From: an uncultured Gammaproteobacteria bacterium | Lineage (GTDB): Bacteria > Patescibacteriota > Microgenomatia > JALYQM01 | Length of the DNA stretch: 64,000 nucleotides | Assembly (NCBI GenBank): GCA_964403585.1 | Contig: CAYOFQ010000001.1 | Span: 1,152,826 to 1,216,825, forward strand | Reading direction: 5' to 3' | Shown here: positions 1-64,000 of the stretch, piece after piece | Layout: every line of letters starts with the position of its first letter | How positions within the stretch are numbered: position 1 is the stretch's first letter | Notes under the pieces: model-generated | The model's database searches: none | Told to the model about the DNA's origin: nothing | The model's input: the letters and a program-made list of their open reading frames with translations, nothing else | Position numbers and translations under genes: made by a program

Positions 1-239
1 CGGTCGTGGGATTCGGCTGTTGCTTCTCCACCCTTGCGACGATCGTCATCAGTTAGTTGATGGGCATTTCCACTTGCTTGTGCTGCCTGACCACCCTGGC
101 TGGCGATCTCCTGAACCTGATCTTTAGGCATACTTGCAAAACCCTGACCATTATTCTGCTGTCGATTGTCGTCTGAGTTTTGTGCTGACTTACGGTTATC
201 ATCCTGTTGTTTGTTGTTTGAAGAATTGTTTGCCATTAT
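1..239 (-). CDS. KGG-repeat stress-induced protein (YciG/GsiB-like); start codon at 239, 3' end cut by window edge
   Basis: Reverse-strand ATG at 239; product MANNSSNNKQQDDNRKSAQNSDDNRQQNNGQGFASMPKDQ...RRKGGEAT is hydrophilic and N/Q/D/G/K-rich with a KGG motif; paralogous to the next ORF. Confidence 0.5.
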   Translation of the reverse strand, partial: MMANNSSNNKQQDDNRKSAQNSDDNRQQNNGQGFASMPKDQVQEIASQGGQAAQASGNAHQLTDDDRRKGGEATAESHD

Positions 240-281
240 GCACCTCCCTTAATAGTTATTGAATACTATTTACTAATTAAG

Positions 282-563
282 TTATTTATCATTATCTGAG
301 GAACGTCCTCCACCATGGGAGTTCTGGCCACCAATTTTGCCAGCCCTGCTTGCTTCTTCTGAAGTAAATTCATGAGCGCCTTTTTCATGAGCAAGTGAGC
401 CCATTTCTTCATAACTCATTGCTTCACCGCGATCTGCCATCTTTGCTCGCTCTTCACCGCCCTTTTTACCAATTTCAGAACGGGTCCGGGAATCTAAATT
501 ATCCTGATGACGTTTATCATCTGAATTCTGCGCAGTATTCTGATTCTTAGTATTGCTTGCCAT
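282..563 (-). CDS. KGG-repeat general stress protein (YciG/GsiB/Con-10-like)
   Basis: 93 aa, low complexity, motifs GKKGGEERAK and GGQNSHGGG; typical small hydrophilic stress protein. Confidence 0.55.
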   Translation of the reverse strand: MASNTKNQNTAQNSDDKRHQDNLDSRTRSEIGKKGGEERAKMADRGEAMSYEEMGSLAHEKGAHEFTSEEASRAGKIGGQNSHGGGRSSDNDK

Positions 564-702
564 ACGGCACCTCCTATAAGAATTAAAGAAATAATAGTAT
601 CATTAATACTAACAATTAATGATACATCAATAATATCACATTTGAGGTACCATGTAAACCTGCCACTATAAATGCCTTAACAAATTTGATATAGCAGAGT
701 GT

Positions 703-1056
703 CTAAAGAAGAGATCTTACTAGAGATAAAAGTTCATCAATATCGAACGGCTTAGCTAAATACCGGGTGGCACCCGACTGAGAAGCAATCTTCTCCAAAT
801 CACGGTTCGCCGAGATCATTACTACCGGGATAGCTTTCAGAGAATCATGCGATTTTATATAAGTAACAAGTTCCGCACCATTATGTCCGGATAACCAGAT
901 ATCCAATAGAATTAAATTAGGATACGGTGGTTGCAGATGATACACCGAATCGCCACTCATTGAGCTATGAACTTTATAGCCTTCGTCTTCTAATATTACG
1001 CTTATAGCTTCAACAATAGCGGGATCATCATCCACAACAAGAATAGAGTGAGACAT
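703..1056 (-). CDS. single-domain response regulator (CheY-like receiver)
   Basis: ILVVDDDPAIVE...LILLDIWLSGHNG...AKPFDIDEL = REC domain with acidic pocket, phospho-acceptor Asp and conserved Lys; no output domain. The MSHSILVV start at 1056 is preferred over the ORF-track start at 1098. Confidence 0.8.
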   Translation of the reverse strand: MSHSILVVDDDPAIVEAISVILEDEGYKVHSSMSGDSVYHLQPPYPNLILLDIWLSGHNGAELVTYIKSHDSLKAIPVVMISANRDLEKIASQSGATRYLAKPFDIDELLSLVRSLL

Positions 1057-1119
1057 ACTTATAGCATTACTATACAAACTATACCATGTCTTACACAATA
1101 GTTTAATAGGAAAAGCGCC

Positions 1120-1701
1120 TTATTCTTCCATATATTCTTCTTCTGTAGGCGATATTGCTTCAGATTTCGGAATTTGAAAACAAACATCAGTTATTTCGTT
1201 CTTGCTCGTAAAAGTAACCTGTTCTGTATTGAGATAGTAGTCAAGGTGAACAGAATATTTTTGCGATAACTTTGGTGCGTAGGTCGCATCAACTTGCGTT
1301 ATACCATCAACTGTAAACCATTGCGTTTCCCATTTTTTCATCAGCATATTATCATTCATATTACGATGCATAACACATTCAGTCGGATACAACGACGGTG
1401 AAAGCGGAAGCTGCAGCGCAATAGAGTTACTCACTTTATCCACCAATAATAATCGTTCAGGTATTTGCGTAAACTCTCCATGAGTTTGAACGTTTAATTT
1501 AAATTGCGGTCTATCTGAATTCATATTCACCGTTTCCAGTATTTCCACATCTTCAAGCTGTTTCTCCTCCGACGGGTTAGAAGCTAAAATAGTATCCAAT
1601 GAATTACCTTTAGTACGCTGAATCACTAAAGGAATCGCAATTATCAGCAAAATGAAAATCACTGTAAACAGGATAATCTTATTTTGACGGGTATTTTTCA
1701 T
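1120..1701 (-). CDS. membrane-anchored hypothetical protein
   Basis: N-terminal hydrophobic helix IILFTVIFILLIIAIPLVI; no recognisable motif; same operon as the REC gene and the upstream secreted protein. Confidence 0.4.
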   Translation of the reverse strand: MKNTRQNKIILFTVIFILLIIAIPLVIQRTKGNSLDTILASNPSEEKQLEDVEILETVNMNSDRPQFKLNVQTHGEFTQIPERLLLVDKVSNSIALQLPLSPSLYPTECVMHRNMNDNMLMKKWETQWFTVDGITQVDATYAPKLSQKYSVHLDYYLNTEQVTFTSKNEITDVCFQIPKSEAISPTEEEYMEE

Positions 1702-1710
1702 TTTCCAACC

Positions 1711-3300
1711 TTAGTTCTGTACATTATATTTAACCGCAACACCGGATGCTGACACATATTTGCTTGTACCTTCCATGTTGATAAAGAGCAAACTATGGAC
1801 ACCATTCGTAGTTTTAGTTGTATCCCAGGTTAAATTCCCGTTGAAGTGGGCATTTGTCTCCATTAAAGTGGTTCCCGTTTGCGTACCTTCAACGCGGACA
1901 TGTTGAGATGGATCAAGGAATACAAAGGTTTTAAATTGGTCACCACAACCACCGTTACTTTCAAACGGAATAGTGATAGTTCCTTTTACCGTTGGAATCG
2001 GTTCGCTCCCTTTCATATATTTATCAGCATTTTTAAGAATAAGGCGTTGATACGTACCACAGGTGCCAATCCAGTAGCGGGATGTAAGTTCGGATGAGCT
2101 CCGATATCCGATTCCTGTTTGCCAGTTTGAAGACAGGAAATGCCGCTGACCATCTAGTCCATCAAAATCGGCATTCGGGGTATACCGCATTTCTGTCGCT
2201 TTGCTGAAGTCTCCTGCACGCACCGTATGAATGTTTTCCGTTTTACATTCTTTACCCTCATACTTAGTACTTTGACAGGGAGCCATATTCATGGTGAACT
2301 GCTCATAAGTGCTACCCTGATTCTGCGAACGATACCACGCTGAGTTCTTGCTGCTGAACGGAATAATCGAGTTATACCGGACAAAGGTACAGGATATTTT
2401 CATTGCTTCCTTCAAAAATTGCCCGTTAGCTCGTACCGCGGGAACATTACATTCATAATGCTGGTGTAACAGCCGGGGAGTATAGTTCACATTCATCGTT
2501 TGTGCGGATGCCGGCACATTATCAAACCAGGATTGATAGGATACCGGCATACAACCGGCACTCGCATTTGGGAACCGTCCACAGGGAAGGTCACCGGAAA
2601 CCGGGGGTAGAGTCGGATTTGTAGTCTGCGTTGGATTTACCGTAGGAGTTGGAGTTGCTGTTGAGCTCCCGCTCGGAACAAATATCACCAGATACATTGA
2701 ATAGGCATTACCAGGAACATCTGCAGCCGGACCCATTTGATACGTCCCGGCGGATACCTGTCGCTTATAGATATCATATAAACCGATTAACCCCTGCTCA
2801 TTTTTACGCAATAGATATTGATTGACATTGGATTGATTGTCGTCGGTCTGACGGGTGTATTGAGAGGTTATCCACGAAGCTGCTGATGACTGCAGAACAT
2901 GTCGCGTCGCAATAAATAACGTTCCCGGCTGATTAAGGGTAACACTCCAGCTCAAATTGGGATTGTCCTTTATTTCTGCGTTCGGAGTTTGGATATACGT
3001 ACCACCTTGCATAGCCGGATCGAGTCTAAAAAAAGTATACCGGGAGTCAGTACCGTAAATTTGTCCGTTTATGTTCAGACATTGTTTGCTGAACGTATAC
3101 CCGCCAAAACTTGTTACGGAAGCGATATCGGCCGGACAGGAAGCGGCTTGAGTGAGGTCGGTTCTTTGAAATACTCCCCGGGCACCGCTAAACACCAATA
3201 AGACAACCACAAAAACGAGCACTACTACAATAGCAGGCAAAAACAGAAGGGTACTAGAAGTTCGCTTCTTAATCATAAACAACCTCGTGATCAAAATCAC
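1711..3300 (-). CDS. membrane-anchored/secreted protein: N-terminal novel domain, T/P-rich linker, Cys-rich C-terminal domain
   Basis: Signal-anchor LLFLPAIVVVLVFVVVLLVF; TATPTPTVNPTQTTNPT linker; the N-terminal roughly 155 aa are paralogous to the C-terminus of the 28721..30670 product. Confidence 0.5.
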   Translation of the reverse strand: MILITRLFMIKKRTSSTLLFLPAIVVVLVFVVVLLVFSGARGVFQRTDLTQAASCPADIASVTSFGGYTFSKQCLNINGQIYGTDSRYTFFRLDPAMQGGTYIQTPNAEIKDNPNLSWSVTLNQPGTLFIATRHVLQSSAASWITSQYTRQTDDNQSNVNQYLLRKNEQGLIGLYDIYKRQVSAGTYQMGPAADVPGNAYSMYLVIFVPSGSSTATPTPTVNPTQTTNPTLPPVSGDLPCGRFPNASAGCMPVSYQSWFDNVPASAQTMNVNYTPRLLHQHYECNVPAVRANGQFLKEAMKISCTFVRYNSIIPFSSKNSAWYRSQNQGSTYEQFTMNMAPCQSTKYEGKECKTENIHTVRAGDFSKATEMRYTPNADFDGLDGQRHFLSSNWQTGIGYRSSSELTSRYWIGTCGTYQRLILKNADKYMKGSEPIPTVKGTITIPFESNGGCGDQFKTFVFLDPSQHVRVEGTQTGTTLMETNAHFNGNLTWDTTKTTNGVHSLLFINMEGTSKYVSASGVAVKYNVQN

Positions 3301-3395
3301 ATTACTTACTATAGCGTAGAATTTACAACTGAAAATTGCAACAGTCAGCTACCCTACCTTTATTCTCCACCCAAACAAAGGTATAATAGCATAAT

Positions 3396-4310
3396 ATGAG
3401 CGAAAATGTGCTTGAAGTCAAAAATCTGGTCAAGGACTATAAAGGGTATCGTGCGGTAAACGATATCTCCTTTAAAGTACCCAAGGGGAAAGTCGTCGGA
3501 TTTTTGGGACCAAATGGCGCCGGAAAAACAACAACCATTCAAATCCTTATCGGCATTACGAAAGAAACTTCAGGTACCATCAGCTACTTTGGATTACCAT
3601 TTTCAAAAAATAGGGAAACAGTTCTGGGCCGGGTTAATTACACGTCTGCATTTAACACATTATTGGGAAGAATTTCCGTTATTGAAAATCTCCTGGTTTA
3701 CGCAAACCTGTATGGAGTAACCAATCCTCGCAACAGAGTAAATGAACTTATTTCCTTTTTTGATCTTGAAGAGCAACGGAATGAAGTATATTGGAATCTC
3801 TCGGCCGGACAAAAAACACGGGTAAATCTGGTCAAATCGCTACTCAATGATCCGGAACTTATCCTGATGGATGAACCCACAGCTTCACTGGACCCTGATG
3901 TTGCCGACAAAACACTCTCCCTTATTGAAGAACTGCGCGATCAACGTCAGATTTCCATCTTATATACAAGTCATAACATGAATGAAATTACCCGAATTTG
4001 TGATGAAGTAATTTTCCTCGATAAGGGTAAAATTGTGGCTCAGGATACTCCTCTTAACTTAACCAAACGCATCGATAGATCTATTTTGATTCTATATGTC
4101 GGTAATATCGAACAAAGTCATACAATCCTAAGGGAGAACAATCTCGAATATAAGAGTGAGCATAACCGTCTTGAGATCCCCACCCGCGAAGAAAAAATAG
4201 CACCTCTAATAATTGAACTGGGAAATAAAGGGCTGGATATTCGTGACCTGGAGATAGTAAAACCGAATCTTGAGGATGTATTTTTACAAATAGCCAGAGG
4301 AACAGAATAA
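3396..4310 (+). CDS. ABC transporter ATP-binding protein (ABC-2 exporter type)
   Basis: Walker A GPNGAGKTT, signature LSAGQKTRV, Walker B ILMDEPTASLD. Confidence 0.9.
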   Translation: MSENVLEVKNLVKDYKGYRAVNDISFKVPKGKVVGFLGPNGAGKTTTIQILIGITKETSGTISYFGLPFSKNRETVLGRVNYTSAFNTLLGRISVIENLLVYANLYGVTNPRNRVNELISFFDLEEQRNEVYWNLSAGQKTRVNLVKSLLNDPELILMDEPTASLDPDVADKTLSLIEELRDQRQISILYTSHNMNEITRICDEVIFLDKGKIVAQDTPLNLTKRIDRSILILYVGNIEQSHTILRENNLEYKSEHNRLEIPTREEKIAPLIIELGNKGLDIRDLEIVKPNLEDVFLQIARGTE

Positions 4311-4312
4311 GT

Positions 4313-5101
4313 ATGAACATACAACGGATTAAAGGGGTATTTCTTCAGGAATTGTATATCACCAAACGATCAGTAGAGACATTTTTTGATATTGTCATTA
4401 TGCCGATACTAAGCATTATTGTATTTGGATTTTTAGCCACCTATCTATCTGGCGCCGGCAATAAAGCTGCTTCAGATTATGTCATGATGGGTATGTTGTT
4501 ATGGCAAACACTTTTTGTCATGCAATACAGTGTAACGGTACCAAGCTTGTGGAATGTCTGGTCCCGCAACTTGAGCAATATGTTTGTAACTCCACTTAAC
4601 TTAAAAGAATATATCATTGCCCATACTATCACCGGAGCTCTTAAAGCAATAGTAATCTTCGTAATTAGTTCCATAGCCGTATATTTCGCGTTTGGTTTTA
4701 ATATTCTCACGCTCGGCTTACTCCCGTTGATGGTACTACTTATTAATTTAGGATTATTTGGTGTGGCCTTGGGAATTATTTTACTTGGATTCATTTTCCG
4801 GTTCGGCACTAAAATTCAGGCACTTGCGTGGGGTTTCATATCAATATTACAGCCCCTGGTCGCCGCATTTTATCCGGTCGAAACCCTCCCTCATTCCCTG
4901 CAATATATTTCCATGGCCTTACCCCCCACCTATATTTTTGAAGGAGCTCGAGCTTTATTAACCGGCAAGGAATCTGCATACCAGGATTTCCTTATTGCCG
5001 CAGGGCTCTCCATAATCTACCTGGCAATTTCCATGCAAGTATTCAAAATTTTATTCGAATCATCCAAAAAAACCGGTCAGTTTGCGCGAAATGAAGGATG
5101 A
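4313..5101 (+). CDS. ABC-2 family transporter permease
   Basis: Six predicted TM helices; start 2 nt after the ATPase stop. Confidence 0.7.
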   Translation: MNIQRIKGVFLQELYITKRSVETFFDIVIMPILSIIVFGFLATYLSGAGNKAASDYVMMGMLLWQTLFVMQYSVTVPSLWNVWSRNLSNMFVTPLNLKEYIIAHTITGALKAIVIFVISSIAVYFAFGFNILTLGLLPLMVLLINLGLFGVALGIILLGFIFRFGTKIQALAWGFISILQPLVAAFYPVETLPHSLQYISMALPPTYIFEGARALLTGKESAYQDFLIAAGLSIIYLAISMQVFKILFESSKKTGQFARNEG

Positions 5102-5108
5102 AAGTTAG

Positions 5109-5819
5109 TTAACTAACGCGTCGATAATGCTCCCAGGGCATCGCAGTTAGCCGGGCCCTCCAATCCAGTATCCCGCCTTCAAAACTCCCCCACTGTTTAG
5201 CCAGATCCTGACTGCGATGCGCAGCAATTGCAGCGAGTTGTCTTTCAATCGCTTCGCTGGTTAAGTCCAGACGGTGTGTTGGAACAGGCATGTGCGCTTC
5301 CCGCTCAACCGGTACAGCCGGCCGGAACTGTTCCTTTATATACGTTGCCTGTAATAAATCGACTGTTCTTCGCTCAGCATATTCTGCCAAAGCACGCCCG
5401 CTCACCCGATGGTCCAAGTGCCCGGTTATTCCCACCACCGGATCAAACCCCACCACTAGACCTGGATCAATTGTCTGTATTCTTCTGTATAATTTAGGTT
5501 TCCAGTAAAATTCGGTCTCAACAAGTTTACCGTCACCAAAATCCTCTTGAATCAGGTCATGTACATTAAGAATATCAGCAGCCGCCTGCATTTCACTGAC
5601 TCGAATTCCGGGATACCGGTCATCAAGTTCAGGAGCAAAGTTTGTTCCTCCTTCACCTTTATTTAAAACAATTAAGGTAGTACGCCATCCTAGTAACGAC
5701 GACAGATACAGCAACCCGGGCCAGATTGCAGTTTCATCGTCAGGATGAGCCGCTACAGCGACTAATTTTTTATTGCGTTTACTTTCAAGCAAATCTTCAA
5801 TTCTCTGTAGTTTTTCCAT
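5109..5819 (-). CDS. PIG-L/LmbE family N-acetylglucosaminyl deacetylase
   Basis: AHPDDETAIWPG (HPDDE zinc motif) and later HxDH. The internal Met at 5819 is preferred because a hairpin plus T-run (5830..5856) lies inside the longer ORF-track start at 5864. Confidence 0.75.
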   Translation of the reverse strand: MEKLQRIEDLLESKRNKKLVAVAAHPDDETAIWPGLLYLSSLLGWRTTLIVLNKGEGGTNFAPELDDRYPGIRVSEMQAAADILNVHDLIQEDFGDGKLVETEFYWKPKLYRRIQTIDPGLVVGFDPVVGITGHLDHRVSGRALAEYAERRTVDLLQATYIKEQFRPAVPVEREAHMPVPTHRLDLTSEAIERQLAAIAAHRSQDLAKQWGSFEGGILDWRARLTAMPWEHYRRVS

Positions 5820-5829
5820 ATTCTTTCCA

Positions 5830-5856
5830 TAAAAAAACCCCGAATATTTCGGGGTC
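5830..5856 (-). terminator. rho-independent terminator (GACCCCGAAATATTCGGGGT + T7 on minus strand)
   Basis: Stem CCCCGAA/TTCGGGG followed by TTTTTTT on the minus strand, downstream of the 88-aa Zn-ribbon ORF. Confidence 0.55.
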
Positions 5857-5984
5857 AACGCCAACGCACTTCTTTTGTTAGAAAGAAGCTACCTTGGCGT
5901 TATGAGACAGCAAACTATAACTAATTTCATGTTATGAAAAAGATAATACTACAGAAAGTATAGTAAGTACAATAAGTAAAATTG

Positions 5985-6251
5985 TTACCACTTCGGCTTG
6001 TAGTATACGCCCATTCCTGAGCCTATATTCTTAAAAGGATGAGCATAGAGCCGCCCGTCGGCAGTGAAATGCCATTCCAGTTGGCACCAGATACAATGCG
6101 CGTGGGCTTTGTTGCCCTGCTCGCCTTTTTTCATAAAATTGGGATTTACAAAGCGAAGTCGGGCACCACAATCGCATAACTTATATACGTATTTAACACC
6201 GGATTTATTTTTTTTCTTTTTCCAATGGCGCATACTAAGTACTAAAAACAT
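5985..6251 (-). CDS. small Cys-containing (CxC...CxxC zinc-ribbon-like) hypothetical protein
   Basis: KLCDCG...HCIWCQ cysteine pairs; basic N-terminus. Confidence 0.35.
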   Translation of the reverse strand: MFLVLSMRHWKKKKNKSGVKYVYKLCDCGARLRFVNPNFMKKGEQGNKAHAHCIWCQLEWHFTADGRLYAHPFKNIGSGMGVYYKPKW

Positions 6252-6290
6252 TATAACATTAGTATACGAAACAGAACAATAACAAGATCT

Positions 6291-6452
6291 TTATTTAAAA
6301 TATTTTCGCATTAACAGTAAGGCAATACCAGCAAGGATAAGCAGTATTCCTAATAAACTTATTCCATTCCCGGAAATTTCGACGAATATAAGAGCCAGTA
6401 CTCCTGATCCGATTAAGGCTCTCGCATATTGGTCATAATCAATTTTAATCAT
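6291..6452 (-). CDS. small hydrophobic membrane protein (53 aa; below the ORF-track cutoff)
   Basis: MIKIDYDQYARALIGSGVLALIFVEISGNGISLLGILLILAGIALLLMRKYFK; GGGGA Shine-Dalgarno-like sequence 5 nt upstream. Confidence 0.3.
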   Translation of the reverse strand: MIKIDYDQYARALIGSGVLALIFVEISGNGISLLGILLILAGIALLLMRKYFK

Positions 6453-6462
6453 AGTGTCCCCG

Positions 6463-7050
6463 TTAACTAACTAAATGTGAAATATCGTCAAACGATTGCA
6501 CAGAAAACGTCTGCCCGTCAAAACCTATCTTTGATATTGAACACTCATGAATTCCTTCCATTAAGCGTGTACCCAATATTTGTTTATGTTCAGGAGACAA
6601 TAATGTTAGAAAATCCCGAATTGTACCACCATGAGTTACTGCTACAATATGATAATCATTTCCGGGCTCGGCAACCTCACGCATAAATTCTTCCAGCAGT
6701 GTTGCCGTTTGATGTACCGATTTACCCCCTTTCGGAACGTAATCAGGGTTATCAGTCGACTTGTTCCATTCTTCTAAGAATGCCGCAAACGATTGTCTGG
6801 CATCATTCCAGTTCATACGCTCACTTAAACGATCTTCCACCTGGGTACGTACATTACATGCAGTCCCAATTATCTCTGCCGTTTCCTGAGCACGAAGGAG
6901 CGGACTACAATAGACAGCGGAAATCGGCAATCTCGACAGAAACTCCCCAGTTTTTTTTGCCTGCGCTCTTCCTGTGTCAGTTAATGATGGATCACCGGAA
7001 TTCGGCCGTTTTTCACCATGTCGAATAAGGTAAAAAGTAGTCATACGCAT
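6463..7050 (-). CDS. histidine phosphatase family protein (phosphoglycerate mutase-like)
   Basis: N-terminal FYLIRHGEK (RHG catalytic motif) and VAVTHGGTIR. Confidence 0.8.
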   Translation of the reverse strand: MRMTTFYLIRHGEKRPNSGDPSLTDTGRAQAKKTGEFLSRLPISAVYCSPLLRAQETAEIIGTACNVRTQVEDRLSERMNWNDARQSFAAFLEEWNKSTDNPDYVPKGGKSVHQTATLLEEFMREVAEPGNDYHIVAVTHGGTIRDFLTLLSPEHKQILGTRLMEGIHECSISKIGFDGQTFSVQSFDDISHLVS

Positions 7051-7068
7051 ATGATATCATTCGCCGAA

Positions 7069-7302
7069 CTATTCCGGACGAGCGTGTTCCCATATCGGTA
7101 AACGTCGGCCAGGAATACCATATCGGGTTAAGAACTGAGGGACTTCAACTCGTCGTACCAGCATCAGGCGTGGTGTATTCTCTGCAACCAGCCGTTTGAG
7201 AGGGAAATACAAAACAGGCACCAGAAACTGCTGCCAGGTTGCATCCCCCACCCAATCGGTATCCAGATCAAAAAATTCGTGAAACGGCAGATCCGGAGTC
7301 AT
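7069..7302 (-). CDS. small hypothetical protein; same frame as the upstream ORF, separated by TGA plus one codon
   Basis: ORF only; in-frame TGA at 7306..7308. Confidence 0.3.
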   Translation of the reverse strand: MTPDLPFHEFFDLDTDWVGDATWQQFLVPVLYFPLKRLVAENTPRLMLVRRVEVPQFLTRYGIPGRRLPIWEHARPE

Positions 7303-7305
7303 ACG

Positions 7306-7557
7306 TCATACTAGCCTGCGAACCGAAAAAGTACCTGATAAACGAGCCAGAACAGCATCAGTTATATCAGAACAATACCCGCCGATTGCTACATCGATAG
7401 GATCCAGACCTTTATTCCGGGAAACAACTGTATAAGCATGCTCAACTGCCGATTCAACAACGGAAATTTGCTGTTGCGAAGCTAAAAATTCTGCCATGGA
7501 GCGCATTATATCAAATAACCGCCCCAACAGCTCTATTATGCAACCAAATAGTTGCAT
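7306..7557 (-). CDS. small hypothetical protein
   Basis: ORF only; weak resemblance to the minimal nucleotidyltransferase hS-x-G...DxD pattern (VVSRNKGLDPIDVAI). Confidence 0.3.
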   Translation of the reverse strand: MQLFGCIIELLGRLFDIMRSMAEFLASQQQISVVESAVEHAYTVVSRNKGLDPIDVAIGGYCSDITDAVLARLSGTFSVRRLV

Positions 7558-7614
7558 AATTCAATATTTCGTATTATACTCCGGATATTACAAATATATT
7601 AAGAAAGAAAAAGC

Positions 7615-8055
7615 ATGCAAAACACTATCGTTCGCGAAATTACAGTTAAAGCGACTAAAGAAAAAGTATTTGGAGCAATCACAGATCCGCAACAGATTGT
7701 GCAATGGTTTCCCGAAGCAATTGAAGGTACGCTAAATGAAGGAGATCGCCCGATCCTCGATTTCGGCGAATACGGCAAGAACCAGATCTATGTTGAAGCA
7801 GTTCACCCATTTAATTACTTCGCCTACCGCTGGATCCCGGGCAGTAATCATTTTATCGGCGATGTGCTGTCTAAACCTAATACGCTGGTGGAATTTCGGC
7901 TTGAGGAATCCGCTGAAGGGACAAAAGTTACGGTAACTGAAAGCGGCTTTGCCTCATTACCAGCTGAAGTTGCCGAACAATGTTTCAAAGACAATTCAGG
8001 TGGATGGGATTATATGATGGGCCGCCTGGAAAAAATGCTGAATGGAGAATCATGA
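7615..8055 (+). CDS. SRPBCC/AHSA1 (activator of Hsp90 ATPase homolog)-like protein
   Basis: Size and pattern typical of the Aha1/SRPBCC family (ITVKATKEKVFGAITDPQQIVQWFP...); co-operonic with an ArsR regulator, a common pairing. Confidence 0.6.
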   Translation: MQNTIVREITVKATKEKVFGAITDPQQIVQWFPEAIEGTLNEGDRPILDFGEYGKNQIYVEAVHPFNYFAYRWIPGSNHFIGDVLSKPNTLVEFRLEESAEGTKVTVTESGFASLPAEVAEQCFKDNSGGWDYMMGRLEKMLNGES

Positions 8056-8360
8056 TTACTTCTGATTTTTTTCGCGCCCTGGGCGATCCTATCCGATTGG
8101 AGATGGTCAAACGACTTTCTGAGGGACCGCCGCACAACTTATCTTCAGTTTCCGAGGGGTTAAAAATTACCCGCCAGGGCGCCAGAAAACACCTGCAGGT
8201 CCTGATCGACTCGCACATCATTACCATTGAAACCAAGGGTAGAGAGACACACATCCGTCTCGACCGTTCCACAATTAAAGAAGGTCAAGCCTTTATAGCT
8301 GAACTGGAAAAACAGTGGGATAACCGACTTGAAGCATTACGCAAATTCGTGGAAAGTTAA
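8052..8360 (+). CDS. ArsR/SmtB-family HTH transcriptional regulator
   Basis: FRALGDPIRLEMVKRLSEG...LSSVSEGLKITRQGARKHLQVL is a winged HTH; ATGA overlap with the upstream stop. The MITSDFF start at 8052 is preferred. Confidence 0.8.
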   Translation: MITSDFFRALGDPIRLEMVKRLSEGPPHNLSSVSEGLKITRQGARKHLQVLIDSHIITIETKGRETHIRLDRSTIKEGQAFIAELEKQWDNRLEALRKFVES

Positions 8361-8415
8361 GTTGTTGCGTTACTTGGACAATATTAGAACCTATTTAGTT
8401 CAAAACAGTTATAAC

Positions 8416-9099
8416 TTATTTGTGAAAAACTATAGATAAAATAATAACTATTAATAAAGCAGGTAGAAAATTTACTACTTTTAACTTCTTAATCTCTAAA
8501 ATATTAATACCTACTCCAACTATAAGTAAACCACCTACAGCAGTTAACTGATTGATAAGAAAAAGACTAAATGCAGCTGAAAAATAATGAGCAATTAAAG
8601 TAAGAATTGTTTGAATAATAATCAAAGGAATAAAAGATAAGAGAACTCCAACACCATAAACTGAAGCTAATGCAATTGAACTAAATCCATCAAAGATAGC
8701 TTTTGTAAACAATAAGCTATAATCTCCCTGAATCCCCTGGTTAATAGATCCTACTATTCCTAATGCTCCAGTACAAAACAAAATAAATGAATTAGCAAAT
8801 CCTATACTAAAAGAATCATTATTGGATTTAAATCTTTTCTTTAAAACTAAAGATAAGGACTCAAGTTTTTTATCAATGTTAAGTAATTCTCCAACTACTC
8901 CACCTAAAACTAAGCTGAGAATAACCGTTAAGATCTCTTCAACTTTTAATGCTCCTCTCATACCAATTAGCAACAAAGAAAGGCCAAGACCTTGAAAAAC
9001 AATAGCCTTAATCTGTTCAGGAATGTTTCTCAAGAACATAATTCCTAAGGTGCTACCAACCAATATAGCTATTGCATTGACAAAAGTACCTAATAACAT
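8416..9099 (-). CDS. DUF554 (YqgA-like) integral membrane protein
   Basis: MLLGTFVNAIAILVGSTLG...QGLGLSLLLIGM...ILSLVLGGVVGELLNID matches the DUF554 N-terminal signature. Confidence 0.7.
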   Translation of the reverse strand: MLLGTFVNAIAILVGSTLGIMFLRNIPEQIKAIVFQGLGLSLLLIGMRGALKVEEILTVILSLVLGGVVGELLNIDKKLESLSLVLKKRFKSNNDSFSIGFANSFILFCTGALGIVGSINQGIQGDYSLLFTKAIFDGFSSIALASVYGVGVLLSFIPLIIIQTILTLIAHYFSAAFSLFLINQLTAVGGLLIVGVGINILEIKKLKVVNFLPALLIVIILSIVFHK

Positions 9100-9100
9100 C

Positions 9101-9556
9101 CTATTCTCCTAATTGTTTAAATAAATCTTCATTATTTACGTAATGAATTGTTTTCAGTCCCGCTTGTTCCACTGCTTGTATATTTTCTAAAGAATCATCA
9201 ATAAAAGTAATATCTGAAGCCTCTACATTCAAATTTTTTACAATTTCCCTGAAAGACTGAGGATCCTTCTTAGCATGCCCAATATCCAAAGCTGAGAATA
9301 TCTTCTTAAATAAAGGCTTTATATATGGAGATAATTCTGGAGCATCTTGAATAGATTCACTGGTAAACATGAACAGCTCAAATGTATCTTGATTAGATTT
9401 TAAATAATCTAAAAGATCTTTATTTAAGCTAAAATAATTAAAAAAATCAAAGCTTTTTTCTTGCTTCTTATCTTTATATAAGCCGTTTAAACTACCTGAA
9501 TAAGCTGAATCAGTAGGAAAAAGTAAAACCCTTGAAAAATCAAATAAAAGTATCAT
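9101..9556 (-). CDS. HAD-superfamily hydrolase-like protein
   Basis: C-terminal DITFIDDSLENIQAVEQAGLKTIHY (HAD motifs III/IV); N-terminal LLFDFS is a degenerate motif I. Confidence 0.5.
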   Translation of the reverse strand: MILLFDFSRVLLFPTDSAYSGSLNGLYKDKKQEKSFDFFNYFSLNKDLLDYLKSNQDTFELFMFTSESIQDAPELSPYIKPLFKKIFSALDIGHAKKDPQSFREIVKNLNVEASDITFIDDSLENIQAVEQAGLKTIHYVNNEDLFKQLGE

Positions 9557-9623
9557 TCAGCAATTATACCAAATTATGATCTTTCTAATTAAGTATAAAG
9601 TTTTTTATATTACTTGCACAAAA

Positions 9624-10292
9624 TTAGTTTGTAAACCCCTTTTCAGTAAGAACTTTATATTTTGGATCTTCTGGTTTTCTAAAACTTAATCTCTTTAATC
9701 CGTATGGTCCATAGAAATAATTTTGTAAAATGATTTTCATATCTAAAATATACATAGATAAACTCATGCTTTCTTCCCATAAATGATCTAATTTTACCAA
9801 GAAGTTTTCTCTATCTTTTTTAATTAATTCAGAAGGTTCTTGTAAAAGAAGTAAGCCTAAAAATTCATCAGTTACCTTCCCCTGTTCTTTATTAAAAGTT
9901 AACTTAACAGTATTTAAATTTTGCAAGAAGATTTCATAGCTCTCCCATTTTTGCAGGAACAAATAAAATCTTAAATTATTTCCAGCTGTTCTTACTTCAT
10001 TAATCCAATTCATAATTTGAAGTTCTTCTGTTCCTAAATGCCTATAAACACTTGTTATATGAAAAGATTGCAATTTACTGGAAAAGGCAGACAACTCAGC
10101 AGCATATTGATCAAGAGAAAAGATAAGATCCTTATAAACCTCATGATTAATCTCATTTTTATGTTGCTTTTTTTGTGCTTTTATAACAAATAAATAAGTA
10201 ACAACCCAACCAATTATACTTATTATTACTTCAGGCTTGTTCAACCAATATAAGCAATTTTTAATAAAGTCTAAAAAACATGAAATACTCAT
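9624..10292 (-). CDS. hypothetical membrane-anchored protein (AT-rich)
   Basis: ORF with an N-terminal TM helix; roughly 28-30% GC. Confidence 0.35.
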   Translation of the reverse strand: MSISCFLDFIKNCLYWLNKPEVIISIIGWVVTYLFVIKAQKKQHKNEINHEVYKDLIFSLDQYAAELSAFSSKLQSFHITSVYRHLGTEELQIMNWINEVRTAGNNLRFYLFLQKWESYEIFLQNLNTVKLTFNKEQGKVTDEFLGLLLLQEPSELIKKDRENFLVKLDHLWEESMSLSMYILDMKIILQNYFYGPYGLKRLSFRKPEDPKYKVLTEKGFTN

Positions 10293-10405
10293 TCATAAAA
10301 CAAGGGATCATATTAATGAGCAGAGATCAAATCTTTAAAGCTATCATTCCCTTGTTCTCCTAATATATTAATAGTTAGTATTGAAATCCTTTTAGCTTTT
10401 TCTGA

Positions 10406-10666
10406 CTAGCTTTCAATACCAGCTTTTAATAAAATTCTCAAGTTATCATCATATAACCTGTAGGTCATATCCTCAACTCTATTTTCTACTAATAATTTTA
10501 CTATATCCATAACATAATCAATATTAATATCAACATTTTTACTTAAATAATCAATAAGGCTTTTTATGTCTACTCTTTTAGTAAATCTAGGAACAATCTG
10601 TAAAATAAATGGATACGTTACGCTAAATATTGGTTTGAGAATGGTGACTGGGAAACAAAAAGACAA
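10406..10666 (-). CDS. hypothetical protein
   Basis: ORF only; AT-rich. Confidence 0.3.
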   Translation of the reverse strand: MSFCFPVTILKPIFSVTYPFILQIVPRFTKRVDIKSLIDYLSKNVDINIDYVMDIVKLLVENRVEDMTYRLYDDNLRILLKAGIES

Positions 10667-10856
10667 ATTCTCATGAGTCTTGGTCAGAACCTAACTTTAA
10701 AAGATAGAAAACTGCATATTGATCTGCATAAACCACTACTGTTCATTGAAGAAATCAAATTATCTGAAAGGTCAGTTTATGAAGGGTTAGAACCTGAAAA
10801 AGAAAGCATTAATAAGCCATTATTAGAGAAATTATGGACTGAGAATCCAAGTGTGT

Positions 10857-10925
10857 TGCCGGACTAGGATTCGAACCTAGAAAAACGGATTCAGAGTCCG
10901 TTGTGATACCGTTTCACCATCCGGC
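10857..10925 (-). tRNA. tRNA-Gln (anticodon CUG), compact 69-nt form
   Basis: Canonical GGTTCGAATCC T-arm, anticodon loop CUCUGAA, acceptor GCCGGAU/GUCCGGC, discriminator A; no CCA encoded; D-arm short. Confidence 0.6.
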
Positions 10926-11063
10926 AGTAAAACACTGACGCCTATAGTACCACAAAAACCCCAGTCCAGGCAACACAGAAGCGGTAAGATAGGTTCAGTT
11001 TACTGTATTCCTTGGGACGGATTTTCTCTTTATAATCTTATGAGAATGTGATAGTATCGATGT

Positions 11064-11504
11064 ATGAATAAAGAAATTGTGCTTCTCGCCCTCACAACCG
11101 TACTATTCTTAACCGCCTGCACGCAACAGACCCCGGTTATGCCTTCGCCAAGTGCAATACAACCCCCCACCAACTCCCCCACCGCAACACCAACCGAGAC
11201 ACCTACTGCTTCTCCAAGCGCCTCACCTTCGGTAAGTCCAACACTTAAGTCAGTTATTAAAAATGGAAAATCGGAGACAAAAGTGAATATTAATAATAAT
11301 GTCAACGGATCGGTACAATCCTACTCTACTTCAAACTCCACAACCAATATTAATGTCAATTCCAACGGAACAAGTGTCAAAGTAGTAAGTGAAAACGGTA
11401 AACGCTACGCGGAAGTAAATGGCAAACGAGTTGAGCTTGATGCAAATGGATGTTACGATTACGACCAGAACGGAACCAAAATCCACACCTGCGTGAATAA
11501 TTAA
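11064..11504 (+). CDS. lipoprotein with S/T/P-rich low-complexity region
   Basis: Signal peptide plus lipobox LTAC; PTNSPTATPTETPTASPSASPSVSPT. Confidence 0.6.
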   Translation: MNKEIVLLALTTVLFLTACTQQTPVMPSPSAIQPPTNSPTATPTETPTASPSASPSVSPTLKSVIKNGKSETKVNINNNVNGSVQSYSTSNSTTNINVNSNGTSVKVVSENGKRYAEVNGKRVELDANGCYDYDQNGTKIHTCVNN

Positions 11505-11794
11505 GATTTTTTCTTTTTAGACTTAGTATGTACTCTATACGCAAGATAATAGAGCAGGAAATAATTAAGTCCAATCGAAAAAATTACAAAAAGAGTGAAG
11601 AGCGTTGTTGATTCAGGGAATATAGAGATCAGCGGAATTAACAATGGTAGTTCGGGTAACACGGCCAAAAGCAGATACGCACCGCTAAACATTTGTCTGC
11701 TTATTATTCCGAAAAAGAATAAAAACACAATGATAACAGTATAAGTAATGGCTAACTCTCTGCCGAAAACCGTCCGGTATTTTTTGAACAACAT
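11501..11794 (-). CDS. small integral membrane protein
   Basis: Three hydrophobic helices, lysine-rich C-terminus. Confidence 0.35.
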   Translation of the reverse strand: MLFKKYRTVFGRELAITYTVIIVFLFFFGIISRQMFSGAYLLLAVLPELPLLIPLISIFPESTTLFTLFVIFSIGLNYFLLYYLAYRVHTKSKKKKS

Positions 11795-11812
11795 ACTAAA
11801 TTAATAGTACGA

Positions 11813-13348
11813 TTACATAACCTTAATAGCCATAGCCAACCGCTCCAGACATACTTTCTTTCCGAGTGTTTCCATTGTTTCAAACAATGGTGGTGTCGCA
11901 CTTCGTCCGGTTACCGCCACACGAAGCACCATAAAGAAATCACCAATTTTCCATTGTTCAGATTCCAAAACACCTCGCATCAATCCTTCCAATATGTCAT
12001 GATTCCAGGTTTCAGTTACGGACAAAACGTCGTGTGCTTTTTCCAGCATCCGACGGGTTAATTCTGCATCCTTTGGCTTACCCAATAACAGTGTTTTCCA
12101 ATGATCGGAAGCTTCCTGATCCGTCGGATTAGTATCCAAAGTTCCGGCAGCTACGGCTTTTCTCTTTAGATCGCTCTTTAAAACTTGGTCAACTTCTTCA
12201 AAGAAAAAACGCACCAGATCATCAAATTCGGCAAGCAAATTAATCCGCTCCTTAACTAAAGGTAACACCGGCAGTATTTGTTGATGCGTATACCGTGAAT
12301 ATGTATTGCCAACGTCATCTTTTTCAGTCAATCTTCTAATTAGCTCCGAATCGGAAAGCGATCTCACCCATTGGCCATTTACCCAATCAAGTTTTTTAAG
12401 GTCAAATTTCGCTCCCTGAGAAGTCACGTCTTTAATCTCAAAAAGCCGCATAAATTCCTCGAAGGAATAAATTTCCTTACCTTCCGGATTATTCCAGACT
12501 ATGTTAGATAGATAGTTGAGAACCGCTTCCGGCAAATAGCCCAGCTTACGATAATAATCGACTGAGGCATGACCATGACGTTTAGATAATTTTCCTTTGC
12601 CTTCACTGTTTAATACCAACGGAAGATGAACATGTTGAGGTGCATCCCACCCAAAAAAACGGTATAAAAGGATATGTTTTGGAGTTGACGGAATCCATTC
12701 TCTCCCTCTAAAAATATGGGAGATTTTCATCAGATGATCATCAACAACCACCGCCATATGATACGTTGGATATCCATCCGCTTTAAGTAAAACCTGATCA
12801 TCAATTAGTTCACTGCGAAACTCAACATGACCGACAAGCGCATCTTCAAAGGAAATAATCTCACCATCTGGAACTTTCATACGCACAACATGAGCAACAC
12901 CGGCAGCCAGCCGATCCTGAACATCCTGCGCGCTTAACGTCCGACACAGCCGGTCATACATGGGAGGCTGGTGATTAGCCTCCTGCTGCTTGCGCATTTC
13001 CTCAAGTCGTTCTTTTGTACAAAAACAGTAGTACGCATGCCCTTTGTGGATTAATTCTTCAACATACGGCTTATATATTTCCAGCCGTTCAGACTGACGA
13101 TACGGCGCATAGGGGCCTCCCTTAACCGGATCTTCATCACCATCAAGCCCAAACCAGGAGAGCATACGGTACACAACATCTTCACCTCCCTGTACCAACC
13201 GGACACGATCAGTATCTTCCAAGCGAACGACAAATTGACCACCGTGTTTATGCGCATATGCATAGTCAAAAAGGACCTGATAAATTGTTCCTAAATGGGG
13301 AAAACCTGTTGGTGAAGGGGCAATTCTGGTACGTACTGCTTTTTCCAT
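11813..13348 (-). CDS. gltX: glutamate--tRNA ligase
   Basis: Class I HIGH motif PSPTGFPHLG and KLSKR (KMSKS) motif; 511 aa. Confidence 0.9.
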   Translation of the reverse strand: MEKAVRTRIAPSPTGFPHLGTIYQVLFDYAYAHKHGGQFVVRLEDTDRVRLVQGGEDVVYRMLSWFGLDGDEDPVKGGPYAPYRQSERLEIYKPYVEELIHKGHAYYCFCTKERLEEMRKQQEANHQPPMYDRLCRTLSAQDVQDRLAAGVAHVVRMKVPDGEIISFEDALVGHVEFRSELIDDQVLLKADGYPTYHMAVVVDDHLMKISHIFRGREWIPSTPKHILLYRFFGWDAPQHVHLPLVLNSEGKGKLSKRHGHASVDYYRKLGYLPEAVLNYLSNIVWNNPEGKEIYSFEEFMRLFEIKDVTSQGAKFDLKKLDWVNGQWVRSLSDSELIRRLTEKDDVGNTYSRYTHQQILPVLPLVKERINLLAEFDDLVRFFFEEVDQVLKSDLKRKAVAAGTLDTNPTDQEASDHWKTLLLGKPKDAELTRRMLEKAHDVLSVTETWNHDILEGLMRGVLESEQWKIGDFFMVLRVAVTGRSATPPLFETMETLGKKVCLERLAMAIKVM

Positions 13349-13393
13349 AATAATTGCATTTTACCATAACAACCAATATACTTACTACTAACC

Positions 13394-14521
13394 ATGGCTT
13401 CACGTCTAACTACCACCGCCGATGCAACCAAAAAAGGTGCTATTTTCTTAGGAATTGGCATAATTGCCTTTTTTGTGCTCAGATTTACACTCACCGCTGC
13501 CTATAATGCCTGTTGTGTCCGCCCAACACCTACACCGACCCCATACATCAACCCGGCGTATGGAGTGCTTGAAGCACCGTTATTAGTCGATGGAACTACC
13601 ACCAGTGCCGGTAAAAAATTTGTTCTGGAAACCATTGACGGCAACATCCCCGAAGGCACCTCCAGCGCCATGGTCTATGAAGTAGAGAAAAAAAGTGCCG
13701 AACTCGACTACCAGCAGCAATCACTATCACTCGCTGAAAATTTAGGCTTCCGCGGCGCCAGACCGGTAAAAAACACCGATCGGACATTCCTCTTTACCGA
13801 CCAGAATGATCCCAACCGTAAGATCGAAATTGATTTCATCTACTATAATATGAACTACTCCTACGATAACCTTGCGGCATACGTATCTTTGGAACGAAGC
13901 ATTACCCCAACCATTGAACGGGCGAAACAGGACGCATTAAACTTTGTCAGCAACGCACGACCTGATTTACGCAATACCCGCGGTATCTTGGAACTTGAAA
14001 CACCGGCCAAAGGCAATTTTGTCTACTTTGACCCCACCACACAGATAACAACACCGGTTGCCTCCCAACTTCAGGCAAACCTTACCAAAGTAAATATTCC
14101 ACGCATGCCAATCTATGACATTCCGTTTATTAGTCCATATATCAATAAGAGTTTAATAAACTTCACTTTTACCGGAGTAACCACCAGTGCCAATTCACGC
14201 GATTTTCAAAATAGAATGTTAAGTGCCGAAATTGTCTACTGGCCTATTAACAACTCGCCAAATGTATTAGGTGTATATCCAACCCGAAGCACACAGCGAG
14301 CATGGGAATTACTCAACCAGGGCAAAGCCATTGTTTTAAGTCCTTCAAACCCAGGCGACGAATATAATATCCGAAAAATTTATCTCGCCTATTATGAACC
14401 ACCAACGTATCAACCATATATTCAACCGGTCTGGGTATTTGAAGGCGACAAACCAACCGACAGCAACTTCCTCTTCCGCGCCTTCGTTCCTGCAGTGCAG
14501 GAAGGGTATGTGAAGGAATAA
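13394..14521 (+). CDS. membrane-anchored extracytoplasmic hypothetical protein
   Basis: N-terminal TM helix, then a PTPTPTP linker, then a roughly 300-aa domain with no recognised motif. Confidence 0.45.
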   Translation: MASRLTTTADATKKGAIFLGIGIIAFFVLRFTLTAAYNACCVRPTPTPTPYINPAYGVLEAPLLVDGTTTSAGKKFVLETIDGNIPEGTSSAMVYEVEKKSAELDYQQQSLSLAENLGFRGARPVKNTDRTFLFTDQNDPNRKIEIDFIYYNMNYSYDNLAAYVSLERSITPTIERAKQDALNFVSNARPDLRNTRGILELETPAKGNFVYFDPTTQITTPVASQLQANLTKVNIPRMPIYDIPFISPYINKSLINFTFTGVTTSANSRDFQNRMLSAEIVYWPINNSPNVLGVYPTRSTQRAWELLNQGKAIVLSPSNPGDEYNIRKIYLAYYEPPTYQPYIQPVWVFEGDKPTDSNFLFRAFVPAVQEGYVKE

Positions 14522-14705
14522 TCATTTTTTTACACCGGCAGTCGCTAATTGATTTGCGCCGCGAGGACTTCCGCTGAAGGTTGCCGAACACGCAATATGC
14601 AACCGAGACACGTCGTTAAAGGATGCAATGATGAATGCAGAAGGCCAATAAGGGAGAAAGCCTGAGCATCCACAGCCAGCAAATCATTTAGCGACTGAAG
14701 AAACC

Positions 14706-15632
14706 TTACTCCACCTTCCGCCATTCATAATTCCGGTACACCCACTCCACTACAGCCTTCGTCTCACCAAACCGGTCCGCACTCTTCAACAAAACAATGA
14801 TCACCCGATGACCGTTTCGATTCACTGTCGAAACAAGCACCTCACCCGCGTCTTCGGTATATCCTGTCTTAATACCATCAAGCCCGGGCACCTCACCAAG
14901 TAACTTATTCGTTGATTTAAGTACGTGGCGCTCTCCACCTAATCCATACACCGTTCGTTCTTTAGTCGTGACTATCGACCGAAACGTCTCGTTTCGCATC
15001 GCGAATGCGGCCAGTTGCCCCAAATCCCACGCCGTCATTTTATGATCAGGGTTCGGCAATCCGGAAGGATTCCGGAAACGTGTGTGTCGCAAGCCTAATT
15101 CAATTGCCCGCGTATTCATACGATCAATAAAAGCCGGATACCCGCCGGGATACGACATTGCCAACGTATCTGCCGCATCATTTCCGGAATTTATCAACAA
15201 ACCATTCAATAAGTTACGCACCGTTATTCGCTCATGCTTTTCCAGACGCATTAATGAACCCGAAAAACTTGCTTCCGGTACTTCAATCACATCATCCAGT
15301 CGGAATTCCTCCAAAGCAATCAACGCAGTCATTATCTTCGTAGTGGAGGCGGGAAACAGTTCATGATGGGCATTTTTTTGATAAAGTGGCACTGCCGAAT
15401 CAACATCAATAATAAAGACACCTTCGGCCGTAAGACTTGGCACATCCTCTGTACCGACTCTTTCCGGATACAGTGATAACGAAACATCCGCAAACCATTG
15501 TGGCAGCTCACGATACGCGGCCTTAAGCTGTGAATAGTCCAAGTTCCGGTAATAGGAATATCCCGGAACTTGAGCCATCACCAGCATCAGCAAAACCAGA
15601 AAATAGAGCGACGGATTACGGAATACAGACAT
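14706..15632 (-). CDS. dacA: D-alanyl-D-alanine carboxypeptidase (S11, PBP5-like)
   Basis: SxxK ASTTK, SxN SGND, KTG GIKTGYT; N-terminal signal peptide. Confidence 0.85.
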   Translation of the reverse strand: MSVFRNPSLYFLVLLMLVMAQVPGYSYYRNLDYSQLKAAYRELPQWFADVSLSLYPERVGTEDVPSLTAEGVFIIDVDSAVPLYQKNAHHELFPASTTKIMTALIALEEFRLDDVIEVPEASFSGSLMRLEKHERITVRNLLNGLLINSGNDAADTLAMSYPGGYPAFIDRMNTRAIELGLRHTRFRNPSGLPNPDHKMTAWDLGQLAAFAMRNETFRSIVTTKERTVYGLGGERHVLKSTNKLLGEVPGLDGIKTGYTEDAGEVLVSTVNRNGHRVIIVLLKSADRFGETKAVVEWVYRNYEWRKVE

Positions 15633-15650
15633 ACTCTATGCCATTATACG

Positions 15651-16979
15651 TTATTCTTCCGACATCTGAGACAGTCTAAAATCAATCCGCTCCATATCAC
15701 GCGGGAACATTGCTGCTTCACGAATATTTTCCAGTTCCAGAATCTGTTTGGTTATTCGCTCAGCCCCGAAGGCAAATCCCCCTTCCGGAGGTGCTCCGTA
15801 TTTAAACGCATCAAGAAACATCCGTACTTTCTCGGGATCCATATTCCACTCTTCGACATGTTTCATCAGCTGATTATAATCATTGATACGTCGACCTCCG
15901 GATAACCACTCTACACCCCGGCAAAGAAGGTCCATACCTTCGTTGTATTCAGGCTCTTCCGGATTGGGATACACATAGAACGGTTTTTTCTTGGTTGGAT
16001 ATCCGTACACAAACACCAGATCGGATCCGGTTTCTTCTTTGATAATTCGGCAAAGCTCACGCTCATCTTCAGGATTTAAGTCTTTTTCACCACGAACATC
16101 ACGCCCGTTTTTAGCAAATATCTTTTCCTGAGCTTCACGTAAGCTTAAGGTAGGTGTTTTTTCAATCGTTGCCGGAATCTCCACACCAAACAATGCAACT
16201 TCCTTGGCACACTTTTCACCAACCTGCTGCAAAATATATTTAACTACCCCGTCAGCCATATCGCGCACATCGGTCCACGATTCAATAAATCCCATTTCGG
16301 CATCCAGCGATACAATCTCAGTCAAGTGACGTGTAGTGACAGAAGGTTCTGCCCGGAATACTTTGTTAACGGAAAAAACGCGTTCGAAAGCTGTCATGAC
16401 AATCTGTTTATACAATTGTGGACTTTGCGTAAGATAGGCTTTTTTATCAAAGTACTCAACTTCAAAAACCTCCGCTCCACCTTCAGCGGTTGCCGGTGCA
16501 ATCGCCGGCGCCTGGAATTCAAAAAAGTCATGTTGTTTCATGTATTCCCGGAAAGCATCAATCACAACTTCCTGCACTTTGAAAATCGCCTGTACACGCG
16601 GGTGTCGCAAAGTTAATGCCCGGTGATCCAGGAGTGTCGGTAATTCTACATCCAAGACATCCTTTGACATATCAAACGGCAAAGTCGCTGATTTTGCCAA
16701 AACCGTATACTCTTCCACATCCAGCTCAATCTTACCCGTCTCTAAGTCAGGGTTGATTGCTTTTTCCGAACGATTCTTAATCGTTCCAACAATTTGCACC
16801 ACATCCTCTTTACCCAACTCCGACATCTTCTGGTAACCAACCAGTTGAATCTTCCCTGAACGGTCACGTAAATCTATGAAAGTCAACTTACCATGGTCAC
16901 GCTTGGTATCGACCCATCCTTTAAGTAATACCTTTTCGCCTACCTTTCCGGTAGTTTCCCGAACTAATGTTCTTTCCAT
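15651..16979 (-). CDS. class IIb aminoacyl-tRNA synthetase: aspartate--tRNA ligase (archaeal/type-2) or asparagine--tRNA ligase
   Basis: N-terminal OB fold; motif 2 FRAE; QSPQLYKQ; motif 3 GFAFGAERI; 442 aa. Asp versus Asn specificity cannot be resolved by eye. Confidence 0.85.
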   Translation of the reverse strand: MERTLVRETTGKVGEKVLLKGWVDTKRDHGKLTFIDLRDRSGKIQLVGYQKMSELGKEDVVQIVGTIKNRSEKAINPDLETGKIELDVEEYTVLAKSATLPFDMSKDVLDVELPTLLDHRALTLRHPRVQAIFKVQEVVIDAFREYMKQHDFFEFQAPAIAPATAEGGAEVFEVEYFDKKAYLTQSPQLYKQIVMTAFERVFSVNKVFRAEPSVTTRHLTEIVSLDAEMGFIESWTDVRDMADGVVKYILQQVGEKCAKEVALFGVEIPATIEKTPTLSLREAQEKIFAKNGRDVRGEKDLNPEDERELCRIIKEETGSDLVFVYGYPTKKKPFYVYPNPEEPEYNEGMDLLCRGVEWLSGGRRINDYNQLMKHVEEWNMDPEKVRMFLDAFKYGAPPEGGFAFGAERITKQILELENIREAAMFPRDMERIDFRLSQMSEE

Positions 16980-16984
16980 AAAAC

Positions 16985-17165
16985 CTCCTAAATACTAAAA
17001 AAGCCCTTATAAAATTACCTAAACGATAATTATATAAGGGCGCTTTTCGCGCGGTGCCACCTTACTTTGTGCTCATTGACGGCTATAACGGGCGTTCCCG
17101 GAGAGTTCTACTACCAAGAAGGGTTCTTCTCTCAGCTCACCTGTGTCGCAGGGTCATTGCTTTTC
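16985..17165 (-). promoter_or_regulatory. T-box riboswitch leader of the Asp/Asn-tRNA synthetase gene
   Basis: Minus-strand AAGUAAGGUGGCACCGCGCG (T-box core GGUGGNACCGCG) at 17048..17067, overlapping the 5' arm of a terminator GCCCUUAUA...UAUAAGGGC + U6 (16996..17041). The T-box 5' half mimics the terminator 3' arm. Candidate -35 TTGTTC / -10 TATACT at 17197..17170. Confidence 0.65.
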
Positions 17166-17373
17166 ATTGAGTATACCATACATTGTTATAAGAACAAGAA
17201 AGACATAGTAAAATAGTCGATATTTCTTACCCAGATAGCGCTAAAAACCCCTTTAATTGACAAAATAAGTTAAAATAGTATAATATCCTATAATATAAGT
17301 ATATAAGGATAACTAAGCGACAGTAACCAAATTATGCAGTAATAGGGGTATATAAGTATCCTTAGTTCCAGCC

Positions 17374-17400
17374 TTGACAAAAGGATCTGTGTACTATAAA
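17374..17400 (+). promoter_or_regulatory. candidate sigma70 promoter (TTGACA-N15-TATAAA) for the 17619 gene and its leader
   Basis: TTGACA at 17374..17379, TATAAA at 17395..17400. Confidence 0.35.
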
Positions 17401-17549
17401 AATAGTCTGTTATATGATTAATAACTCAGTTTCTACCAATTACCTTAACCTCAATCTCATTAATTACGGGATTCGTAATTTTGCGTTTATTCATGCAAAA
17501 AAGCAAAGGGGGTAAGTTTTTAAACGCTAAACCGAATAAAACAGACCAA

Positions 17550-17575
17550 ACCCCCTCAACAAAGGGGGTTTTTCC
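17550..17575 (+). terminator. intrinsic terminator/attenuator in the 5' leader of the 574-aa gene
   Basis: ACCCCCU-CAACAA-AGGGGGU followed by UUUUUCC; upstream AAGGGGG (17506..17512) can alternatively pair with CCCCCU. Confidence 0.5.
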
Positions 17576-17618
17576 GTTAAATATAGGAGTAATTTAACAG
17601 GATAGAGAAAGTACAAAT

Positions 17619-19343
17619 ATGAGCGTAGAGACAAATAATCGCTATAAAACCTTTGATTCTCAATTGCTTTTAGGCAATACGGGAATCTTTGGTCGCCGCC
17701 GGGAAGATACTCTTCCCCTCTACGCCCCTTTGAACAGAAAGTTGGCCGATGTTCGTCCATATACCCGAATGAGAATCGACGGCCAAGACTACAATGCAAT
17801 TTCCGACTTCCGTACCGTGCGATCATTATTAAATGACTTAATTCCGACGCAGGCAGATATAATTCGTTGGGGAGTAACCCACCCGGACATCGTACATAAA
17901 CACCAGTCCGAGTATATCGGGGCTCTTTCAGCTCAATCCGTTCGACAACCCGGAGAAAAGTTAAATATAGCTGAGGCCATATTAGCCATCAATAGTCAAA
18001 ATGAAATCCTCCAAGAAGTTGCTCGTGACAATTTAATTCGGATTATGATGGAACGTCATGGATTTAACCCTAATGATGAATGTGATAGTGAAAAATTCAA
18101 CCAATACCTATTACAAGGCACTAGAGTAGCCGACGAACTCATCAACGAAGAACGCGATTTTCTAACCCCTGTTTGGGAAAAATCATCACTCCCTACCGTA
18201 ACAGAATTACAGGAACAAGTTAAAACTGATAATTTGTACACATTAATCCGATTCGCAACAAATCCTCGTGCAACCGCAAAAATACGTGAAGAAGCAACAC
18301 GAAAAGCAGTATTAATTGACCAAGCGATAGCGGCTATCTTGCGGATTGAGTCCGCAAACGGAACCATTGAAGAGGTTCATAAAGTTCTTGATGCCCACTT
18401 ATGGGAAGAAGAACAAATTGGCGAAATCCAACTCCGTGGTATTGTAATGACCCATGATGTTCGTACAGAACGATGCTTGTCTTGGGAAATCTACGATCCA
18501 CAAAAGCACGGCGCTCGTGGAAGTAGACTTCCCAAAGGTGAAACCTGGGTACAAAGATACTATGAAATGCCGTTCCACCAAATAATTCATAACGAGGAAC
18601 AACTCCAGATCCTAATGACCAGTCGAAAAAAGGAAGACGTCGCAACTCTTGCAAAATTACTCTTGAAAAACGGTGAACTCCCTGAAGATATCCGTGGAAT
18701 CCGATTCGTAGTCGATAGTCCTGAGCACGCAAAGTTGTTATCACAGCTCCTGGTTAATGCATTTCATAAATCAGGTTGGTTGCTAATGCCACAAGAGAAA
18801 GGACAAACTTTAACCCTCACTGGAGGTTTCAGCATCGAGCTAGCTGATGGGACTCACTGCGAATTTGTTCCTCCAGATGAAGTTATCAATCAAGCCAAAA
18901 GTAGCGGATTCGGCGTATTGCAATTTGATGCCCAAGTTGAAGCAGCAACTCCAACAGCACAACACACGTTACACCCAATGAAACAATTTGAGGTTCAAAT
19001 ATTCTCGATTGCCTCACTCAGAAATTCCCAGCGAGAATGGGAAATCGGTGATCCTAAACCAAATTTTCATGCCGGATATGTTTTGACAAAACGGTTCTTC
19101 GAGCGAAGGATAATCCTAGACCAGTTTGGTAACCCGGCAACAGCGGACAACTACTACACGCGATTATTCCCGGATTGGTATCTAACACGAATACAACAGA
19201 GAAGAGACGAAACAGACGTAGATAGAGCATCCCGTATCAGAACAATGCTAGATTCAGAGGAACAACCATTCAGATTAATGCTTATAGAAGGAGCTCACCG
19301 CCGTATTAGAGATGAGAGCTCAAACCGCTACATCCCATACTAA
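17619..19343 (+). CDS. hypothetical 574-aa protein with a possible divergent RelA/SpoT-like (nucleotidyltransferase) core
   Basis: Long uninterrupted ORF. Central region carries SRKKEDVATLAK, PEDIRGIRFVVD, GGFSIEL and FEVQIFS..REWEIG, which align in order with GRAKHMYSLWKK, ADLIAVRVIL, NGYRSLHT and MEVQIRT..AEYGIASH of the genuine Rel in this window. Confidence 0.45.
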   Translation: MSVETNNRYKTFDSQLLLGNTGIFGRRREDTLPLYAPLNRKLADVRPYTRMRIDGQDYNAISDFRTVRSLLNDLIPTQADIIRWGVTHPDIVHKHQSEYIGALSAQSVRQPGEKLNIAEAILAINSQNEILQEVARDNLIRIMMERHGFNPNDECDSEKFNQYLLQGTRVADELINEERDFLTPVWEKSSLPTVTELQEQVKTDNLYTLIRFATNPRATAKIREEATRKAVLIDQAIAAILRIESANGTIEEVHKVLDAHLWEEEQIGEIQLRGIVMTHDVRTERCLSWEIYDPQKHGARGSRLPKGETWVQRYYEMPFHQIIHNEEQLQILMTSRKKEDVATLAKLLLKNGELPEDIRGIRFVVDSPEHAKLLSQLLVNAFHKSGWLLMPQEKGQTLTLTGGFSIELADGTHCEFVPPDEVINQAKSSGFGVLQFDAQVEAATPTAQHTLHPMKQFEVQIFSIASLRNSQREWEIGDPKPNFHAGYVLTKRFFERRIILDQFGNPATADNYYTRLFPDWYLTRIQQRRDETDVDRASRIRTMLDSEEQPFRLMLIEGAHRRIRDESSNRYIPY

Positions 19344-20743
19344 ACCTGCTCTAAGATTCTTTTTTCAAGGTATTCTTTTGTATTCTTGGCAGGATCATCC
19401 AGAACTTCTTCAAATAACTGATTAAGCGTTTGTCCAATTTTCGGTCCGGGAGGAATAGCGAGAATACGCATGACATCACGCCCATCAATAGCCAAATCCT
19501 TCACGGTAAATGTTGGCATCAGCAATGTTTCAATGCGCTTTTTGAACTCTTTCAACCGCCAGCCTTCCGGGTCCTTGGTTCCGCTCCCTAAACGATCACC
19601 AATGCGCACATCAACCATATCATTAATATTTTCCACCCCGACCTTCCGGATAAACCGCCGCACCGCCGCATCGGTCTGAATCGTATCTACACTAAACATA
19701 TGATGACGCACCAGAGTGTACAACTTCTCGCGGTCTTTTTTTGACAAGTGTAATCGCGCAGCAATAGCACGAACCATTTTTCCGCCCACTATATCGTGAT
19801 TATAAAAAGTATTGATACCGTCACGCACTTCATGCGTAACCGGCTTACCGATATCATGTAACAGTGCCGCCAAACGGACAATGCCGTCATTGGAAGGACA
19901 ATGTCTCAACGCATTAAGACTATGCTCAAAAACATCAAATACATGATGACCTCGCTGATCAAGACCCCGACCGGCGACCAGTTCAGGCAAAATAAACTTG
20001 AGTAGCCCCAGGTCGTCCAATAAATGAACTCCCTCATAAGCGCGATCCGACTTAATCACTTTCAGCAACTCATCACGAATACGCTCTCCCGAAATATACT
20101 GGATGTTTTCACTTTTCTGCTTAATTGCCTCAGCTGTTTTTTCCTCAATTGCAAAACCAAGCTGACAAGAAAAACGGACTGCACGTAACATGCGCAACGC
20201 ATCTTCATGAAACCGCTCGCTCGCTACACCAACTGCGCGGATAACCTGCCGCTGAAGGTCAACCAATCCACCATAGGGATCAATCAAGACAAACTCACCA
20301 ACTCCCAGACGAACCATTCCTTGCGAATCCTCACTAACACCGGATAAAATATCTTTCTCAATTCGCAACGCAATTGCGTTAATAGTGAAATCCCGCCGTA
20401 ATAAATCGTCTTCAATGGAATCTCCCCAGCTGACCGAATCCGGACGTCTGAAATCAGTGTATGAACCCTCACTGCGAAAAGTTGTGACATGAACGACAAT
20501 CGGATCCTCAACAACACGCATAACAACGCCAACCGTACCAAAAGAGTTGTCATAGAACGTCTCTTCAAAAAGCGCCTGCACTTGTTCCGGAGTAGCATTG
20601 GTGGTAACATCCCAATCATTCGGTTCTTTATTCAGCAATACATCCCGGACCGGACCGCCAACAACATATCCTTCATAGCCTGCCGCAGCAAGCTTTTTTA
20701 GCGTTATCATAATATAATGAGGAACAAAGATATCCGAAGCCAT
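19340..20743 (-). CDS. cca: CCA-adding enzyme / tRNA nucleotidyltransferase with C-terminal HD domain
   Basis: Pol-beta head GGPVRDVLL...DWDV, RxD motifs, HD domain LLHDIGKP; 467 aa. Confidence 0.85.
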   Translation of the reverse strand: MASDIFVPHYIMITLKKLAAAGYEGYVVGGPVRDVLLNKEPNDWDVTTNATPEQVQALFEETFYDNSFGTVGVVMRVVEDPIVVHVTTFRSEGSYTDFRRPDSVSWGDSIEDDLLRRDFTINAIALRIEKDILSGVSEDSQGMVRLGVGEFVLIDPYGGLVDLQRQVIRAVGVASERFHEDALRMLRAVRFSCQLGFAIEEKTAEAIKQKSENIQYISGERIRDELLKVIKSDRAYEGVHLLDDLGLLKFILPELVAGRGLDQRGHHVFDVFEHSLNALRHCPSNDGIVRLAALLHDIGKPVTHEVRDGINTFYNHDIVGGKMVRAIAARLHLSKKDREKLYTLVRHHMFSVDTIQTDAAVRRFIRKVGVENINDMVDVRIGDRLGSGTKDPEGWRLKEFKKRIETLLMPTFTVKDLAIDGRDVMRILAIPPGPKIGQTLNQLFEEVLDDPAKNTKEYLEKRILEQV

Positions 20744-20815
20744 AATAGCTCAAGTATATCACAGCACCCTGAAAAACTCGTTGACTTTTAGACGTAAAAC
20801 GATGTAAATAGAGAG

Positions 20816-22525
20816 ATGATGAAACAAAAGATTTGGAAAATATTAAGTAAGGCCACGACACAGTTGAACTCAATAGAAGATATCTTAAAAATACTCTACG
20901 CCAACCGCTCACTTACTACTCCCGACAGTATTCAATCATTTATGCGCCCATCGCTCATGAGTGTAGATTTCTCCGTTGGGGATATGGACAAAGTAGTAAA
21001 ACGGCTCAAAGAAGCCATCACCAAAAAAGAAAAAATCATCGTCTACGGGGACTACGATGCCGACGGCGTAACTGCAACAGCCATCATGTGGGAAGCATTA
21101 TATAAACTCGGCGCAAATGTAAAACCATACATCCCGCATCGCGAACGCGAAGGGTACGGCATGTCTATCGTTGGCATTGACACACTCGCCGAAACTGAGA
21201 AACCCGACCTCATTGTTACCGTTGACCAGGGAATCAGCTGCCGCAAACAAATCGCCTATGCACAGGAAAAAGGCATTGAAGTGATCGTCACCGACCATCA
21301 CCACAAACCTGAACTACTCCCCGAAAATTGTCTGATTGTTCACGATGCCCGAATTTCAGGTGCCGGCGTTGCCTGGAAAACCATCGTCAAACTCATTTCA
21401 TATATTCATGAAGAACCAATTGAAGATCTTCTCTCCAAATCATATGAATCAACGGATGCCCGATCACTGCCACTGAGATTGTTAGAATTGGCCTGCATCG
21501 GTATTGTCTGCGATTTAATCCCCTTGCAGGGAGAATCACGAACATTGGTGATGCACGGACTTGATCAGTTACGGAAAAGCAACCGCCCCGGGTTACTCGC
21601 CCTGGCAAAATCAGCCAACTTTGACTTAAAAGCAGCACAAGGCTATCACATCGGGTATATCATCGGCCCGCGCATTAACGCCATGGGTCGGCTGGAACAC
21701 GCCATGGACTCACTTCGCCTTCTCTGCACCACCAATCAGGCTAAAGCCGATGAACTTATCCAAAAAGTGAACATGGTCAATGATGATCGCAAAGACCTGA
21801 CTCAAACTTTAATTGATCAGGCAAGACGCCAGGCAGAAGAACAACTGAACCATAAAATATTAATTCTCGGTAATCCGCAGTGGAACCCCGGCGTAATCGG
21901 GCTGGTAGCTTCCCGTATGGTTGAAGAATTTTATAAGCCCACAATTGTCTGGGGATCATCTCCCGATCACGCCAATATTTATAAAGCCTCCGCCCGTTCG
22001 GTTCGCGGCTTTAATATTATTGATGCGATCACCGAAAGCAGTGAGCATTTGCTAAGTTATGGCGGACACCCTATGGCAGCCGGATTATCTGTTTCACCTG
22101 ACGCCATTGCCGACTTCACCAAAGCCATGCGTCAACTCGCTTCTGATGGTATCACCGCCGACATGACCAATCCCAGTTTGGATATCGACTGCTCTCTCCC
22201 GCTTCCGCTTATCTCCGAACAGCTCCATACTGCCATACAGGAATTGAAACCGTTTGGAATTAATGCCGAGGAACCACTCTTCACCACTGAAAAAGTAACC
22301 GTCATTGAAACTCGAGCACTCGGTGCGGAGAACAAACATTTAAAACTGAAAGTTACCCATAAAGAAAGCAAGAGCAAACCATTCGAAGCCATAGCATTCA
22401 ACTTCGGTGAACTTAATACCCAAATTCGTCCTGGCAATCCGATCGACCTCGCCTATCATGTGGATATTAATGAATGGAATGGCAAAAAAACAGTGCAGCT
22501 AAAAGTAAGAGATATAAAAATTTAA
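20816..22525 (+). CDS. recJ: single-stranded-DNA-specific exonuclease RecJ
   Basis: DHH motifs (YGDYDADGVTA, VIVTDHHH), DHHA1 (GGHPMAAG), C-terminal OB region; 569 aa. Confidence 0.85.
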   Translation: MMKQKIWKILSKATTQLNSIEDILKILYANRSLTTPDSIQSFMRPSLMSVDFSVGDMDKVVKRLKEAITKKEKIIVYGDYDADGVTATAIMWEALYKLGANVKPYIPHREREGYGMSIVGIDTLAETEKPDLIVTVDQGISCRKQIAYAQEKGIEVIVTDHHHKPELLPENCLIVHDARISGAGVAWKTIVKLISYIHEEPIEDLLSKSYESTDARSLPLRLLELACIGIVCDLIPLQGESRTLVMHGLDQLRKSNRPGLLALAKSANFDLKAAQGYHIGYIIGPRINAMGRLEHAMDSLRLLCTTNQAKADELIQKVNMVNDDRKDLTQTLIDQARRQAEEQLNHKILILGNPQWNPGVIGLVASRMVEEFYKPTIVWGSSPDHANIYKASARSVRGFNIIDAITESSEHLLSYGGHPMAAGLSVSPDAIADFTKAMRQLASDGITADMTNPSLDIDCSLPLPLISEQLHTAIQELKPFGINAEEPLFTTEKVTVIETRALGAENKHLKLKVTHKESKSKPFEAIAFNFGELNTQIRPGNPIDLAYHVDINEWNGKKTVQLKVRDIKI

Positions 22526-22793
22526 ACTTTGGAAAATACAAAGGCAAGAGGCTGATTACGGTTCGGAAAAATGGTGATACTTATTGTTAAAATAATGGTG
22601 TAGTCGTAACTACAAACTACTTCAACAAGAGTTTCCATAAATTCACCTTTCATAAATAGTCGACTGTTGAGTCACAAGGTGCGGCGCCAAAGGCCCCACT
22701 TTGCTACACACTTTGTGACTCAACACGAGCAACGTACAAGACAGCGGACAACACAACGCCACGAAGGAATGGTACTAACCGCAGAAATTCAAG

Positions 22794-23240
22794 CTATGGC
22801 ATAACCATTTTAGCCTGCTCCGGCGTATAATACCGAACCCACGACTCGAGATCTGCGGTGTAGCCGATCAGCCTACCATCAGGATCCTCGATCATGTGTA
22901 GGGTAATACCCGGAACTTGCCTACCGGCGTAGGTTGCGACTCCAGTCGACCAGTCGACACTAGCAGGCATGCCGGAAGTCTTACTGATCATGAGCTGGAA
23001 CGCGGTGCGCGGTCCAGTACCCATAAGTCGGAACCAAGGCCCGTCATTTGTGTCACCATTGTAGAAATAGGCCTGGTTTGCTGAACCAGCCTGAATAAAA
23101 ACACGGGTGGTGGCAGAATCAGCGGCGCGGGCGGCCGGCACAGCGGTCAGAGCGATCAGAATAAGCGCGATAATCTTTAGGCCAAAACGGCGAATGAGCA
23201 TGGTAGCGGCGGCGCGGCTAGTTGATATGAAGGACTTCAT
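22794..23240 (-). CDS. small secreted hypothetical protein in a high-GC islet
   Basis: Start at MKSF (AAGGAG Shine-Dalgarno 7 nt upstream) gives a signal peptide IIALILIALTAVPAARA; roughly 55% GC against about 42% in flanks. The longer ORF-track start at 23333 would encode through a palindromic operator. Confidence 0.5.
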   Translation of the reverse strand: MKSFISTSRAAATMLIRRFGLKIIALILIALTAVPAARAADSATTRVFIQAGSANQAYFYNGDTNDGPWFRLMGTGPRTAFQLMISKTSGMPASVDWSTGVATYAGRQVPGITLHMIEDPDGRLIGYTADLESWVRYYTPEQAKMVMP

Positions 23241-23615
23241 TAGGTCTCTCCTTAAATTTGTTGCGTCGGTTGGATTATCATGTGGGGCATGCATGCCACA
23301 AAACTTATGGCATCTATGCCCCACACGGTACAAAGTGTATAAACTATTTCAGAAAGGTTATTCGGCACATACGAAATTTCGGACGTACCAAACCCGAGCC
23401 TGATTTAAGGCTTTCGCCTCAAACTAATCAGCCTCTCGTTTTAAAGAACAATATGAACTCAAGTGAGCTCATAGCCTCTTATAGATCGCACGCTCAAGTG
23501 AGCGAAGACCCACTCGGGGCACCTTATATAATATCACATTTTTAGCCTAAAATCAAATACTATAGGATATATTGTCTATTATTTCCCCTCTTGCTCTCTG
23601 GAGTATAATTAACTA

Positions 23616-25706
23616 ATGATCACCGCCCAGGAAATCATCGATACCGCCAGGAAAAAACGTAAAAATATTGATGAGGCGAACATCAACCGCGCCTACCGTT
23701 ATGGCTTTAAATCACATGAAGGTCAAAAAAGAAAATCCGGCGAACCGTTCTTTATTCATCCGGCAAACGTTGCCCTGATTGTCGCCGAAATGGGATTGGA
23801 TGACGCCTCAATTATTGCCGCACTCCTGCATGATGTTGTTGAAGATACTCAGGTACCGATTGAAGAAATTGAGCTAGCTTTTGGAAAAGACGTTGCCTCA
23901 TTGGTACAAGGTGAAACCAACCTTGGTCTTCTTAAGTTTATCTCCGAAGACCGCCAGGAATATCTTGTCGAGAATCTGCGCAAAATGTTTTTAGCCATGG
24001 CCAAAGACATCCGGGTTGTTCTCATCAAGCTCGCAGATCGTCTACACAACATGCGAACCATGAAATACATGCCGCCTGAAAAACGTATTCGTAAGTCTAA
24101 GGAAACCCTCGAAATATACGCACCACTCGCCTCCCGACTTGGAATGGGACAGATGCGCGGCGAACTGGAAGATCTCGCATTCCAATGGGTTTATCCGAAA
24201 GAGTATGAAGAGTTAAAAGAACAAACCAGAGTTCTTTTTAAGGAAGGCAACCGTTATATCTCGGTGGTAAAACGAAAATTGCAGGATGCGCTGAATCAGG
24301 AAAACATTGATGCCGGAGTTGAAGGCAGGGCTAAACACATGTACTCATTATGGAAAAAACTGCAACGGCCTGAATTTAATAATGATATTACTAAGATCGC
24401 CGATCTAATCGCAGTTCGGGTTATTCTGAATAACGAAAGTATTGAAAATTGTTATGTTGTTCTCGGATTAGTACACCAGATCTGGACACCATTAGCCGGG
24501 CGCGTCAGCGATTATATCGCTGTCCCCAAAGCCAACGGGTATCGAAGTCTTCATACCAAAGTATTTGTGGAAAAAGGCCGGGTAATGGAAGTTCAGATTA
24601 GAACCCGGTCAATGCATGAACAAGCCGAATACGGTATTGCTTCACATATTATTTATGAGCAGGCAAAAACCAAACGTGGTGTTACCGATACTGAAGTAGA
24701 TGAAGGATTCAAAGCCTCGAAGGAACAATTACAGTGGATTCAGGAACTCACCAAGTGGCAAAAAGAAGAACCTGACAGTCAGGGATTCTTAAAAGGACTA
24801 AAACACGATTTGTTCAAAGATCGAATTTTTGTATACACCCCTAAAGGCGATGTTAAAGATTTACCGCTCGGCGCTACACCCGTAGATTTTGCTTATGCTA
24901 TTCACTCGGAAATAGGGAATAAGACAGTCGGCGCTAAAGTAGACAGCCATATTGTCCCGCTCAACTATCAACTGCGTAATGGTGAAATCGTCGAGATTCT
25001 TACGGCTAAAGAGAAGAAAGCTCCCTCATCCGACTGGCTGCAATTTGTCATTACCAATAACGCCCGTAAACAAATTCAAAAAGCAGCTAACATAAACGAA
25101 CAAAGGACTGAAAAAGAGCTCGTCGAAGCAGACTTTGAACCGGCCACTCACACGAAACGTTCGGATGATTTCCCCGATGCTACTCCGAGTTCCTCTTTAC
25201 TCAATCCGATGTCGATCGTCGGAAAGGTCCAAACCGCCCTTAAAAATCGCTGGTACAAAAAACAGGTTACCAGTAAAGCAGCCGTAGTAGTCCACGGCCT
25301 GCACGGAGTAGCAACCCGTTTGGCAAAATGTTGTAATCCCCTCCCCGGTGAAGAAATCGTTGGATTTGTAACCCAAACTCAGGTAGTATCCATCCACAGT
25401 GCTATTTGTCCAAATGTTTCCAATATCATTCATAAGGAAAAACAAATTCCGGTAACGTGGTCACTACCCGAAGGAATGGTCAAAGCCCAACGCATGAAAG
25501 TAGAAATGACCTATCGCGAAGGCGCATTACGGGATATCACCAAAGCCTTATCCGATATTCGGGTTGCCATTGAACAATTCGAACAGCTCCCGGCCCACGA
25601 CGGAATACTAAAAATTCAGTTTGTAGTAGGATTGGAATCGGACAACCAGCGACAATTACTCTATTCCCGGTTACAAAAAGTTCGCGGTGTACAGTCGGTA
25701 GAATAA
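23616..25706 (+). CDS. relA: bifunctional (p)ppGpp synthetase/hydrolase (long RSH: HD-synthetase-TGS-ACT)
   Basis: HD motif ALLHDVVEDT; synthetase motifs GRAKHMYSLWKK, DLIAVRVI, YRSLHT, EVQIRT; TGS and C-terminal ACT; 696 aa. Confidence 0.9.
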   Translation: MITAQEIIDTARKKRKNIDEANINRAYRYGFKSHEGQKRKSGEPFFIHPANVALIVAEMGLDDASIIAALLHDVVEDTQVPIEEIELAFGKDVASLVQGETNLGLLKFISEDRQEYLVENLRKMFLAMAKDIRVVLIKLADRLHNMRTMKYMPPEKRIRKSKETLEIYAPLASRLGMGQMRGELEDLAFQWVYPKEYEELKEQTRVLFKEGNRYISVVKRKLQDALNQENIDAGVEGRAKHMYSLWKKLQRPEFNNDITKIADLIAVRVILNNESIENCYVVLGLVHQIWTPLAGRVSDYIAVPKANGYRSLHTKVFVEKGRVMEVQIRTRSMHEQAEYGIASHIIYEQAKTKRGVTDTEVDEGFKASKEQLQWIQELTKWQKEEPDSQGFLKGLKHDLFKDRIFVYTPKGDVKDLPLGATPVDFAYAIHSEIGNKTVGAKVDSHIVPLNYQLRNGEIVEILTAKEKKAPSSDWLQFVITNNARKQIQKAANINEQRTEKELVEADFEPATHTKRSDDFPDATPSSSLLNPMSIVGKVQTALKNRWYKKQVTSKAAVVVHGLHGVATRLAKCCNPLPGEEIVGFVTQTQVVSIHSAICPNVSNIIHKEKQIPVTWSLPEGMVKAQRMKVEMTYREGALRDITKALSDIRVAIEQFEQLPAHDGILKIQFVVGLESDNQRQLLYSRLQKVRGVQSVE

Positions 25707-27128
25707 TTACCTCAACAGTTTCTTATAAATCTCACAATATTCCCGGGCTGGTACCGTCCAGGAAAAGTCACGCTGCATCGCATTCACAACCATTTCCTTC
25801 CAATACTCCCGGTTTCCATGCCATTCATCATACACATATGAAAGCACATCATCAAATTCAGTTACCGTTGATTGTTCAAACAGAAAACCGCATTGGGTAC
25901 CTTCACGATCGTCAATCGTATCAACGAGTCCACCAACCATTCGACCTATCGGCAACGAACCATAGCGCATTGCAATCATTTGAGTGAGCCCGCACGGTTC
26001 ATACAAAGAAGGCACCAGGAAAGCATCACTACCAGCATAGATTAGCCGGGCATACGCTTCATCGAAACGATTAATAAATTTCACCCGATTATTATGTTTT
26101 AACGCTAAACTATGCAACATCTCAGTTAATTTAGATTCACCCACACCAAGGAAAATAAACCGCATGTTAGGATTAGCATGCTGTTTGATGGTTTCCACCA
26201 TCAGTTCAACATTCTTTTGTTCAGCAATTCGACCAACAAAGCCAAAGAGCATACTTGAAGCCGGATCGGCATCATCCCATTTTTCTTTTTTAAATAATTC
26301 AGTTTTAGCATGCAGCTTACCTTCTTCCCAGTCTGCTACCGAATACGTATGGGCAATAAACGGATCCTTGTTAGGGTTATAATAGTCAACATCAATACCG
26401 TTGGTAACTCCCACAAACTTATGACTATTTTTATCAACCACAGACTCTAACCCAAAACAAAACTCACCCTCAAGTAATTCCTGCGCATAATTTTTGGATA
26501 CGGGCACCACAGCATCGGCAGATGTTACACCCGTACCCATCAATTCATGAGTAGTATCGCTACCATCAATCTCCCGGTTCAATAAGGAATCCGTAACGGT
26601 TCCCTTATTACCAAGGTTATGAACACTTAATACCGATTTAACAGTATAATCAAGCGGCTGATCACGAAGAAGTTTTAATAACAATGAAGTATGCCAGTCA
26701 TGACAATGAATAACATCGGACTGAAGCTCTCCCAGTTTAAGCAACGTATGTACTGCCTTACAAAAGAACATAAATCGGCGCGGCTCATCATTACCAACTG
26801 CCATCGCGTCGTCCGACAAATAAATCCCCCCATTGGAAAGATACGTATCATTCAATATCAAATACAGCCAGACATCGGTGGTTTGAAAATGAACCCGATG
26901 CAACTGACATATTTCATCACGTCCTTCAAAATGAACGACAAAGTTTGGCGATCCGTCAATTTGAATAAGTTCACTTGGACTATCCTTAAGATGCTTATAC
27001 AAAGGCAGAACTACTGAAACTTCCACTCCCTGAGAAACCAGTGCCTGAGGCAAAGCACTAATAACATCTCCCAATCCACCAACTTTGGCGAAAGGAGTAC
27101 ATTCTGAAGCTACAAAAAGAATCTTCAT
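25707..27128 (-). CDS. glgA: glycogen/starch synthase (GT5)
   Basis: N-terminal MKILFVASECTPFAKVGGLGDV (K-x-GGL motif); C-terminal GT-B fold. Confidence 0.85.
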   Translation of the reverse strand: MKILFVASECTPFAKVGGLGDVISALPQALVSQGVEVSVVLPLYKHLKDSPSELIQIDGSPNFVVHFEGRDEICQLHRVHFQTTDVWLYLILNDTYLSNGGIYLSDDAMAVGNDEPRRFMFFCKAVHTLLKLGELQSDVIHCHDWHTSLLLKLLRDQPLDYTVKSVLSVHNLGNKGTVTDSLLNREIDGSDTTHELMGTGVTSADAVVPVSKNYAQELLEGEFCFGLESVVDKNSHKFVGVTNGIDVDYYNPNKDPFIAHTYSVADWEEGKLHAKTELFKKEKWDDADPASSMLFGFVGRIAEQKNVELMVETIKQHANPNMRFIFLGVGESKLTEMLHSLALKHNNRVKFINRFDEAYARLIYAGSDAFLVPSLYEPCGLTQMIAMRYGSLPIGRMVGGLVDTIDDREGTQCGFLFEQSTVTEFDDVLSYVYDEWHGNREYWKEMVVNAMQRDFSWTVPAREYCEIYKKLLR

Positions 27129-27129
27129 A

Positions 27130-28629
27130 TTATTTATACCCGATATGGCTCTTCGCCTGTGTTGTTTGGCGACGGAGTTCTATAGCGCGTTCGTATAATT
27201 TCTTGTATTCCTGGGCTGATTTGGTCCACGAAAAATCCTGCAGCATTGCCCGCTTTACCAAATTGTCCCACTCCTCTTTATGTTTATACGTCTCCAACGA
27301 TCGAACGATACTGCCAAATAAGGCAAACGGCTCGTAATGATCGAAGACAAACCCGGTTCCCTGTTTAGTAACCGGATCATAATCGGATACCGTATCGGCC
27401 AACCCTCCGGTATTACGAACCAGAGGAATGCATCCATAACGCATAGCTTCCATCTGTGTCATACCACACGGCTCAAAGCGGGATGGCAATAAAATTACAT
27501 CCGCCCCGGAAAAAATATGTCGTGGCAACGTAAAATTAGGGTTAAGATTAACTCCGACCTGATACGGATATCGTTTTGCCAGCTTGGCGAAAAATTCTCT
27601 AAAACGGTTGTCTCCACCACCATTAACAATCAATTGAACAGGAGCATATTCATCCAGTACCGGCTCAATAATCTCAGTTACCAAATCTATTCCCTTTTGT
27701 CCGTCCAAACGGTTGGAAATAGCTAGAATTGGCGTTTCTTCATCTTCAGGTAACTGGAACTCCTTTTGTAAAGCACACTTATTAATTTTTCGTTTCTCGA
27801 TATTTTCTGAAGTAAAATTTTCGACCACCAATTTATCAGTAAGCGGATTGAATTCGTCATAATCAATGCCATTAAGAATACCAAATAATTTAGTTCGAAG
27901 TTCCTGCAATAACCGCTCTAACCCTGCACCATACTCTTCAGTTAAAATCTCAGCTGCATACGTGGGTGATACAGTATTTACAATATCCGAATACATTATT
28001 CCCCGGCGCATCATGTTGATCTTTGATAAACGTGGATCATAAAAACCCGGTATCGTACTTTTGCCGTCATCAAAATCCAGGTCGGAAACAAACCGGTAGT
28101 CGTACATCCCCTGATAAGCCAAATTATGAATGCTATACAAAGTCACAATTTGTGAAAGTTTTGGATCCTGTGCATACTCAGTTGCCAGCATTTGAGAAAC
28201 CAGCGCCGTCTGCCAGTCATTACTGTGAATAACATCCGGAACCCAAGCATTTTGATCATGCCGGAGAAATTCAAGCGTTCCTCGGCACAGGAGCGTAAAC
28301 CGCATCGGGTCATCAAAATAACCATACTCGTTCGCCCGCAATTCATAATATTCCTGGTTCTCCAGGAAATAAGTTGTACGGGCTTCACTCTGGCTCATTT
28401 TTACATTACAGATTAAATCGTTAAACCCTTCTTGAGTCGGAACATGCAATCCATGCAGAACCGTATTCATTTGAGCTTTTTTTTCGTCAATTTTCCCATA
28501 TTTAGGCATCATTACCCGAACATCTATTCCGGTTTTTTGTAACTCTTTGGGAAGAAAGTAGGCGACCCGACCGAGCCCTCCGACTGTCGAATAAGGTGTT
28601 TGTTCAGTTGCTAGATAGAGGACTTTCAT
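27130..28629 (-). CDS. second GT5 glycogen-synthase-like alpha-glucan synthase (tandem paralog)
   Basis: MKVLYLATEQTPYSTVGGLGRV; 499 aa; translationally coupled to glgA. Confidence 0.8.
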   Translation of the reverse strand: MKVLYLATEQTPYSTVGGLGRVAYFLPKELQKTGIDVRVMMPKYGKIDEKKAQMNTVLHGLHVPTQEGFNDLICNVKMSQSEARTTYFLENQEYYELRANEYGYFDDPMRFTLLCRGTLEFLRHDQNAWVPDVIHSNDWQTALVSQMLATEYAQDPKLSQIVTLYSIHNLAYQGMYDYRFVSDLDFDDGKSTIPGFYDPRLSKINMMRRGIMYSDIVNTVSPTYAAEILTEEYGAGLERLLQELRTKLFGILNGIDYDEFNPLTDKLVVENFTSENIEKRKINKCALQKEFQLPEDEETPILAISNRLDGQKGIDLVTEIIEPVLDEYAPVQLIVNGGGDNRFREFFAKLAKRYPYQVGVNLNPNFTLPRHIFSGADVILLPSRFEPCGMTQMEAMRYGCIPLVRNTGGLADTVSDYDPVTKQGTGFVFDHYEPFALFGSIVRSLETYKHKEEWDNLVKRAMLQDFSWTKSAQEYKKLYERAIELRRQTTQAKSHIGYK

Positions 28630-28720
28630 ATAGTGTCAATGGTAACTCTTTTACCATAAGTACACAAGTGATCAGGTCACGCAGGTTGACTCTCCCTTCT
28701 AAAAAAACTACCCTAGTAGT

Positions 28721-30670
28721 ATGAAAAAGCATCTCCTTTTGGCCTGCGTAACATTTATTTTCAGTACCCTAATATATGGAGTTCTAACACAATCAAATCT
28801 TGGTAGCGATATCCAACGTCAATCTGAAACATTTGCGGCCGGTACAACCTACTATGTGGATTGCTCGAATGGTAGCGATGCTGCTAACGGAACATCCGCC
28901 AACACCGCATGGAAAAGTTTAACCAAAGCCAATGTCGCATCGTTAAGTCCCGGTGACAAGTTGGCATTTAAAAGAGGATGCATCTGGAGCGGACGACTCA
29001 AGGCCGGTTGGAAAGGTACTGCAGCGGCACCCATAACTATCGGCGATTATGGAACCGGAGCCCTACCAAGTATCCAAACTCCTCCCTCTTTAACATCGAG
29101 CCGCGTAGAGGTAACGGGCGACTATCAAATCATCGAAAACCTTGATGTTCGAACAATCAATACGCAAGTAGATCCCAACTGCCGGAATCAAAGGATCGGG
29201 TATTTCGTTGGATTCAATTTCATCGGAACAAGTGCCAATAATATTCTGAGAAATACTAAATCCAGCGGTAATACTATCGGTGTCCAAATTCATGACGACA
29301 GCCACCATAATAAAATTTTAAATAATGAAATGTTTAATAACGGAGTCATGAATAAATTAACACCCGACCCTTCACCCGACCTTGGAGCGTGGGGTATGAA
29401 TCTCCGCGGCGATGACAATGAGATTGCCTATAACTATATCCACGACAATAACGGGGTATGCGCCTATGATTTTAGCATTCAGCCGGGAAATGCCATCGAA
29501 CTGTATAACGCCGACCGCAACCTGATTCACCATAACAAAGTAATTAATGACCGTGTTTTCTCAGAAGTTGGTCATGACGGTAGTCATACTGCCAACGACA
29601 ACGTTTGGGCATACAACATCTTTATCAGCAACACCAAAACATCACGTTTTCTGGTATTACACGGAGCCAATAGTTCCTTTGGACCGGTTCTGCGCAGCAA
29701 AGCCTTCAATAATAGTATATATCTGTACGGACCAACAAGTACCGGTATTGGCAGCAGCGATAATGCAACTATAGTTAAAAACAACATTGTTGTCGCAACA
29801 GACCAACTTACCAGTTCCACAGAGATTAATCAAAGTAATAACATTTGGTGGAATCCTAACGGGCCCGCCGTTGTAAAAAAACTTGGACCGGGTGATCGAA
29901 AAATTGATCCGCAATTCGTCAATCCCACCCAGGGCGATTTACATCTGAAAGCAACCAGTCCTGCCATAAACGCCGGGACCACAACCGGACTGAGCCTTAG
30001 TACAGATTTTGACGGTAATACTGTTCCCGTTGGAACTAACTATGATATCGGCGCCTACGAATTTACGACCGGCACTACTCCCTCACCATCCTCAAGTCCA
30101 ACACCAACACCTACTCCAACTCCATCACCAACTCCCAGTCCAACATCAACCGTAGCTCCGACTCCTACACCAACAGCCGCGCCGTGCGCGAATGACAATT
30201 TATTTACTATCGTCCCGTCAGTGAACTATACCTTTTCCAAAGGTTGCTTAACTATCGGATCAACAATCTATAGTGATGATACCCGGTTCACCTATTTCTC
30301 CCTGCCATCATATCTGCAAAATCTACCAACCGTAAAAACCGGCAATATTGCGGAAAAAAGCGACCTGAACCTTAATTTTGGTATTCGAGCCAACTCCCCG
30401 GTTAAAGTCTACCTGATGTACCGTAAAATACCGGGCCAGGGAGTCCCCACATGGATCACGGAAAAATTTACTAAGATCACGTCTGAGAGCTACGAGAATT
30501 TGCCCGAGTTTGCGCTACGAAAAAATGAGCAGGGACTTATTGGGGTGTACGATATCTACGAACAGAAAACTAGGCTTGTCGCCGGAGAAAGTTTGGCTCT
30601 CGGCCCTGCTTCAGATACTACCCATACAGCCTTCTCTATGTATTTAGTGGCTATAGCACCACAACAATAA
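28721..30670 (+). CDS. secreted right-handed beta-helix (pectate-lyase-fold) protein, T/P-rich linker, C-terminal novel shared domain
   Basis: Signal peptide; repeated NN..G, IHDNNGV and HHNKVIND beta-helix rungs; linker PSPSSSPTPTPTPTPSPTPSPTS; C-terminal 155 aa paralogous to the N-terminal domain of the 1711..3300 product. Confidence 0.6.
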   Translation: MKKHLLLACVTFIFSTLIYGVLTQSNLGSDIQRQSETFAAGTTYYVDCSNGSDAANGTSANTAWKSLTKANVASLSPGDKLAFKRGCIWSGRLKAGWKGTAAAPITIGDYGTGALPSIQTPPSLTSSRVEVTGDYQIIENLDVRTINTQVDPNCRNQRIGYFVGFNFIGTSANNILRNTKSSGNTIGVQIHDDSHHNKILNNEMFNNGVMNKLTPDPSPDLGAWGMNLRGDDNEIAYNYIHDNNGVCAYDFSIQPGNAIELYNADRNLIHHNKVINDRVFSEVGHDGSHTANDNVWAYNIFISNTKTSRFLVLHGANSSFGPVLRSKAFNNSIYLYGPTSTGIGSSDNATIVKNNIVVATDQLTSSTEINQSNNIWWNPNGPAVVKKLGPGDRKIDPQFVNPTQGDLHLKATSPAINAGTTTGLSLSTDFDGNTVPVGTNYDIGAYEFTTGTTPSPSSSPTPTPTPTPSPTPSPTSTVAPTPTPTAAPCANDNLFTIVPSVNYTFSKGCLTIGSTIYSDDTRFTYFSLPSYLQNLPTVKTGNIAEKSDLNLNFGIRANSPVKVYLMYRKIPGQGVPTWITEKFTKITSESYENLPEFALRKNEQGLIGVYDIYEQKTRLVAGESLALGPASDTTHTAFSMYLVAIAPQQ

Positions 30671-30683
30671 CTACATAAAAAAA

Positions 30684-30702
30684 TACCCCGGATCCCGGGG
30701 TA
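30684..30702. terminator. bidirectional terminator hairpin (perfect palindrome TACCCCGGATCCGGGGTA) between convergent genes
   Basis: A-run upstream and T-rich downstream; lies between the beta-helix gene and ftsH. Confidence 0.6.
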
Positions 30703-30726
30703 TTAAATTCTTTAGAAATCACTCTC

Positions 30727-32619
30727 CTATGCAGAAGGTTCGGTAAGTATCTCCGGACCACTGGGAACTTTTAGTTCACCACCACGTAGAATACCGGTTA
30801 CTTCGGCCATAATATCACGGAACCGGTCGGCATCAATCGTTTCTTCCTTCATAAGCGCTTCGGTTACCGCTTCCAAACCTTTTCGGTAGGTAGTCAAAGC
30901 TTCGTCAGCCATATCGGAAGACTTTTTCAATATCTTTTGCACCTCTTCATCAATACGGGCCATTAAATCATTTGAATAATACTCTTTTACATCATCGTAA
31001 CCATACGAACCTCGCTTTTCAGTAGAAATAGGACCAAGATCGCTCATTCCATACATCGTAACCATGTCCCGTGCCAGACCATTCGCCTTCTCCAAATCGT
31101 TGGATGCGCCGATTGTTAACTCATTGTACACAAGCTTTTCCGCTGCGCGTCCACCGAGCATTCCTGCGATCAATTCAAACAGGCGGGTACGTGTATCATT
31201 ATATCGGTCCTGTTCCGGTGTAGCAGTAGTAAATCCGAGCGCCATACCCCGCGAAACAATCGAGATTCTATTGACAGGATCGAGATGTTTCATTGCCCAC
31301 ATCACAACTGCATGCCCTGCTTCATGATAGGCAGTCATTCGACGATCTTCTTCAGACTGCATTCGCTTACGCTCAGGACCCAATTTCACCTTGAGAGCAG
31401 CATTTTCAATATCATGAATATCTATAACTTTCTTGTTCTGACGGGCTGCCAATATCGCCGCTTCATTAAGCATGTTTTCCACATCGGCACCGCTAAATCC
31501 AACCGTTCTACGGGCTATGCGATCAAAATCAATATCCTTGGCCATAGATTTACCACGGCTGTGAATACGGATTAATTCTTTACGGCCGTTTATATCCGGC
31601 AAATCCAGGTGAACAATACGATCAAAACGTCCCGGACGCAGTAACGCTTTATCCAGCATATCCGGACGGTTCGTTGCAGCAAGAACAATCACATTATCAT
31701 TTACGGCAAAACCATCCATTTCTACCAGAATCTGGTTGAGTGTTTGTTCGCGCTCATCATGACCACCTGAAAACCCGTTCCCACGCTGACGGCCAATCGC
31801 ATCTATTTCATCAATAAAAATAATTGCAGGACCACTTTTCTTTGCGGTAGCAAACAAATCACGCACACGTGATGCGCCAACACCAACCAACATTTCCATA
31901 AATTCAGAACCGGCAACCGAGAAGAAAGCGACATTCGCCTCTCCCGCCACAGCTTTGGCTAATAAAGTTTTTCCAACACCCGCCGGCCCGACAAGTAATA
32001 CTCCTTTCGGAGTACGTGCTCCAAGCGCATGAAATTTTTCCGGCACTTTTAAGAACTCCACCACTTCTTCCAATTCGGCCTTAGCTTCATCAACACCGGC
32101 AACGTCAGAGAATTTATTACGGGGTTGATCTTTATTGAACAGTTTAGCGCGGGATTGGCCAAAGGAAAAAAGTGAACCTTGCGATTCACGTGCCTGCCGG
32201 AAAATTACAAAGAAAAATCCGACAATCAAAAGCATCGGTAATACGGTAGTTAACAAATTAATCCAGGCATCGCCAAAAGATGAATCCTTAACCGTAACAC
32301 TCACCGACTTGGGATCAATTCCCGAACTTTCCAAAGTGCGCACAATGCTTTCGTTGTCTTTATAGGTTACCTTTTCAGCATTATCTTTATATTTCGCGCT
32401 AATCTTATTTCCTTCTACCGTTAAGCTTTTTACTTTATCCGCTTTTACGTCATTAAGTACCGTGGATAACGGAACTTCGGAACCTCCTGCAGAAGGATTA
32501 AGCAACGAAACAATGATTAAAAGGCTTATTAGACCAATAACCGAGGATAAAAGAAATCCTTTCCATCGACCACCCGGTGGTTTCTCTTTTGGTGTAGCAG
32601 AATCATTTTTTAATGCCAT
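30727..32619 (-). CDS. ftsH: ATP-dependent zinc metalloprotease FtsH
   Basis: N-terminal TM plus periplasmic domain, AAA Walker [19 protein letters not shown] zinc motif; 630 aa. Confidence 0.9.
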
Positions 32620-32757
32620 AGTATCTCCCAGAATTATTACTAAATGAATATAAAAAGTATACCATGTTTGCAGTCCGCGGGAAAGAGTGCGAGGTGAAAA
32701 AGCGCGGGAAAGCCAATCTTTTACCTGAGCACGGAAATATGATATAGTTCATGCTAC

Positions 32758-32832
32758 GGTGCGGTGGCAGAGTGGCCAATTGCAACGGTTTGCAAAACCG
32801 TAAAACCGCCGGTTCGAATCCGGCCCGCACCT
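32758..32832 (+). tRNA. tRNA-Cys (anticodon GCA)
   Basis: Acceptor GGUGCGG/CCGCACC, anticodon loop UUGCAAA, T-arm GCCGGUUCGAAUCCGGC, discriminator U; no CCA encoded. Confidence 0.8.
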
Positions 32833-33043
32833 CCGAGCCTTTCCGCTTTACTAAGAATTAAGGGCGAAGGACCCCGTGAGTCATGCGAGCGGGGTCAAAC
32901 GAGAAAGCTTCCTTTTTACTTTCAACTGCTTGAGGGACCCTGAGCGCAGCGAATGGGTCGAGAGCCTTTCCTATTAACTATCAATCTGCGGGTATCAAGC
33001 GCTCGCATTTGCACAACGTTTCTCCATCTGGTAGCATTTAACT

Positions 33044-33541
33044 ATGCAAGAACATCCAAACCTTTCAGACATTGAAAAAGCCACTCTTAACAAGACAATT
33101 GTGGAAATTAGTCACCTTTTTATTGGCGATCTGCTCTGCAACGCACTGGAAAAAGATATCGAGAAAGCACAGAACAATCGGGATCGATTGTGGCTTCAAA
33201 CCACGGTAGACTCAGGAATTTTTGAAACCCGGGCGTACTGGATTCGCAAAGAACTCAAATCGGCCTACCCAACCACCACTGCACAACACATCGCCAAAAC
33301 AATGTTTTATCATAATAATGTTGGGCACACCGCCGAATTTTTAACATATATGACCATTGCCTACGCGCAAAGAAATAATTCAACTGATTATGTAAAGCAG
33401 GCAACCGAAATACTAAACCTGTCAGGAATAGAATACGGTCTTATTGATAAAAAACTGGAGTTCCTGACAATATATGAGCTCGTAGAAGCTGTGCTCACCG
33501 CACCCGTTATTTGGGATGACGGCGAAGCCGAAAAAAAATAA
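33044..33541 (+). CDS. hypothetical protein
   Basis: 165-aa ORF; no recognised motif. Confidence 0.4.
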   Translation: MQEHPNLSDIEKATLNKTIVEISHLFIGDLLCNALEKDIEKAQNNRDRLWLQTTVDSGIFETRAYWIRKELKSAYPTTTAQHIAKTMFYHNNVGHTAEFLTYMTIAYAQRNNSTDYVKQATEILNLSGIEYGLIDKKLEFLTIYELVEAVLTAPVIWDDGEAEKK

Positions 33542-33542
33542 T

Positions 33543-33911
33543 ATGTACCTGGGAATTGACTACGGAAAGAAGAAAATCGGACTAGCTGTTTCTGAAGGGA
33601 TTACAGCATCAGGACTTGGCACGATCAGTAATTCACCGTCGCGCCTGCAGCAATTGAAAGAGAAGCTGGCCGAACCGGTTGAAGTGATAGTAATGGGATT
33701 ACCTAATTCCCCGCTCGATCAGGAAATACGGCTATTTGGCGAAGAATTACAACATGAATTCAAGTGCACAATCGTTTTCGAGGATGAAAGTTTTTCCACG
33801 AACGAAGCATTGCAATCAATGATTCAAAGCGGGGTTAGCCAAAAAAAGCGCCGCAGGGATGACGCCGGTTCAGCAGTAGTTATATTAGAGAGATACCTGG
33901 AAAAATTATGA
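33543..33911 (+). CDS. ruvX: Holliday-junction resolvase-like / pre-16S rRNA nuclease YqgF
   Basis: MYLGIDYGKKKIGLAVSEG is the YqgF/RuvX N-terminal signature; about 122 aa from the internal Met. Confidence 0.8.
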   Translation: MYLGIDYGKKKIGLAVSEGITASGLGTISNSPSRLQQLKEKLAEPVEVIVMGLPNSPLDQEIRLFGEELQHEFKCTIVFEDESFSTNEALQSMIQSGVSQKKRRRDDAGSAVVILERYLEKL

Positions 33912-34459
33912 ATAGTAGTTCACGCCTGAGTAAACTATTAATGGTAAAAAAAGAAAACCGGCTTAAACGGATAGTCAAAAATCTGTTTATTTCCCGGATG
34001 GAGGAAATTCCGTTTATCGTCTTTCTTTCATTTCTCATCACTTTCGTTATTGCGCGAACCTACGTTTACATCACCACACATGATCTCCTGGAGTTGACAT
34101 ATCTAATTGATCATGTATATATCAACGGCATACATGTTCATCACTTGAATTTTGGAATTTTCATTTTAGTGATCGTCGGGTTTGCCGCCCTGTATGATTT
34201 GCGGCCGATTATCCATCGTCGCCTGGCTATTCTCTATGGAGTTGGTCTGGGATTGACTTTTGATGAATTCGCTTTATGGTTAAAGTTGGAAGATGACTAC
34301 TATGCCCGGTTATCATATGAAGCAATCATCGTAATTGCTTTAGTTCTCCTCAACATTATTTACTTCCCCGGATTTTGGCGCAGAAGAGGGTCTCAGGTAA
34401 AAAGTACCTGGCTATTTATTTTCCGTGTGATTTCCAAACCATTTCGGCGAACTCATTAA
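33908..34459 (+). CDS. integral membrane hypothetical protein
   Basis: Four hydrophobic helices; the 3' end overlaps the convergent GT4 gene. Confidence 0.4.
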   Translation: MNSSSRLSKLLMVKKENRLKRIVKNLFISRMEEIPFIVFLSFLITFVIARTYVYITTHDLLELTYLIDHVYINGIHVHHLNFGIFILVIVGFAALYDLRPIIHRRLAILYGVGLGLTFDEFALWLKLEDDYYARLSYEAIIVIALVLLNIIYFPGFWRRRGSQVKSTWLFIFRVISKPFRRTH

Positions 34460-35504
34460 ACACCCGTTTAAACGTTGCAGTGGAAAAACGAACTGAATTT
34501 TTTATTATCTCTTTAGAATCAAAACTCATTCCCTGAAACCGCTTAACCGCTGCTTCTATTGACGCAGACGCAGGGGAATCAAAAAACACTCCCGTCGTGT
34601 CCTCGATAACCGTTTCACGATAACCTCCACTGCGCAGAGCAATAACCGGTCTTCCGTATCCCTGAACCTCAGCTAATGTCATACCAAAGTCTTCGTTTTC
34701 GGTAGCCACAACCAGAGCACGACATTCACGATACAATTCTGCTCGGGTTGTATCATCAACATATCCTAAAAATTCAATATTCTTATGAGCAATAGTCTTA
34801 AGATAGTGTAGCTGTGATCCGGTACCGGCCACTTTTAAAGGTAAATTTAAAGCATTAAAAGCACGAATAATCAGCTCCACATTTTTCAACCGTTCCAGTC
34901 GACTAACCACCAAAAAATACGATCCGGCCGAAGTCACAGGCAATTCAACTGTATTTGTTACCGTGGGGGGATATATTACTTCGGCATCACGCTTATAATA
35001 GCGCTTGATTCGCTCCTGAACCACCCTCGAATTTGCAACAAAATAATCGACTCGCTGTGCGGCGGCAAAATCCCATTGACGAAGGAATGTATCTACCGGA
35101 CTTAAAAGAGAATGTACAAATTTGCGATGAGAGTTACGATTAATTCCCCAAATAAATCGGGTCGGTGTATGGCAATAGTCTATATGCACCTGTTCCGGAT
35201 TAGTAAGCACACCCTTAGCAGCAAATGAAGAAGAAGAAATAATTAAATCATACTCCCGCAAGTCAAATTGTTCAAAAACCCACGGCACCGCGTACGTATA
35301 CCACAAAAAATGGCTCCGAATCCCCCACCACTTCTGCATAACCGATGTCCGGATGTCCCAGTTTTTAAATGAATCAGGTAAAGCATCGGCAAAATAATAT
35401 GACGTATACACCGGAGAATCAGGATACATTTCATGCAACGTCTCAAGCACCCGTTCAGCTCCCCCGTATTCCCGCAAATAATCATGAACTAAAGCAACTC
35501 TCAT
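34416..35504 (-). CDS. GT4-family glycosyltransferase (group 1)
   Basis: ENEDFGMTLAEVQGYGRPVIALRSGG (E-x7-E motif). Confidence 0.8.
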   Translation of the reverse strand: MRVALVHDYLREYGGAERVLETLHEMYPDSPVYTSYYFADALPDSFKNWDIRTSVMQKWWGIRSHFLWYTYAVPWVFEQFDLREYDLIISSSSFAAKGVLTNPEQVHIDYCHTPTRFIWGINRNSHRKFVHSLLSPVDTFLRQWDFAAAQRVDYFVANSRVVQERIKRYYKRDAEVIYPPTVTNTVELPVTSAGSYFLVVSRLERLKNVELIIRAFNALNLPLKVAGTGSQLHYLKTIAHKNIEFLGYVDDTTRAELYRECRALVVATENEDFGMTLAEVQGYGRPVIALRSGGYRETVIEDTTGVFFDSPASASIEAAVKRFQGMSFDSKEIIKNSVRFSTATFKRVFNEFAEMVWKSHGK

Positions 35505-35524
35505 AGTTTGTTATACTGTACTCG

Positions 35525-36325
35525 ATGCTCAAAAATACTAAGCTCCTCAATTCTATCATCTTAGGTAGCGCACTGCTATTGTTGTTCGGATTTTTCGTAC
35601 TAACCGTTGCAGCCAAATATAAACTCACCAACTCCTTTGATTTTGATACAACCGTACGCATCCAGGACCACATGCCTGAACGGCTAAAACCATATTTAAT
35701 CCGCTTCGTGGAATTGGGCAGCTGGCAGGTCATGTCGGTTGCAGTCTTTATTTCCATGCTTATACACCGGAAGCACTTTTGGAAAATCGGTATTCTCTAC
35801 ATTCTAATCGTCGTCATCGAAGTATACGGAAAGTATGAACTCCGCCACGCTCCACCTCCGGAAATGTTTGTTCTCCGTTTTGAGCATCTTAATTTACCTG
35901 ATCATTACGTACGCGATGAAGCCTCTTACCCCTCCGGACATGCCGCACGTTCCGCCTTTCTCGTCTTCATATGGATTCCCTACTTTTTCCACAATTTAGT
36001 AAGTTACGTTAAACGCCACACTGAAAAAACCGGCACCGATTTTAAATTAAATTTACCATTCGGTTTCGTACTAACCAGAGAAAACGCAATGTCATTTGAA
36101 ATAGTCGACTTCACCCGTATCTTTTTATTTTTGGGAATATTCTTAGTGTTACTATCTTTTACTTTTCTGGTTGGCTTTACCAAAGTGTACATTGGCGAAC
36201 ATTGGATGAGTGATGTACTCGGTGGGTGGATGTTAGGCGCCGGATTCGGAATAATCGGATCAACTGAAATATTCAAATTATTTACTTTAGATAGGAGTAA
36301 TCCTACTTCCATAATTGAGTCTTAG
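35525..36325 (+). CDS. PAP2-family phosphatase (lipid phosphate phosphatase)
   Basis: PSGH motif (SYPSGHAARSAF) and H...D motif (EHWMSDVLGG); multiple TM helices. Confidence 0.8.
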   Translation: MLKNTKLLNSIILGSALLLLFGFFVLTVAAKYKLTNSFDFDTTVRIQDHMPERLKPYLIRFVELGSWQVMSVAVFISMLIHRKHFWKIGILYILIVVIEVYGKYELRHAPPPEMFVLRFEHLNLPDHYVRDEASYPSGHAARSAFLVFIWIPYFFHNLVSYVKRHTEKTGTDFKLNLPFGFVLTRENAMSFEIVDFTRIFLFLGIFLVLLSFTFLVGFTKVYIGEHWMSDVLGGWMLGAGFGIIGSTEIFKLFTLDRSNPTSIIES

Positions 36326-36576
36326 GGATAGGCGACATTCTTCGTCATACCGTAAACGACGTCTGATGGCAGAGCAGATCGGAGGCCGCAGGTCCTGTAA
36401 GGGCGAAGACAATTTGTCGAGCCGAAGATCCTGAGCTATAGGCGAAGGAGTTTTAAACGCGAGCAGGATACATAAAGTGCGAAGCATTAAGCGTGTCGCT
36501 TCAAGAATTTGCGATAAGAAAATAGTACTCTTCGGGTTGACTTCGTATCACAAAACTCGTATAAGAGAGACACGTC

Positions 36577-38430
36577 ATGAAACCTGCCCTATCCCTTTCA
36601 TCAATGACACAAGACACACTGTATAATACACCACTCCGAGACCTTCCTTATAGCGTCGTCGATCTTGAAACGACCGGCACTAAACCCGGTGTTAACCAAA
36701 TTATTGAAATCGGTATCGTTAAAATTGTTAACAACGAAATTATCGATACATATCAAACATTTTTGAATCCCGGTGTTGAAATTCCACCGTTTATTTCTCA
36801 AATGACCGGGATTACTAACAGTGATGTAGAATATGCACCGATATTACCCGACGTAGCACCAACTATTTTGCCGCTAATTGAGAATTCTATTTTTGTTGCT
36901 CACAATGCCGCATTTGACTATAACTTTTTACAAAAAAACTTGCGACTCGCCGGCTTCGAATTTGCTTCCCCTAAGATATGCACGGTACAGCTCTCCCGCA
37001 AGTTAATCCCCCAACTCTCGCACCACACACTTGATGATCTGGCCAGACATTTTCATATCGAAATTCCCAACCGCCATCGGGCGCTGGATGACGCTCTTGC
37101 GACAGGTAAAAGTTTGATTAACATGTTTGATATACTTATCGAGGGTGGAAAGAAAATTTTTGGCGCACTGCAAGAACTAACAACACCTGCTGAAACCAAA
37201 AAGTATCAACAGATCAAAAACCAGATCGATGAACTTCCGTTTGCACCGGGAGTTTATTTGATGAAGGATAAAGATGGCCAGATTATCTACGTGGGGAAAT
37301 CCAAGTGTCTGCAAAAAAGAGTCCGCTCCTACTTCTACAACGGACGAAAAACAAAAAAGCTGGAGAAACTGGTTCAAACAGTTGAAAGAATCGAACATAT
37401 TCCAACCGGATCCGAGCTATCGGCACTTTTACTGGAATCTAAAAAAATAAAAGAGCACCTGCCGGTATTCAATAAAATGATCCGGGATTACAAAGCCTAT
37501 CCATTTCTTAAAATCTCAAATGAGGCATTTCCCCGTATCTATTCAGTGCGCGAAATCAAAGCCGACGGTGCTATTTACTATGGACCTTTTAAATCGGCCG
37601 GGGCCTTGGAAAGTACAATTGAAAACCTGCAGAAAGCTTTTAAATTACGGCCATGTAAAGGCAAAATAAATCCCAATAAGCCGGAAACAATGAAGTTATG
37701 TTTATATTATGAGATGGGTGAATGTCCCGGAGTATGCGGCGGCAAAATGAGCCGGGAAGACTACGCGGAAATTATTGAAAAAGCGAAAGCATTTTTGTCC
37801 GGTAATGAACATATCATTCTTTCTAAAATTCAAAGCCAAATTGATGAATCAAGTGAACAGTTACACTTTGAAAAAGCTGCCGAACTCAGAGATACCATGA
37901 TCGCGCTCGAACGAATACTACATAAGCAACAGAAAATAACCAAGTCGGTAAAAGAAAATAACGTTATTATTGTCGAAGAAGGGGTAGATCGAAAAAGCAA
38001 AGAGATTTTTTGTATTAAAAACGGTATTCTCCATTCCAAGCTCACCGCCACTAGCAAAAAGAAAACGTCTCCGGGAAACCCGCACGTTAAGGATAATTTA
38101 GCCAGTTTCCGGTACTCATACCTGCAAAAGGAAATTCCGTACTTCCTCCCTGATGACGAATTCCCTGAAACAACATTGAACCAGCAAGAATACAATCAGT
38201 ATCAAACACTCAAGGCGGATGATAACAACCTGATGTGGAAAGATACACTTGAGGCTATCTATAAAAACGAGACTGAGGAAATCAAAATAACGAAAGAAAA
38301 CATCGATGATTTAATGATCATTGCAACCTGGCTAATGCAAAATTCCAATCGGTCCAATATATACTATGTAAGCCCCGGCACAGACATTTCATATATAGCT
38401 GACACACTATCCAGGCACTATACGCTATAA
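36577..38430 (+). CDS. DnaQ-like 3'-5' exonuclease fused to Cho/UvrC-N-terminal-like GIY-YIG nuclease with UVR domain
   Basis: DEDDh motifs VVDLETTG, FVAHNAAFDYNFL, HRALDDA; GIY-YIG PGVYLMKDKDGQIIYVGKS...LQKRV; Cys cluster; UVR helix EQLHFEKAAELRDTMIALE. Confidence 0.8.
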   Translation: MKPALSLSSMTQDTLYNTPLRDLPYSVVDLETTGTKPGVNQIIEIGIVKIVNNEIIDTYQTFLNPGVEIPPFISQMTGITNSDVEYAPILPDVAPTILPLIENSIFVAHNAAFDYNFLQKNLRLAGFEFASPKICTVQLSRKLIPQLSHHTLDDLARHFHIEIPNRHRALDDALATGKSLINMFDILIEGGKKIFGALQELTTPAETKKYQQIKNQIDELPFAPGVYLMKDKDGQIIYVGKSKCLQKRVRSYFYNGRKTKKLEKLVQTVERIEHIPTGSELSALLLESKKIKEHLPVFNKMIRDYKAYPFLKISNEAFPRIYSVREIKADGAIYYGPFKSAGALESTIENLQKAFKLRPCKGKINPNKPETMKLCLYYEMGECPGVCGGKMSREDYAEIIEKAKAFLSGNEHIILSKIQSQIDESSEQLHFEKAAELRDTMIALERILHKQQKITKSVKENNVIIVEEGVDRKSKEIFCIKNGILHSKLTATSKKKTSPGNPHVKDNLASFRYSYLQKEIPYFLPDDEFPETTLNQQEYNQYQTLKADDNNLMWKDTLEAIYKNETEEIKITKENIDDLMIIATWLMQNSNRSNIYYVSPGTDISYIADTLSRHYTL

Positions 38431-38437
38431 TGCTGTT

Positions 38438-39514
38438 ATGCAGTGGATAAAGTTTCCCGTAATCGTATTTACTGTATGGAAATCCATCCTTACCGTATAT
38501 CTCATCTATTTTGAACCATTACTCTTACCCTCGATACATAGTCAGACACTGAATCAAAGACTATACCTTGCCTGGGTTAGCCGATGGGATTCTGTATTTT
38601 ATTTGGACATTGCCTGGAAAGGATATAGTTTTCCGAATCAGGCATTTTTTCCATTATTTCCACTGCTGATCAGCCTTCTAAACAAACTGGGCCTTTCAAT
38701 AGACATTAGTGCATTTTTCCTTAGTCAATTATTTTCATTAACTGCAATAATTGGTTTTTATCTACTTGGCAGAAAAGTACTATCCGAGCAACAGGCACAA
38801 CAAGCAATCCTCATGTTTATCTGCTTCCCAACGGTATTTTTTATTAATGCTGCGTACACCGAAGGGCTTTTCCTCAGCCTGGCAATCTTCTCTTACTATT
38901 TTTTTGAAAAGAAAAAGTATTATCTGTCGGCAATAGCCGGCGGTCTTGCTTCCGCGACCAGAGTCGTGGGACTTGCGGCTGGTTCACAATTCTTATTCGT
39001 AAAATCACCCCGGCAAAGATATCTATATATGGGTATCTCAAGCATCGGTATAGTGGTATATATGCTCTATTTACAGCTTACATTCCATGATCCGCTCATT
39101 TTTATACACTCGCAAAAAATGTGGACACAACCGCACGGGTATCCGCGACTGATGCTTCCTTTTGAACAAGTCTTCACCTACCCGTATCAGCTCCTAACCG
39201 ATACCAGGGTTGCCAAGACACCCATATTATTTGTCGATTGGAGCCTCTCGCTGATTTTTATTGCGTTGTCGATACAGGTCTGGAAACGACTTGGTCCCCG
39301 CTATGGACTATATAGTTTGCTCGTGGTACTTATTCCATTATTAAGTGGCAATATCATGAGCATGAGCAGATTTGTGCTTACCGCGTTTCCGGTATTTTTA
39401 GTACTTCCTTTAATAATCAGAAATAAATACATTCTCTACAGCATGTATATTGTCTGTTTTGGGTTACAACTGCTATTTATCAGTGCGTTTATCAACAACA
39501 TCTGGATCGGCTAA
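38438..39514 (+). CDS. PIG-V-like (Mannosyl_trans2 / GT76) integral-membrane mannosyltransferase
   Basis: RWDSVFYLDIAWKGYSF...AFFPLFP matches the GPI-mannosyltransferase-2 family signature RWDS.HYL.IAE.GY...AFFPLFP; more than 8 TM helices. Confidence 0.65.
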   Translation: MQWIKFPVIVFTVWKSILTVYLIYFEPLLLPSIHSQTLNQRLYLAWVSRWDSVFYLDIAWKGYSFPNQAFFPLFPLLISLLNKLGLSIDISAFFLSQLFSLTAIIGFYLLGRKVLSEQQAQQAILMFICFPTVFFINAAYTEGLFLSLAIFSYYFFEKKKYYLSAIAGGLASATRVVGLAAGSQFLFVKSPRQRYLYMGISSIGIVVYMLYLQLTFHDPLIFIHSQKMWTQPHGYPRLMLPFEQVFTYPYQLLTDTRVAKTPILFVDWSLSLIFIALSIQVWKRLGPRYGLYSLLVVLIPLLSGNIMSMSRFVLTAFPVFLVLPLIIRNKYILYSMYIVCFGLQLLFISAFINNIWIG

Positions 39515-41770
39515 CTAGAGTACCAGTTCCTTCATTTCTCCCCAACTGCACCCGGTGTTTAAGCCGACTTCGATAGGAACCGACAACGGCAAGGCATTGA
39601 GCATTTTTTCTTTAATCACCGGAACCCATTTGGCTACCGCTTCTTCCTTTACCTCAAAAATCAATTCGTCGTGAATCTGTAACAACATACCGATTTCCAA
39701 ACGTGCCTGACCATCTAGAGCTTCAATTTGCTGATCAATATGGACCATCGCTAATTTAATCATTTCCGCCTGGGTGCCCTGAGCAGGCATATTAATCGCC
39801 ATTCGTTGCCCGGCAGCTTGTAATCGACGGTCCGGGGATTTTAATTCAGGCAGGTACCGGCGTCTACCCATAATTGTTTCAACATACCCTTTTTCCTGAC
39901 CCTCAGCCAAAATTTTATCAACCCATTTCTTCACCTTAGGAAACGCGTCAAAATAGGCTTTAATAAACAACTGTGCTTGGCTGAAGGTAATTTTAAGATC
40001 CCGGGCTAGTGCATGCGCTCCCATACCATACATTAATCCGAAATTAATAGTTTTAGCACTTCGGCGCTGATCTTTGGAAACCTGATCAAGCGGTACATTA
40101 AAAATAAGTGCAGCCGTACTGGCGTGAATGTCGCGGTTCTCCGAAAAAATTGTTTGCATTGCCTCATCTCCTGACAGATGAGCCATAATTCGCAATTCAA
40201 TTTGCGAGTAATCGGCCGATACCAGAACATAGCCGGGAGCAGCAATAAACGCTTTACGTATTTCCGAACCCCACTGACTTCGGATAGGAATATTTTGTAA
40301 ATTAGGATCGGAAGATGAAAGTCGCCCGGTAGCTGCCACATCAAGCGATAATGTCGAGTGAATTCTCCCGTCCTCTTTTATATATTTCGGCAAAGCATCA
40401 ACATAGGTTGATTTGAGCTTGGATAACTCACGATATTCCAATATTTTTTCGGCCACGGGACTTCCAATCGCTAACTCCTTCAATACTTCTTCATCAGTTG
40501 AACGCCCTGTTTTTGTCTTCTTGATGACAGGAAGTTTTAAATGATCAAATAATACTTCAGCCAATTGCTTAGGTGAATTTAAATTAAATTCATGTCCGGC
40601 CGATTCATAAATATCACTAACTATCTTTTCCAGTTTTGATCCAAAGATGGTACTCAATCGTTCCAGAACTGCTTTATCCACTAATACTCCCCTTTCCCGC
40701 ATCCGGGCCAGAACCTCAATCATCGACAGGTCCAAATCAACTACCTGAGCAGGCTGGTCTTTCAAAAATTTCTGAACTCTGGCTTTTTCGTCTAGCACCT
40801 CTTCCTGAATTTCCTCATCAAAAGACAGTTGATCACCCTTCCTGACCGTTTTTTTGGTTTTCGATTTCTCTACAGGATCATTTGTGACAATAGCAGGTGG
40901 GCTGAATTTTTTAATCAAACTCTTAAATTCAAGTTCTTCAAATAATTTTCTGACAGTATCCCGTTCAAAATTCTCCGCGACACAGTCTTCAAGTTCAAAT
41001 TGCATTGGCACATCAGTATCGATAGTAGCCAGTTTTTTAGATAAAACTGCAATTTCCGCACTGTCAGCCAGCTTCTGGCGTGTCCGTGCATCAATTTCAT
41101 CTAAATGAGCATAGATATTTTCTAAAGTTCCGTACTTTTGAATTAACTTGGTCGCCCCGACATCGCCAATCCCATGTACTCCGGGAATATTATCCGAAGC
41201 ATCTCCACGAAGCGCCTTAAAGTCAATCAATTGTTGTGGATCTTCAAAACCGAATTTCTCTTTAAATTTGGCCAAATCAACAATACTCCCCTCACTAAAC
41301 GATTTTCCCGGCATAAAAGCTTTCACTTTAGCATCCAAAAGTTGCAACAAGTCACGATCCCCGGTCACAATAATTACTTCATCAACATCCTGCATTGATT
41401 TTGTCCAGGTCGCTATCGTACCAATAAGATCATCTGCTTCGTACCCCGATATCGCAAAAATCGGAATATTAAATGCTCTGACCACATCCCGGGTGCGTTC
41501 AATTTGGGAAGCTAATCCGTCATCCATCGGCTTTCGCTGTGCTTTGTATTGAGTAAATTCCTGATGACGGAATGTCGGACCTTTCTGGTCGAAAGTGACT
41601 GCAATATAGTGAGGCTTGAATCTCTCCAATACCTGCAATAACATCACGGTAAAACCAAATACCGCATTTACCTGTTCACCCTGAGAAGTCGAAAGAAACG
41701 GATAGGCGTGAAACGCCCGGTGTAATAACGCATTACCGTCAACCAGAATAAGTTGTTTGTGATTATTCAT
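39515..41770 (-). CDS. polA: DNA polymerase I (5'-3' exonuclease plus polymerase; 3'-5' exonuclease domain apparently absent or degenerate)
   Basis: N-terminal FEN-like LILVDGNALLHRAFHA; polymerase motif A region, motif B RRSAKTINFGLMYG, motif C HDELIFE; 751 aa. Confidence 0.9.
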   Translation of the reverse strand: MNNHKQLILVDGNALLHRAFHAYPFLSTSQGEQVNAVFGFTVMLLQVLERFKPHYIAVTFDQKGPTFRHQEFTQYKAQRKPMDDGLASQIERTRDVVRAFNIPIFAISGYEADDLIGTIATWTKSMQDVDEVIIVTGDRDLLQLLDAKVKAFMPGKSFSEGSIVDLAKFKEKFGFEDPQQLIDFKALRGDASDNIPGVHGIGDVGATKLIQKYGTLENIYAHLDEIDARTRQKLADSAEIAVLSKKLATIDTDVPMQFELEDCVAENFERDTVRKLFEELEFKSLIKKFSPPAIVTNDPVEKSKTKKTVRKGDQLSFDEEIQEEVLDEKARVQKFLKDQPAQVVDLDLSMIEVLARMRERGVLVDKAVLERLSTIFGSKLEKIVSDIYESAGHEFNLNSPKQLAEVLFDHLKLPVIKKTKTGRSTDEEVLKELAIGSPVAEKILEYRELSKLKSTYVDALPKYIKEDGRIHSTLSLDVAATGRLSSSDPNLQNIPIRSQWGSEIRKAFIAAPGYVLVSADYSQIELRIMAHLSGDEAMQTIFSENRDIHASTAALIFNVPLDQVSKDQRRSAKTINFGLMYGMGAHALARDLKITFSQAQLFIKAYFDAFPKVKKWVDKILAEGQEKGYVETIMGRRRYLPELKSPDRRLQAAGQRMAINMPAQGTQAEMIKLAMVHIDQQIEALDGQARLEIGMLLQIHDELIFEVKEEAVAKWVPVIKEKMLNALPLSVPIEVGLNTGCSWGEMKELVL

Positions 41771-42476
41771 GATCTGAGTATATCATGATTAATTTCTTCA
41801 GAGCGTCCTGTGCCTGTTCTAAACCGGGGCTACCTTCAAACTCGACCGGATTAAATAAATAATAGTGCGCTACACTAGGAGCCTCTTTAATCTCTTCCAG
41901 AGCAGTCTGCTTACGTTCGGCAATATTATTACGGTTTGCAATCCGCTGCCAAATTTGATCCAAACTTTCCGATACTATAAATACAACAACGCAGTTCATC
42001 TTCCCTTCCAGATATTTGGTAATGGTTTTGACACCTTTTACTTCCGTACGAATGAGCGGTGTTCCAAGACGAAGGGCTTTTTCAAGACTGGAGTACGGTA
42101 AACCATACAGGCCACCAAAATGACGGTCATGTTCGATAAGTCCATACTCCGCGACTAAATGAGCATCATATTCTTCGAGTGTTTCATCGGCGCGCTGCTG
42201 GCGCATCCAGATATGACGTTCTTCAGGCTCTTGTTCTTCGATACGACGGGGTCGGCTGGTACCGGTAGTAGCTCGAACAATAAGTCCATCCTTATACAGT
42301 GGATCACTGATGGAATCCTTACCACTTCCGGAAGGACCGATGAGCATAAACACCGTTGGCAATGTCGAATCGATATGCGGCTTTTTATTGAGATAGATTA
42401 ACGGAATATCCGTTTTTTCCGCTTTCCCCAGCAGATAGGGAACGGGTTCATATTGTGAAGCTAAATCACGATTCAT
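41763..42476 (-). CDS. gmk: guanylate kinase-like P-loop nucleoside-monophosphate kinase
   Basis: P-loop GPSGSGKDS; RATTGTSRPRR resembles Gmk SATTRxPR; DUF370-like gene upstream as in Firmicutes remA-gmk. The N-terminal extension is atypical. Confidence 0.55.
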   Translation of the reverse strand: MNRDLASQYEPVPYLLGKAEKTDIPLIYLNKKPHIDSTLPTVFMLIGPSGSGKDSISDPLYKDGLIVRATTGTSRPRRIEEQEPEERHIWMRQQRADETLEEYDAHLVAEYGLIEHDRHFGGLYGLPYSSLEKALRLGTPLIRTEVKGVKTITKYLEGKMNCVVVFIVSESLDQIWQRIANRNNIAERKQTALEEIKEAPSVAHYYLFNPVEFEGSPGLEQAQDALKKLIMIYSDHE

Positions 42477-42513
42477 TTTCCCATTATACGCTTGTGCTAA
42501 TATAAGCTCAAGA

Positions 42514-42774
42514 TCATCTAACAGACAACTTTTCCTGAGGTAAAGACATCATCCGTAACCGCCGCATACTCTCACGCGAGTCAACTTTATCTTTCATTTG
42601 CAGCAAATACCCTTTTCCCCGCAAATACCTTCGGAGTTTAGGCACCTCGGTAAACCGCCGAAGCGGGAACTTTCGTATTCGCCGCTCAGGATACATAACT
42701 CGTGGCCTATCGGTTGAGGCTCCGGTGACAACAGGAAAGCTATTAAAATCGACACCTCTTCTAAGTTCTGGCAT
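42514..42774 (-). CDS. DUF370 (RemA/YlzA-like) small protein, tentative
   Basis: Weak resemblance (VDFNSFPVVTGAS...PERRIRK...SLPQEKLSVR) to RemA (INIGFGNIVSA...PESAPIKR...VQPETVAQR); position upstream of gmk. Confidence 0.3.
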   Translation of the reverse strand: MPELRRGVDFNSFPVVTGASTDRPRVMYPERRIRKFPLRRFTEVPKLRRYLRGKGYLLQMKDKVDSRESMRRLRMMSLPQEKLSVR

Positions 42775-42852
42775 AGTTTGGAGAGCAAGTATATACAATA
42801 TTGCTCAAAAATACAAGAAAATATAGAATAAACAAGCTAATCATCAATTATT

Positions 42853-44475
42853 ATGCTTATAAAAGTAGCCGGTCTTACCAAACATGTAGGAGCAAAGGAA
42901 CTCATTTCCGAGCTCGACTTTACCATTTATCCTAAAGAGAAAATTGCTCTGATCGGAAGAAACGGACACGGCAAATCAACCCTGCTGCGCATCCTGTCCG
43001 GCGAAGATTCTGATTTTACGGGCAATGTCGAAAAACGCAAAAACTTACGCATTGTACTGACTCGTCAGGAACACATTAATAACAACGACATCACCGCCCT
43101 CGATTATATTCTGGAAAGTGTGCCAAATTATAATCAGTACGGCAGCGTTATTTCCCGCTATGAATCGGGCGACCATGCTGATTTGCACGCCTACACCGAC
43201 GCAGTAAACTACTTTTCCGACAATGGGTACTACTATATTAAGGATCTTATCCTCGAATCACTCCGAAGCTTCCAGATCGACACTACCAAGGCGTACCACC
43301 AGCTCAAAACGCTTTCCGGTGGTGAAAAAAGATTTGTTGAACTAGTCCGGGTAATGTATTCCCAGGCTGACCTGTTACTCATTGATGAACCAACCAACCA
43401 CATGGATTACGTTGGTAAAGAACAGTTTATCGACTGGCTCAAGTCAGCCACCGAAAGCATCATTATTGTCACCCATGACCGCGATGTATTGAAACACGTT
43501 ACCAAAATCATTGAACTGAAAGACAAAAAAATGATTACCTTTAACGGTAATTATGACCACTATCTGAAACAGAATACAACCCAGACAACCAATTCGGTAA
43601 TCCAGTATGAGAACCAGCTAAAACGGCTCGAAGAGGCCAAAAAGAAGGTTGACTGGGGGTTGCGCATGCGGGCGAAAAGCAAGGAGTGGAAAATTCGCTA
43701 TGATCACTGGCTACGGGACTACGAAAAAATTAAAGCCGAAACGGTAAAACCTTCGTTTTGGATAGATCAGGAATCAAAAGACTTGCTTGATCAGGAGATT
43801 GTAGATTCGTACCACAAGTATAAAGAAAAAAACATTGCCATTACAGTAAAAGAACATAAAGAAAAAGTGAGTCACCTGCTTTCATTAAAACATCTCTCCT
43901 TGGGATATGACCGACCGCTATTTGAACAGATCAACTTCTCTATGCATAACCACGACCGGATATTTATCAAAGGTCGCAACGGTGCAGGAAAAAGCACCCT
44001 GGTCAGAACAATACTTTCTACGTACCGGCAGAAACAACCGGGCGCAACTACCTTCGCCGGCGAAATAGAGCTGGGCGCCGATTTACGCATCGGCGAATAC
44101 GAACAGGAAATTAATCCCGATTTCTTAGGTCAGGGATTGGCCACTGCAATTAAAGAAGCCTACGAAAGCTTTGGAATACTACTTGAAGACCGGAAAATAA
44201 AATCGCTGATGGCCCAATACTTATTTGACCCGGTTCTCGAAGCGAATCAAACCCTGGAAACACTATCCGGAGGTCAAAAAGCCCGCTTTCAGATCATTAA
44301 AATGTTAGCCAACAATCCAAATTTACTGATCCTTGATGAACCCACCAACCATCTCGACTTGCCTTCAATTGAAGAGCTTGAAAATGCACTCCAGTCCTTC
44401 CAAGGGGGAATTCTCTACGTCTCACACGATACCTATTTCATAAAAAAAATGGGTGGAAAAGTAGTCGAAATTTAA
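42853..44475 (+). CDS. ABC-F family ATPase (tandem ABC domains, no TM domain)
   Basis: Two Walker A motifs (GRNGHGKST and GRNGAGKST), two LSGG signatures, inter-domain linker; 540 aa. Confidence 0.85.
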   Translation: MLIKVAGLTKHVGAKELISELDFTIYPKEKIALIGRNGHGKSTLLRILSGEDSDFTGNVEKRKNLRIVLTRQEHINNNDITALDYILESVPNYNQYGSVISRYESGDHADLHAYTDAVNYFSDNGYYYIKDLILESLRSFQIDTTKAYHQLKTLSGGEKRFVELVRVMYSQADLLLIDEPTNHMDYVGKEQFIDWLKSATESIIIVTHDRDVLKHVTKIIELKDKKMITFNGNYDHYLKQNTTQTTNSVIQYENQLKRLEEAKKKVDWGLRMRAKSKEWKIRYDHWLRDYEKIKAETVKPSFWIDQESKDLLDQEIVDSYHKYKEKNIAITVKEHKEKVSHLLSLKHLSLGYDRPLFEQINFSMHNHDRIFIKGRNGAGKSTLVRTILSTYRQKQPGATTFAGEIELGADLRIGEYEQEINPDFLGQGLATAIKEAYESFGILLEDRKIKSLMAQYLFDPVLEANQTLETLSGGQKARFQIIKMLANNPNLLILDEPTNHLDLPSIEELENALQSFQGGILYVSHDTYFIKKMGGKVVEI

Positions 44476-44476
44476 G

Positions 44477-44550
44477 TGGCTATTATTGGACTCGAACCAA
44501 TGACCTCTTCGATGTGAACGAAGCGCTCTAACCAGCTGAGCTAAACAGCC
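44477..44550 (-). tRNA. tRNA-Val (anticodon CAC)
   Basis: GGCUGUUUAGCUCAGCUGGUUAGAGC...CUUCGUUCACAUCGAAG...GGUUCGAGUCC...AAUAGCC A; no CCA encoded. Confidence 0.8.
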
Positions 44551-44553
44551 ATT

Positions 44554-44588
44554 AAAAATGCCGGGCAGATTTCTCCAGCCCGGCATAA
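44554..44588 (-). terminator. hairpin ATGCCGGGC-N12-GCCCGGCAT followed by a U-run on the minus strand
   Basis: Lies between the end of the pilin-like gene and the 5' end of tRNA-Val. Confidence 0.5.
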
Positions 44589-44612
44589 GTATACTACATC
44601 TCTAATTTTCGT

Positions 44613-45926
44613 CTAATAGGCGCTTAAATCCTCATCGTCGACAGTACCCGGATCCTCACCTGCCGGACGTGTCATTCCCGCATCTGAACCTCCGGAGGTA
44701 TCGTCACCTGCAGGGAACGTACCGTCCTCATTTGGCCTCATCCGATCTGAATTGGCGTCACCGGATTCGGAACTTGATACACAGTACAAACTGCCAAGTA
44801 TATCAGGTTTAGCCATTATCCCCGTACTGTTTCCGGACTTCTCTTCCAGGCGCGCACAGAGACTAAAATCATTACCATCTTCAGTGACCGTATACTGATA
44901 CGGTGCTTTCGTCTTTGGATCAACCGGCAAAGTCCCTATTCCTCCAGCCTGCACTAAAGCGTCCAGTGATGTCGGATAGGTACCATTGGTTGCTTTATAC
45001 AGATCAAGACTCCCCTGTATTTTCGCTAAATCAGCCATCCGGTTGGCATCACGGGCAGTCTTTACTAACCCTGAAGGGTTAATCGCCAATAACATAATAG
45101 GTAATGCAAACAAAGCGATCATCGCTACTATACCTACTACAGCCATAACCGTAAACTTTTTACGGGTACCATCAGCAATGGGAATTACTCCCGGCTTTAG
45201 AGCTTTAAGATTCTCATAGAGCGCAAATCCATACGTCACAGCCAGAAAATTCATGGCCATTTGCACTACCCAGGAGACCAGTGCCACAATTCCGGCAAAC
45301 ATCGGATAGCCTGCCTTGGCCAGTTGCTCCTGTAGCGCCGAAATAAGAATTATCAGGATAAAATACACTAATCCGAGAACAAAAAACCGCCCGAATACTC
45401 CCCACCATCGTCCCCGAACATATTCCCGGCTTGTTAAGGCGGCATTCAATCCTTTAATATTCTGGTCAACCAGCACCAGGTGACTGAACGCAAATGCCAC
45501 CGCCAAAATGATACCCGGTATTATTAACACCATAAAACCGGTTGCCACGATCAAACCTAAAAGTAAACTAACCCATAAATAGGGAAGAATATATTGTTTT
45601 GACGCGCTGTACGCCTCATTAAAACTAACATCACGGTCATGATGAACAACTAAGTAGATTTCTGCTAGTTGAACCCACATCCCAACCACCAGGAAGACAA
45701 TGTAAGACACTACAATTGCAATAATAATGCCGGCGCCGAGACCACTAAAGTCCGACATCCCGCCCAGCATGGCGGTTCCCCCAACCATTACCACCATCAG
45801 GATCATCCATGCGATAACAAATCCAATTAAGGGCAGGAATATCAGGAGAGCTGACTTCCACTTTTTTTCAAAAATCATCCACGCGCGATCAAAAAGTTGC
45901 GATGGACCCAATAATGTTTGCTCCAT
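44613..45926 (-). CDS. polytopic membrane protein with C-terminal type-IV-pilin/T2SS-GspG-like domain and acidic tail
   Basis: About 270-aa multi-TM N-domain; then pilin-like helix MAVVGIVAMIALFALPIMLLA; then NRMADLAKIQGSLDLYKATNGTYPTSLDAL...LPVDPKTKAPYQY resembling GspG (DIRTIETALDMYKLDNGRYPT...PKDPWGNPYQY); D/E/G/S-rich tail. Confidence 0.6.
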   Translation of the reverse strand: MEQTLLGPSQLFDRAWMIFEKKWKSALLIFLPLIGFVIAWMILMVVMVGGTAMLGGMSDFSGLGAGIIIAIVVSYIVFLVVGMWVQLAEIYLVVHHDRDVSFNEAYSASKQYILPYLWVSLLLGLIVATGFMVLIIPGIILAVAFAFSHLVLVDQNIKGLNAALTSREYVRGRWWGVFGRFFVLGLVYFILIILISALQEQLAKAGYPMFAGIVALVSWVVQMAMNFLAVTYGFALYENLKALKPGVIPIADGTRKKFTVMAVVGIVAMIALFALPIMLLAINPSGLVKTARDANRMADLAKIQGSLDLYKATNGTYPTSLDALVQAGGIGTLPVDPKTKAPYQYTVTEDGNDFSLCARLEEKSGNSTGIMAKPDILGSLYCVSSSESGDANSDRMRPNEDGTFPAGDDTSGGSDAGMTRPAGEDPGTVDDEDLSAY

Positions 45927-46002
45927 ACATACCTCACAAATTAGTTGTACTAATAACAGTATTCACCGAGCAAATGTGCTTTGCAAGGGGCAGCTGAGAA
46001 TA

Positions 46003-46833
46003 TTATGAGAGGATTCTATCATTGAATAGCACTTTTTGCATGAAGACCCATGTGGCTGTGATAATACGACGATATCGCTGCGGTTGTTTAAGCAGTCTAT
46101 ATACCCATTCCAACCCCATAGAACGCATCCATGCAGGCGCTCGCGGTACTCTCCCACCAATATAATCAAACGTACCACCAACACCAACCGCTATCCTGAA
46201 ATTCAGTTGGTCACGGTAACGATCTATCCATAAATCCTGCCAGGGATGCCCGTACGCAACAAGTAAGACATCCGGCTTAAAATTGATTATGTCTGCAATT
46301 ACGACTGAGTTTTCCTTCTCATCACTGTGCGCAACATTCCGCACACCATTTGAAGAACGGAAATGAATATCGGGATTAACTTGTTGTAATCTTCTCATTG
46401 CCATCGAAGATACGCTGTCGGCACCGCCAAGAAGATATATTTTCCGCCCCTTCATCCACTCTTGCTGAACGAGCAGCCAGGTAAAATCAACTCCGGTAAT
46501 CCTCTCCAAAGTCTTTCCTTCAAACACAACCGGACGATTTTTTATTCCCACCTGCCAAAAAGAGGTAAGAAAAGAAAAGTACGCTCTTACTTTAGTCGTT
46601 GGCTTTTTTTTCAATGCGTAATCAATAGCACACAGGACTCCAACACCATCGATCAGTGAAATATCCGCCGCATTAATTACGCGCCTAAAAGCATTATTTG
46701 TCTGGGCTTCAATAATAAACTCAGGATTGGTAGTTACCAGATGGTGTTTCTTACCATCCTCAAGATATTGTAAAAGGACATCCAGCAATTCCTGCTTATT
46801 CGTAGTCGACAGTTTGACATCGAGTAAATACAT
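46003..46833 (-). CDS. WecB/TagA/CpsF-family glycosyltransferase (GT26)
   Basis: N-terminal VTTNPEFI...NAADISLIDGVGV and C-terminal GLEWVYRLLKQPQRYRR signature. Confidence 0.8.
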   Translation of the reverse strand: MYLLDVKLSTTNKQELLDVLLQYLEDGKKHHLVTTNPEFIIEAQTNNAFRRVINAADISLIDGVGVLCAIDYALKKKPTTKVRAYFSFLTSFWQVGIKNRPVVFEGKTLERITGVDFTWLLVQQEWMKGRKIYLLGGADSVSSMAMRRLQQVNPDIHFRSSNGVRNVAHSDEKENSVVIADIINFKPDVLLVAYGHPWQDLWIDRYRDQLNFRIAVGVGGTFDYIGGRVPRAPAWMRSMGLEWVYRLLKQPQRYRRIITATWVFMQKVLFNDRILS

Positions 46834-46836
46834 AAT

Positions 46837-48039
46837 CTATTTCTCAAGCACCCGTAGGGTCTCATCCCCTGCCTTCTTCCAACTAAACCGCTGTACATTC
46901 ACTAAGCCCTTCTTGCGCAACGAATCAGCATAAAGCCGATCTCCAAGAACTTTGTTGATTCCACGCGCAATATCCTCAGGGGATTCGGGATCTACGTATT
47001 CACACCCATCTCCCCCCACTTCCGTCATTGGTTTTTTGCGGGAAGTAACAACAGGAGTATTTACGGACTGGGCTTCAATAATCGGAATACCAAATCCCTC
47101 AAAAAGAGACGGAAAAACAAAAACCTTAGCTCCTTTTAATAATGAAATCGCTTCAGCATCAGGTACATGCCCCAGGAACTTAACCCTATCCGCCACCCCA
47201 GAACGCGCAGACTCCGCAAAGATATCTTCATGCAACCAGCCTTTTTTACCGGCCAAAGCTAATTGCAGTTTCGGCATCTGTTCCTGAACAAGCGAGGATT
47301 GGATAACCTGACTAAAGGCCTGTATCAAACGCACCAGATTTTTGCGCGGCTGAATTGTCCCGATGAATAATATATAGTCGGAGTCGAGACTGTAATGAGA
47401 TAGTAGCGTAATCCCCGGCTTCTGAATATTTTGTTTATTAAATGAATCCCAGCCAAAACCTTCATAAATTACACTTATTTTCTTTTCATCTGCTTTTAAC
47501 TTACCAACCAAATCTTCCTTAGTAGCTTCTGAAACGGCAATAAGCCGGTCGGCATGTTTCACCGCGTATTCAGTTGAACGATTAAGCCATAACTTTTGAG
47601 GAAATTGATGATACTGTGGCAGGTATTCATAGCCCAGATCATGAATAGTCACCACCGTTCGGATTTTCTTCTTACGAACTACCGGCAGGGTATGAGCAGG
47701 AACAAACAAGACATCAGGAGGATATTTCCATAATTCTCTGGCTAAGCCCACTTGAGTCCACAACCACTTATTTTTTATCACAATCAGGCGGTAATTTTGG
47801 GTTGGAGGAAGCTGTTTTCGAACTGTTTCAACCCACTGAGTTACCCGTTCTTTCTGTGATTTTCCCTGGTACATTTCCTCGGCACGTTTATCGAGAAGCT
47901 CAGCCGGCAAGCGCAGATATATTTTATAAGCATTACGCCGGTCAGTCTGAAGCAGATTTACCAGAATATTATATGAATAATTCTCAGTACCTGTTCTCTC
48001 GGAGATAAAAGCCCGGGATGCATCAAAACCAATAATCAT
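46837..48039 (-). CDS. GT4-family glycosyltransferase
   Basis: FPSLFEGFGIPIIEAQSVNTPVVTS (E-x7-E). Confidence 0.8.
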   Translation of the reverse strand: MIIGFDASRAFISERTGTENYSYNILVNLLQTDRRNAYKIYLRLPAELLDKRAEEMYQGKSQKERVTQWVETVRKQLPPTQNYRLIVIKNKWLWTQVGLARELWKYPPDVLFVPAHTLPVVRKKKIRTVVTIHDLGYEYLPQYHQFPQKLWLNRSTEYAVKHADRLIAVSEATKEDLVGKLKADEKKISVIYEGFGWDSFNKQNIQKPGITLLSHYSLDSDYILFIGTIQPRKNLVRLIQAFSQVIQSSLVQEQMPKLQLALAGKKGWLHEDIFAESARSGVADRVKFLGHVPDAEAISLLKGAKVFVFPSLFEGFGIPIIEAQSVNTPVVTSRKKPMTEVGGDGCEYVDPESPEDIARGINKVLGDRLYADSLRKKGLVNVQRFSWKKAGDETLRVLEK

Positions 48040-48115
48040 ATGCCAATATTATATTCATAATAGCCTAAAAAGGCCACCACGTATAATAGAGTCGGTAGAG
48101 ATCCAAGATAGGGTT

Positions 48116-49147
48116 TTAACGTCGACTAATTCCCCGTTTATATAGGTCGATATTCTCAATTGCAACACCGGTACCAATCGCCACACACATAAGAGGATTC
48201 TCGGCGACATACACAGGAACACCGGTCGACATACTCAGAAGTTTATCCAAATTTCGAAGTTGAGAGGTGCCCCCTGACAATACTATACCTTTATCGATTA
48301 TATCGGCAGCTAACTCCGGCGGCGTTTGCTCCAAAACATGACGTGCCATCGAAACAATCGACTGAAGACTTGGACTGATCGCCTCATGAATATCATCCGA
48401 GCTAACTTCGATAATTTTCGGTAATCCATCAATCGCGTCACGTCCTTTTATCTCCATAGCCAGAACCGGATCCAGCGGGATAGCCGAAGCAATATTAATT
48501 TTAATCTCTTCCGACATGCGTTCACCAATAATAAGATTAAATTTACGACGAATATACGTCGCAATCGCTTCATCAATTTTATTCCCAGCTACCCGCACCG
48601 AACCGTGAACAACCACTCCGCCCAGCGAAATAACAGCTGACTCTGCCGAACCACCACCAATATCGATAATCATATTACCCGAGGGATGTGCAATCGGAAT
48701 CTTAGCGCCAATTGAAGCAGCCAGTGGCTCATCAATCAAGTACGCGGTCTTAGCCCCCGCCGACATAGTTGCATCAAGCACCGCCCGGCGTTCCACCGAC
48801 GTAACCCCTGAAGGTACACATATCATCACTTCCGGCTTAAAAAACCGCGAAGTACCACAGACTTTATCGATAAAATAACGGAGCATCGCTTCGGTAATTA
48901 CATAATCTGCAATTACACCATCACGCATCGGGCGCGAAGCAACTATATTAGTTGGAGTACGCCCTAACATTTCGCGCGCTTCATTTCCAACCGCCACTAC
49001 TTTATTGTCATCAACCGATACAGCAACCACCGACGGCTCATTCAGAACAATCCCCTCACCCGCCAAATACACCAGCGAATTCGCCGTTCCCAAGTCAATA
49101 CCGATACGTTTAGTAAAATTCATCATAAGTATCCTATACTCTGACAC
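48116..49147 (-). CDS. mreB: rod-shape-determining protein MreB (actin-like ATPase)
   Basis: IGIDLGTANSLVY phosphate-1 motif, adenosine and phosphate-2 motifs; 343 aa. Confidence 0.9.
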   Translation of the reverse strand: MSEYRILMMNFTKRIGIDLGTANSLVYLAGEGIVLNEPSVVAVSVDDNKVVAVGNEAREMLGRTPTNIVASRPMRDGVIADYVITEAMLRYFIDKVCGTSRFFKPEVMICVPSGVTSVERRAVLDATMSAGAKTAYLIDEPLAASIGAKIPIAHPSGNMIIDIGGGSAESAVISLGGVVVHGSVRVAGNKIDEAIATYIRRKFNLIIGERMSEEIKINIASAIPLDPVLAMEIKGRDAIDGLPKIIEVSSDDIHEAISPSLQSIVSMARHVLEQTPPELAADIIDKGIVLSGGTSQLRNLDKLLSMSTGVPVYVAENPLMCVAIGTGVAIENIDLYKRGISRR

Positions 49148-49433
49148 TGCAGTGATGTCGTAGTGAACGACTCAAAAAACTCCGAACTGGGAATTTGAGG
49201 ATTTTTGCGTAAGAAATCTGACTTGTCTGAGGAGCATGCGACGAGTTGTCAGATTTTAGCAAAAATCGAAAATTCATAACGTTTTTTGTCGGAGTGAACA
49301 AACGACGTTACTGCAGTAGCGTGAGCACTCCAAATATACCAGAAAACCCCCTCGGATACCAGTTTGGTATAATAGATCAAATAGCCTGCTTTTAACCCTT
49401 TACCACACTCCTATTACCCTTTATTATTAACCT

Positions 49434-50750
49434 ATGGATAAAAAAACAAGAATTCTCGTTTCGATCGCCTCAATAGTAATATTGGGCTTAGGAACCATTA
49501 TCGGCGTCCTCCTGGTACAGGGATATACTTTTGACGCCAAAAACAAGAAAGTTGTACAGACCGGAGTATTAGTCGTAAACTCAGTGCCGAATGGTGCTCA
49601 AATTTATATTGACGGTCACTATCAAAACGTAACGAATACCAGTATCTCCTTTCTCCCAGCCAAAAAATACAGCATCCGTATAACCAAGGAAGGATATATT
49701 CCGTGGGAAAAAGAGATGACAATCGACAACCAAATTATCTCAGAAATTGAGGCAATACTGTGGCCGGCCACACCGAGCGTAAATCCGATAACCAATACCG
49801 GGGCTATTGATGTCAAACTTTCGCCCGACATGCTTAAAGCCGCATACGCCATACGATTTAGCGAAAAGGATAAAGCCGGCTTATGGATAATGGATATGGC
49901 TAAAAGAACAGTATTTTCCGGACCCTCTACGGATTTTACCCAAATTGCACGGAACACCAACGACTTAGACTTCAGCAGAGCCGAATTACTGTGGTCACCG
50001 GACAGCAAACAAATCCTGGCAACACTTCAGGAAGGCAACCGGCCGGAAGCACGATATACCCGTAATTTTCTTCTTGATATAACCAAACTAAACACCAATC
50101 CTACCGATATAACACTTTCCAAGGACGGACAATTAAAGACCTGGAACGATGAACTGAATAAAATTGAAAATGTCCGGTTAACTAAAATAGCCAGCGATGT
50201 TAAAGCAATCAAGATAGCTTCCGATTCGGCAATTCCGTTGAAATGGTCATACGACGGCACCATGTTCCTGTACGCAACAAAAGATACACCGGACACTGCT
50301 GCAACCCAAAAGCCAAAAGTGGTAGTAGTGCCTTCGCTCAATAAAACAGCCACTCAGTCAGCTGCTGCCGTAGATGCCATTGAAGCCACCAGCGCCGCCA
50401 GTTATATTTCACGAATAGAAAGTCAGACCGCCAGCTTCTCGGCCAACCTGAATGTAAAAATTTACGATACCAAGAAAAAAACCAGCTTCGATATGCCTAA
50501 GGCAAAATATTACGCCTGGTACCCCGCTGAAGAAAAAGCTGATCGGGAAATTCAACACCTGGTTATGGTTGAAGATGGTAGTATCTCCATGGTCGAAACC
50601 GACGGTAAGAACAAGTCGACGATTTATTCAGGTCCATTTGAAGACAGCATTGTCTTCCCCTGGCCTGACGGAGGACGTCTGGTGATACTCACCAACTTCA
50701 ATCTTAAGGCAGGAACTGAACCAAATATTTATACAATAAATCTAAGATAA
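49434..50750 (+). CDS. membrane-anchored PEGA-domain protein with TolB-like beta-propeller repeats
   Basis: TM helix; PEGA motif VVNSVPNGAQIYIDGHYQNVTNTSISFLPAKKYSIRITKEGYIPWE; later LWSPDSKQILAT and WSYDGTMFLYAT. Confidence 0.55.
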   Translation: MDKKTRILVSIASIVILGLGTIIGVLLVQGYTFDAKNKKVVQTGVLVVNSVPNGAQIYIDGHYQNVTNTSISFLPAKKYSIRITKEGYIPWEKEMTIDNQIISEIEAILWPATPSVNPITNTGAIDVKLSPDMLKAAYAIRFSEKDKAGLWIMDMAKRTVFSGPSTDFTQIARNTNDLDFSRAELLWSPDSKQILATLQEGNRPEARYTRNFLLDITKLNTNPTDITLSKDGQLKTWNDELNKIENVRLTKIASDVKAIKIASDSAIPLKWSYDGTMFLYATKDTPDTAATQKPKVVVVPSLNKTATQSAAAVDAIEATSAASYISRIESQTASFSANLNVKIYDTKKKTSFDMPKAKYYAWYPAEEKADREIQHLVMVEDGSISMVETDGKNKSTIYSGPFEDSIVFPWPDGGRLVILTNFNLKAGTEPNIYTINLR

Positions 50751-50755
50751 GCTCT

Positions 50756-50986
50756 ATGAAAATACGGTATAGCTTATTAATAGGATTTTTTCTCTCCTTG
50801 GCATCAGGACTCTTTGTTTCTGAGACATGCATTCTCGTTTGCAACGATACACGAGGTTGGCCCGTGCCTTATGCGACTGCGTTGTTTGATGGAGTAGATT
50901 TTATATTCTTTTTAATAAATACAATGCTCTGGGCGATAGTAACTTGGATAATAGGACTAATCGCAATAAAACGAAGTAAATATTAA
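50756..50986 (+). CDS. small membrane protein
   Basis: Two hydrophobic helices; ORF only. Confidence 0.3.
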   Translation: MKIRYSLLIGFFLSLASGLFVSETCILVCNDTRGWPVPYATALFDGVDFIFFLINTMLWAIVTWIIGLIAIKRSKY

Positions 50987-51714
50987 CGATCCAATTTAGC
51001 TCGAACAACTAATCGTTGCCAGGTAGTTCCCGGAGGCCAGCAGGTTTGTAAGCTCAATACCGGTTCCGAATATTGAGATTCCAATGGAGCCAAATCACGG
51101 GCACTGTGCACTTGCTTATCAAAAACCAGATAATCGTATCGCTCCCCTTTATAAAATGTTGAAATTCGATCACCCGCGTCCAGATTATGGAGCAGGAAGA
51201 AAACAGCATTATATTTGGGGATATCCCACGCATTTAACGTGTTATGGGCAAATAGATAGACATTACCGGTTTCCCCCGGAAAACGGGAGCCTTTAGCATG
51301 CGCCACACCTTTCTTCAAAGCAGCGTCATAGGCTTCCTGACTAAACGGATCGACATCGGCAACAATGGCCGAGTTGGCATGAATTTTCTCAATTACAATG
51401 CCATAATCGGTATTAACCGGTTCATCAGTTAACGCCGGGAGTACTTTCTTCACCACCTCCCCTGATTGAGTAGCCACAGCAGGAATGCGTACACTTTCAG
51501 GAATTTGCGCCTCTTCTGCCGCACGGTTAGTAGTCGCCCGTTCCCACCGGTAGCCTACTTCAGCAGCTATTACAGGGTAAAACTGAGATGCCACAAATAG
51601 CAGGGAACCGATAATCAGGATATTACCAACGGTACGGATCATGAAGATTTTTCGGTATTTAGACCGGTCTTCGTGAACAAAAAACATATGGAAAAAATCC
51701 TGAAAGATACTCAT
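50983..51714 (-). CDS. sortase-family transpeptidase
   Basis: N-terminal TM anchor; His motif GNVYLFAHNTL, L..L..GD, catalytic LSLQTCWPPG (TLxTC-like). Confidence 0.6.
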   Translation of the reverse strand: MSIFQDFFHMFFVHEDRSKYRKIFMIRTVGNILIIGSLLFVASQFYPVIAAEVGYRWERATTNRAAEEAQIPESVRIPAVATQSGEVVKKVLPALTDEPVNTDYGIVIEKIHANSAIVADVDPFSQEAYDAALKKGVAHAKGSRFPGETGNVYLFAHNTLNAWDIPKYNAVFFLLHNLDAGDRISTFYKGERYDYLVFDKQVHSARDLAPLESQYSEPVLSLQTCWPPGTTWQRLVVRAKLDR

Positions 51715-51745
51715 AAAGTACTGCCCAATTATACAAAATTTCAGC

Positions 51746-52849
51746 TCATTTTACAAAGACCTGACCTTCTTCAACTCCGAAGACCCGGTCAAATCCAAAA
51801 CCCTCATTAAGAAAAAAATCCTCCTCAGTGCCTGTAATAAAGGTTTGATACCCTTCAGTCATTTGAGATAATTCATGGCGGTGTGATTTATCAAACTCCG
51901 AGAAAATATCATCCAGCAACAGCACCGGCTTCATATCTCTGGCTTGCTCAATATAAAGTAGCTGCATTTTCTTATAAAAAAACAGTGCTGCCCGCTGCTC
52001 CCCCCGTGAACCATATAAAGATAAGTCCTTTTCCTTGAGAAAAAATGAATAATCATCTTTGTGCGGTCCGTACTGGGATGCCGCACTCAAAATCTCTTTT
52101 TCAATATTCGTCTGAATACGTTCACCGTAAAGTGCTGCCATTGTCCCAAGAAACGTATCCCCTAATGAGTCATCATCACACCCTATTTTAGGAGCATATG
52201 AGATTAAGTATCGCTCCTGTCGCTGTTTCAGAAAATGAAAAAACTGATACCGGTATTGATAAATCTGACTACCCAACTGAACAAGTGACTGCGTCCAGTA
52301 TTCGAGCTGGTTAACATGCGCCTGCCCTTCACGAATCCGTTCCAACAAACGGTTACGTGCCACGAGTATCTTGCCATATTGAGAAATAAGATGACCATAA
52401 TGCGGATAAGATTCGGATAAACAAACATCCAGCGCTTTTCTGCGGGCAGATGGCGATCCGACAACTAACGATATATCTTCAGGCGAAAACAGTACTACCG
52501 GAAAATACCGGGTAAATGTCTCTTTCTTTCTCCTGATATCATTTACCAGATACGACTTCTTTACCCCTGCCCGTTCAGTGTTTCGCTCGATTACTAAGGC
52601 TAAATTTGTTGCCTCGTCGTCAACAACAATCGATCCGTCAACACGAGCGAATGAAGAATCATGCGCGATAAGGTCGCTATCCAATACCGAACGCCAGCTT
52701 TCGCCTCTTGAGAGAATGTACAGCCCTTCTAAAATATTTGTTTTTCCCTGAGCATTCTCTCCAAGGAAACCTACCCTGGCATACCCGAGATCAAGTGAAA
52801 TATCCTTCAGATTCCTGAAATTTTGTAATCGCAATGTCGTTATTTTCAT
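51746..52849 (-). CDS. recF: DNA replication and repair protein RecF
   Basis: LRLQNFRNL, Walker A GENAQGKTN, C-terminal LLLDDIFSEFD signature/Walker B. Confidence 0.85.
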   Translation of the reverse strand: MKITTLRLQNFRNLKDISLDLGYARVGFLGENAQGKTNILEGLYILSRGESWRSVLDSDLIAHDSSFARVDGSIVVDDEATNLALVIERNTERAGVKKSYLVNDIRRKKETFTRYFPVVLFSPEDISLVVGSPSARRKALDVCLSESYPHYGHLISQYGKILVARNRLLERIREGQAHVNQLEYWTQSLVQLGSQIYQYRYQFFHFLKQRQERYLISYAPKIGCDDDSLGDTFLGTMAALYGERIQTNIEKEILSAASQYGPHKDDYSFFLKEKDLSLYGSRGEQRAALFFYKKMQLLYIEQARDMKPVLLLDDIFSEFDKSHRHELSQMTEGYQTFITGTEEDFFLNEGFGFDRVFGVEEGQVFVK

Positions 52850-52878
52850 ATATAGGGGAAGCAGAACTCAGTCTCGGA

Positions 52879-54219
52879 CTAATCTCTTTTGTATAAAAGC
52901 CGCTCAGTAACAAACCGTTTCGATTGAATAAACAAACCGATAAACATTATACACAATGCAATCGTACTGATAAGAGTCACGGTGCCAAACCAGTCGGCTA
53001 ACGAACCAACAAGAATAACCGGCAACGTTGCCAATGAGGACATCAGCATGTTAAGTACACCGAACACCCGACCACGCAGATCTTCAGGGGTATATTCCTG
53101 AAGCACAGTTTGTGCGGGAATAACAATCGAAACATTGAAAAACCCCAGAAAATAAGAAAAAATAGCCAGTAAACCGGACAACCCGATAATATGTTCCAGA
53201 GATCGACGAAAATGCGGAGACAACGCGATAGTGCGAAAACTCAAGTAATCTGAGATAACCGGAGCTGATGACAAAAAAAGCAACATAATACTGACACCGA
53301 TAATTGAAATTTCCACTAGCCGCCGTCGCGAGAACATTCGGGCATAGGCGCCATTAAAAAAAGCTCCGGTAATTAAACCCAAGCCGAGGGGAAGCATAAT
53401 AATGTAGCTCGCATTTGTGGCGGGAATCTGCAAAATATTATTAATATATTCCGGTATTAAGACACTCAAAGTACTGACAAAAGCCTGAACAGCAGTTAAT
53501 AATAATATTGAAACCATAATCGTTTTTTGTTTAATAATATAGTGTAGACCTTCTTTAATTTCCTCAAGAGCAACTTTCATCGCATCAACAACTTTGCGGT
53601 CCTTGTGAGCCGGATCAATCTTTTGATCAACTAACGGAAATCGGACAAAGATAATACTCGCCAATGCCGTAAGAAATCCCGCAATAAGGAATGGTGTAAT
53701 GTAGTTATTGGTCAAACTAATCGCAGGACCGGCAAGTGAATACCCGACAATCAAAGAAGCGTAAATAGTTAAAGAAAAAAGGGAGTTTGCTTTAACTAAT
53801 AACCCTTTACTGACAATTGTCGGAATAGTCGCAGCTTCCGCGGGAAGAAAAAATTGACTAACCACACTAATAAGAAACGACAAGAGAAATATTATTGCCA
53901 AAGAGCTCCCGGCAAACCAGAAACTAAGAAAAAGTATCGCTAAGAGCACATCAGTCGTCTGGATAATATGCTTACGGTTGACCCGGTCGGCAAAAACACC
54001 GGCAAAAGTACCAAAAAGTATAGACGGTATACTGAGAGTCAAAACCAATAACGATACCATAGTATTTCGCTTAGTCAATTCATAGACCCACAGAATCAAG
54101 GCAAAATTAATCATGCTGTATGATAGCTGTAAACAGAATTGATTGGCCCAGAGCAGCAAAAATGCCTTATTTCCTAGCAAATCCTTAAATGTAGAATGAG
54201 GAGTCTCTGACATAAACAA
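52879..54219 (-). CDS. MFS transporter
   Basis: 12 predicted TM helices; GxxxDRxxRK-like motif in loop 2-3 (FADRVNRKH). Confidence 0.75.
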   Translation of the reverse strand: MFMSETPHSTFKDLLGNKAFLLLWANQFCLQLSYSMINFALILWVYELTKRNTMVSLLVLTLSIPSILFGTFAGVFADRVNRKHIIQTTDVLLAILFLSFWFAGSSLAIIFLLSFLISVVSQFFLPAEAATIPTIVSKGLLVKANSLFSLTIYASLIVGYSLAGPAISLTNNYITPFLIAGFLTALASIIFVRFPLVDQKIDPAHKDRKVVDAMKVALEEIKEGLHYIIKQKTIMVSILLLTAVQAFVSTLSVLIPEYINNILQIPATNASYIIMLPLGLGLITGAFFNGAYARMFSRRRLVEISIIGVSIMLLFLSSAPVISDYLSFRTIALSPHFRRSLEHIIGLSGLLAIFSYFLGFFNVSIVIPAQTVLQEYTPEDLRGRVFGVLNMLMSSLATLPVILVGSLADWFGTVTLISTIALCIMFIGLFIQSKRFVTERLLYKRD

Positions 54220-55032
54220 CTATTCTCTCCAGAATAACATTGAATCTTTAACCTTTTCAAAGAGGCTTTTTCTCTCCAACTCCTTAGCTTTATCCAGTTC
54301 GCTCCAATCGCCCATCTTATATTCCACATCTACTTTCGAAAAAGATCCATGACGATAGGCTTGCCAGGCAATTAACATTGTCTTAACCATAAACTGCGCA
54401 TGTCCTTCACTTCGTAATCGCCGAACATCGGTATAATATTTTGGTTTCTTCAGCACGGCATACTTGCCATTAGCAGCAATCGCCCGCTTAACCAGATCGA
54501 CATCTTCAGCAACACGAAGTTCTTCATTGAATCCGTTGATTGCGTCAAAAAGAGCTTTCCTAATATAAAGGTTCATCCCATATCCAAGCGGCCATACATA
54601 CCGAGACAAATCCGTAACCAGATTACCGCCAAGCCAGAAAAACCAGTCCATCGGATTTTTACTATCCGGCCAGATATAGGCAGTGGCAACATCGGCATGT
54701 GCTTTTTCAACCTCATCCAAAAAATCTGCAATATAACTCTGATCTAAACGGCTGTCAGCATCGAGAAACAATAATTGATCCGTGCTCGCCTTCTTGGCAC
54801 CTAGATTGCGCTGATAAGAGACACCTTTCTTGTCAGATTGAATAAGTTGAATTTGAGGCAAAATTTTATCAAATCTCCCAATTACCTCCACAGTTTTATC
54901 GGAAGAGCCGCCGTCCACAATAATAAATTCAAAATTTTGATTAGTCTGTAATGATAGCGTATACAGCAGTTTGCCAATATATTTTTCTTCATTAAGACAT
55001 GGCGTAACGATAGTAAGTTGTCTTGAATTCAT
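54220..55032 (-). CDS. GT2-family glycosyltransferase
   Basis: LTIVTPCLNEE...FIIVDGGSSDKT...LFLDADS (DxD); GT-A fold. Confidence 0.8.
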   Translation of the reverse strand: MNSRQLTIVTPCLNEEKYIGKLLYTLSLQTNQNFEFIIVDGGSSDKTVEVIGRFDKILPQIQLIQSDKKGVSYQRNLGAKKASTDQLLFLDADSRLDQSYIADFLDEVEKAHADVATAYIWPDSKNPMDWFFWLGGNLVTDLSRYVWPLGYGMNLYIRKALFDAINGFNEELRVAEDVDLVKRAIAANGKYAVLKKPKYYTDVRRLRSEGHAQFMVKTMLIAWQAYRHGSFSKVDVEYKMGDWSELDKAKELERKSLFEKVKDSMLFWRE

Positions 55033-55041
55033 GAATCTCCC

Positions 55042-57696
55042 TTAAAACTCATCGGACCACTGTGGATCAACCGGATCGGCTAATTCAATATCCTTGCTAC
55101 CGGTCTGTGTCGGAGCAACCACATACTTAATTCCATCTTCTTTACCGGGACCACAGGAAGTTGTAGTAAGACCTGGGGTAAAGTGAGGCAATAAACACAT
55201 TTTATAGCCTGGAGGATCGTACATTTTCTTATCCGGATAGTATTTTGTATACGCTTCAATGATTGAGAAGGATACTAATCCTTCAGGAGTAATATTGATT
55301 CCCTGGAAACCTCCCCAGCCGTATCCACCATCCTGAGCACGGGAAACTTTACCGGATAACGGAAGCCCCTGTTCCCACCGGCCGTTACTACCGTTCTTAT
55401 ATGCATACTGCATTTGAATAAAACCGCTGTAATTTAAGAATCTATAAACGATAACTGTCGTGTCACCAATCCGGGCAATCGCACTATTCGAGGATTCCGC
55501 AAAACGTCGACTTCCTAAGTCATATTGCAACATATCCTTGGCGTCTTGACCGGGTGCATATTTAAGCAATCCCCGCTCATAGTCAATCGATCGACGCACC
55601 GCAAATTCAGGTTTAGTAAATACATTCCCATTTGTCACATAAGTTGTATGGATAACCCCTACCTGCCCGTTTAAAGTATTTCGACCCACCGGAGTAACTG
55701 CCGCTGCAATATCGGCAAAACATGAGTTAAATGAACCGGATGGCGTACCACTCAAGGCGCAACGTGCCTGAACCGTAAATGGACGCGAATCATAACCGCC
55801 GGTCTTAAGATTCATGCCATCGGCATTAAGCGGCACCGGCCGTGACGGAACTATATTGGTAAGCCCGGTGTCTCCAAAGTAGAACTTCGAATAATACAGG
55901 TTCCCGCCGCCTTCGTCAGCACCAAGCACATGAATTCCATCCAGTTCATCGATAGCAAAAGCTCCGTTAAATGGAAACTGCACAGGCAATTTCTCTTTGG
56001 GCGTCCAGCTTTTACCACCATCATAACTAATAGTATAGGTATACTTTTGAGCACCGCTACCACCCAGTGGATAGAAAACAATAACTGAACCTTTAGAATT
56101 TACAAAGGTATACAAAGCGAAGTGTTCATATCCGATATCTCCATATCCGGGAACTGGAGCAAACGGGCTCAAAAAGTCTGGCTCATCAGAAATCGAGACA
56201 TACAGCTGTTTACCCGCAATTGTAGCAACCGAATAGCGTTGCCCTTTTACCTGTTGGTGGAGCGCCGGAACTTCTTGCGGATCATCCAAACGGCTTCCGT
56301 CCCGTAACGGCCTGGCACCAAGCGGTTTTCCATCAACAAAAACAGTACCCTTTAATCGCCCCTGCTCACCTCTGAGATAGGCTCGATGAACCCCAGATTG
56401 AGTTACTCCATATCCAGTTGGTAAAAGCTCAGCATTAGCAAAACGATAGTCATTGGAAATTTCGACATCGGCGCCAAGCTCACTGACGAAATCCATTTCA
56501 AAAGGACCATGTCTGTTAACACCCGAAACATCTCCACCAATATCGAATGCCGCAGGAAGTCCCTCCGGACTACCGTCAATCCGGGTCTTCTTCTGAGAAT
56601 CCAACCATTTGCGATCCTGACCTGAATAGAGTCCCAACTTATCGTACAGTGCCGGCTTATAATACTGCTCAATGGCATCCTGATCAAAAGGAAGTTCATT
56701 CGTTTTATTATCAAACGTACCTGCAGATAAGTACGGTTTGGTTGAGAAACTCACCGGAGCGACACCCGGACCTGCCGGTGTTCCCGGCTCACTGTCTGTG
56801 GAAGTTGGATCCTGGAAAATAATATCCGGAGTGTCTCCCAATGCACAAACGTTACTTTCAAGTGGAGGATACTGTATCGGCTGAGCCGGAGCACCACCAT
56901 TTGCAGTAGGCTCGGCACACAAGATATCGGCAATGAAGTTCTTATCTTTTGGTGTTCTAAACACGCAGATACCGTCTGCACCGTCCGGTGGATTTGGATA
57001 CGTGCTCAGATCCGTTACCTGGCAGTCAACATCTGGTAAGTTATATTTATCGGCGCAGAAATTAGGTGTAGCGGTATTACAATACCAGGGGCCGGTATGA
57101 ATGATCGGCGGAATAGCCCGGGCAATCTGTCGGATAGTTTGAACATACGGTACGTTAATTTCCTGTGAATCGGTAATACCTTGAAACGGTGTGTCAACAC
57201 CGTTACAGCTCAAATCCCATCGCCACGCTCCGGCGCTTTCTACCGGGGTATACGTACAATCCTGTCGGGAAATAGTCCCGTTGGTCTCAAAAGTCAGTTT
57301 ACCTTTGGAGATAGTCTTAGTATCAATACATTTGGTTTTCCAGCGATCCTCACCATATTTGGCAATTGCGGCAGTCTCATCGACAGTGACAAACGGAGTG
57401 AGCAAATTATAATAATTCCAGAATATTTGGGAATAGTTATAAGACTTGAGATTAGCATCAAAACCGTACGATACACCTTGTCCTGGATTAAAACTCATCC
57501 CTCCGCCTTCTGACAAGTCGTCATAATTCGGATTCTTAACTTTGCCGTTAGTTATGGCTCCACCCCACACTGCCGGCTGCCAATAACACTCTACTGCCTC
57601 GACAGGTTGCACAAAAACACTCGACGCGAGAATCGAGTAAAACACTATACCGAGAGACAAAAACGAGCTTAAATACTTAGGCAATCGATATTTCAT
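55042..57696 (-). CDS. large (884-aa) secreted Cys-rich protein with BNR/Asp-box motif
   Basis: Signal-anchor; one clear Asp-box SYDGGKSW; many Cys; first gene of a BNR-GT2-MFS unit. Confidence 0.55.
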   Translation of the reverse strand: MKYRLPKYLSSFLSLGIVFYSILASSVFVQPVEAVECYWQPAVWGGAITNGKVKNPNYDDLSEGGGMSFNPGQGVSYGFDANLKSYNYSQIFWNYYNLLTPFVTVDETAAIAKYGEDRWKTKCIDTKTISKGKLTFETNGTISRQDCTYTPVESAGAWRWDLSCNGVDTPFQGITDSQEINVPYVQTIRQIARAIPPIIHTGPWYCNTATPNFCADKYNLPDVDCQVTDLSTYPNPPDGADGICVFRTPKDKNFIADILCAEPTANGGAPAQPIQYPPLESNVCALGDTPDIIFQDPTSTDSEPGTPAGPGVAPVSFSTKPYLSAGTFDNKTNELPFDQDAIEQYYKPALYDKLGLYSGQDRKWLDSQKKTRIDGSPEGLPAAFDIGGDVSGVNRHGPFEMDFVSELGADVEISNDYRFANAELLPTGYGVTQSGVHRAYLRGEQGRLKGTVFVDGKPLGARPLRDGSRLDDPQEVPALHQQVKGQRYSVATIAGKQLYVSISDEPDFLSPFAPVPGYGDIGYEHFALYTFVNSKGSVIVFYPLGGSGAQKYTYTISYDGGKSWTPKEKLPVQFPFNGAFAIDELDGIHVLGADEGGGNLYYSKFYFGDTGLTNIVPSRPVPLNADGMNLKTGGYDSRPFTVQARCALSGTPSGSFNSCFADIAAAVTPVGRNTLNGQVGVIHTTYVTNGNVFTKPEFAVRRSIDYERGLLKYAPGQDAKDMLQYDLGSRRFAESSNSAIARIGDTTVIVYRFLNYSGFIQMQYAYKNGSNGRWEQGLPLSGKVSRAQDGGYGWGGFQGINITPEGLVSFSIIEAYTKYYPDKKMYDPPGYKMCLLPHFTPGLTTTSCGPGKEDGIKYVVAPTQTGSKDIELADPVDPQWSDEF

Positions 57697-57739
57697 ATAA
57701 CTTATTGTACACTATCTATGCAATTGTTAATATGAGTAT

Positions 57740-58435
57740 ATGCAAAATAAAAACAAGTTACAAATAGCAAAAAACAATCTGACTTTTGCCGTTTTATTAG
57801 CCTTTATCGGTATTTCTATTGTAGTAATTGTGGCTATTTTTGCACTTCGTCCGCAGGAAATTGCTGAGATTAACGATAATCCGGTTCCTACGCCGGTAGC
57901 CACCTCCACTCCAACGCCTATTCCTGTTAATAACTCCGGCCCGATCCGGGCCAACAATGGTCCAAGCGAAATAATCCCCTACGATCACGGCTATCTGTCA
58001 ATTGATAGCAGCTATACAATCGACATGGACAATGAAAATCGTACGGCAAAATATACTAAATCCATGGGGCCGGATAATACCGAGGAATTATTCCTGACAT
58101 TTGATAAAAACCCTGCCGGCGAAGGCCTGCAGCGTTTTGCCCAACACTATTTTAGGCCGCGAGCCGACAATGCCTTCAATACATATCAGAGAAAATACCT
58201 CTTATTTAATGCCATCACCGGAACCCTGGTATATGAAGAAATAAATCAGGTGGTGACCCTCACAATTATCGAATACGGAAGAAACTTTTACATACTTTCA
58301 GTTCGGAATAACCTCCTCGACCGGACCATAGAACAGGCTCAAAAGGAAAACGAGTCGCGCATGGAAGAAGTTTTAGATAGACTCCGCCTGCCTGAAGGAG
58401 ATCCTAATCTCAGATCAGATTTTGCAGTCCAGTAG
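57740..58435 (+). CDS. membrane-anchored hypothetical protein with T/P linker
   Basis: TM helix, VPTPVATSTPTPIPV, no known motif. Confidence 0.4.
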   Translation: MQNKNKLQIAKNNLTFAVLLAFIGISIVVIVAIFALRPQEIAEINDNPVPTPVATSTPTPIPVNNSGPIRANNGPSEIIPYDHGYLSIDSSYTIDMDNENRTAKYTKSMGPDNTEELFLTFDKNPAGEGLQRFAQHYFRPRADNAFNTYQRKYLLFNAITGTLVYEEINQVVTLTIIEYGRNFYILSVRNNLLDRTIEQAQKENESRMEEVLDRLRLPEGDPNLRSDFAVQ

Positions 58436-59257
58436 CTAACGCTGGCAATTGTGACAATAATGGGTTCCTCTCCCTGCAAACTTAGTCTTTTGAATTGGGA
58501 AACCACAAACCCGGCACGACAGTCCTTCCCGCATATACACATTTGCTTCATTTAAAAAGTCACCCTTAGAACCGTCTACCGTAATATAATTTGTCCGCGA
58601 AGAACCTCCCAGCCGAACCCCCTGGTGTAATACTGAAATAATTCCGGCATACAATAAAGAAAGTTCAGATTTGGTTAATGAACCCACTTTTCGCGTTGGC
58701 AAAATGCCGGCACGGAACAAAGATTCATCAACATAAATGTTACCCAAACCGGCAATTTTGGTCTGGTCCAACAGGAATAGCTTACAATTCATTCGCGGGA
58801 ATCGTTTCGCCAACCCTTCAAGATACGGCAAAGTAAAGCGGGCATCAAACGGCTCAACTCCTAGTTTCCTCAAAAATGGATACTGTTCCAGGTCCACTGT
58901 TTTAAGAACCAGTACGTATCCAAATGTACGGGTATCATTAAAAAATAAACGTTCTCCCGACATAAATTCGAATATGACATGCGTACTCTTGTTAGGATAT
59001 ACTTTATCGGATAGCAATGATTCAAGAACAAGTTGACCGGTCATTTTCAGATGGATTAAAATGGAATATTCACCGTTCGTTCGAAGCACAAGTAGCTTTC
59101 CCCTGCGACCGATAGCAGTAATAGTTGAGCCGATTACAGCCGCTATCGCCCCTCTAACCATCTTTGGGAGAGACACCTGGACAGCACGTATTTCCTGACT
59201 GATAATGACTCTCTCAAGACCAAGGCGAATTGTTTCAACTTCCGGAAGTTCAGGCAT
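58436..59257 (-). CDS. mutM: formamidopyrimidine-DNA glycosylase
   Basis: N-terminal MPELPEVE; H2TH; C-terminal zinc finger CRVCG...CHNC. Confidence 0.9.
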   Translation of the reverse strand: MPELPEVETIRLGLERVIISQEIRAVQVSLPKMVRGAIAAVIGSTITAIGRRGKLLVLRTNGEYSILIHLKMTGQLVLESLLSDKVYPNKSTHVIFEFMSGERLFFNDTRTFGYVLVLKTVDLEQYPFLRKLGVEPFDARFTLPYLEGLAKRFPRMNCKLFLLDQTKIAGLGNIYVDESLFRAGILPTRKVGSLTKSELSLLYAGIISVLHQGVRLGGSSRTNYITVDGSKGDFLNEANVYMREGLSCRVCGFPIQKTKFAGRGTHYCHNCQR

Positions 59258-59274
59258 ACTGAGTAGTTATAACA

Positions 59275-59304
59275 TAAAAGAAAACCCATACCAAATTGGT
59301 ATGG
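59275..59304 (-). terminator. rho-independent terminator after rpsI (CCCATACCAA-A-TTGGTATGGG + U-run on minus)
   Basis: Perfect 10-bp stem; plus-strand AAAAGAAAA precedes it. Confidence 0.6.
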
Positions 59305-59335
59305 GTAACCTAAAATCGATATAAGAATAGTATCT

Positions 59336-59740
59336 TTAACGCTTCGGAGAACTCTTCTTCGCACGGGCGGCATGTGCCATACCATATTTCAAGCTTTCCT
59401 TCATACGCGGATCTCGGGTAAGAAGTTTATGCTTTCGAAGTTGAACTTTAAGTGTAGGATCAAACTTAAGTAAAGCCCGGGATAACGCATGAGCAACAGC
59501 TTCAAGCTGTGATTCGACTCCACCACCATTTACTCTTATAGAACCGGTAAATCGACTTAAGGTGTTAGTCACTTTAAATGGCCGAGTGTAAACAGTTGCA
59601 CGAACTTGACCGGCAAAATATTCTTCAATCGGGCGATCATTTACAGTCATGCCGTCTTTACCTAATTTAATATGAGCACGTGCAGTAGAAGTTTTTCTGC
59701 GTCCGGTACCTTTATAGATTGCTTCAGTATTCTCTGCCAT
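59336..59740 (-). CDS. rpsI: 30S ribosomal protein S9
   Basis: GTGRRKTSTARAHIK... C-terminal KR. Confidence 0.9.
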   Translation of the reverse strand: MAENTEAIYKGTGRRKTSTARAHIKLGKDGMTVNDRPIEEYFAGQVRATVYTRPFKVTNTLSRFTGSIRVNGGGVESQLEAVAHALSRALLKFDPTLKVQLRKHKLLTRDPRMKESLKYGMAHAARAKKSSPKR

Positions 59741-60168
59741 TATTTATCTCCTTTTACAATTTTTTCCTCATAAGGATGTTTATCATCTGAATAAACAAAC
59801 AGCTTGGCAAACATCTTTTCACCTAACTTAGTTTTAGGCAACATCCCCCGAACAGCTTTTTCAACAACAATGCGCGGATCTTTGATCATCTGCTCGCCAA
59901 GTGAACGGGTCTTCATACCACCCGGGTAACCACTGTGACGATAATACGTCTTTGTCTCAAGTTTATTGCCGGTTGTTTTAACCTTTGCGGCGTTAATAAC
60001 AACTACATAATCACCGGTATCCTGATGATTAACAAAATAAGGCTTGTGCTTACCAATCAATAACTTAGCAATCTGAGTGGAAACTCGGCCGAGTGTTTGA
60101 TCAGCAACATCAATGACGTGCCACTTTCGCTGTACCTGTGATGGTCTGATTCCTGTTGAACTTTTCAT
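59740..60168 (-). CDS. rplM: 50S ribosomal protein L13
   Basis: KWHVIDVADQTLGRVSTQIAKLLIGKHKP. Confidence 0.9.
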   Translation of the reverse strand: MKSSTGIRPSQVQRKWHVIDVADQTLGRVSTQIAKLLIGKHKPYFVNHQDTGDYVVVINAAKVKTTGNKLETKTYYRHSGYPGGMKTRSLGEQMIKDPRIVVEKAVRGMLPKTKLGEKMFAKLFVYSDDKHPYEEKIVKGDK

Positions 60169-60173
60169 ATACC

Positions 60174-60611
60174 TTATTTCTCCTCCACTTTGGTTTTCTT
60201 AGCTCTTTTTGCAGTTGTCTTAGCAGCTTTTTTCTCTTCTTTAACTGGAGCTTCCTCAACCAGCATTTTGATTTTCATCATTTTCGAACTGTCACCTGCA
60301 CGTTCTCCAACAAGTTTTTCAGTTGTTGAATAACCGCTTAAGCGATTCTGCATTTTTGGCAACAACACATCAAACAGCTTAACAGCTGCTTCTGACTGAG
60401 TTACATAGGAATTAACAATGCGTCGAGCCTGTAAATCGTTCTTCTTAGCGCGAGTAACAACTTTATCAAAGAAAGTCTTTAAAGCCTTAGCTTTGGCTTC
60501 GGTTGTAGTAATCTCTTCGTGCATAATGTACGAAGTTAAAAGATTTCGTAATAACGAATTACGATGATCCTTATCTACATTAAATTTTGTTCCAGATACT
60601 CTGTGGCGCAT
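60174..60611 (-). CDS. rplQ: 50S ribosomal protein L17 (Lys-rich C-terminal extension)
   Basis: MRHRVSGTKFN...HRNSLLRNL. Confidence 0.85.
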   Translation of the reverse strand: MRHRVSGTKFNVDKDHRNSLLRNLLTSYIMHEEITTTEAKAKALKTFFDKVVTRAKKNDLQARRIVNSYVTQSEAAVKLFDVLLPKMQNRLSGYSTTEKLVGERAGDSSKMMKIKMLVEEAPVKEEKKAAKTTAKRAKKTKVEEK

Positions 60612-60657
60612 TATTTCTCCTTAGTGTTCTTAAGATTTCGAAAGAAAATTTCTCATC

Positions 60658-61599
60658 TTATTTACCAATCCCTGGGAGTCCTTTCTCTTTCAATTTTACT
60701 TCAACTTCTTTAAGTGATTTTTCACCGAAATTAGGCATCTTCAAAAGCTTATCGCGACCTGCATTTACAACATCATCAACTGTTTCATAACCATTTTCCT
60801 TCAAACGATTAGCGATCTTTGGAGGAAGATCAAGTTCATCAACAGTTAATTTCTCGGTATTATGAGCAACAACTTTGGGTTTTTCCTGAACAGTTTCGCT
60901 TACTGCATTAGCTTCCGCACCACTCAGGAAACTGAAATACTTAGTCAGAATTGTAGCTGACTGACGCATAGCATCCATAGGAGTTATGGTACCATCGGTG
61001 AAAATTTCCATGTTGAGCTTATCAAAGTTGGTGATTCGTCCAACACGTGTAGTTTCAATTGTGTAATTAACACGAGTAATTGGCGAATAGTGAGCATCAA
61101 GTAAAATTTCACCAAGTTTCTGTGCAGCCGAAGGATCATTCGAAACACGCTCATCAGCAGTTACGTATCCAACACCACGCTCGACAACTAATTCCATATC
61201 TAAAGCAGCTTTATCATCTGCCAAATGAGCCAAAACTAAACCCGGATTAACAATCTCTACGGACGGATTTTTCTCAATATCTCCTGCGGTAACAGCACCA
61301 CTACCTTTGGAATGCAGTTTCAAGGTTACTTCATCATCACCGTGAAGATTAATGCGGATTTTCTTTACATTAAGAAGAAGGTCAACAACATCTTCAGTCA
61401 TTCCTGACATAGTCATAAACTGATGAGGAGCACCCTTGATTCGTACTTTAGTGACAGCAGCACCAGGAAGGCTGGTCAAAAGTACACGTCGCAAACTATT
61501 ACCTAAAGTCTGACCATATCCGCGTTCTAAGGGTTCGATAGAGATAGTTGCAGAGTTTGTTCCTTCTGATACTAAAATAACTTTTGTTAGATCTAACAT
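60658..61599 (-). CDS. rpoA: DNA-directed RNA polymerase subunit alpha
   Basis: N-terminal domain IEPLERGYGQTLGNSLRRVLLTSLPG; C-terminal domain VDELDLPPKIANRLKENG. Confidence 0.9.
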   Translation of the reverse strand: MLDLTKVILVSEGTNSATISIEPLERGYGQTLGNSLRRVLLTSLPGAAVTKVRIKGAPHQFMTMSGMTEDVVDLLLNVKKIRINLHGDDEVTLKLHSKGSGAVTAGDIEKNPSVEIVNPGLVLAHLADDKAALDMELVVERGVGYVTADERVSNDPSAAQKLGEILLDAHYSPITRVNYTIETTRVGRITNFDKLNMEIFTDGTITPMDAMRQSATILTKYFSFLSGAEANAVSETVQEKPKVVAHNTEKLTVDELDLPPKIANRLKENGYETVDDVVNAGRDKLLKMPNFGEKSLKEVEVKLKEKGLPGIGK

Positions 61600-61632
61600 G
61601 CGTTTTGCGCCGAGCCTAAGGCGCCTCCTCCA

Positions 61633-62247
61633 TTATCTTGAATAATATTCAACAATCAAAGATTCATCAATTTCCGTTGGTGCATCTGACCGTGTCGGTA
61701 AACCTTTAATTTTTCCCACCATACCTTTTTTCTCTAACCAGACAGGAACTTCACTATCTTTAGTAACTTCTGCAGTGGCTTTGAGAGCCGGAATCTTTAA
61801 TCCTCTTTCATATAACGAAATAACCATACCGGGTTCTACTATAAATGATGGAATAGAAACCCGCTTCTCGTCAACTTTGACATGCCCATGGTTAACATAC
61901 TGACGGGCTGCTGCCCGAGTTGGAGCAAATCCGAGACGATACAAAACATTATCAAGTCGTCGCTCTAATAACTGCAGGAACATTTCACCGGTAGCACCAC
62001 GAGTCCTGGCAGCCAAGTTAAAGAACCGGACAAACTGTCGTTCCGGCAAACCATACATAACGCGAACCTTCTGTTTCTCACGCAATTGAACACCGTAAGA
62101 ACTGGTCTTACGCTTACCTTTCTGCCCATGCATACCTGGTGGAACAGTCAATCGCTTTCCAGCAGATGTTTTAACGTAGGATTTCAAACCAAGATCTGTA
62201 CCCTCACGTCGCATTAATCGTGTTTTAGGACCTGTATAACGTGCCAT
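61633..62247 (-). CDS. rpsD: 30S ribosomal protein S4
   Basis: MARYTGPKTRLMRREG; S4 domain. Confidence 0.9.
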   Translation of the reverse strand: MARYTGPKTRLMRREGTDLGLKSYVKTSAGKRLTVPPGMHGQKGKRKTSSYGVQLREKQKVRVMYGLPERQFVRFFNLAARTRGATGEMFLQLLERRLDNVLYRLGFAPTRAAARQYVNHGHVKVDEKRVSIPSFIVEPGMVISLYERGLKIPALKATAEVTKDSEVPVWLEKKGMVGKIKGLPTRSDAPTEIDESLIVEYYSR

Positions 62248-62250
62248 AGA

Positions 62251-62628
62251 TTAGACTCTCCTCTTTTTCTTTGGGCGACAACCATTATGGGCTAACGGTG
62301 TGACATCTGATATTGAACTAATACCCATTCCGGCAGCTTTCAAGGCGCGTATTGCACCGTCACGACCGGCTCCTGGACCTTTAATAAATACATCAACTTC
62401 GCGTAATCCCATATCCATCGCCTTACGAATGGTTTGATCAACTGCGGTTGTAGCCGCATATGGTGTTGATTTTCGGGCACCTTTAAAACCGGAAACTCCG
62501 GCTGAACCCCAAGCAACAGTATTACCGGTTGCATCTGTGATAGTCACTAAGGTGTTGTTAAAGGTCGCAGTGATATACACTCGGCCACTACTAATATTTT
62601 TTCGTGCTGTTTTAGCTGTTGTTGCCAT
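62251..62628 (-). CDS. rpsK: 30S ribosomal protein S11
   Basis: [15 protein letters not shown]...[12 protein letters not shown]. Confidence 0.9.
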
Positions 62629-62634
62629 AGGATG

Positions 62635-63027
62635 TTACTTTGCCCCCATCTTTGCTACTACTTCTTTACGTACAGTACCAACAGTCTTTCTCTTACCGCG
62701 GCGGGTACGAGCATTGTGGCGGGTTCGCTGTCCGCGAACAGGAAGCCCTGCCTTATGACGTGATCCTTGATAAGTACCAATTGACTGTTTATGACGAATA
62801 TTCTGAATTATTTCACGATGAAGGTCACCTTCGACACGATAGGTATCTACCATTCTCTGAATTCTGAGAATCTCTTCTTCAGATAAGTCTTTGATGCGCG
62901 TTGCATAATCTACACGGGCCGCATCTAAAATTTTCTTTGCGTTGGTTGGTCCAACACCAAAAAGATATCGTAAACCGATATCAACTCTCTTGTTACTAGG
63001 TAGATCAACACCTGAAATACGTGCCAT
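62635..63027 (-). CDS. rpsM: 30S ribosomal protein S13
   Basis: [10 protein letters not shown]... Confidence 0.9.
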
Positions 63028-63102
63028 GGTTTATCCTTAGTGTACTATAAATCCTAAACCATCCCGCGCATACATTGCGTGGGATGCAAACTCCAATAAT
63101 TT

Positions 63103-63216
63103 TTATCCCTGACGCTGTTTATGTCGTGGGTTCTTACAAATAATACGTACAACACCCATACGTCGGATGATTTTACAATCTTTACATCGAACTTTTACTG
63201 ATGCTTTTACTTTCAT
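63103..63216 (-). CDS. rpmJ: 50S ribosomal protein L36 (37 aa; below the ORF-track cutoff)
   Basis: Reverse translation [37 protein letters not shown] with the C-x2-C...C-x4-H zinc ribbon. Confidence 0.8.
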
Positions 63217-63274
63217 ATGAGTGTTCTCCAAAACATGTTTCCTAACTTTACCACAAATTCTTTAAAACTCAAGC

Positions 63275-63511
63275 CTATCTGTACCGGAAGGTAATTCTCC
63301 CGCGACCGGTATCATACGGGGTAACTTCAAGCTTTACCCGATCTCCAGGCAAAATCTTGATATAATTCATCCGCATTTTTCCGGAAATTGTACACAAGAC
63401 GAGGATCTTCTTGGACGGATCACCCGCATCAGTAACCTCTACCCTGAATAAGGTATTGGGCAAGGATTCGGTGACTACTCCTTCAAGTTCAATAACTCCG
63501 TCTTTTGTCAT
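63275..63511 (-). CDS. infA: translation initiation factor IF-1
   Basis: [16 protein letters not shown]...[29 protein letters not shown]. Confidence 0.9.
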
Positions 63512-63612
63512 GATTTAAACGTTAAAAAAATTGCCTGTTGTCTAAATAGGCAATTCTAAATCGTACTTCCCGTTTTTAAGCTCGACTCTAACCGCCTAAT
63601 TGTAACAAAACC

Positions 63613-64000
63613 CTACCACAGCGTCAATACCTCAGGACCATCAGTTTTTATAGCCACTGAAGCCTCATAAAGGCCTGACAAACTATAGTCGGCGGTTGCA
63701 ATACTCCATCCGTCATGGTCCTTATACGCAACTCCGGGCTTTCCTATGGTATAGATAGCCTCAATAGCTAAAACCATGCCTTCTTTGAGGATAATCCCTT
63801 CACCGGGCTTACCACGACCGGGAACTTGAGGAGGTTCGTGTAAGTCCTTACCAACTCCATGCCCGATTAGCTCTTTAACCACACCATAACCTGCTCCCTC
63901 CAAATACGTTTGGAGCACATGAGAAATATCGCCAATATGGTTCCCAACAGTAGCCTGTTTAATTGACTCTAAAAGAGCCAATTTACCCACTGCCAGAAAA
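63613..64000 (-). CDS. map: methionine aminopeptidase type I; C-terminal part, the 5' portion lies beyond the window edge
   Basis: GHGVGKDLHEPPQVP... and the metal-binding region; the ORF continues past position 64000. Confidence 0.8.
   Translation of the reverse strand, partial: FLAVGKLALLESIKQATVGNHIGDISHVLQTYLEGAGYGVVKELIGHGVGKDLHEPPQVPGRGKPGEGIILKEGMVLAIEAIYTIGKPGVAYKDHDGWSIATADYSLSGLYEASVAIKTDGPEVLTLW

Follow-up and report, generated by a model that had tools for sequence, protein, structure and literature searches.

We found that the minus strand of the window, the whole 64,000-nucleotide stretch of DNA that we analyzed from a very small, uncultured bacterium of the CPR, carries a T-box leader at ~17163..16997, directly 5' of a gene for an aspartyl-tRNA synthetase (AspRS), and that this leader includes an antiterminator and a competing terminator followed by a U6 tract (Table 1). 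It has the elements of a T-box, helices that covary among relatives, two alternative helices that exclude each other, a Specifier that matches the gene downstream, and a promoter at a conserved position. We consider it very probable (roughly 85%) that the leader is a functional transcription-attenuating T-box riboswitch for tRNA-Asp, with a reduced architecture. Dozens of related genomes carry leaders of the same reduced design, which standard annotation does not see.

Detection and architecture of the leader

The original prediction placed an unusually short T-box leader upstream of a class IIb Asp/Asn-tRNA synthetase gene and proposed that it be checked with the Rfam T-box model, RF00230. 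Region 17166..16995 of the minus strand is identical to the sequence quoted there, and we rechecked the coordinates of all sub-elements. When Rfam was run in E-value mode, RF00230 matched 17166..17033 on the minus strand at 47.5 bits, with E = 2.5e-9 in a local scan and E = 2.5e-7 when both strands of the 64-kb window were scanned, which bears out the T-box. However, this score misses the curated gathering score of 93 for the 219-position model, and default Rfam output for the 64-kb window, which uses the gathering threshold, reports three tRNAs alone and not the leader. The low score reflects the loss of most of Stem I and of the whole of Stem III. Good alignment to RF00230 was obtained for the K-turn, Stem II, Stem IIA and the T-box/antiterminator, while 76 Stem I model positions are deleted with 5 nt in their place and 19 Stem III positions are deleted with 4 nt in their place. 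The leader is therefore short, as had been noted, because it is a heavily reduced T-box, with an aptamer of ~130 nt compared to the 219 positions of the model.

Model R2, which was built from 30 metagenome leaders with the window and its close relatives left out, matches the leader at 112.5 bits (E ~1.5e-25), and this is its sole match in the 64 kb. No second T-box was found in the 64-kb window with Rfam in E-value mode, with R2, or with R1, a covariance model built from CPR leaders. Nine related leaders score 43-61 bits with RF00230, compared to the gathering score of 93, and one more (L027) is not matched by the RF00230 scan, so the Rfam threshold misses the whole class.

The gene downstream encodes an AspRS and not an AsnRS, which narrows the Asp/Asn-tRNA synthetase originally proposed. 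The protein scores 466 bits with the NCBIfam model NF003483, aspartate--tRNA(Asn) ligase (cutoff 353), and 252-262 bits with the asnS models, far under their cutoffs, and Pfam detects a tRNA-synt_2 domain and an OB anticodon-binding domain. A carboxypeptidase gene begins 18 nt past the aspS stop codon, and this gene order is repeated in two independent assemblies from environmental read sets that carry the exact AspRS sequence; the carboxypeptidase gene is probably the second gene of an aspS operon and co-transcribed with it. Genes for tRNA-Asp, tRNA-Asn and tRNA-Ile were not found by ARAGORN in the 64-kb window or in the fetched loci. A divergent leader on the plus strand (17291..17625) was also considered and rejected, with a folding z-score of -1.46 and an arrangement that is not conserved in L001.

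Table 1. Positions of the leader, its predicted parts and the downstream genes in the window.
Feature	Position	Strand	Details
Predicted promoter	17170..17197	-	-35-like TTGTTC 17197..17192, 16-nt spacer, extended -10 TGgTATACT 17178..17170
Predicted transcription start	near A17163	-	predicted from the promoter sequence
Ultrashort Stem I	17134..17161	-	C-stem AGC/GCU, K-turn, 4-bp CCUG/CAGG, 5-nt apical loop CGACA
K-turn	within 17134..17161	-	bulge AAU, tandem G17155-A17137 and A17154-G17138
Specifier codon GAC (Asp)	17145..17147	-	followed by conserved purine A17144
Stem II	17101..17133	-	proximal helix GAGAG/CUCUC, short distal hairpin
5-purine string AAGAA	17128..17124	-	in Stem II
S-turn strand UAGUAGAA	17113..17106	-	in Stem II
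Stem IIA hairpin and predicted IIB strand	17079..17100	-	CGG-GAACGC-CCG; covariation in IIA
Predicted IIB pseudoknot strand GCCGU	17083..17079	-	pairs with loop ACGC, one bulged C
Purine-rich linker CAAUGAGCACAAAG	17065..17078	-	14 nt, at the Stem III position; predicted single-stranded
T-box core GGUGGCACCGCG	17060..17049	-	
Antiterminator UAAGG-[UGGCACC]-GCGC-GAAAA-GCGC-CCUUA	17035..17064	-	A1 UAAGG/CCUUA, A2 GCGC/GCGC, loop GAAAA
7-nt bulge UGGCACC	17059..17053	-	between helices A1 and A2
Intrinsic terminator	16997..17041	-	39-nt hairpin 17041..17003, then U6 17002..16997
SD AGGAGG	16989..16984	-	7 nt past the U6 tract, outside both alternative helices
aspS	16979..15651	-	442 aa, archaeal-type non-discriminating AspRS, class IIb; ATG at 16979
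S11 D-Ala-D-Ala carboxypeptidase gene	14706..15632	-	Pfam PF00768, 167 bits

Extended -10 elements of the form TGnTAnnnT are found in 32 of 57 low-GC leaders among the matches listed, and they mostly end 5-6 nt before model position 1 (range 3-9 nt). Because the promoter abuts the start of the model, the transcript would begin near 17163 at the base of Stem I, with nothing 5' of this short stem. Stem I has no distal platform (IDTM) for the tRNA elbow, and the promoter lies directly upstream of it. The motif AGC-AAU-GA...GA-GCU aligns to the K-turn of RF00230 and is predicted to fold as one. Both the C-stem and the 4-bp helix of Stem I covary, with compensatory changes in 2/3 and 2/4 of their pairs, respectively, in the seed alignment of orthologous leaders, and in 2/3 and 3/4 in the alignment of 30 metagenome leaders (both described below). 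In Stem II, all five proximal pairs (5/5) have compensatory changes in both alignments, and a covarying distal helix was also recovered by RNAalifold from the 30 independent leaders. An S-turn and a 5-purine string have been described for Stem II (PMC7583486, PMC7778990), and judging by their sequence, the AGUAGAA and AAGAA motifs of the leader would correspond to them.

The original prediction had left the Specifier as either an AAC in GGGAACGCCC or a GAC in GCGACACAGG, and had suggested comparing orthologous leaders. This comparison settles the Specifier as GAC: it lies in the Stem I apical loop, where [G/A]AC-A is invariant across 15 protein-anchored leaders and AAC replaces GAC in some. 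We rejected the AAC in GGGAACGCCC, which sits in the Stem IIA loop, on a strand of the pseudoknot, and is not conserved in the alignment. If that AAC were the Specifier, the leader would sense tRNA-Asn on behalf of the non-discriminating AspRS. The type of the enzyme would suit this, and AAC does serve as the Specifier in L040, L058 and 12 metagenome leaders, but those AACs are in the Stem I apical loop at the same position as GAC here, whereas the AAC of the window is in an unconserved IIA loop that covaries with the downstream IIB strand, and we give tRNA-Asn sensing hardly any credence.

Stem IIA covaries in both the seed alignment and the 30-leader alignment. Complementarity between the IIA loop and the sequence downstream averages 4.29 nt (n=48 leaders), compared to 3.35 +/- 0.12 in a loop-swap control, and the observed value was reached in 0/500 loop swaps. 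The IIB pairing is weak in the window leader (4 bp with a bulge), and the pseudoknot is supported across the class.

At the position of Stem III there is only a linker, in which RNAalifold predicts no helix across the 30 independent leaders. T-boxes with this element have 5'-RRRxG-Stem III-AA-3'; the window leader does not, and all that is left are the purine-rich flanks, ...AAUGAG-CAC-AAAG. Stem III is likewise missing in 14/15 of the protein-anchored leaders, and the remaining one, L002, has a candidate. Could this nonetheless be an ordinary Class I T-box of the Bacillus tyrS type, with a long Stem I and a Stem III that went unrecognized? The T-box core, K-turn, Stem II, IIA and terminator do align to RF00230, but with 76 Stem I and 19 Stem III positions deleted, a score of 47.5 against 93, nine related leaders in the same low range of Rfam bits, no Stem III by RNAalifold, and a conserved promoter 5-6 nt before Stem I that leaves no room for a longer one, we regard this as extremely unlikely. 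We also looked for a concealed Stem III and for a longer Stem I and rejected both, as RNAalifold gave no extra linker helix in 30 leaders and the promoter abuts Stem I.

Helices A1 and A2 of the antiterminator pair in 100% of cells of the seed alignment, and A1 has a compensatory change from AGGG/CCCU to AAGG/CCUU. The UGGC that had been predicted at the bulge is present as part of UGGCACC. At the base of A2, the window leader has the pair G17052-C17040, where the Rfam consensus has U, so the leader does not have the G•U pair that acts as steric sensor in other T-boxes. G-C is found at this position in 57/59 low-GC leaders compared to 3/28 actinobacterial leaders, while 24/28 of the actinobacterial leaders have G•U (all among the matches listed); the search pattern left the A2-base position unconstrained. 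With a G-C at the sensor pair, an ultrashort Stem I and no Stem III, this is not the "textbook" T-box of the original prediction.

The choice between mutually exclusive antiterminator and terminator is as originally described. The 5' arm of the terminator is the 3' strand of the antiterminator, where GCCCUUA is shared with A2 and A1, and the strand GCGCCCUUA is common to both structures. The 3' arm of the terminator had been quoted as UAUAAGGGCGC, but that is the ideal complement of the shared strand, and the arm actually reads UAUAAGGGC followed by U's. The terminator hairpin is within the minimum-free-energy fold of the whole leader, and when the segments are folded alone it has a folding energy of -18.9 kcal/mol compared to -8.3 kcal/mol for the antiterminator, so that the default state should be OFF.

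The hairpin might instead control translation by sequestering the SD, as in the actinobacterial Class III ileS leaders. The leader does decode with a module of the Class III type, and Class III T-boxes are mostly translational (PMC10482949), but the SD lies 7 nt beyond U6 and outside both helices, and U6 directly follows the hairpin. Furthermore, 53/59 low-GC leaders have a hairpin plus U-run compared to 1/28 high-GC, actinobacterial leaders (among the matches listed), in which the ORF starts almost at once, and in L116, L144 and L105, ~500-760 nt separate the leader from the start of the AspRS match downstream. Translational control is therefore very unlikely. Taken together, the alignment, promoter and terminator data contradict the Class I, translational and tRNA-Asn explanations.

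Leaders in related genomes and metagenomes

We scanned for AspRS proteins in one genome per GTDB species, which gave 80 loci, nearly all of them from CPR/Patescibacteria MAGs (WWE3, Levy-, Nomura-, Paceibacteria, Kaiserbacteria and others; a few labels are evidently wrong). The reduced leader is present at 14/80 of these loci, and R1 confirmed the 14 and added none among the 80. Every one of the 14 has the short K-turn hairpin with a terminal loop that ends in GAC-A, or in AAC-A in L040 and L058, and every one has a hairpin and U-run downstream. In a hand-checked seed alignment of the protein-anchored leaders, 92% of cells pair and 16/29 pairs have compensatory changes; these values were reached in 0/500 shuffles, and pairing with slid partners was 27-49%. 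Given that the leader is found at 14/80 orthologous loci, it must be dispensable in most of the relatives.

We also scanned metagenome contigs with a pattern that is agnostic to both Specifier and gene. The pattern consists of the K-turn GAG, GAG-N7-AAGAA, UAGAA, a gap of <=50 nt, and T-box GGUGGNACCGCG, so the invariance of these motifs and the absence of Stem III are partly built into the resulting set, and the unbiased evidence is the protein-anchored genome set. More than 120 stretches were found among the matches listed, 80 were fetched, and R1 matches 72 of the 80. The 8 pattern matches without an R1 match are longer T-boxes (214-231 nt, 33-80 Rfam bits) that fall outside the class.

Leaders of high GC content (0.62-0.70) have loops of the form C[C/U]AUCA, the bulge UGGU, no U-run, and an IleRS-sized ORF that starts at once; they are the translational ileS T-boxes already known from Actinobacteria. 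Leaders of low GC content (0.34-0.58) have GAC or AAC loops, with AUC in six of them, and a strong hairpin followed by a U-run. This design is common to at least 44 low-GC metagenome leaders, and the helices are well supported: among 30 independent metagenome leaders, 98% of cells pair, 15/24 pairs have compensatory changes, and RNAalifold recovers the same helices.

The Specifier agrees with the gene wherever the downstream sequence is readable among the matches listed, with GAC/AAC leaders preceding AspRS in 34/34 cases and AUC leaders preceding IleRS in 29/29. Twelve metagenome leaders upstream of AspRS have AAC as their Specifier (among the matches listed). The AspRS that follows GAC/AAC leaders is either of the archaeal type or a ~470-aa bacterial type without the central insertion, the latter scoring 575-636 bits with NF001750 in two stretches. 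The bulge is UGGU in 33/33 AUC (Ile) leaders and UGGC in 36/50 GAC/AAC leaders (among the matches listed), and this contrast of U with C goes in the direction that the tRNA identity elements A73 and G73 would predict.

Proposed mechanism and significance

By analogy to characterized T-boxes, we propose that the leader binds tRNA-Asp, discriminates its charge and permits readthrough accordingly. Bacterial tRNA-Asp has a GUC anticodon and G73. Transcribed from its base, Stem I (K-turn and 4-bp helix) would present GAC and the stacking purine A in the 5-nt loop, the K-turn would set Stem II alongside, and the S-turn with AAGAA would clamp the duplex of the codon with the GUC anticodon, with the IIA/B pseudoknot serving as a geometric hub. 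In the solved actinobacterial Class III ileS T-boxes, the tRNA is bound in this same manner and there is no contact with the tRNA elbow. The 3' GCCA end of uncharged tRNA-Asp would pair with UGGC of the bulge and stabilize the weak antiterminator (~-8 kcal/mol), which would block the stronger terminator (~-19 kcal/mol plus U6) and let RNA polymerase read into aspS and probably also into the carboxypeptidase gene. Charged tRNA-Asp would leave the antiterminator unstabilized, and transcription would stop at 16997.

Because Stem III and the G•U pair are both missing, charge discrimination may work differently or less well than in other T-boxes. Taken further, the leader could bind tRNA-Asp with weak charge discrimination or none, in which case it would report tRNA-Asp abundance or be a fixed attenuator. 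Both components of the published "steric sieve" are indeed absent or changed (PMC7583486), but the UGGNACC bulge, A1 and A2 are strongly constrained and the bulge nucleotide tracks the amino-acid class, the leaders keep the purine-rich flanks of the Stem III that they lack, the position upstream of the cognate synthetase gene fits the logic of charge sensing, and a 3'-aminoacyl group would still need to be accommodated against the base of A2. We believe that an abundance sensor or fixed attenuator is unlikely and that a charge-sensing attenuator is the better reading of the leader.

We offer more tentatively, at a little under even odds, that the CPR/Patescibacteria leaders are a distinct and undescribed class of T-box that decodes in a Class III-like manner independent of the tRNA elbow, acts co-transcriptionally, and senses aminoacylation without Stem III or G•U. 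If so, this implies a different structural solution for charge sensing, in which the pseudoknot and purine linker possibly take over the role of Stem III. Forms of ~110 nt without IIA/B may also belong to the class, and they may be the smallest natural tRNA-sensing switches.

It has been argued that transcriptional T-boxes need a long, elbow-binding Stem I for fast tRNA capture, that Stem III is "indispensable for function" and needed for binding of the tRNA 3' end, and that the aminoacyl group is sterically sensed primarily by a conserved G•U pair (PMC7583486). These three generalizations are based on a handful of T-boxes from Firmicutes and Actinobacteria that were studied by structural and biochemical methods, and a natural class supported by covariation would contradict each of them. 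Leaders that function as predicted would be a ~110-135-nt system for minimal tRNA decoding and charge sensing, and could also supply engineers with small parts that respond to tRNA. The alternation of GAC and AAC as Specifiers before AspRS would be a readout of the growth-limiting tRNA pool in organisms that probably make Asn-tRNA indirectly. Gene regulation in CPR bacteria is almost unexplored, and as far as our literature search showed, these would be the first riboswitch-type regulators defined in them. Efforts are under way to obtain genetic tools for inducible expression in CPR bacteria (PMC11665869).

Comparison with known T-boxes

In the literature that we searched, we found no prior description of this class; coverage of the primary T-box papers was incomplete, and an earlier mention of terminator-type leaders with a short Stem I is possible. 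No paper that brings together T-boxes and CPR lineage names was found in the literature searched. The short-Stem-I model of TBDB was run on Actinobacteria and on Class I matches with a truncated Stem I only (PMC7778990).

As in T-boxes generally, the window leader has a Specifier that matches its gene and is followed by a purine (GAC-A, 17147..17144, before AspRS), an antiterminator with a 7-nt UGGNACC bulge between A1 and A2, and a more stable alternative terminator that has a strand in common with the antiterminator. Class III T-boxes have a short Stem I that has no IDTM and whose apical loop, of five or six nucleotides, holds the Specifier; they require Stem II and make up a class that "mostly regulates translation initiation" (PMC10482949). 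The window leader has a 4-bp stem with a CGACA loop (its relatives have the 6-nt loops CUGACA or CAAACA), and AAGAA and UAGUAGAA flank a covarying Stem II that is accompanied by the IIA/B pseudoknot. The translational platform, which is typical of Class III without being strictly defining, is absent, as the leader has a terminator plus U6 and its SD is outside the switch helices.

Class III ileS leaders of Actinobacteria were reportedly described by Sherwood in 2015 from Mycobacterium tuberculosis, M. smegmatis and Nocardia farcinica. They resemble the leaders in this study in that Stem I is short, has no elbow platform and carries the Specifier, with a purine after it, in an apical loop of 5-6 nt. 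Both also have the K-turn, the UGGNACC bulge and a Stem II that includes an S-turn and a 5-purine string, and R1, although built from CPR leaders, finds the actinobacterial ileS leaders at 25-52 bits. They differ in that they sequester the SD where ours have an intrinsic terminator and U-run (53/59 compared to 1/28 among the matches listed, as noted above), and in that they keep a G+C-rich Stem III flanked by AAGUG...AAG. Low-GC leaders are without it, and when listed side by side, they have RAAG/GAG, then 2-4 nt, then AAAG, and then A1. Further differences are the G-C at the A2 base (57/59 here and 3/28 in the actinobacterial leaders, among the matches listed), specificity for Asp/Asn with a few Ile as opposed to Ile only, and the hosts, which here are low-GC CPR/Patescibacteria.

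Compared to a Class I T-box such as Bacillus subtilis tyrS (RF00230), the leader has the same K-turn, Stem II, IIA/B pseudoknot, T-box sequence and competing terminator, the same location 5' of a cognate aminoacyl-tRNA synthetase gene, and presumably the same tRNA-dependent antitermination. Unlike tyrS, it is without the long Stem I, the Specifier internal loop, the AG bulge, the distal platform and Stem III, has G-C at the sensor pair, and is ~130 nt in contrast to 219 positions. The Class II leader of B. subtilis glyQS is also a naturally reduced transcriptional T-box, and it is a precedent for the loss of modules. In glyQS, the Stem II domain has been lost, but the long Stem I and Stem III have not (PMC10482949). 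The low-GC class does the opposite, with Stem II kept and the long Stem I and Stem III lost.

With regard to the regulated gene, a close parallel is the Clostridium acetobutylicum "NT-box", which Saad et al. (2013, PNAS) are said to have found before a non-discriminating AspRS/GatCAB operon. In the NT-box, the codons reportedly overlap within an internal loop of a long Stem I, and the Asn (AAC) Specifier is usable. It is alike in being a T-box for a non-discriminating AspRS, and its AAC parallels the Specifiers of L040, L058 and the 12 metagenome leaders, but it differs in the long Stem I with overlapping codons, and the window leader carries GAC.

Genes around aspS in the window

The gene for an S11 D-Ala-D-Ala carboxypeptidase begins 18 nt 3' of the aspS stop codon, and the order aspS, S11 carboxypeptidase is common to two independent assemblies, so this cell-wall enzyme may be co-regulated with aspS by tRNA-Asp charging. 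For the other tRNA-related genes nearby, namely a GluRS/GlnRS-family gene with its adjoining tRNA-Gln(CUG) and the gene for the CCA-adding enzyme, no T-box-like leader was found with Rfam or with our covariance models R1 (from CPR leaders) and R2 (from 30 metagenome leaders), so this control is limited to aspS within the 64 kb.

We also noted a perfect consensus promoter, TTGACA-16-TATAAT (12/12), at 17257..17284 (+), which points away from the aspS leader. Past this promoter, the first plus-strand ORF (574 aa, no Pfam match) starts only at 17619, implying a plus-strand leader of ~330 nt, with a hairpin and T-run at 17552..17568 (+). The folding z-score of this leader is only -1.46, the region 17257-17625 has no Rfam match, and the related locus L001 does not conserve this arrangement.

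Variation in the reduced leader and in the AspRS downstream

In eight leaders of ~110-120 nt both the IIA/B pseudoknot and Stem III are absent, and a ~14-nt linker connects Stem II to helix A1. Six of them (L034, L159, L105, L097, L123 and L139) have a GAC or AAC Specifier and a strong terminator of -24 to -32 kcal/mol; for L085 and L156 no convincing terminator was found. Among natural T-boxes, leaders of this kind may be the smallest.

In the leaders of L002 and L007 the Stem I K-turn region is followed on its 3' side by an additional hairpin, giving a three-way junction, and among the protein-anchored leaders only L002 has a Stem III-like hairpin, GAGU-UGAGAAU-ACUC.

Among the MAGs behind loci L001, L002, L006, L007, L010-L012, L016 and L079, several with a CPR-type AspRS, some of which also have the reduced leader, bear the title 'uncultured Gammaproteobacteria' or 'Pseudomonadales'; the titles of two further MAGs are Woesearchaeota and Pacearchaeota. 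Judged by gene content and closest relatives, these titles look wrong.

Genes for a bacterial-type AspRS of ~470 aa, apparently without the central insertion domain (NF001750 at 575-636 bits, the model being matched as two stretches), stand 3' of the same reduced leader type, so that two AspRS lineages that are not orthologous share a single design of leader. The four loci tabulated are examples; others exist.

Coordinates of features in the window and in fetched loci (L-numbers)
Feature	Location	Coordinates	Strand
S11 carboxypeptidase gene	window	14706-15632	-
GluRS/GlnRS-family gene	window	11813-13348	-
tRNA-Gln(CUG)	window	10855-10926	-
CCA-adding enzyme gene	window	19340-20743	-
~110-120-nt leader	L034	2316-2437	
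~110-120-nt leader	L159	13361-13471	
~110-120-nt leader	L105	5651-5761	
~110-120-nt leader	L097	8142-8252	
~110-120-nt leader	L123	780-890	
~110-120-nt leader	L139	1180-1299	
~110-120-nt leader	L156	3161-3270	
~110-120-nt leader	L085	2781-2893	
Extra-hairpin leader	L002	2257-2429	
Extra-hairpin leader	L007	2265-2394	
~470-aa AspRS	L113	2435-3844	
~470-aa AspRS	L099	380-1792	
~470-aa AspRS	L149	6745-8148	
~470-aa AspRS	L114	827-2218	
Low-GC AUC leader	L138	741-875	
Low-GC AUC leader	L111	1631-1768	
Low-GC AUC leader	L121	6725-6871	
Low-GC AUC leader	L152	1628-1775	

Low-GC leaders with an isoleucine Specifier

Four leaders with a GC content of 0.34-0.47 have an apical AUC (Ile) Specifier and a UGGU bulge, and all four have an IleRS match downstream, confirmed with NCBIfam as ileS in L138. 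The hairpin and U-run are clear in L138, L111 and L121 (-25.9 to -27.7 kcal/mol) and weak in L152 (-10.4 kcal/mol); the base of A2 is G-C in L138, L121 and L152. These leaders look like a terminator-type counterpart of the translational ileS T-box known from Actinobacteria.

Follow-up and report, generated by a model that had tools for sequence, protein, structure and literature searches.

A conserved leader with alternative RNA pairings as a probable ribosome-mediated attenuator upstream of a putative RelA/SpoT-like gene in an uncultured bacterial lineage

How is a gene expressed when an intrinsic terminator stands between its promoter and its start codon? The question is raised by a 64,000-nt stretch of bacterial DNA (the window), in which a divergent intergenic region of 640 bp separates an aspartyl-tRNA synthetase gene from an ORF of 574 codons and houses a leader with three short segments, A, B and C (Table 1). 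The original prediction, made from the letters of the window, took B and C for a terminator and A for an alternative partner of B. A ribosome on a 34-codon ORF spanning all three segments was proposed to decide between the two structures. We compared this leader with those of related loci, folded the RNA, searched for the translated frame and characterized the downstream protein.

Table 1 Features of the leader and its surroundings in the window
Feature	Position	Strand	Remarks
Non-discriminating aspartyl-tRNA synthetase gene	15651..16979	minus	flanks the intergenic region
Promoter	17374..17402	+	−35 TTGACA 17374–17379, 17-nt spacer, −10 TAAAAA 17397–17402
Conserved leader ORF, 33 codons, MINNSVSTNYLNLNLINYGIRNFAFIHAKKQRG	17414..17515	+	stop TAA 17513–17515; leaderless or near-leaderless
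Candidate segment 1, CCUUAACCUCA	17443..17453	+	possible anti-antiterminator partner of A; weak in the window
Segment A, AGGGGGU	17507..17513	+	antiterminator 5' arm; overlaps the last ORF codons and the first base of the stop codon
A–B spacer	17514..17549	+	A/T-rich, unstructured
Intrinsic terminator	17548..17573	+	U-tract ends at 17573; loop CAACAA
Terminator B arm, (AA)ACCCCCU	17548–17556	+	
Terminator C arm, AGGGGGU(UU)	17563–17571	+	
574-aa ORF	17619..19343	+	other flank of the intergenic region; gene predicted to be under the leader's control

Relatives of the downstream protein are few. In a collection of 5.8 billion proteins, a word-based search with the 574-aa sequence found only four homologues, of which three are non-identical (66, 52 and 46% identity); a repeat with a nine-sequence profile added one weak match. 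Scanning genome contigs recovered only the genome of locus L002 again; on metagenome contigs, a protein-pattern scan gave no match, and a DNA-pattern scan for A plus the terminator gave 22 chance matches and no relatives. Further orthologues were obtained solely by synteny, walking out from RecJ homologues of the same clade, in which the gene order is kept (peptidase S11, aspS, the gene of interest, CCA-adding enzyme, RecJ and RelA). Ten distinct loci were thereby available for comparison: the window, L002, L004, L006, L031, L032, L033, L034, L036 and L037. They belong to a clade deposited as an unclassified 'bacterium' lineage, whose next-closest RecJ matches (about 40–46% identity) are Patescibacteria; to judge by sequence, this uncultured lineage has its affinities with the candidate phyla radiation. 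The downstream proteins of L031, L032, L034, L036 and L037 share only 17–27% identity with the window protein, and in L033 the downstream protein is replaced by an unrelated ORF of 61 aa, with the leader and its small ORF still present.

Across this divergence, all ten loci present the same order of elements: promoter, small ORF, segment A at the stop codon of that ORF, spacer, B:C terminator and downstream start codon. Their promoters share the layout TTGACA-N17-hexamer-N6-G(T), and in four of the ten the distance from TTGACA to GTTAT is exactly 35 nt. Elsewhere, TTGACA hexamers of such quality are seldom seen; another 20 kb had a best match of 10/12. The −35 element at 17374–17379 is the one originally proposed, whereas the accompanying N15 spacing to a TATAAA box gave way on comparison. 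This TATAAA (17395–17400) overlaps the −10 hexamer of Table 1, and the N17 spacing found in all ten orthologues makes TAAAAA at 17397–17402 the better reading.

The intrinsic terminator stood up as predicted. B (ACCCCCT, 17550–17556) and C (AGGGGGT, 17563–17569, then TTTTCC) are present in the sequence, and the hairpin is kept in ten of ten loci in the form CCCC(C)UCC-loop-GAGGGG(G)U followed by U's. In the window the B:C stem can be extended to 9 bp (AAACCCCCU/AGGGGGUUU), at about −13.7 kcal/mol, and both RNAfold and a terminator scan recover it. From terminator to downstream start codon the distance is 14–58 nt (at most 23 nt in seven of the ten loci), which leaves no room for a separate promoter of the downstream gene; with the terminator lying so shortly before its start, this gene must be reached by read-through. 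Intrinsic terminators of the same style also occur at ordinary gene ends in the window, for example at 30682–30704.

Segment A likewise exists, with a correction of register: the AAGGGGG first proposed (17506–17512) is one base out, and the perfect complement of B is AGGGGGT at 17507–17513. Among the ten loci, A reads (G)GAGGGG, AGGGGGU or a variant of these. The end of its G-run and the start of the C-run of B are 32–43 nt apart, with an A+T content of 71–88%; the corresponding gap in the window measures 38 nt, with 71% A+T. Counting both strands of the 64-kb window, the 7-mer AGGGGGT/ACCCCCT has six copies, as many as expected by chance. Of these, three lie within 63 nt at the leader, in the orientation that the switch requires. 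We also considered the terminator as a repeated genomic element and rejected this, given its single occurrence per locus: a covariance model of the unit from A to the terminator found exactly one copy in each locus and none elsewhere in the 64-kb window.

RNA folding upheld the predicted competition between terminator and antiterminator. In none of the ten loci does any other site of the upstream leader pair with B as well as A does, and the A:B duplexes (7–10 bp, −11.6 to −19.8 kcal/mol) fall within the best 0–2% of dinucleotide shuffles of each locus. The minimum free energy (MFE) structure of a transcript ending before C pairs A with B in ten of ten loci, and that of the full-length leader pairs B with C, again in ten of ten; B:C also forms in every locus when the nucleotides covered by a ribosome on the stop codon are masked. 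Since the terminator state of the full-length leader is more stable than the antiterminator state by 5–16 kcal/mol, read-through would have to depend on a kinetic trap, as it does in other attenuators.

Covariation was scored for A:B on a structure-neutral MAFFT alignment. Here, 86.5% of the A:B cells were paired, compared with 43–69% when the partner columns were slid, and one position was compensatory (UA, GC and AU were all seen). The terminator stem B:C had 95.6% of its cells paired and two compensatory positions. Scores as high as those observed were reached by 27 of 500 and 23 of 500 shuffles. The covariation is weak, the G/C cores of A, B and C being nearly invariant, and its strength for A:B is about equal to that for the terminator itself. 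The original prediction had looked to related genomes for conservation of the three segments with compensatory change; the segments are indeed kept in the ten loci, and the compensatory change is limited.

Which ORF, then, would carry the ribosome? The 34-codon ORF at 17493..17597 exists in the window, and on the original account it is translated and the position of the ribosome along it, across A, B and C, selects the structure. It has no Shine–Dalgarno (SD) sequence, and some 85 nt separate it from the inferred start of transcription. Its frame does not stay intact in L002, L004 and L006, no frame at all is open across A to C in four of the ten loci, and a ribosome translating it would melt the terminator under any conditions. 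We therefore rejected it as the leader ORF and give this account almost no credence. What most likely survives of it is ribosome position on a leader ORF as the input; the ORF concerned is a different one, at 17414..17515, which is conserved among the ten loci.

Orthologous small ORFs of 23–35 codons, starting 6–13 nt past the −10 hexamer, are found in all ten loci. The start codon is ATG, with a GTG at +7 in L037. Summed over the loci, the frame of the small ORF contains no in-frame stop, where its two alternatives contain 20 and 21. The probability of an open frame among shuffles is 0.09–0.23 per locus, with a product of 1.8e-9 that overstates the independence of the loci, though the sequences are highly diverged. 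Relative to the end of the G-run of A, the first base of the stop codon lies anywhere from 8 nt upstream to 6 nt downstream in all ten loci, and in L032 a TAG stop stands immediately 5' of A. The reading frame over A differs from locus to locus, giving peptide tails such as RRG, QRG, LRG, YRG, WRGQ, PEGIK and LEGE, each directly followed by the stop. Because the stop always abuts A while the frame over A changes, A is conserved as RNA, at the spot that a ribosome terminating on the ORF would occupy, and not as peptide. And because the conserved ORF ends at A, the ribosome would not translate through the terminator and would act by covering or exposing A.

No SD sequence precedes the ORF at 17414..17515. 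This is in keeping with its surroundings: SD-like motifs accompany only 10 of the 39 large ORFs of the window, and in 14 of the 39 a −10 hexamer ends 6–11 nt ahead of the start codon, a sharp peak over a flat background. From these two counts, the lineage seems to use leaderless mRNAs routinely. We infer that the small ORF is translated. One observation that speaks against the attenuator reading is a second, perfect promoter at 17257–17284, which would yield transcripts in which the ORF is not leaderless.

The encoded peptides are poorly conserved, with a mean column identity of 33% over 23–35 residues. They have in common one nearly invariant Arg with hydrophobic or aromatic neighbours, in a patch of the form I/W-x-R-x-F/Y; they contain no Asp and little Glu, Val or Pro. 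Among the ten leader ORFs we found no conserved regulatory codon run: Cys, Trp, Asn and His are enriched 2.3–3-fold, at non-conserved positions. The same held in a search for an Asn-specific cluster, where Asn was enriched 2.4-fold and its positions were not conserved. Decoding of the conserved Arg by rare codons was considered as well and rejected, CGN accounting for 82% of the Arg codons in the genome.

These peptide features bear on the possibility that the small ORF is an independent small-protein gene followed by a leaky terminator, with constitutive partial read-through and an A:B pairing that has no regulatory role. The ORF is clearly maintained, its peptides share the Arg with hydrophobic or aromatic flanks and avoid acidic residues, and in L033 leader and ORF persist ahead of the unrelated 61-aa ORF, all of which would suit such a gene. 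Against it stand the low column identity, the variable length and the C-termini read in different frames, together with the conservation of A at the nucleotide level and always at the stop codon. Moreover, the mere 3' end of a small-protein gene would not need A as the best partner of the terminator arm, as it is in all ten loci. We regard this explanation as unlikely.

A further element, segment 1 within the ORF, could sequester A. A CCUU:AAGG pairing between segment 1 and A is present in the MFE fold of the window, where the best duplex of the two (−6.9 kcal/mol) is no better than in shuffles; only L031, L002, L004 and L033 have a duplex that outdoes shuffles (p < 0.05). The classical four-segment scheme would thus apply to these leaders in part.

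We also weighed a ligand- or protein-binding RNA switch (a riboswitch or an RNA-binding antiterminator protein), with a sensor domain upstream of A and the ORF incidental. In several loci, hairpins of differing sequence are predicted between segment 1 and A, and in about four of the ten they are enclosed by a P1-like helix of segment 1 and A. Unlike in an aptamer, almost no nucleotide is invariant between the start codon and A, and L006 does without about 30 nt of this region. The absence of stops from one frame, set against 20 and 21 in the others, is hard to explain without translation. Nor does any Rfam family match on this strand, at the gathering threshold for the window and at an E-value threshold for the region and its relatives; the best score is that of Phe_leader (RF01859), 28.2 bits against a cut-off of 55, and derives mostly from the terminator. 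A switch of this type is, in our view, very improbable. On the other strand, Rfam has a T-box match.

The leader is thus conserved in its anatomy, its ORF, the site of the stop codon and the two competing pairings. That the anatomy is kept in ten of ten loci, although the identity of the downstream protein falls to 17–27% in five of them, supports an attenuator. Weighing against it, besides the second promoter, are the lack of a codon run, the weak covariation, a segment 1:A pairing that in the window and five other loci is no better than chance, and the greater stability of the terminator state. On balance, we judge it likely that the leader acts as a ribosome-mediated (leader-peptide) transcription attenuator.

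We next turn to the protein that such an attenuator would control. The 574-aa protein of the window has no match in Pfam, NCBIfam or PADLOC, and PADLOC found none among the neighbours of its gene. A HMMER scan with the family profile returned 19 proteins from 1.84 billion representatives. In a consensus of 22 sequences we found T-x-R-x-K...K-x-L-R-K, D-x-x-G-x-R-x-V, N...S, E-x-Q-x-x-T and H-x-x-Y, which is the motif order of RSH synthetases. The Pfam model RelA_SpoT matched below threshold in 6 of the 22 family members (15–24 bits against a cut-off of 27), the best of these matches having an E-value of 3.8e-5 and 24.4 bits, and the top profile matches in the PDB were RelP, RelQ and RelA (E 0.055–0.5). 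Aligned by hhalign with the window's own RelA, residues 312–369 fall on the synthetase motif R-x-K...K...D-x-x-G-x-R (E 0.0019). An AlphaFold model from four sequences was unusable (pLDDT 53), and one from 22 sequences reached a pLDDT of 79.7 and a pTM of 0.81. With the latter, Foldseek found no significant match in the PDB; the highest-probability hits were to the tRNA pyrophosphokinase CapRel (0.57–0.60), which at an E-value of 0.25 are not significant. Several lines, none significant alone, thus agree that the protein is probably a divergent nucleotidyltransferase of the RelA/SpoT type. Its family shares the motif order with RSH synthetases including small alarmone synthetases and toxSAS/CapRel; unlike these, the window protein matches no curated model and includes a helical N-terminal part some 270 residues long.

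Nine of the ten loci also have, next to this position, a partner gene that is transcribed divergently and comes from a single homologous, fast-evolving family; five of the nine partners have a recognizable RSH-hydrolase (HD_4) domain. The partner is absent from the 64-kb window, and L033 retains partner and leader and lacks the synthetase-like gene. These reciprocal losses argue against an obligate toxin–antitoxin pair, and we rejected an obligate toxSAS–SAH pair on the ground that the window has the synthetase-like gene only and L033 the partner only.

How might the attenuator work? From the sequence, the direction of regulation and the timing of the coupling between ribosome and polymerase would be as follows. 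Transcription would start a few bases past TAAAAA, so that the RNA would begin with the AUG of 17414..17515 or very close to it. A ribosome keeping pace with RNA polymerase would have arrived on the stop codon, and hence on A, by the time B emerges about 37 nt further on. With A covered, B could pair only with C, transcription would end at about 17573 and the 574-aa gene would not be transcribed. A ribosome that is late, or stalled inside the ORF, would leave A free; A:B would then form first, C would be left without a partner and the polymerase would read through. If no ribosome initiates, A would likewise be free in loci without a good segment 1, again leading to read-through, whereas a CCUC-rich segment 1 in the ORF could pair with A in some four of the ten loci, so that untranslated RNA would terminate as well. 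The constant spacer of about 37 nt would roughly equal the minimal distance between ribosome and polymerase. Candidate signals are a general slowing of translation, through starvation or inhibitors, or nascent-peptide arrest at the Arg/aromatic patch.

Taking this one step further, the leader may be a generic sensor of ribosome lag, that is, of translation–transcription coupling and not of a single amino acid, which induces a second, highly divergent and fast-evolving RelA-like nucleotide pyrophosphokinase whenever ribosomes stall. We put this forward tentatively, as less likely than not. The conserved Arg/aromatic patch of the peptide might serve as an arrest sequence that tunes the response to ribosome lag. 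If true, the ribosome-lag switch would be a transcription-level counterpart of the sensing of stalled ribosomes by RelA, in a lineage with leaderless mRNAs.

As read here, the leader is a new example of a well-known type of ribosome-sensing switch and, by the sequence searches, lies outside all Rfam families. It offers a concrete, testable cis-regulatory element in an uncultured lineage near the candidate phyla radiation, for which very little is known of gene regulation, and it would extend leader-peptide attenuation to leaderless leader ORFs in a candidate-phyla-related lineage. It would also mark an unannotated, fast-evolving RelA/SpoT-like family as conditionally expressed, probably according to translation status. 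Annotation gains a family of small ORF and RNA that is missing from Rfam, and the assignment of the leader ORF is corrected.

Among known systems, the classical attenuators of amino-acid operons (trpL, pheL, hisL and ilv leaders) share with the present ones a short promoter-proximal ORF and a terminator whose 5' arm has an alternative partner upstream. They also share a leader stop codon so placed that the terminating ribosome would block the antiterminator arm and, with some of our loci, a candidate segment 1 inside the ORF that could pair with segment 2. In contrast to them, the leaders described here have no regulatory codon run, their ORF would be leaderless, a long A-rich spacer of 32–43 nt forms the antiterminator loop, and the downstream gene has no biosynthetic role. 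Attenuators with leaderless small ORFs have been described in the Actinobacteria, namely in mycobacteria, where Cys-codon runs in these ORFs serve to sense cysteine (bioRxiv 10.1101/834739). As in that system, a small ORF at the 5' end would act in cis on the downstream gene by way of a stalled ribosome; the present leaders lack a codon run, come from a different phylum and have an explicit intrinsic terminator/antiterminator pair.

The leaders of erm/ermK, vmlR, lmo0919 and hflXr are attenuators responsive to antibiotics or translation stress, in which stalling of the ribosome releases an antiterminator to compete with an intrinsic terminator. They resemble the present leaders in having a short upstream ORF without amino-acid-specific codon runs, and the genes under their control handle ribosome or translation stress. 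They differ in that the ORF described here is longer than most of theirs (23–35 codons) and the gene would encode an RSH-like enzyme instead of a resistance factor. In conclusion, by the logic of the proposed switch, its closest kin would be these translation-stress and antibiotic attenuators (erm, vmlR and hflXr).

The family of the RelA-like protein encoded behind the leader evolves at a rate far above that of its neighbours, as seen when we compared the window's gene with those of L031 and L032, two syntenic loci from related uncultured bacteria. Identity between the window and L031 is 27% for the RelA-like protein and 78% for RecJ; in the comparison with L002, another of these loci, the values are 66% and 78%, respectively. 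This difference in rate suggests a fixed locus under diversifying selection or allele replacement. After the RelA-like gene, some relatives carry an additional gene of 411-420 aa with a weak P-loop (thymidylate-kinase-like) match (E about 1e-3). The window does not contain this gene; there, the gene for the 574-aa protein and the convergent gene for the CCA-adding enzyme share 4 nt (19340..19343). In L033, a further relative, a complete leader comprising promoter, 33-codon ORF, segment A, spacer and terminator precedes an unrelated 61-aa ORF and not the RelA-like gene.

On the other side of the leader, between it and aspS (the non-discriminating aspartyl-tRNA synthetase gene), nine relatives carry a divergently transcribed partner gene (331-822 aa). 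These genes form a single homologous, fast-evolving family, and an RSH-hydrolase (HD_4) domain is recognisable in five of the nine, with L033 retaining an HD_4-type member. The window lacks the partner gene cleanly, only the flanking promoter region being left, and a tblastn search of the window with the partner proteins matched solely the housekeeping RelA (about 23.7-24.3 kb). The T-box-like leader found 5' of aspS, in the window and in relatives, scores 47.5 bits against an Rfam cut-off of 93 (E 4e-9), and its stem I is almost wholly lacking, with 5 nt in place of 76 model positions.

A second promoter, in the same orientation as the leader promoter, is located 117 nt 5' of it. This second promoter belongs to a block, also including the ATCCTATAA that comes after it, which is common to the window and L031, and an additional upstream TTGACA promoter is also found in L032 and L034. 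RNAs started at the second promoter of the window would have a long 5' UTR without an SD before the small ORF, and such transcripts might therefore escape ribosome control.

Coordinates of features in the window and on other loci
Feature	Locus	Position	Strand	Remark
RelA-like gene	window	17619..19343	+	574 aa
RelA-like gene	L031	6491..8260		
RelA-like gene	L032	6785..8497		
Gene of 411-420 aa	L002	6710..7972		
Gene of 411-420 aa	L004	6715..7950		
Complete leader	L033	3572..3972		
Partner-gene region (also in others)	L002	2283..4589		
Partner-gene region	L031	3683..6118		
Partner-gene region	L034	3200..5401		
Corresponding region	window	17170..17370		partner gene missing
T-box-like leader of aspS	window	17033..17166	-	sub-threshold Rfam match
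T-box-like leader	L002	2150..2295	-	
T-box-like leader	L004	2596..2755	-	
T-box-like leader	L006	68..211	-	
Likely promoter of T-box-like leader	window	17196..17169	-	TTGTTC-N16-TATACT
Second promoter	window	17257..17284	+	perfect sigma-70 consensus, TTGACA-N16-TATAAT, 12/12
Strong bidirectional intrinsic terminator	window	30682..30704	both	AATACCCCGGGATCCGGGGTATT + T-run
Branched-chain leader	L023	about 1930..2200	-	
Branched-chain leader	L030	6780..7040	+	

Leaderless gene architecture is pervasive in the window: among all 39 ORFs of at least 200 aa, 14 have a TA[TAC]AnT hexamer ending 6-11 nt 5' of the start codon, and only 10 are preceded by an SD-like 4-mer. The bidirectional terminator separates the convergent genes 28721..30670 (+) and 30727..32619 (-), a position which shows that G/C-run hairpin terminators serve ordinary gene ends in this genome.

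Three unrelated metagenome contigs (L023, L029 and L030), chance matches to the pattern of segment A plus terminator, carry a terminator and a classical branched-chain leader peptide (MKKKIMHQTLLPIIPLTIILIKDKKGLT). The gene directly 3' of it looks like ilvD, because its product starts MRSDEIKKG..RAPHR.

Follow-up and report, generated by a model that had tools for sequence, protein, structure and literature searches.

A probable new branch of the RelA/SpoT synthetases, encoded behind a putative leader-peptide attenuator in a rare bacterial lineage

What might a protein do that lies 4 kb from a canonical Rel, keeps the same chromosomal slot throughout a rare lineage and matches no known family? 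The question is raised by a coding sequence with an ATG start at 17619..19343 (+) of the window, the 64 kb stretch of DNA analysed here, which translates into 574 aa. The first-pass annotation had described this protein as an orphan of no obvious known family, without HD, TGS or ACT domains, in which a cryptic RelA/SpoT-like (RSH) synthetase core could be read. Pfam and NCBIfam are indeed blank for it: nothing was found in Pfam at E <= 10, neither with the whole protein nor with residues 301-500 alone, so that the Pfam RelA_SpoT profile, which that annotation had proposed as a check, gives no match. The Pfam scan likewise bears out the lack of HD, TGS and ACT domains, and a pseudo-HD was not detectable either. 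The word “orphan” is nearly true, yet about 20 relatives were found, making a family of about 21 in total with an overall identity of ~20%. The family is restricted to this rare lineage. A word-indexed homolog search with the 21-sequence alignment added one sequence and no more, scans of genomes, metagenomes and viral contigs returned one already-known genome and nothing else, and phage records held no relatives of the target.

Relation to the RSH synthetases

Direct BLASTP of the target against the window's own Rel gives nothing in the synthetase region, so the pairwise resemblance is not significant, and a PDB sequence search with the target or its 4-sequence profile is equally empty. The resemblance reaches significance with family profiles and structure only. 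PF04607 (RelA_SpoT) matches five of the 21 family members, all distant from the target, at 13.7-24.4 bits (best E 3.8e-5); the gathering score of 27 bits is reached neither by these five nor by the target, and no other Pfam family recurs among the 21 members. When the family profile was run against 177,635 PDB sequences, the top 13 matches were all (p)ppGpp synthetases (Rel, RelA, RelP, RelQ; best E 8.8e-4). Aligned by hhalign with 120 long-RSH synthetase domains, the family scores a probability of 88% (P 2.8e-6) over 105 columns, while the Rel HD and the Rel C-terminal half, taken as controls, give P values of 0.19 and 0.14; the second half of the synthetase domain has weak sequence-only support (P 0.003). 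An AlphaFold2 model built without templates (pLDDT 77, pTM 0.72) retrieves RSH synthetases as all of its top 24 Foldseek matches, with probabilities up to 1.00 and modest E-values, none of them <= 1e-3. Together, the sub-threshold PF04607 matches, the PDB profile ranking, hhalign and the predicted structure support the synthetase core that had been read from the letters, and the fold comparison proposed for it agrees. Residues ~327-500 are thus predicted to adopt an RSH synthetase-type fold, and the protein probably belongs to a known superfamily of enzymes as a new branch of it. All sequence-level links to RSH lie at or below the curated thresholds. A further BLASTP match, resembling “ETLxxYAPL” and pairing residues 26-43 with the C-terminus of the Rel HD (E 0.06), was treated as chance because homologs do not conserve it and it breaks the linear order.

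Around the predicted SYNTH/toxSYNTH-like nucleotidyltransferase domain (18597..19118, +) the protein carries extensions of ~330 aa on the N-terminal and ~75 aa on the C-terminal side. The N-terminal region (residues 1-326; 17619..18596, +) is helical and then forms a beta-meander at ~271-326; E199 and E225 are invariant in the family, and an H-D-x-x-T motif at 279-283 is conserved. The C-terminal tail (residues 501-574 plus stop codon; 19119..19343, +), delimited by the alignment and the structure model, is predicted to be helical at low confidence and ends in R-Y-I-P-Y, which is conserved in the closest clade only. This is neither the long RSH layout, with HD (or pseudo-HD), SYNTH, TGS and ACT/RRM, nor a classical SAS, i.e. 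a single domain of ~200-250 aa that RSH HMMs recognise. Nor does it resemble the toxSAS operons or the proteins with a fused C-terminal antitoxin, as no small co-directional gene adjoins it in the window. The earlier statement that the architecture is unlike long RSH, SAS or known toxSAS is consistent with all of this.

Two neighbours had been drawn into the earlier interpretation. The stop codon of the target overlaps that of a convergent CCA-adding/HD gene (19340..20743, -), the overlap being CTAA at 19340-19343, and the tRNA genes of the window do depend on CCA addition, with none of the three encoding a full CCA. The idea that this adjacency points to tRNA as a substrate was rejected because synteny extends over the entire block throughout the lineage; moreover, two relatives have a gene in between. 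The canonical long Rel (23616..25706, +; HD_4, RelA_SpoT, TGS and ACT, identified by Pfam and tblastn) serves as context and holds the only RSH hydrolase domain in the 64-kb window.

Donor site and acceptor pocket

Four motif pairs between the target and Rel had been proposed, of which three, whose residues show the highest conservation in the family, hold in the profile-profile register, namely the R-x-K pair (SRKKEDVATLAK with GRAKHMYSLWKK), EDIRGIRFVV with ADLIAVRVIL, and FEVQIFS with MEVQIRT, the target being named first. The remaining pair, third in motif order, GGFSIEL with NGYRSLHT, is mis-registered: in one of two registers, both of low confidence, GGFSIEL (402-408) falls on the strand that precedes the G-loop (“RFKDYIA”). 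The G-loop itself corresponds to S428-S-G-F431-G-V-L-Q435, set against A-N-G-Y-R-S-L-H in both registers, although alignment confidence is low here.

The ATP-binding R-x-K-x3-S-x3-K and D-x-x-G-x-R motifs with their Mg-binding Asp are present, as is the catalytic Glu of E-x-Q-x-R-T (E458). K338, K346, D357 and E458 are found in all 21 members, R336 in 20 and K350 in 19, which agrees with the earlier claim that both the Mg-binding Asp and the catalytic Glu are retained; the proposed catalytic residues turned out to be the family's invariant columns. The respective codons on the forward strand are 18624-18626 (R336), 18630-18632 (K338), 18654-18656 (K346), 18687-18689 (D357) and 18990-18992 (E458). 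Other positions vary more, with G360 in 16/21 and R362 in 13/21 for D-x-x-G-x-R, and Q460 in 17/21 and T/S463 in 16/21 for E-x-Q-x-R-T, the Arg of which is Phe462 in the target. The Ser of R-x-K-x3-S-x3-K is Ala342 in the target and Ser in nine of 21 members. Judged by these columns, the residues that hold ATP and Mg2+ in characterised RSH enzymes (R336, K338, K346, K350, R362, D357, E458 and Q460) are kept. Further downstream, H484 and Y487 are plausibly the counterpart of H-x-x-Y-K, given an insertion of 6-7 residues, in a register set by manual comparison of spacing rather than by a confident alignment.

The acceptor side looks different. Y-x-S-x-H with its acceptor-stacking Tyr is absent from the target, which has Phe431 in the Tyr column (R9/L5/F4 across the family), and the His column reads Q11/K10. 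The pocket looks remodelled, with a conserved S428 and Q/K435 in place of Y-x-S-x-H. In CapRel, the G-loop Tyr is needed for substrate binding (PMC9712102). Other divergent RSH enzymes, later discovered to synthesise (pp)pApp or to pyrophosphorylate tRNA, had shown the same combination of an intact donor (ATP/Mg) site and a rebuilt acceptor pocket, and the family is a concrete candidate for yet another chemistry.

Leader, partner slot and divergence

The earlier claim of an attenuator-type leader is in line with a promoter, a leader ORF, an anti-terminator and a terminator that are conserved in seven loci. The consensus scan places a promoter-like site, TTGACA-18 nt-AAAAAT, at 17374..17403 (+), ~10 nt upstream of the leader ORF start; its position is kept in orthologous loci, and TTGACA together with the downstream “AGTCTGTTATATG” is conserved in L003, L007 and L021. 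By blastn, the segment 17397-17443 is 83% identical to the orthologous locus L007; no other stretch from the AsxRS leader to the CCA gene shows homology at the nucleotide level. The leader ORF read from the sequence (17414..17515, +) encodes MINNSVSTNYLNLNLINYGIRNFAFIHAKKQRG followed by a stop; leader ORFs ending in R-G-stop occur in six loci (including L001/L010, L003, L005, L021 and L007), with N-Y and R-x-F/I motifs in common. The end of this ORF, AGG GGG TAA, overlaps the 5' arm of the anti-terminator, AGGGGGT (17507..17513, +), which the alignment of seven loci defines. This arm is a copy of the terminator 3' arm and can pair with ACCCCCT at 17550-17556 (RNAfold -12.4 kcal/mol in the window, -12.0 in L001 and -19.8 in L020). 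The terminator scan gives an intrinsic terminator-like hairpin, AAACCCCCT-CAACAA-AGGGGGTTT followed by T5, at 17548..17573 (+), 45 nt before the start codon (RNAfold -14.2 kcal/mol, z -2.8), which is kept in 7/7 orthologous leaders. Three divergent loci are predicted to form either of the two alternative hairpins, and L020 shows a concerted change of all three elements (GGCGG / CCCGCC / GGCGGG), a covariation seen in this one lineage. In the 5' region Rfam reports no riboswitch or leader at threshold, and a DNA pattern search for the attenuator returned four loci, all unrelated. The T-box that was found below threshold at 17033-17166 (-) is that of the divergent Asx-tRNA synthetase gene and not of the target.

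The arrangement suggests that a leader-peptide transcription attenuator precedes the target. A ribosome at the leader stop codon would mask the anti-terminator arm so that the terminator forms, while stalling further upstream, on the conserved residues I-R-N-F-A, would leave the arm free and allow read-through into the target gene, so that impaired translation would lead to synthesis of the enzyme. If this is true, translation status is coupled directly to the expression of an alarmone-type enzyme. The short upstream ORF recalls the trp and pheA leaders as well as the ribosome-stalling leaders of resistance genes, and the mutually exclusive hairpins, the stop codon inside the anti-terminator arm and a weak Rfam Phe_leader match (17452-17577, E 0.017) are further likenesses. 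By contrast, the leader lacks a series of codons for a single amino acid, and its peptide sequence is conserved (N-Y...R-x-F...R-G-stop), which is closer to an arrest peptide. A full-text search of the literature found nothing relevant on leader-peptide attenuation of small alarmone synthetases.

Upstream of the leader ORF lies a slot (17181..17396, no strand) that is empty in the window, holding about 216 nt of unrelated sequence, as delimited by synteny and the blastn boundaries against L007. In L001, L003, L005, L007 and L021 synteny places there a divergently transcribed protein of 331-811 aa (most are 623-811 aa) with an RSH-hydrolase motif; it is absent in L020 as well as in the window. 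H...HD...ED...D...N is invariant in all five partners, and the partner profile matches the N-terminal halves of Rel at E ~1e-30. With the partners as queries, tblastn finds in the 64 kb window the Rel HD domain only; the partner may lie elsewhere in the host genome. The synthetase motif of the two largest partners looks degenerate. A TGS-like segment seen by eye in the long partners is not claimed here, as it finds no support in Pfam or in the profile search of the PDB.

The target coding sequence itself diverges very fast. Between the window and L007 the target is 27% identical, compared with 88% for Rel, 89% for AsxRS, 81% for Dac, 78% for RecJ and 75% for the CCA gene, and nucleotide homology (blastn) stops and resumes at the edges of the coding sequence. 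Divergence confined to the coding sequence between close relatives points to diversifying selection or cassette exchange, and such diversification might concern a sensing function of the N-terminal ~330 residues. The pattern of 27% identity between flanks of 75-89% is testable.

Readings of the function

Taken together, the evidence argues that the target is probably a very diverged, lineage-restricted RSH member, a predicted ATP pyrophosphokinase that would be gated by an attenuator and, in most relatives, paired with an eraser. It would move the beta,gamma-pyrophosphate of ATP onto a 3'-OH, and the acceptor may not be GDP/GTP. The best guess, a weak one, favours a small nucleotide over tRNA as acceptor, with an alarmone-type product. 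While tRNA-targeting toxSAS have a highly basic CCA groove (PMC11559606), the pI is 6.3 for the synthetase domain and 5.9 for the whole protein, values that describe bulk charge only and make a weak argument because the family spans 5.1 to 9.4. The partner, a putative hydrolase, would be the eraser, probably removing the same pyrophosphate; since it is absent from the window, the nearest candidate eraser here would be the HD domain of the canonical Rel. The lineage has a canonical Rel, a hydrolase-motif partner and a synthetase-only protein, a three-gene set in which synthesis and hydrolysis are therefore split between genes, comparable to the division of labour between RelA and SpoT, although the target is not a long RSH and lacks the ribosome-sensing C-terminal TGS/ACT domains.

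A different and rather unlikely reading is a toxSAS-like toxin or anti-phage effector that pyrophosphorylates the tRNA 3'-CCA or makes (pp)pApp, with the N-terminal region as an autoinhibitory sensor and the HD partner as a type IV antitoxin. The extremely fast divergence with sharp boundaries and conserved flanks would fit, as would the varying content of the slot, where the partner measures 331-811 aa or is missing and two loci carry an additional gene of 411-420 aa. The adjoining synthetase-type and hydrolase-type genes in L001, L003, L005, L007 and L021 recall FaRel/ATfaRel, the phage SAH PaSpo and other SAHs that reverse toxSAS products (PMC7229694, PMC11559606). However, these genes are divergent rather than bicistronic or overlapping in an operon, most partners are large compared with small SAHs, the largest resembling hydrolase-only long-RSH paralogs, and the partner is missing in the window and L020, yet the catalytic residues are intact. 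Fused sensor-toxin RSH proteins provide a precedent (PMC9712102): like CapRel (PDB 7ZTB, 9ERV), the target joins a synthetase-type domain to a large extra, possibly regulatory domain in one polypeptide, and its fast evolution would fit a sensor role. Unlike CapRel, the domain order is reversed, the synthetase domain being C-terminal (PMC9712102), no pseudo-ZFD was detected, the G-loop Tyr is not conserved and the protein is acidic, which also sets it apart from the basic tRNA groove of toxSAS. PADLOC (PADLOC-DB 2.0) yields no meaningful match for the target, three relatives, five partners and the downstream gene, there is no mobile-element match, and relatives are missing from phage records and viral contigs. 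Occupying the same housekeeping slot lineage-wide, the gene looks core rather than mobile, and a leader-peptide attenuator is atypical for TA or defence genes.

Control of SAS enzymes is exerted through their expression. Stress-linked transcriptional control, the conserved position 4 kb from Rel and the RSH fold with its conserved ATP and metal residues would accordingly suit a housekeeping, lineage-specific SAS analogue that makes ordinary (p)ppGpp alongside Rel and has diverged by relaxed constraint outside the active site. RelQ and RelP (SAS1/SAS2; PDB 5DEC, 6EWZ, 6FGK) share with the target the order of R-x-K...K, D-x-x-G-x-R and E-x-Q and are also stand-alone synthetases without HD, TGS or ACT. 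They differ in length (~210 aa versus 574 aa with the ~330-residue N-terminal region); the target, moreover, has no PF04607 match, has an upstream leader-peptide attenuator and diverges extremely between close relatives. Because other residues stand in for the guanine-stacking Tyr and for the His of Y-x-S-x-H, its acceptor pocket is unlike those of known (p)ppGpp synthetases; 27% identity between flanks of 75-89% goes far beyond ordinary relaxed constraint for an enzyme, and neither the N-terminal region nor a dedicated hydrolase partner is a SAS feature. Such an analogue is improbable. More improbable still is a pseudoenzyme or scaffold whose RSH-derived domain binds a nucleotide or a partner without transfer, or, in a variant, a general nucleotidyltransferase likeness that is not RSH-specific. 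The curated HMMs do not detect the target, the G-loop Tyr is lost, R362 is variable, and degenerate RSH domains are known (the pseudo-HD of RelA, and apparently the synthetase motif of the partners here), but at ~20% identity the strict invariance of the two acidic residues that bind the metal and of three basic ones that bind the triphosphate is hard to explain without catalysis.

Returning to the diverged pyrophosphokinase, a bolder version, itself doubtful though a little less so than the SAS analogue, holds that it forms a new RSH writer/eraser pair. A stall-induced pyrophosphokinase would use an acceptor other than GDP/GTP, ATP or tRNA CCA, which could be e.g. a cofactor, some other nucleotide or an RNA end of another kind; a dedicated long-RSH paralog without synthetase activity would serve as eraser, and the divergence would reflect an arms race, e.g. 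with proteins of phages or competitors that the N-terminal domain senses. The HMM-based RSH catalogue lists 30 SAS, 11 SAH and 13 long-RSH subfamilies (PMC7229694). As the family is invisible to the current Pfam RelA_SpoT model, HMM-based surveys have probably missed it, and the RSH superfamily may therefore exceed this census, at any rate where lineages are poorly sampled. The host lineage is uncultured, but heterologous expression makes these ideas testable.

Two smaller observations concern the surroundings. The sole PADLOC match, to Cas2e for P0011 (E 0.0036), was judged spurious. The downstream gene of 411-420 aa was rejected as a constant part of the system, being found in L001 and L003 only, whereas the window, L005, L007 and L021 lack it. 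It has no relationship to the 405 aa gene that follows P0018 and matches only thymidylate kinase, weakly (PF02223, E ~1e-3).

Homology of the target family to RSH synthetases

The target gene (17619..19343, + strand) starts with ATG, encodes 574 residues and shares the sequence CTAA with the convergent CCA-adding/HD gene (19340..20743, - strand), in which the two stop codons overlap. No Pfam-A family matched the protein at E<=10, scanned whole or as residues 301-500, nor did any NCBIfam model. BLASTP against the bona fide Rel of the window (23616..25706) shows nothing across the proposed synthetase region, so the pairwise resemblance is not significant. A word-indexed search of 5.8 billion proteins returned only three relatives (66, 52 and 46% identity), and a profile of the target and these three, run with HMMER exhaustively over 1.84 billion cluster representatives, picked up 19 proteins at E<=1e-3. 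The resulting family alignment of 21 sequences (~20% identity to the target) is invariant only at E199, E225, K338, K346, D357 and E458, with R336 and K350 nearly so. Apart from E199 and E225, this set coincides exactly with what the first-pass annotation had proposed as RelA/SpoT homologue (RSH) synthetase motifs. The two exceptions lie in residues 1-326, a helical region followed by a β-meander, which also carries a conserved H-D-x-x-T motif.

The cryptic RelA/SpoT-like core proposed from the sequence is borne out by profile searches, profile-profile alignment and predicted structure alike. Five of the 21 family members match PF04607 (RelA_SpoT) below threshold across the aligned region (best E 3.8e-5, 24.4 bits, cutoff 27), and no other Pfam family recurs among the 21. 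The family profile was cut to the part that covers target residues 190-505 and compared with 177,635 distinct PDB sequences; the top 13 matches were all (p)ppGpp synthetases (Rel, RelA, RelP/YwaC, RelQ/YjbM; best E 8.8e-4). Aligned by hhalign with 120 diverse long-RSH synthetase domains, the family gave a probability of 88% and a P of 2.8e-6, the 105 aligned columns running from the strand that precedes R-x-K through E-V-Q-I-R-T, against P 0.19 for the Rel HD domain and P 0.14 for the Rel C-terminal half as controls with the same query; the second half of the synthetase domain alone finds weak sequence support (P 0.003). AlphaFold2 modelled the full-length protein poorly from four sequences (pLDDT 53); residues 190-505, modelled without templates from 21 sequences, reached pLDDT 77 and pTM 0.72. 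The top 24 Foldseek matches of this model in the PDB are all RSH synthetase domains (RelP, RelQ, SMU.1046c, Rel, RelSeq, CapRel, RelA), with probabilities up to 1.00 and modest E-values of 2e-3 and weaker. On these models and profiles, the target very probably belongs to the RSH synthetase fold.

Active-site register and place in the superfamily

Three of the four motif pairs originally drawn between the target and Rel hold in the profile-profile alignment: R336/K338/K346 pair with R-x-K...K, D357/G360/R362 with D-x-x-A/G-x-R, and E458/Q460 with E-V-Q. The third pair in order does not: of two low-confidence registers, one places GGFSIEL, the suggested G-loop counterpart, on the strand that precedes the loop. 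Both registers instead recover S428-S-G-F431-G-V-L-Q435 opposite A-N-G-Y-R-S-L-H of Rel. Across the family, the G-loop Tyr column holds mainly R (9), L (5) or F (4) and the His column Q (11) or K (10), with S428 kept in 18 of 21 sequences. Taken together, the motif and G-loop columns imply that the donor site (ATP, Mg) is invariant in this family and the acceptor pocket rebuilt. As CapRel requires the G-loop Tyr for its function (PMC9712102), its replacement here means that the acceptor may not be the one used by known RSH enzymes. The whole target has a pI of 5.9 and its synthetase domain one of 6.3, whereas tRNA-targeting toxSAS have a highly basic groove (PMC11559606), which leans weakly towards a small-nucleotide acceptor rather than tRNA.

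An HMM survey of the superfamily distinguished 30 SAS, 11 SAH and 13 long-RSH subfamilies (PMC7229694). By comparison, the target family goes undetected by the current Pfam model, is built differently, lacks a canonical G-loop and has an attenuator-like leader; it is probably a new branch of the known RSH superfamily.

An attenuator-like leader at a fixed chromosomal position

Conservation of the 5' region of the target gene extends to seven loci, including some whose encoded proteins are ~25% identical, so that the leader is more conserved than the protein downstream. A TTGACA promoter (17374-17403, +) precedes a leader ORF of 33 codons (17414-17515, +; MINNSVSTNYLNLNLINYGIRNFAFIHAKKQRG, then stop), whose ATG lies about 10 nt past the -10 element, so close that the leader mRNA may be nearly leaderless. 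The leader peptides have N-Y, R-x-F/I and a C-terminal R-G-stop in common. A G-rich element, AGGGGGT (17507-17513, +), overlaps the last leader codons and stop; it is repeated in the 3' arm of a terminator (17548-17573, +) and can pair with the 5' arm. Both alternative hairpins appear in RNAfold predictions for three divergent loci, and in one relative, L020, the three elements have changed jointly from GAGGGG/CCCCTC/GAGGGG to GGCGG/CCCGCC/GGCGGG, a triple compensatory change. The only parallel among Rfam families is a weak match to Phe_leader (E 0.017). From these sequence features we infer a leader-peptide transcription attenuator, for which a full-text literature search found no description among alarmone synthetases. 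Completed leader translation would mask the anti-terminator and terminate transcription, while a ribosome that stalls earlier, on the conserved I-R-N-F-A stretch (22-36 nt ahead of the arm), would permit read-through.

The surrounding genes are housekeeping genes in the order GluRS, 375-aa protein, D-Ala-D-Ala carboxypeptidase (Dac), Asx-tRNA synthetase (AsxRS), target, CCA-adding enzyme, RecJ, Rel and glycogen synthase, and this order recurs around family members as distant as 19-25% identity. Of 5.8 billion proteins, only about 17 share >=55% identity with the window Rel before identity falls to ~42% (Bacillota and others), which points to a rare, deep lineage. The target family is about as large as this lineage and seems to belong to its core genes, with a fixed chromosomal position. 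The 375-aa protein (13394-14521, +) has no Pfam or NCBIfam match, and every related locus has it in synteny, flanked by GluRS and the carboxypeptidase (62% identity in L001, 41% in L003, 25% in L020). Upstream of the class II Asp/Asn-type synthetase gene (15651-16979, -) sits a sub-threshold T-box leader (17033-17166, -; 47.5 bits, gathering score 93, E 2.9e-9), possibly a divergent form typical of the lineage. All three tRNA genes of the window, Gln-CTG (10855-10926, -) and Val-CAC (44476-44550, -) with no encoded 3' CCA and Cys-GCA (32758-32834, +) with CC only, fit the suggested dependence on the CCA-adding enzyme adjoining the target. The source contig measures 1.57 Mb, and the G+C content of the window is about 32-46%, mostly 40-46%.

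Divergence is concentrated in the target. Relative to the window, L007 is 27% identical in the target, against 88% in Rel, 89% in AsxRS, 81% in Dac, 78% in RecJ and 75% in the CCA-adding enzyme; L005 is 46% identical against 84 (Rel), 75 (RecJ) and 73% (CCA), and L001 66% against 87 (Rel, AsxRS), 80 (CCA), 78 (RecJ) and 77% (Dac). Nucleotide homology with L007 extends to 17180, returns only at 17397-17443 (promoter and leader ORF start, 83%), is undetectable over the entire target CDS and picks up at 19358, shortly after the stop codon. Such a pattern is a sign of diversifying selection or of cassette exchange, seemingly restricted to the target gene.

A hydrolase-motif partner and the toxSAS reading

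In five related loci the Asx-tRNA synthetase and the family member are separated by a divergently transcribed gene of 331-811 codons (L001 5283-7589, L007 3193-5628, L003 5781-7745, L021 3883-5754 and L005 237-1232, all -). Pfam HD_4 is matched by three of these partners and no Pfam family by the other two, while all five retain the H...HD...ED...D...N constellation. A profile of the five aligns with the N-terminal halves of Rel at E ~1e-30 and reaches into the beginning of the synthetase domain. There, the R-x-K...S...K motif looks degenerate in the largest partners (e.g. 'RRPDYLEIHEQ'), and the long ones carry about 350 extra C-terminal residues without detectable match. With the hydrolase motif intact and the synthetase motif apparently degenerate, the long partners look like hydrolase-active, synthetase-dead long-RSH paralogs, and the partner family is a candidate new long-RSH-like group. 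Partners, too, diverge quickly, with 24% identity between those of L001 and L007. In the 64-kb window none was found, tblastn with the partners reaching only the HD domain of Rel, and about 216 nt of unrelated sequence stand in the corresponding place. This stretch holds a perfect sigma-70 consensus, TTGACA-16-TATAAT (12/12; 17257-17284, +), some 130 nt before the conserved promoter of the leader.

HD-type hydrolases can reverse the products of toxSAS, both alarmones and tRNA pyrophosphate (PMC7229694; PMC11559606), and a hydrolase-motif neighbour in relatives, together with a hypervariable target gene in a slot whose content varies between loci, would suit a toxSAS-like or defence role, the main rival reading. 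Yet the target gene keeps a fixed housekeeping position, the partner is divergent rather than operonic, and it is absent from the window although the catalytic residues of the target are intact. Neither phage records nor viral contigs contain target relatives, and PADLOC has no match, leaving no mobile-element or defence-library link; a toxSAS or defence role is the less likely reading. The target would probably be an active pyrophosphokinase induced by translation stress, whose product may be removed by the partner, or by Rel.

In only two relatives (L001 9710-10972, + and L003 9715-10950, +) the slot also holds a gene of 411-420 aa, with the family member on one side and the CCA-adding gene on the other. 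Its thymidylate-kinase match is weak (PF02223, E ~1e-3) and the window has no copy; it could be a third, optional part of the variable slot.

Follow-up and report, generated by a model that had tools for sequence, protein, structure and literature searches.

A domain shared by two exported proteins

Genes A and B lie 25.4 kb apart in the 64,000 nucleotides of DNA analysed here (the window), and a segment of about 160 residues in the product of one recurs in the product of the other. By BLASTP with composition-based statistics, A486–647 aligns with B52–209 at 38% identity and 58% positives over 162 aa with 4 gap positions (E = 1e-31), and the Smith-Waterman score of the two domains is 295 as compared with 30 ± 5.4 in 1000 shuffles (maximum 67; z = 49). 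At a sequence entropy of ∼4.1 bits, neither segment is of low complexity. The similarity pointed out in the initial annotation is significant by these measures, and the placement it described was borne out as well: in A the domain is C-terminal and comes after a P/T-rich linker, in B it is N-terminal and such a linker follows it (Table 1). The linkers are distinct from the domain and are confined to A and B among window ORFs of ≥150 aa; marginal extra BLAST segments (E 0.006–0.02) come from these low-complexity stretches. By tblastn with either one as query, the 64 kb window has no copies besides those of A and B. A recent intragenomic duplication was rejected, as the two copies fall into separate clades of the domain tree.

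Table 1. Features of genes A and B in the window (positions count from the first letter of the window).
Feature	Position	Strand	Description
Gene A	28721..30670	+	ORF, 649 aa; exported, probable beta-helix protein with C-terminal shared domain
A hydrophobic N-terminal segment	28733..28789	+	residues 5–23 after MKKH; 19-residue uncharged run (script)
A probable right-handed beta-helix region	28823..30064	+	residues ∼35–448; structure and homologue matches
A choice-of-anchor Q domain	29939..30064	+	residues 407–448, closes the beta-helix; NCBIfam NF041518
A P/T/S-rich linker	30065..30184	+	residues 449–488; translation
A shared domain	30185..30661	+	residues 489–647, Cys489/Cys509; BLASTP, family profile, AF2, Foldseek
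Palindromic hairpin, perfect 10-bp stem	30682..30704	.	between convergent gene A and ftsH; consensus scan only
Gene B	1711..3300	-	529-aa ORF, GTG start; hydrophobic segment, shared domain, P/T linker, 290-aa module
B hydrophobic N-terminal segment	3181..3234	-	residues 23–40 of the 529-aa ORF; 18-residue run, then S-G-A
B shared domain	2674..3138	-	residues 55–209, Cys55/Cys74; BLASTP, tblastn, family profile
B P/T/S-rich linker	2581..2673	-	residues 210–240
B C-terminal module	1714..2580	-	residues 241–529, Cys-rich

The domain is a branch of a wider superfamily with one solved member

AF2 gives a confident all-beta model of the A domain with 12 beta strands (pLDDT 96, pTM 0.90). The top Foldseek match is 6hpd (E 9.6e-6, TMq 0.70, rmsd 2.9 Å, 164 columns), where the related region is residues 863–988, the C-terminal domain of a GH2 beta-glucuronidase. 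In hhalign the subfamily of the window (profile A2) matches a wide superfamily (profile A4) with a probability of 99.4% (E 3.8e-21, 137 columns), and A4 in turn matches 6hpd_A residues 863–988 with an E-value of 1.1e-18. The subfamily profile also retrieves more than 60 wide-family proteins in HMMER at E < 1e-3. Compared directly with the 6HPD sequence alone, A2 scores poorly in hhalign (probability 40%, E 3e-4); the link to 6HPD rests on the intermediate superfamily together with the structure. The domain had been described as novel and uncharacterised. This stands insofar as no Pfam-A or NCBIfam model matches it, but it is a divergent branch of a wider, likewise unmodelled superfamily that includes the solved 6HPD domain.

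The 6HPD domain and A4 have the core residues R42, T60, N62, Y84, W98 and Y161 in common with the subfamily of the window, and the 6HPD domain, too, is an accessory beta-sandwich at the end of an enzyme active on glycans, yet identity to the subfamily is just 13–19%. A4 is marked by the signature motifs DRxYT, TxNxDK, VYVAYDxR...PxWL, LGGN and Y-V-V. Of these the subfamily retains R42, T60, N62, Y84, P96, W98 and Y161, with the D of DR kept in 77% of sequences, whereas the DK of NxDK, the D of YD and GGN are swapped for subfamily-specific residues; NxDK becomes Nx(3)KxD, and YRKIPGQ with LRKNxxGLIGxYDIY replaces VYVAYDxR and a short, poorly conserved stretch. The subfamily also differs by its Cys pair and by occurring as one copy per protein beside a P/T linker, while the wide family often has 2–6 copies interleaved with Ig-like domains. 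The literature searched for 6HPD, P17_GH2 and GH138 does not describe a function of the 6HPD C-terminal domain. The second-best structural match is the accessory beta-sandwich of GH138 BP0997 (6HZF/6HZE; Foldseek E 2.5e-5, probability 1.0), which again belongs to an enzyme for a uronic-acid polysaccharide but superposes more loosely (TMq 0.53–0.57, rmsd above 6 Å); sequence profiles gave no match to PDB 6HZF/6HZE.

The domain is combined with many exported enzymes of one lineage

An exhaustive HMMER search gave 113 hits, among them about 50 clusters with the full domain, all in exported proteins. A word-index protein search returned no more than 4 relatives for the single domain as query and 2 for the profile of 43 sequences. 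Of the 185,579 GTDB species genomes scanned with two conserved peptide patterns from alignment A1, only two have the domain, one in at least 14 copies and the other in at least 7, and the window's own 1.57-Mb contig has at least 6.

The domain always occupies one end of an exported protein and is connected to the remainder by a flexible P/T/S linker; it follows a hydrophobic segment at the N-terminus, forms the very C-terminus or stands alone. N-type proteins have a basic N-terminus, a hydrophobic run of 16–22 aa, about 20 aa, the domain, a P/T/S linker and the enzyme; in C-type proteins the enzyme is followed by the linker and a domain that ends 1–2 aa ahead of the stop. As the domain is N-terminal in ∼33 of ∼47 complete family proteins (∼70%), a C-terminal sorting signal (T9SS CTD, LPXTG, PEP-CTERM) is excluded, and a T9SS-like C-terminal sorting domain was rejected on the same ground. 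Stand-alone forms are P0001, P0002 and P0030; P0001 comes from MDV bin63 and P0002 is encoded on the window's contig, and both genomes have enzyme-borne copies too. Partner modules comprise beta-helix, PL7, other alginate lyases, GH88, GH31, GH39, GH5, DUF4874 with DUF4832, phytase, Metallophos (three) and Cyt-b5 (seven). In all, about a dozen unrelated modules have been recombined with the domain inside one lineage, and the neighbor-joining (NJ) tree of the domain implies several switches between the N- and C-terminal positions. The modular shuffling suspected from the two window copies is thus family-wide. The NJ tree forms a continuum in which stand-alone copies are nested among enzyme-borne ones, and some domain-bearing genes are adjacent to one another.

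Invariant and near-invariant columns are kept in the 43 aligned sequences whatever the partner. The conserved polar and aromatic residues (model numbering) are Y37, R42, T60, N62, K66, R88, W98, R120, Y130, D131, S159 and Y161, and the motif LRKNxxGLIGxYDIY is unusually strongly conserved across the family. The two Cys noted earlier behave as a pair: both are present in 39 of the 43 sequences and neither in 2, and 40 of the 43 have exactly two Cys in the domain. The domain is mildly basic (median pI 8.5, net charge ∼+2), which points to no particular ligand class. A lytic polysaccharide monooxygenase (LPMO) was rejected, as the domain has neither an N-terminal His nor any conserved His.

The probable beta-helix of gene A

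Residues ∼35–448 of A presumably form a glycan-active catalytic part, either a glycoside hydrolase or a polysaccharide lyase. The beta-helix proposed in the initial annotation is probably a right-handed one, going by its sequence, and both solved structures and annotated homologues match it. The cap at its N-terminal end resembles GH136 lacto-N-biosidases, and 7v6m is matched at 2.4e-11 by the single sequence and at 2.2e-15 by profile A5; the GH136 structures 7v6m, 5gqc, 6kqs and 7v6i cover residues ∼35–120, and with profile A5 the beta-helix also matches GH120 3vst and PL9 5olq. NCBIfam LnbX matches residues 27–112 only (4e-13), with 48 bits against a cut-off of 2500. In contrast to a full-length match to the catalytic beta-helix of GH136 LnbX, about 90 residues of A match, the PDB matches covering A35–120 only, and no LnbY-like chaperone gene is adjacent to gene A, whose flanks are glycogen synthase and ftsH. 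Nitrospira proteins annotated as right-handed parallel beta-helix are 25–27% identical to the A beta-helix over ∼440 aa, and in Nitrospira the same beta-helix is joined to wide-family copies of the shared domain. Pfam Beta_helix matches other family members and has no match on A itself. An AF2 model of the A beta-helix made from 4 sequences is unreliable (pLDDT 47), and so is its strand periodicity, which is compatible with a beta-helix.

The helix is closed by a choice-of-anchor Q domain (E 4.9e-12, 45.9 bits, cut-off 25; for the meaning of 'choice-of-anchor' see bioRxiv 10.1101/2023.03.06.531300), and the shared domain of A follows it at the place where homologues usually bear a sorting or anchor signal. 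The last 32 residues ahead of the shared domain are 91% P/T/S, and the domain stops 2 residues short of the stop codon.

A sugar-binding tether as the favoured role

Taken together, these data suggest that the domain is probably a sugar-binding tether passed around between numerous secreted enzymes in a single lineage with small genomes. In its full form, as a disulfide-stabilised, non-catalytic, CBM-like tether with a single ligand common to all copies, we give this reading about an even chance of being right. An autonomous beta-sandwich module of ∼160 aa without a catalytic role would act as a common tether, keeping scavenging enzymes (polysaccharide lyases, hydrolases, phosphatases, cytochrome b5) on the polymer that holds its ligand, while the P/T linker would lend reach to the catalytic module. 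The ligand would most likely be a glycan, and all copies probably bind the same one because the same polar and aromatic residues are fixed whatever the partner enzyme.

Several lines of evidence favour the tether, namely the fold, the chain of homology, the architecture, the partners, the conservation, the Cys pair and its loss only jointly, the copy number, the recurrence of the beta-helix/domain pairing in Nitrospira, and the position of the A domain after choice-of-anchor Q, the usual place of an anchor signal. The domain also resembles the CBMs of CAZy that are attached by Pro/Thr linkers (CBM2/CBM3 of actinobacterial and clostridial enzymes), which are beta-sandwiches of the same ∼150-aa size, found at either terminus and shuffled among enzyme specificities with one conserved set of residues kept; as with CAZy CBMs, the domain is a discrete fold contiguous with carbohydrate-active modules. 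It differs from them by its phosphatase and unknown-module partners. The tether is weakened by the lack of a CBM model match: among Pfam-A models, CBM models included, none matches more than one of the 43 subfamily domains (E ≤10) or of 20 wide-family domains (E ≤1), and the single-member matches are to non-CBM families with non-significant E-values. It is further weakened by the absence of canonical CBM jelly-rolls from the significant Foldseek matches.

Regarding the ligand, we lean towards a polymer in the envelope of the cell itself or in its immediate matrix, by which the enzymes would be retained at the cell surface, over the substrates of the enzymes. This leaning comes from the unrelated chemistries of the partners, from the stand-alone copies with a hydrophobic N-terminus and from the absence of another recognisable anchor, as SLH, LPXTG/Gram_pos_anchor, LysM and T9SS/Por_Secre_tail models have no match in 42 full-length members. 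Envelope anchoring would be weakened if the N-type hydrophobic segment is uncleaved, since a second envelope anchor is then redundant, and it is weakened by the fact that the sole relative of solved structure lies in a Bacteroidota GH2 enzyme, where anchoring is unlikely. SLH, LysM, LPXTG and the T9SS CTD likewise occur on many unrelated exported proteins of one genome, and the A domain holds the same post-choice-of-anchor place, but they have no sequence relationship to it. It is possible, though we consider it rather unlikely, that the domain is the anchor of a surface display specific to this Patescibacteria-like lineage and unrelated to these four systems, which would hold most exported scavenging enzymes on the own or a host envelope, the stand-alone membrane-anchored copies being adhesins or docking sites.

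Alternative readings

The alternative that survives best, and to which we give a distinctly smaller but real chance, is a classical CBM that targets an external structural polysaccharide and enriches the enzyme there, as CBM2/CBM3 do on plant-cell-wall enzymes. The ligands would plausibly be acidic, uronate-containing polymers (alginate-like or pectin/ulvan-like), since the 6HPD and 6HZF domains are accessory domains of enzymes for uronic-acid polysaccharides, the GH138 structure 6HZF is deposited as targeting pectin rhamnogalacturonan II, and many partners have substrates of this kind (PL7, alginate lyase, GH88, beta-helix). A weak match of one wide-family member to the NCBIfam alpha-D-galacturonidase model (E 0.063) and the conserved Arg and Lys residues R42, K66, R88, R120 and K121 are in keeping with such ligands, although the net charge is just ∼+2. 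Lignocellulose systems offer examples of CBMs fused to extracellular cytochrome domains. However, phytase, three metallophosphoesterases and unknown modules have the domain too, with its conserved residues unchanged. Only ∼20 aa separate the domain of N-type proteins from the membrane segment, and the linker comes beyond it, an odd arrangement for substrate capture if the segment is uncleaved.

To a protein-protein docking module of the cohesin-dockerin kind, in which anchored stand-alone copies would recruit enzyme-borne copies into a surface complex, we give little credence. The stand-alone copies with a hydrophobic N-terminus (P0001, P0002) do share genomes with enzyme-borne copies, the copies per genome are numerous with some of the genes adjacent, and LRKNxxGLIGxYDIY is unusually strongly conserved. 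This is contrasted by the continuum of the NJ tree, in which two complementary sequence classes are not seen, by the absence of any family match to cohesin or dockerin Pfam models, and by the 6HPD homologue, which is found inside an enzyme chain and not in a docking protein.

Similarly improbable is a purely structural role as a stalk, spacer or folding aid, in which the domain would be passive, bind no ligand and be conserved only for the stability of its fold. Many of the conserved residues are in predicted strands, the domain is always terminal and adjoins a linker, and accessory beta-sandwich domains of large glycoside hydrolases are often without a demonstrated ligand. Yet the invariant polar residues R42, N62, K66, R88, R120, D131 and S159 would be unusual in a purely structural beta-sandwich, proteins made of an anchor and the domain would be purposeless, and repeated independent fusions suggest that the module has a function of its own. 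Finally, chance, low complexity or an annotation artefact, for which the sole point is the nearby low-complexity P/T linkers, is refuted as the source of the A/B similarity by the alignment and shuffling statistics, the 113 HMMER homologues and the pLDDT of 96, and has next to no probability left.

As a binding module, the domain would found a new CBM-like family, which becomes much larger once the wide superfamily is counted in; if it is an ordinary substrate CBM, the gain is improved annotation only. As Pfam and NCBIfam have no model for it, its copies are invisible to annotation that relies on those libraries, and 6HPD is a solved structure ready as a template. In this little-known lineage, 7–14 or more of the exported proteins in a genome bear the domain (the genome of the window is ∼1.5 Mb). 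Knowing the ligand would tell where the scavenging enzymes are placed, be it the surface of the cell itself, a host or a polymer of the matrix, and this has a bearing on the nutrition of bacteria with small genomes that probably depend on partners.

Genomic setting of genes A and B

Genes A and B lie among housekeeping genes (tRNA synthetases, PolA, RecJ, FtsH, RelA), and a polysaccharide-utilisation-type cluster was accordingly rejected. The start of gene B is probably the ATG at 3276 and not the GTG. Full-length paralogues or orthologues of B are P0027 (58%), P0011 (38%) and P0033 (26%). Its C-terminal module has no Pfam or NCBIfam match above cut-off; it is 72% identical to the corresponding region of P0027 and has a weak homologue in locus L012. 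A type IV pilin or TadE-like protein was rejected for B, as the TadE match (E 0.036) is below cut-off and covers the hydrophobic segment only, without a prepilin motif. Directly downstream of gene B is a 193-aa ORF with no homologue in the related loci that were fetched, for which reason we do not count it in the system.

The product of gene A has an exact match in public assemblies, on a contig of 1,573,555 bp, and the FtsH of the window is most like that of Patescibacteria/Microgenomates. Residues 5–23 of A would be a signal peptide or signal anchor. The gene is apparently monocistronic; its upstream neighbour is divergent and its downstream neighbour convergent, and the hairpin that follows it appears terminator-like on both strands.

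The shared domain of genes A and B

The products of genes A and B share a segment that BLASTP aligns between A486–647 and B52–209 at 38% identity (E 1e-31). This similarity stands at z = 49 in a Smith-Waterman shuffle test, and low complexity does not account for it as amino-acid entropy is ordinary in both segments. The initial annotation had placed both reading frames exactly and had proposed a common domain with opposite order relative to P/T-rich linkers. This order is confirmed, as the linkers are distinct from the domain in both proteins, with the linker preceding the domain in gene A and following it in gene B. Among window ORFs of at least 150 aa only these two carry such a linker, and tblastn found no third domain copy in the window. 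Both genes are surrounded by housekeeping genes with no polysaccharide-utilisation cluster. The hairpin between gene A and ftsH looks like a bidirectional terminator common to both genes, and gene A appears to be monocistronic. The 193-aa ORF that follows gene B may be co-transcribed with it.

Features of the window discussed in the text
Feature	Position	Strand	Description
Gene A	28721–30670	+	649-aa ORF
Choice-of-anchor Q domain	gene A residues 407–448		NCBIfam match
Gene B	1711–3300	−	529-aa ORF from GTG; ATG at 3276 is a more plausible start
193-aa ORF	1120–1701	−	starts 9 bp past gene B stop; N-terminal hydrophobic segment; no Pfam or NCBIfam match, no homologue in related loci fetched
Tandem glycogen/starch-synthase paralogues	25707–27128; 27130–28629	−	Glyco_transf_5 + Glycos_transf_1; immediately upstream of gene A, transcribed divergently from it
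Palindromic hairpin	30682–30704		terminator-like, between convergent gene A and ftsH; perfect 10-bp stem, AATACCCCGG...CCGGGGTATT
A-Q-x(1-3)-C (or A-A-x-C) motif, example	3139–3156	−	directly precedes first Cys of domain
PEGA protein	49434–50750	+	438 aa
Long ORF, no Pfam match at E ≤ 1e-5	55042–57696	−	884 aa
Long ORF, no Pfam match at E ≤ 1e-5	17619–19343	+	574 aa
Long ORF, no Pfam match at E ≤ 1e-5	44613–45926	−	437 aa
Long ORF, no Pfam match at E ≤ 1e-5	13394–14521	+	375 aa

Outside the shared domain, gene A resembles GH136 lacto-N-biosidases at residues ∼35–120, which correspond to their N-terminal cap, and a four-sequence profile also reaches a GH120 xylosidase and a PL9 lyase. These matches fit the beta-helix proposed initially, and the catalytic part is predicted with good support to be a right-handed beta-helix glycan-active enzyme. 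The AlphaFold2 model of this part is unreliable (pLDDT 47). Membership of GH136 itself is unsupported, with a score of 48 bits against an NCBIfam cut-off of 2500, a match confined to the cap and no adjacent chaperone gene.

Family size and conserved residues

A word-index protein search with the single domain returned just four relatives. When 1.84 billion cluster representatives were searched exhaustively with an HMMER profile, 113 proteins matched (40 at E < 1e-30), about 50 of which contain the whole domain. Conservation was counted in a subfamily alignment of 43 sequences, with numbering from A481 as residue 1. Y37, R88, G128, Y130, S159, M160 and Y161 are invariant, and C9, C29, R42, T60, N62, K66, W73, P96, W98, R120, D131, A150 and A157 are at least 90% conserved. 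The two cysteines noted as conserved in the initial annotation are both present in 39 of the 43 sequences and both absent from 2, a pattern compatible with a putative disulfide bond, given that the proteins are exported.

Fold and relationship to 6HPD

AlphaFold2 with the 43-sequence alignment gave a confident all-beta model of 12 strands (pLDDT 96, pTM 0.90). Foldseek against the PDB returned only five significant chains: the GH2 beta-glucuronidase 6HPD (TMq 0.70, rmsd 2.9 Å, 13% identity) and four chains of the GH138 enzyme BP0997 (TMq ∼0.55). The remaining matches were noise, and canonical CBM jelly rolls, absent from the significant PDB matches, are thus structurally not close to the domain. 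The best BFVD match, an uncharacterised giant-virus protein of Tetraselmis virus 1 (A0A2P0VNA9; E 7e-7, TMq 0.68, 18% identity), contains a domain with the same predicted fold.

From P0051 on, the HMMER matches are weaker and belong to long surface proteins that carry 2–6 repeats of a related domain; this wide family has the consensus vG..YiDRsYT..vP..l.G..yI.TaNdDK...fLsF.v.q..tVYVAyD.R....P.WL...LGGN...mY.V.V. In hhalign the subfamily matches the wide family with 99.4% probability (E 3.8e-21), and the wide-family profile in turn matches 6HPD residues 863–988 (E 1.1e-18). Because direct comparison of the subfamily with 6HPD is weak (probability 40%), the link rests on the wide family and on structure; together these establish that the window domain is homologous to a glycoside hydrolase accessory domain. 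The domain was initially called novel. It does lack a model in Pfam-A (2025 copy) and NCBIfam (2026), as does the wide family, but it is a branch of a superfamily that includes a solved structure. Accessory binding modules shuffled on P/T linkers are a familiar kind of element, whose layout the window domain shares.

Wide-family proteins of Nitrospira/Nitrospirales combine a beta-helix 25–27% identical to that of gene A with two domain copies, which are C-terminal in a Candidatus Nitrospira protein (WP_312740810.1, P0106) and N-terminal in one from a Nitrospirales MAG (GJL59414.1, P0080). These fusions indicate, at the sequence level, that the pairing recurs across phyla with the same N/C flexibility.

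Architectures and partner modules

Every protein of the family starts with basic residues and a 16–22-aa hydrophobic run. In the N-type layout (∼33 proteins, including gene B) this run is followed by ∼20 aa, the domain, a P/T/S linker and a variable module. The C-type layout (13 proteins, including gene A) has the variable module, a linker and the domain, which ends 1–2 residues before the stop; three proteins (P0001, P0002, P0030) consist of the hydrophobic run and domain only. An A-Q-x(1-3)-C (or A-A-x-C) motif directly precedes the first Cys in N-type proteins (also at loci L012–L018) and is absent in C-type proteins; possible roles are those of a processing site or an N-terminal cap.

About a dozen partner modules occur. 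Pfam assigns right-handed beta-helix proteins, PL7 alginate lyase (P0015), Alginate_lyase, GH88, GH31, GH39, GH5, DUF4874+DUF4832, beta-propeller phytase, metallophosphoesterase (three proteins) and a cytochrome-b5-like domain (7 of 42 full-length members), the last being an exported haem-binding domain on a P/T tether. Further partners, among them the 290-aa C-terminal part of gene B, have no assigned family. In a neighbour-joining tree most C-type domains form one clade, with two phytase C-type copies nested among N-type copies, and two N-type and two stand-alone copies nested among C-type copies. This mixed nesting argues that domain position and partner have changed several times, in keeping with the modular shuffling first suggested. 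The two window copies fall in separate clades, so recent duplication is rejected and they are old paralogues.

Proposed role of the domain

The domain is a discrete terminal beta-sandwich of exported proteins, joined by linkers and recombined with many partners, and its conserved set of polar and aromatic residues is unchanged whatever the partner. We infer that it is a non-catalytic module that binds a single ligand shared by all copies, most probably a glycan. Enzymes would be tethered to this ligand, with the P/T linker giving them reach.

We lean towards retention of the enzymes on the cell's own envelope or immediate matrix, because the partner chemistries are unrelated (lyases, glycosidases, phytase, phosphoesterases, cytochrome b5), stand-alone copies exist and no other anchor is present: no SLH, LysM, LPXTG or T9SS model matched in family members, which answers the initial question of co-occurrence with S-layer or wall-binding modules. 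In gene A, moreover, the domain is placed after a choice-of-anchor domain, a name given to surface proteins ending in alternative anchors (bioRxiv 10.1101/2023.03.06.531300). The leading alternative is a classical CBM that targets enzymes to acidic polysaccharide substrates, as the structural relatives sit in uronate-active enzymes and the partners include PL7, GH88 and alginate lyase; the unrelated chemistry of the other partners favours envelope or matrix retention. That the domain is a dedicated surface-display anchor of a Patescibacteria-like lineage seems to us rather unlikely. A docking module, a structural spacer or an artefact is less likely than a substrate-targeting CBM. The PEGA domain of the 438-aa protein is typical of surface/S-layer-type proteins, and this protein could be relevant to the organism's envelope.

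Distribution and lineage

A scan with two conserved peptide patterns, which distant copies lacking both could escape, located the domain in only two MAGs among 185,579 GTDB species genomes. Within 6 kb of pattern matches there are at least 14 domain genes in JALYQM01 ('MDV bin63') and at least 7 in CAZHTP01, some adjoining one another, a notable lineage-restricted expansion. The exact gene A protein lies on a 1,573,555-bp contig; P0002, P0003, P0011 and P0015 are listed with this same length for their longest contig and so probably lie on it too, which would bring the genome of the window to at least six copies. The window FtsH is 89% identical to that of an unclassified 'bacterium' MAG. Its named relatives are all Patescibacteria/Microgenomates (Curtiss-, Davies- and Gottesmanbacteria), and because they are just 57–62% identical, placement of the lineage there is tentative. 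CAZHTP01 (loci L007, L010, L011, L014, L015, L017) is labelled 'uncultured Gammaproteobacteria bacterium', which looks doubtful because the domain has otherwise been found only in the Patescibacteria-like lineage of the window.

The + strand of the window has a skewed composition, with more A than T (19476 vs 17310) and more C than G (15223 vs 11991), and long ORFs lie mostly on the − strand. This is consistent with a location within a single replichore for which the + strand is the lagging-strand template.
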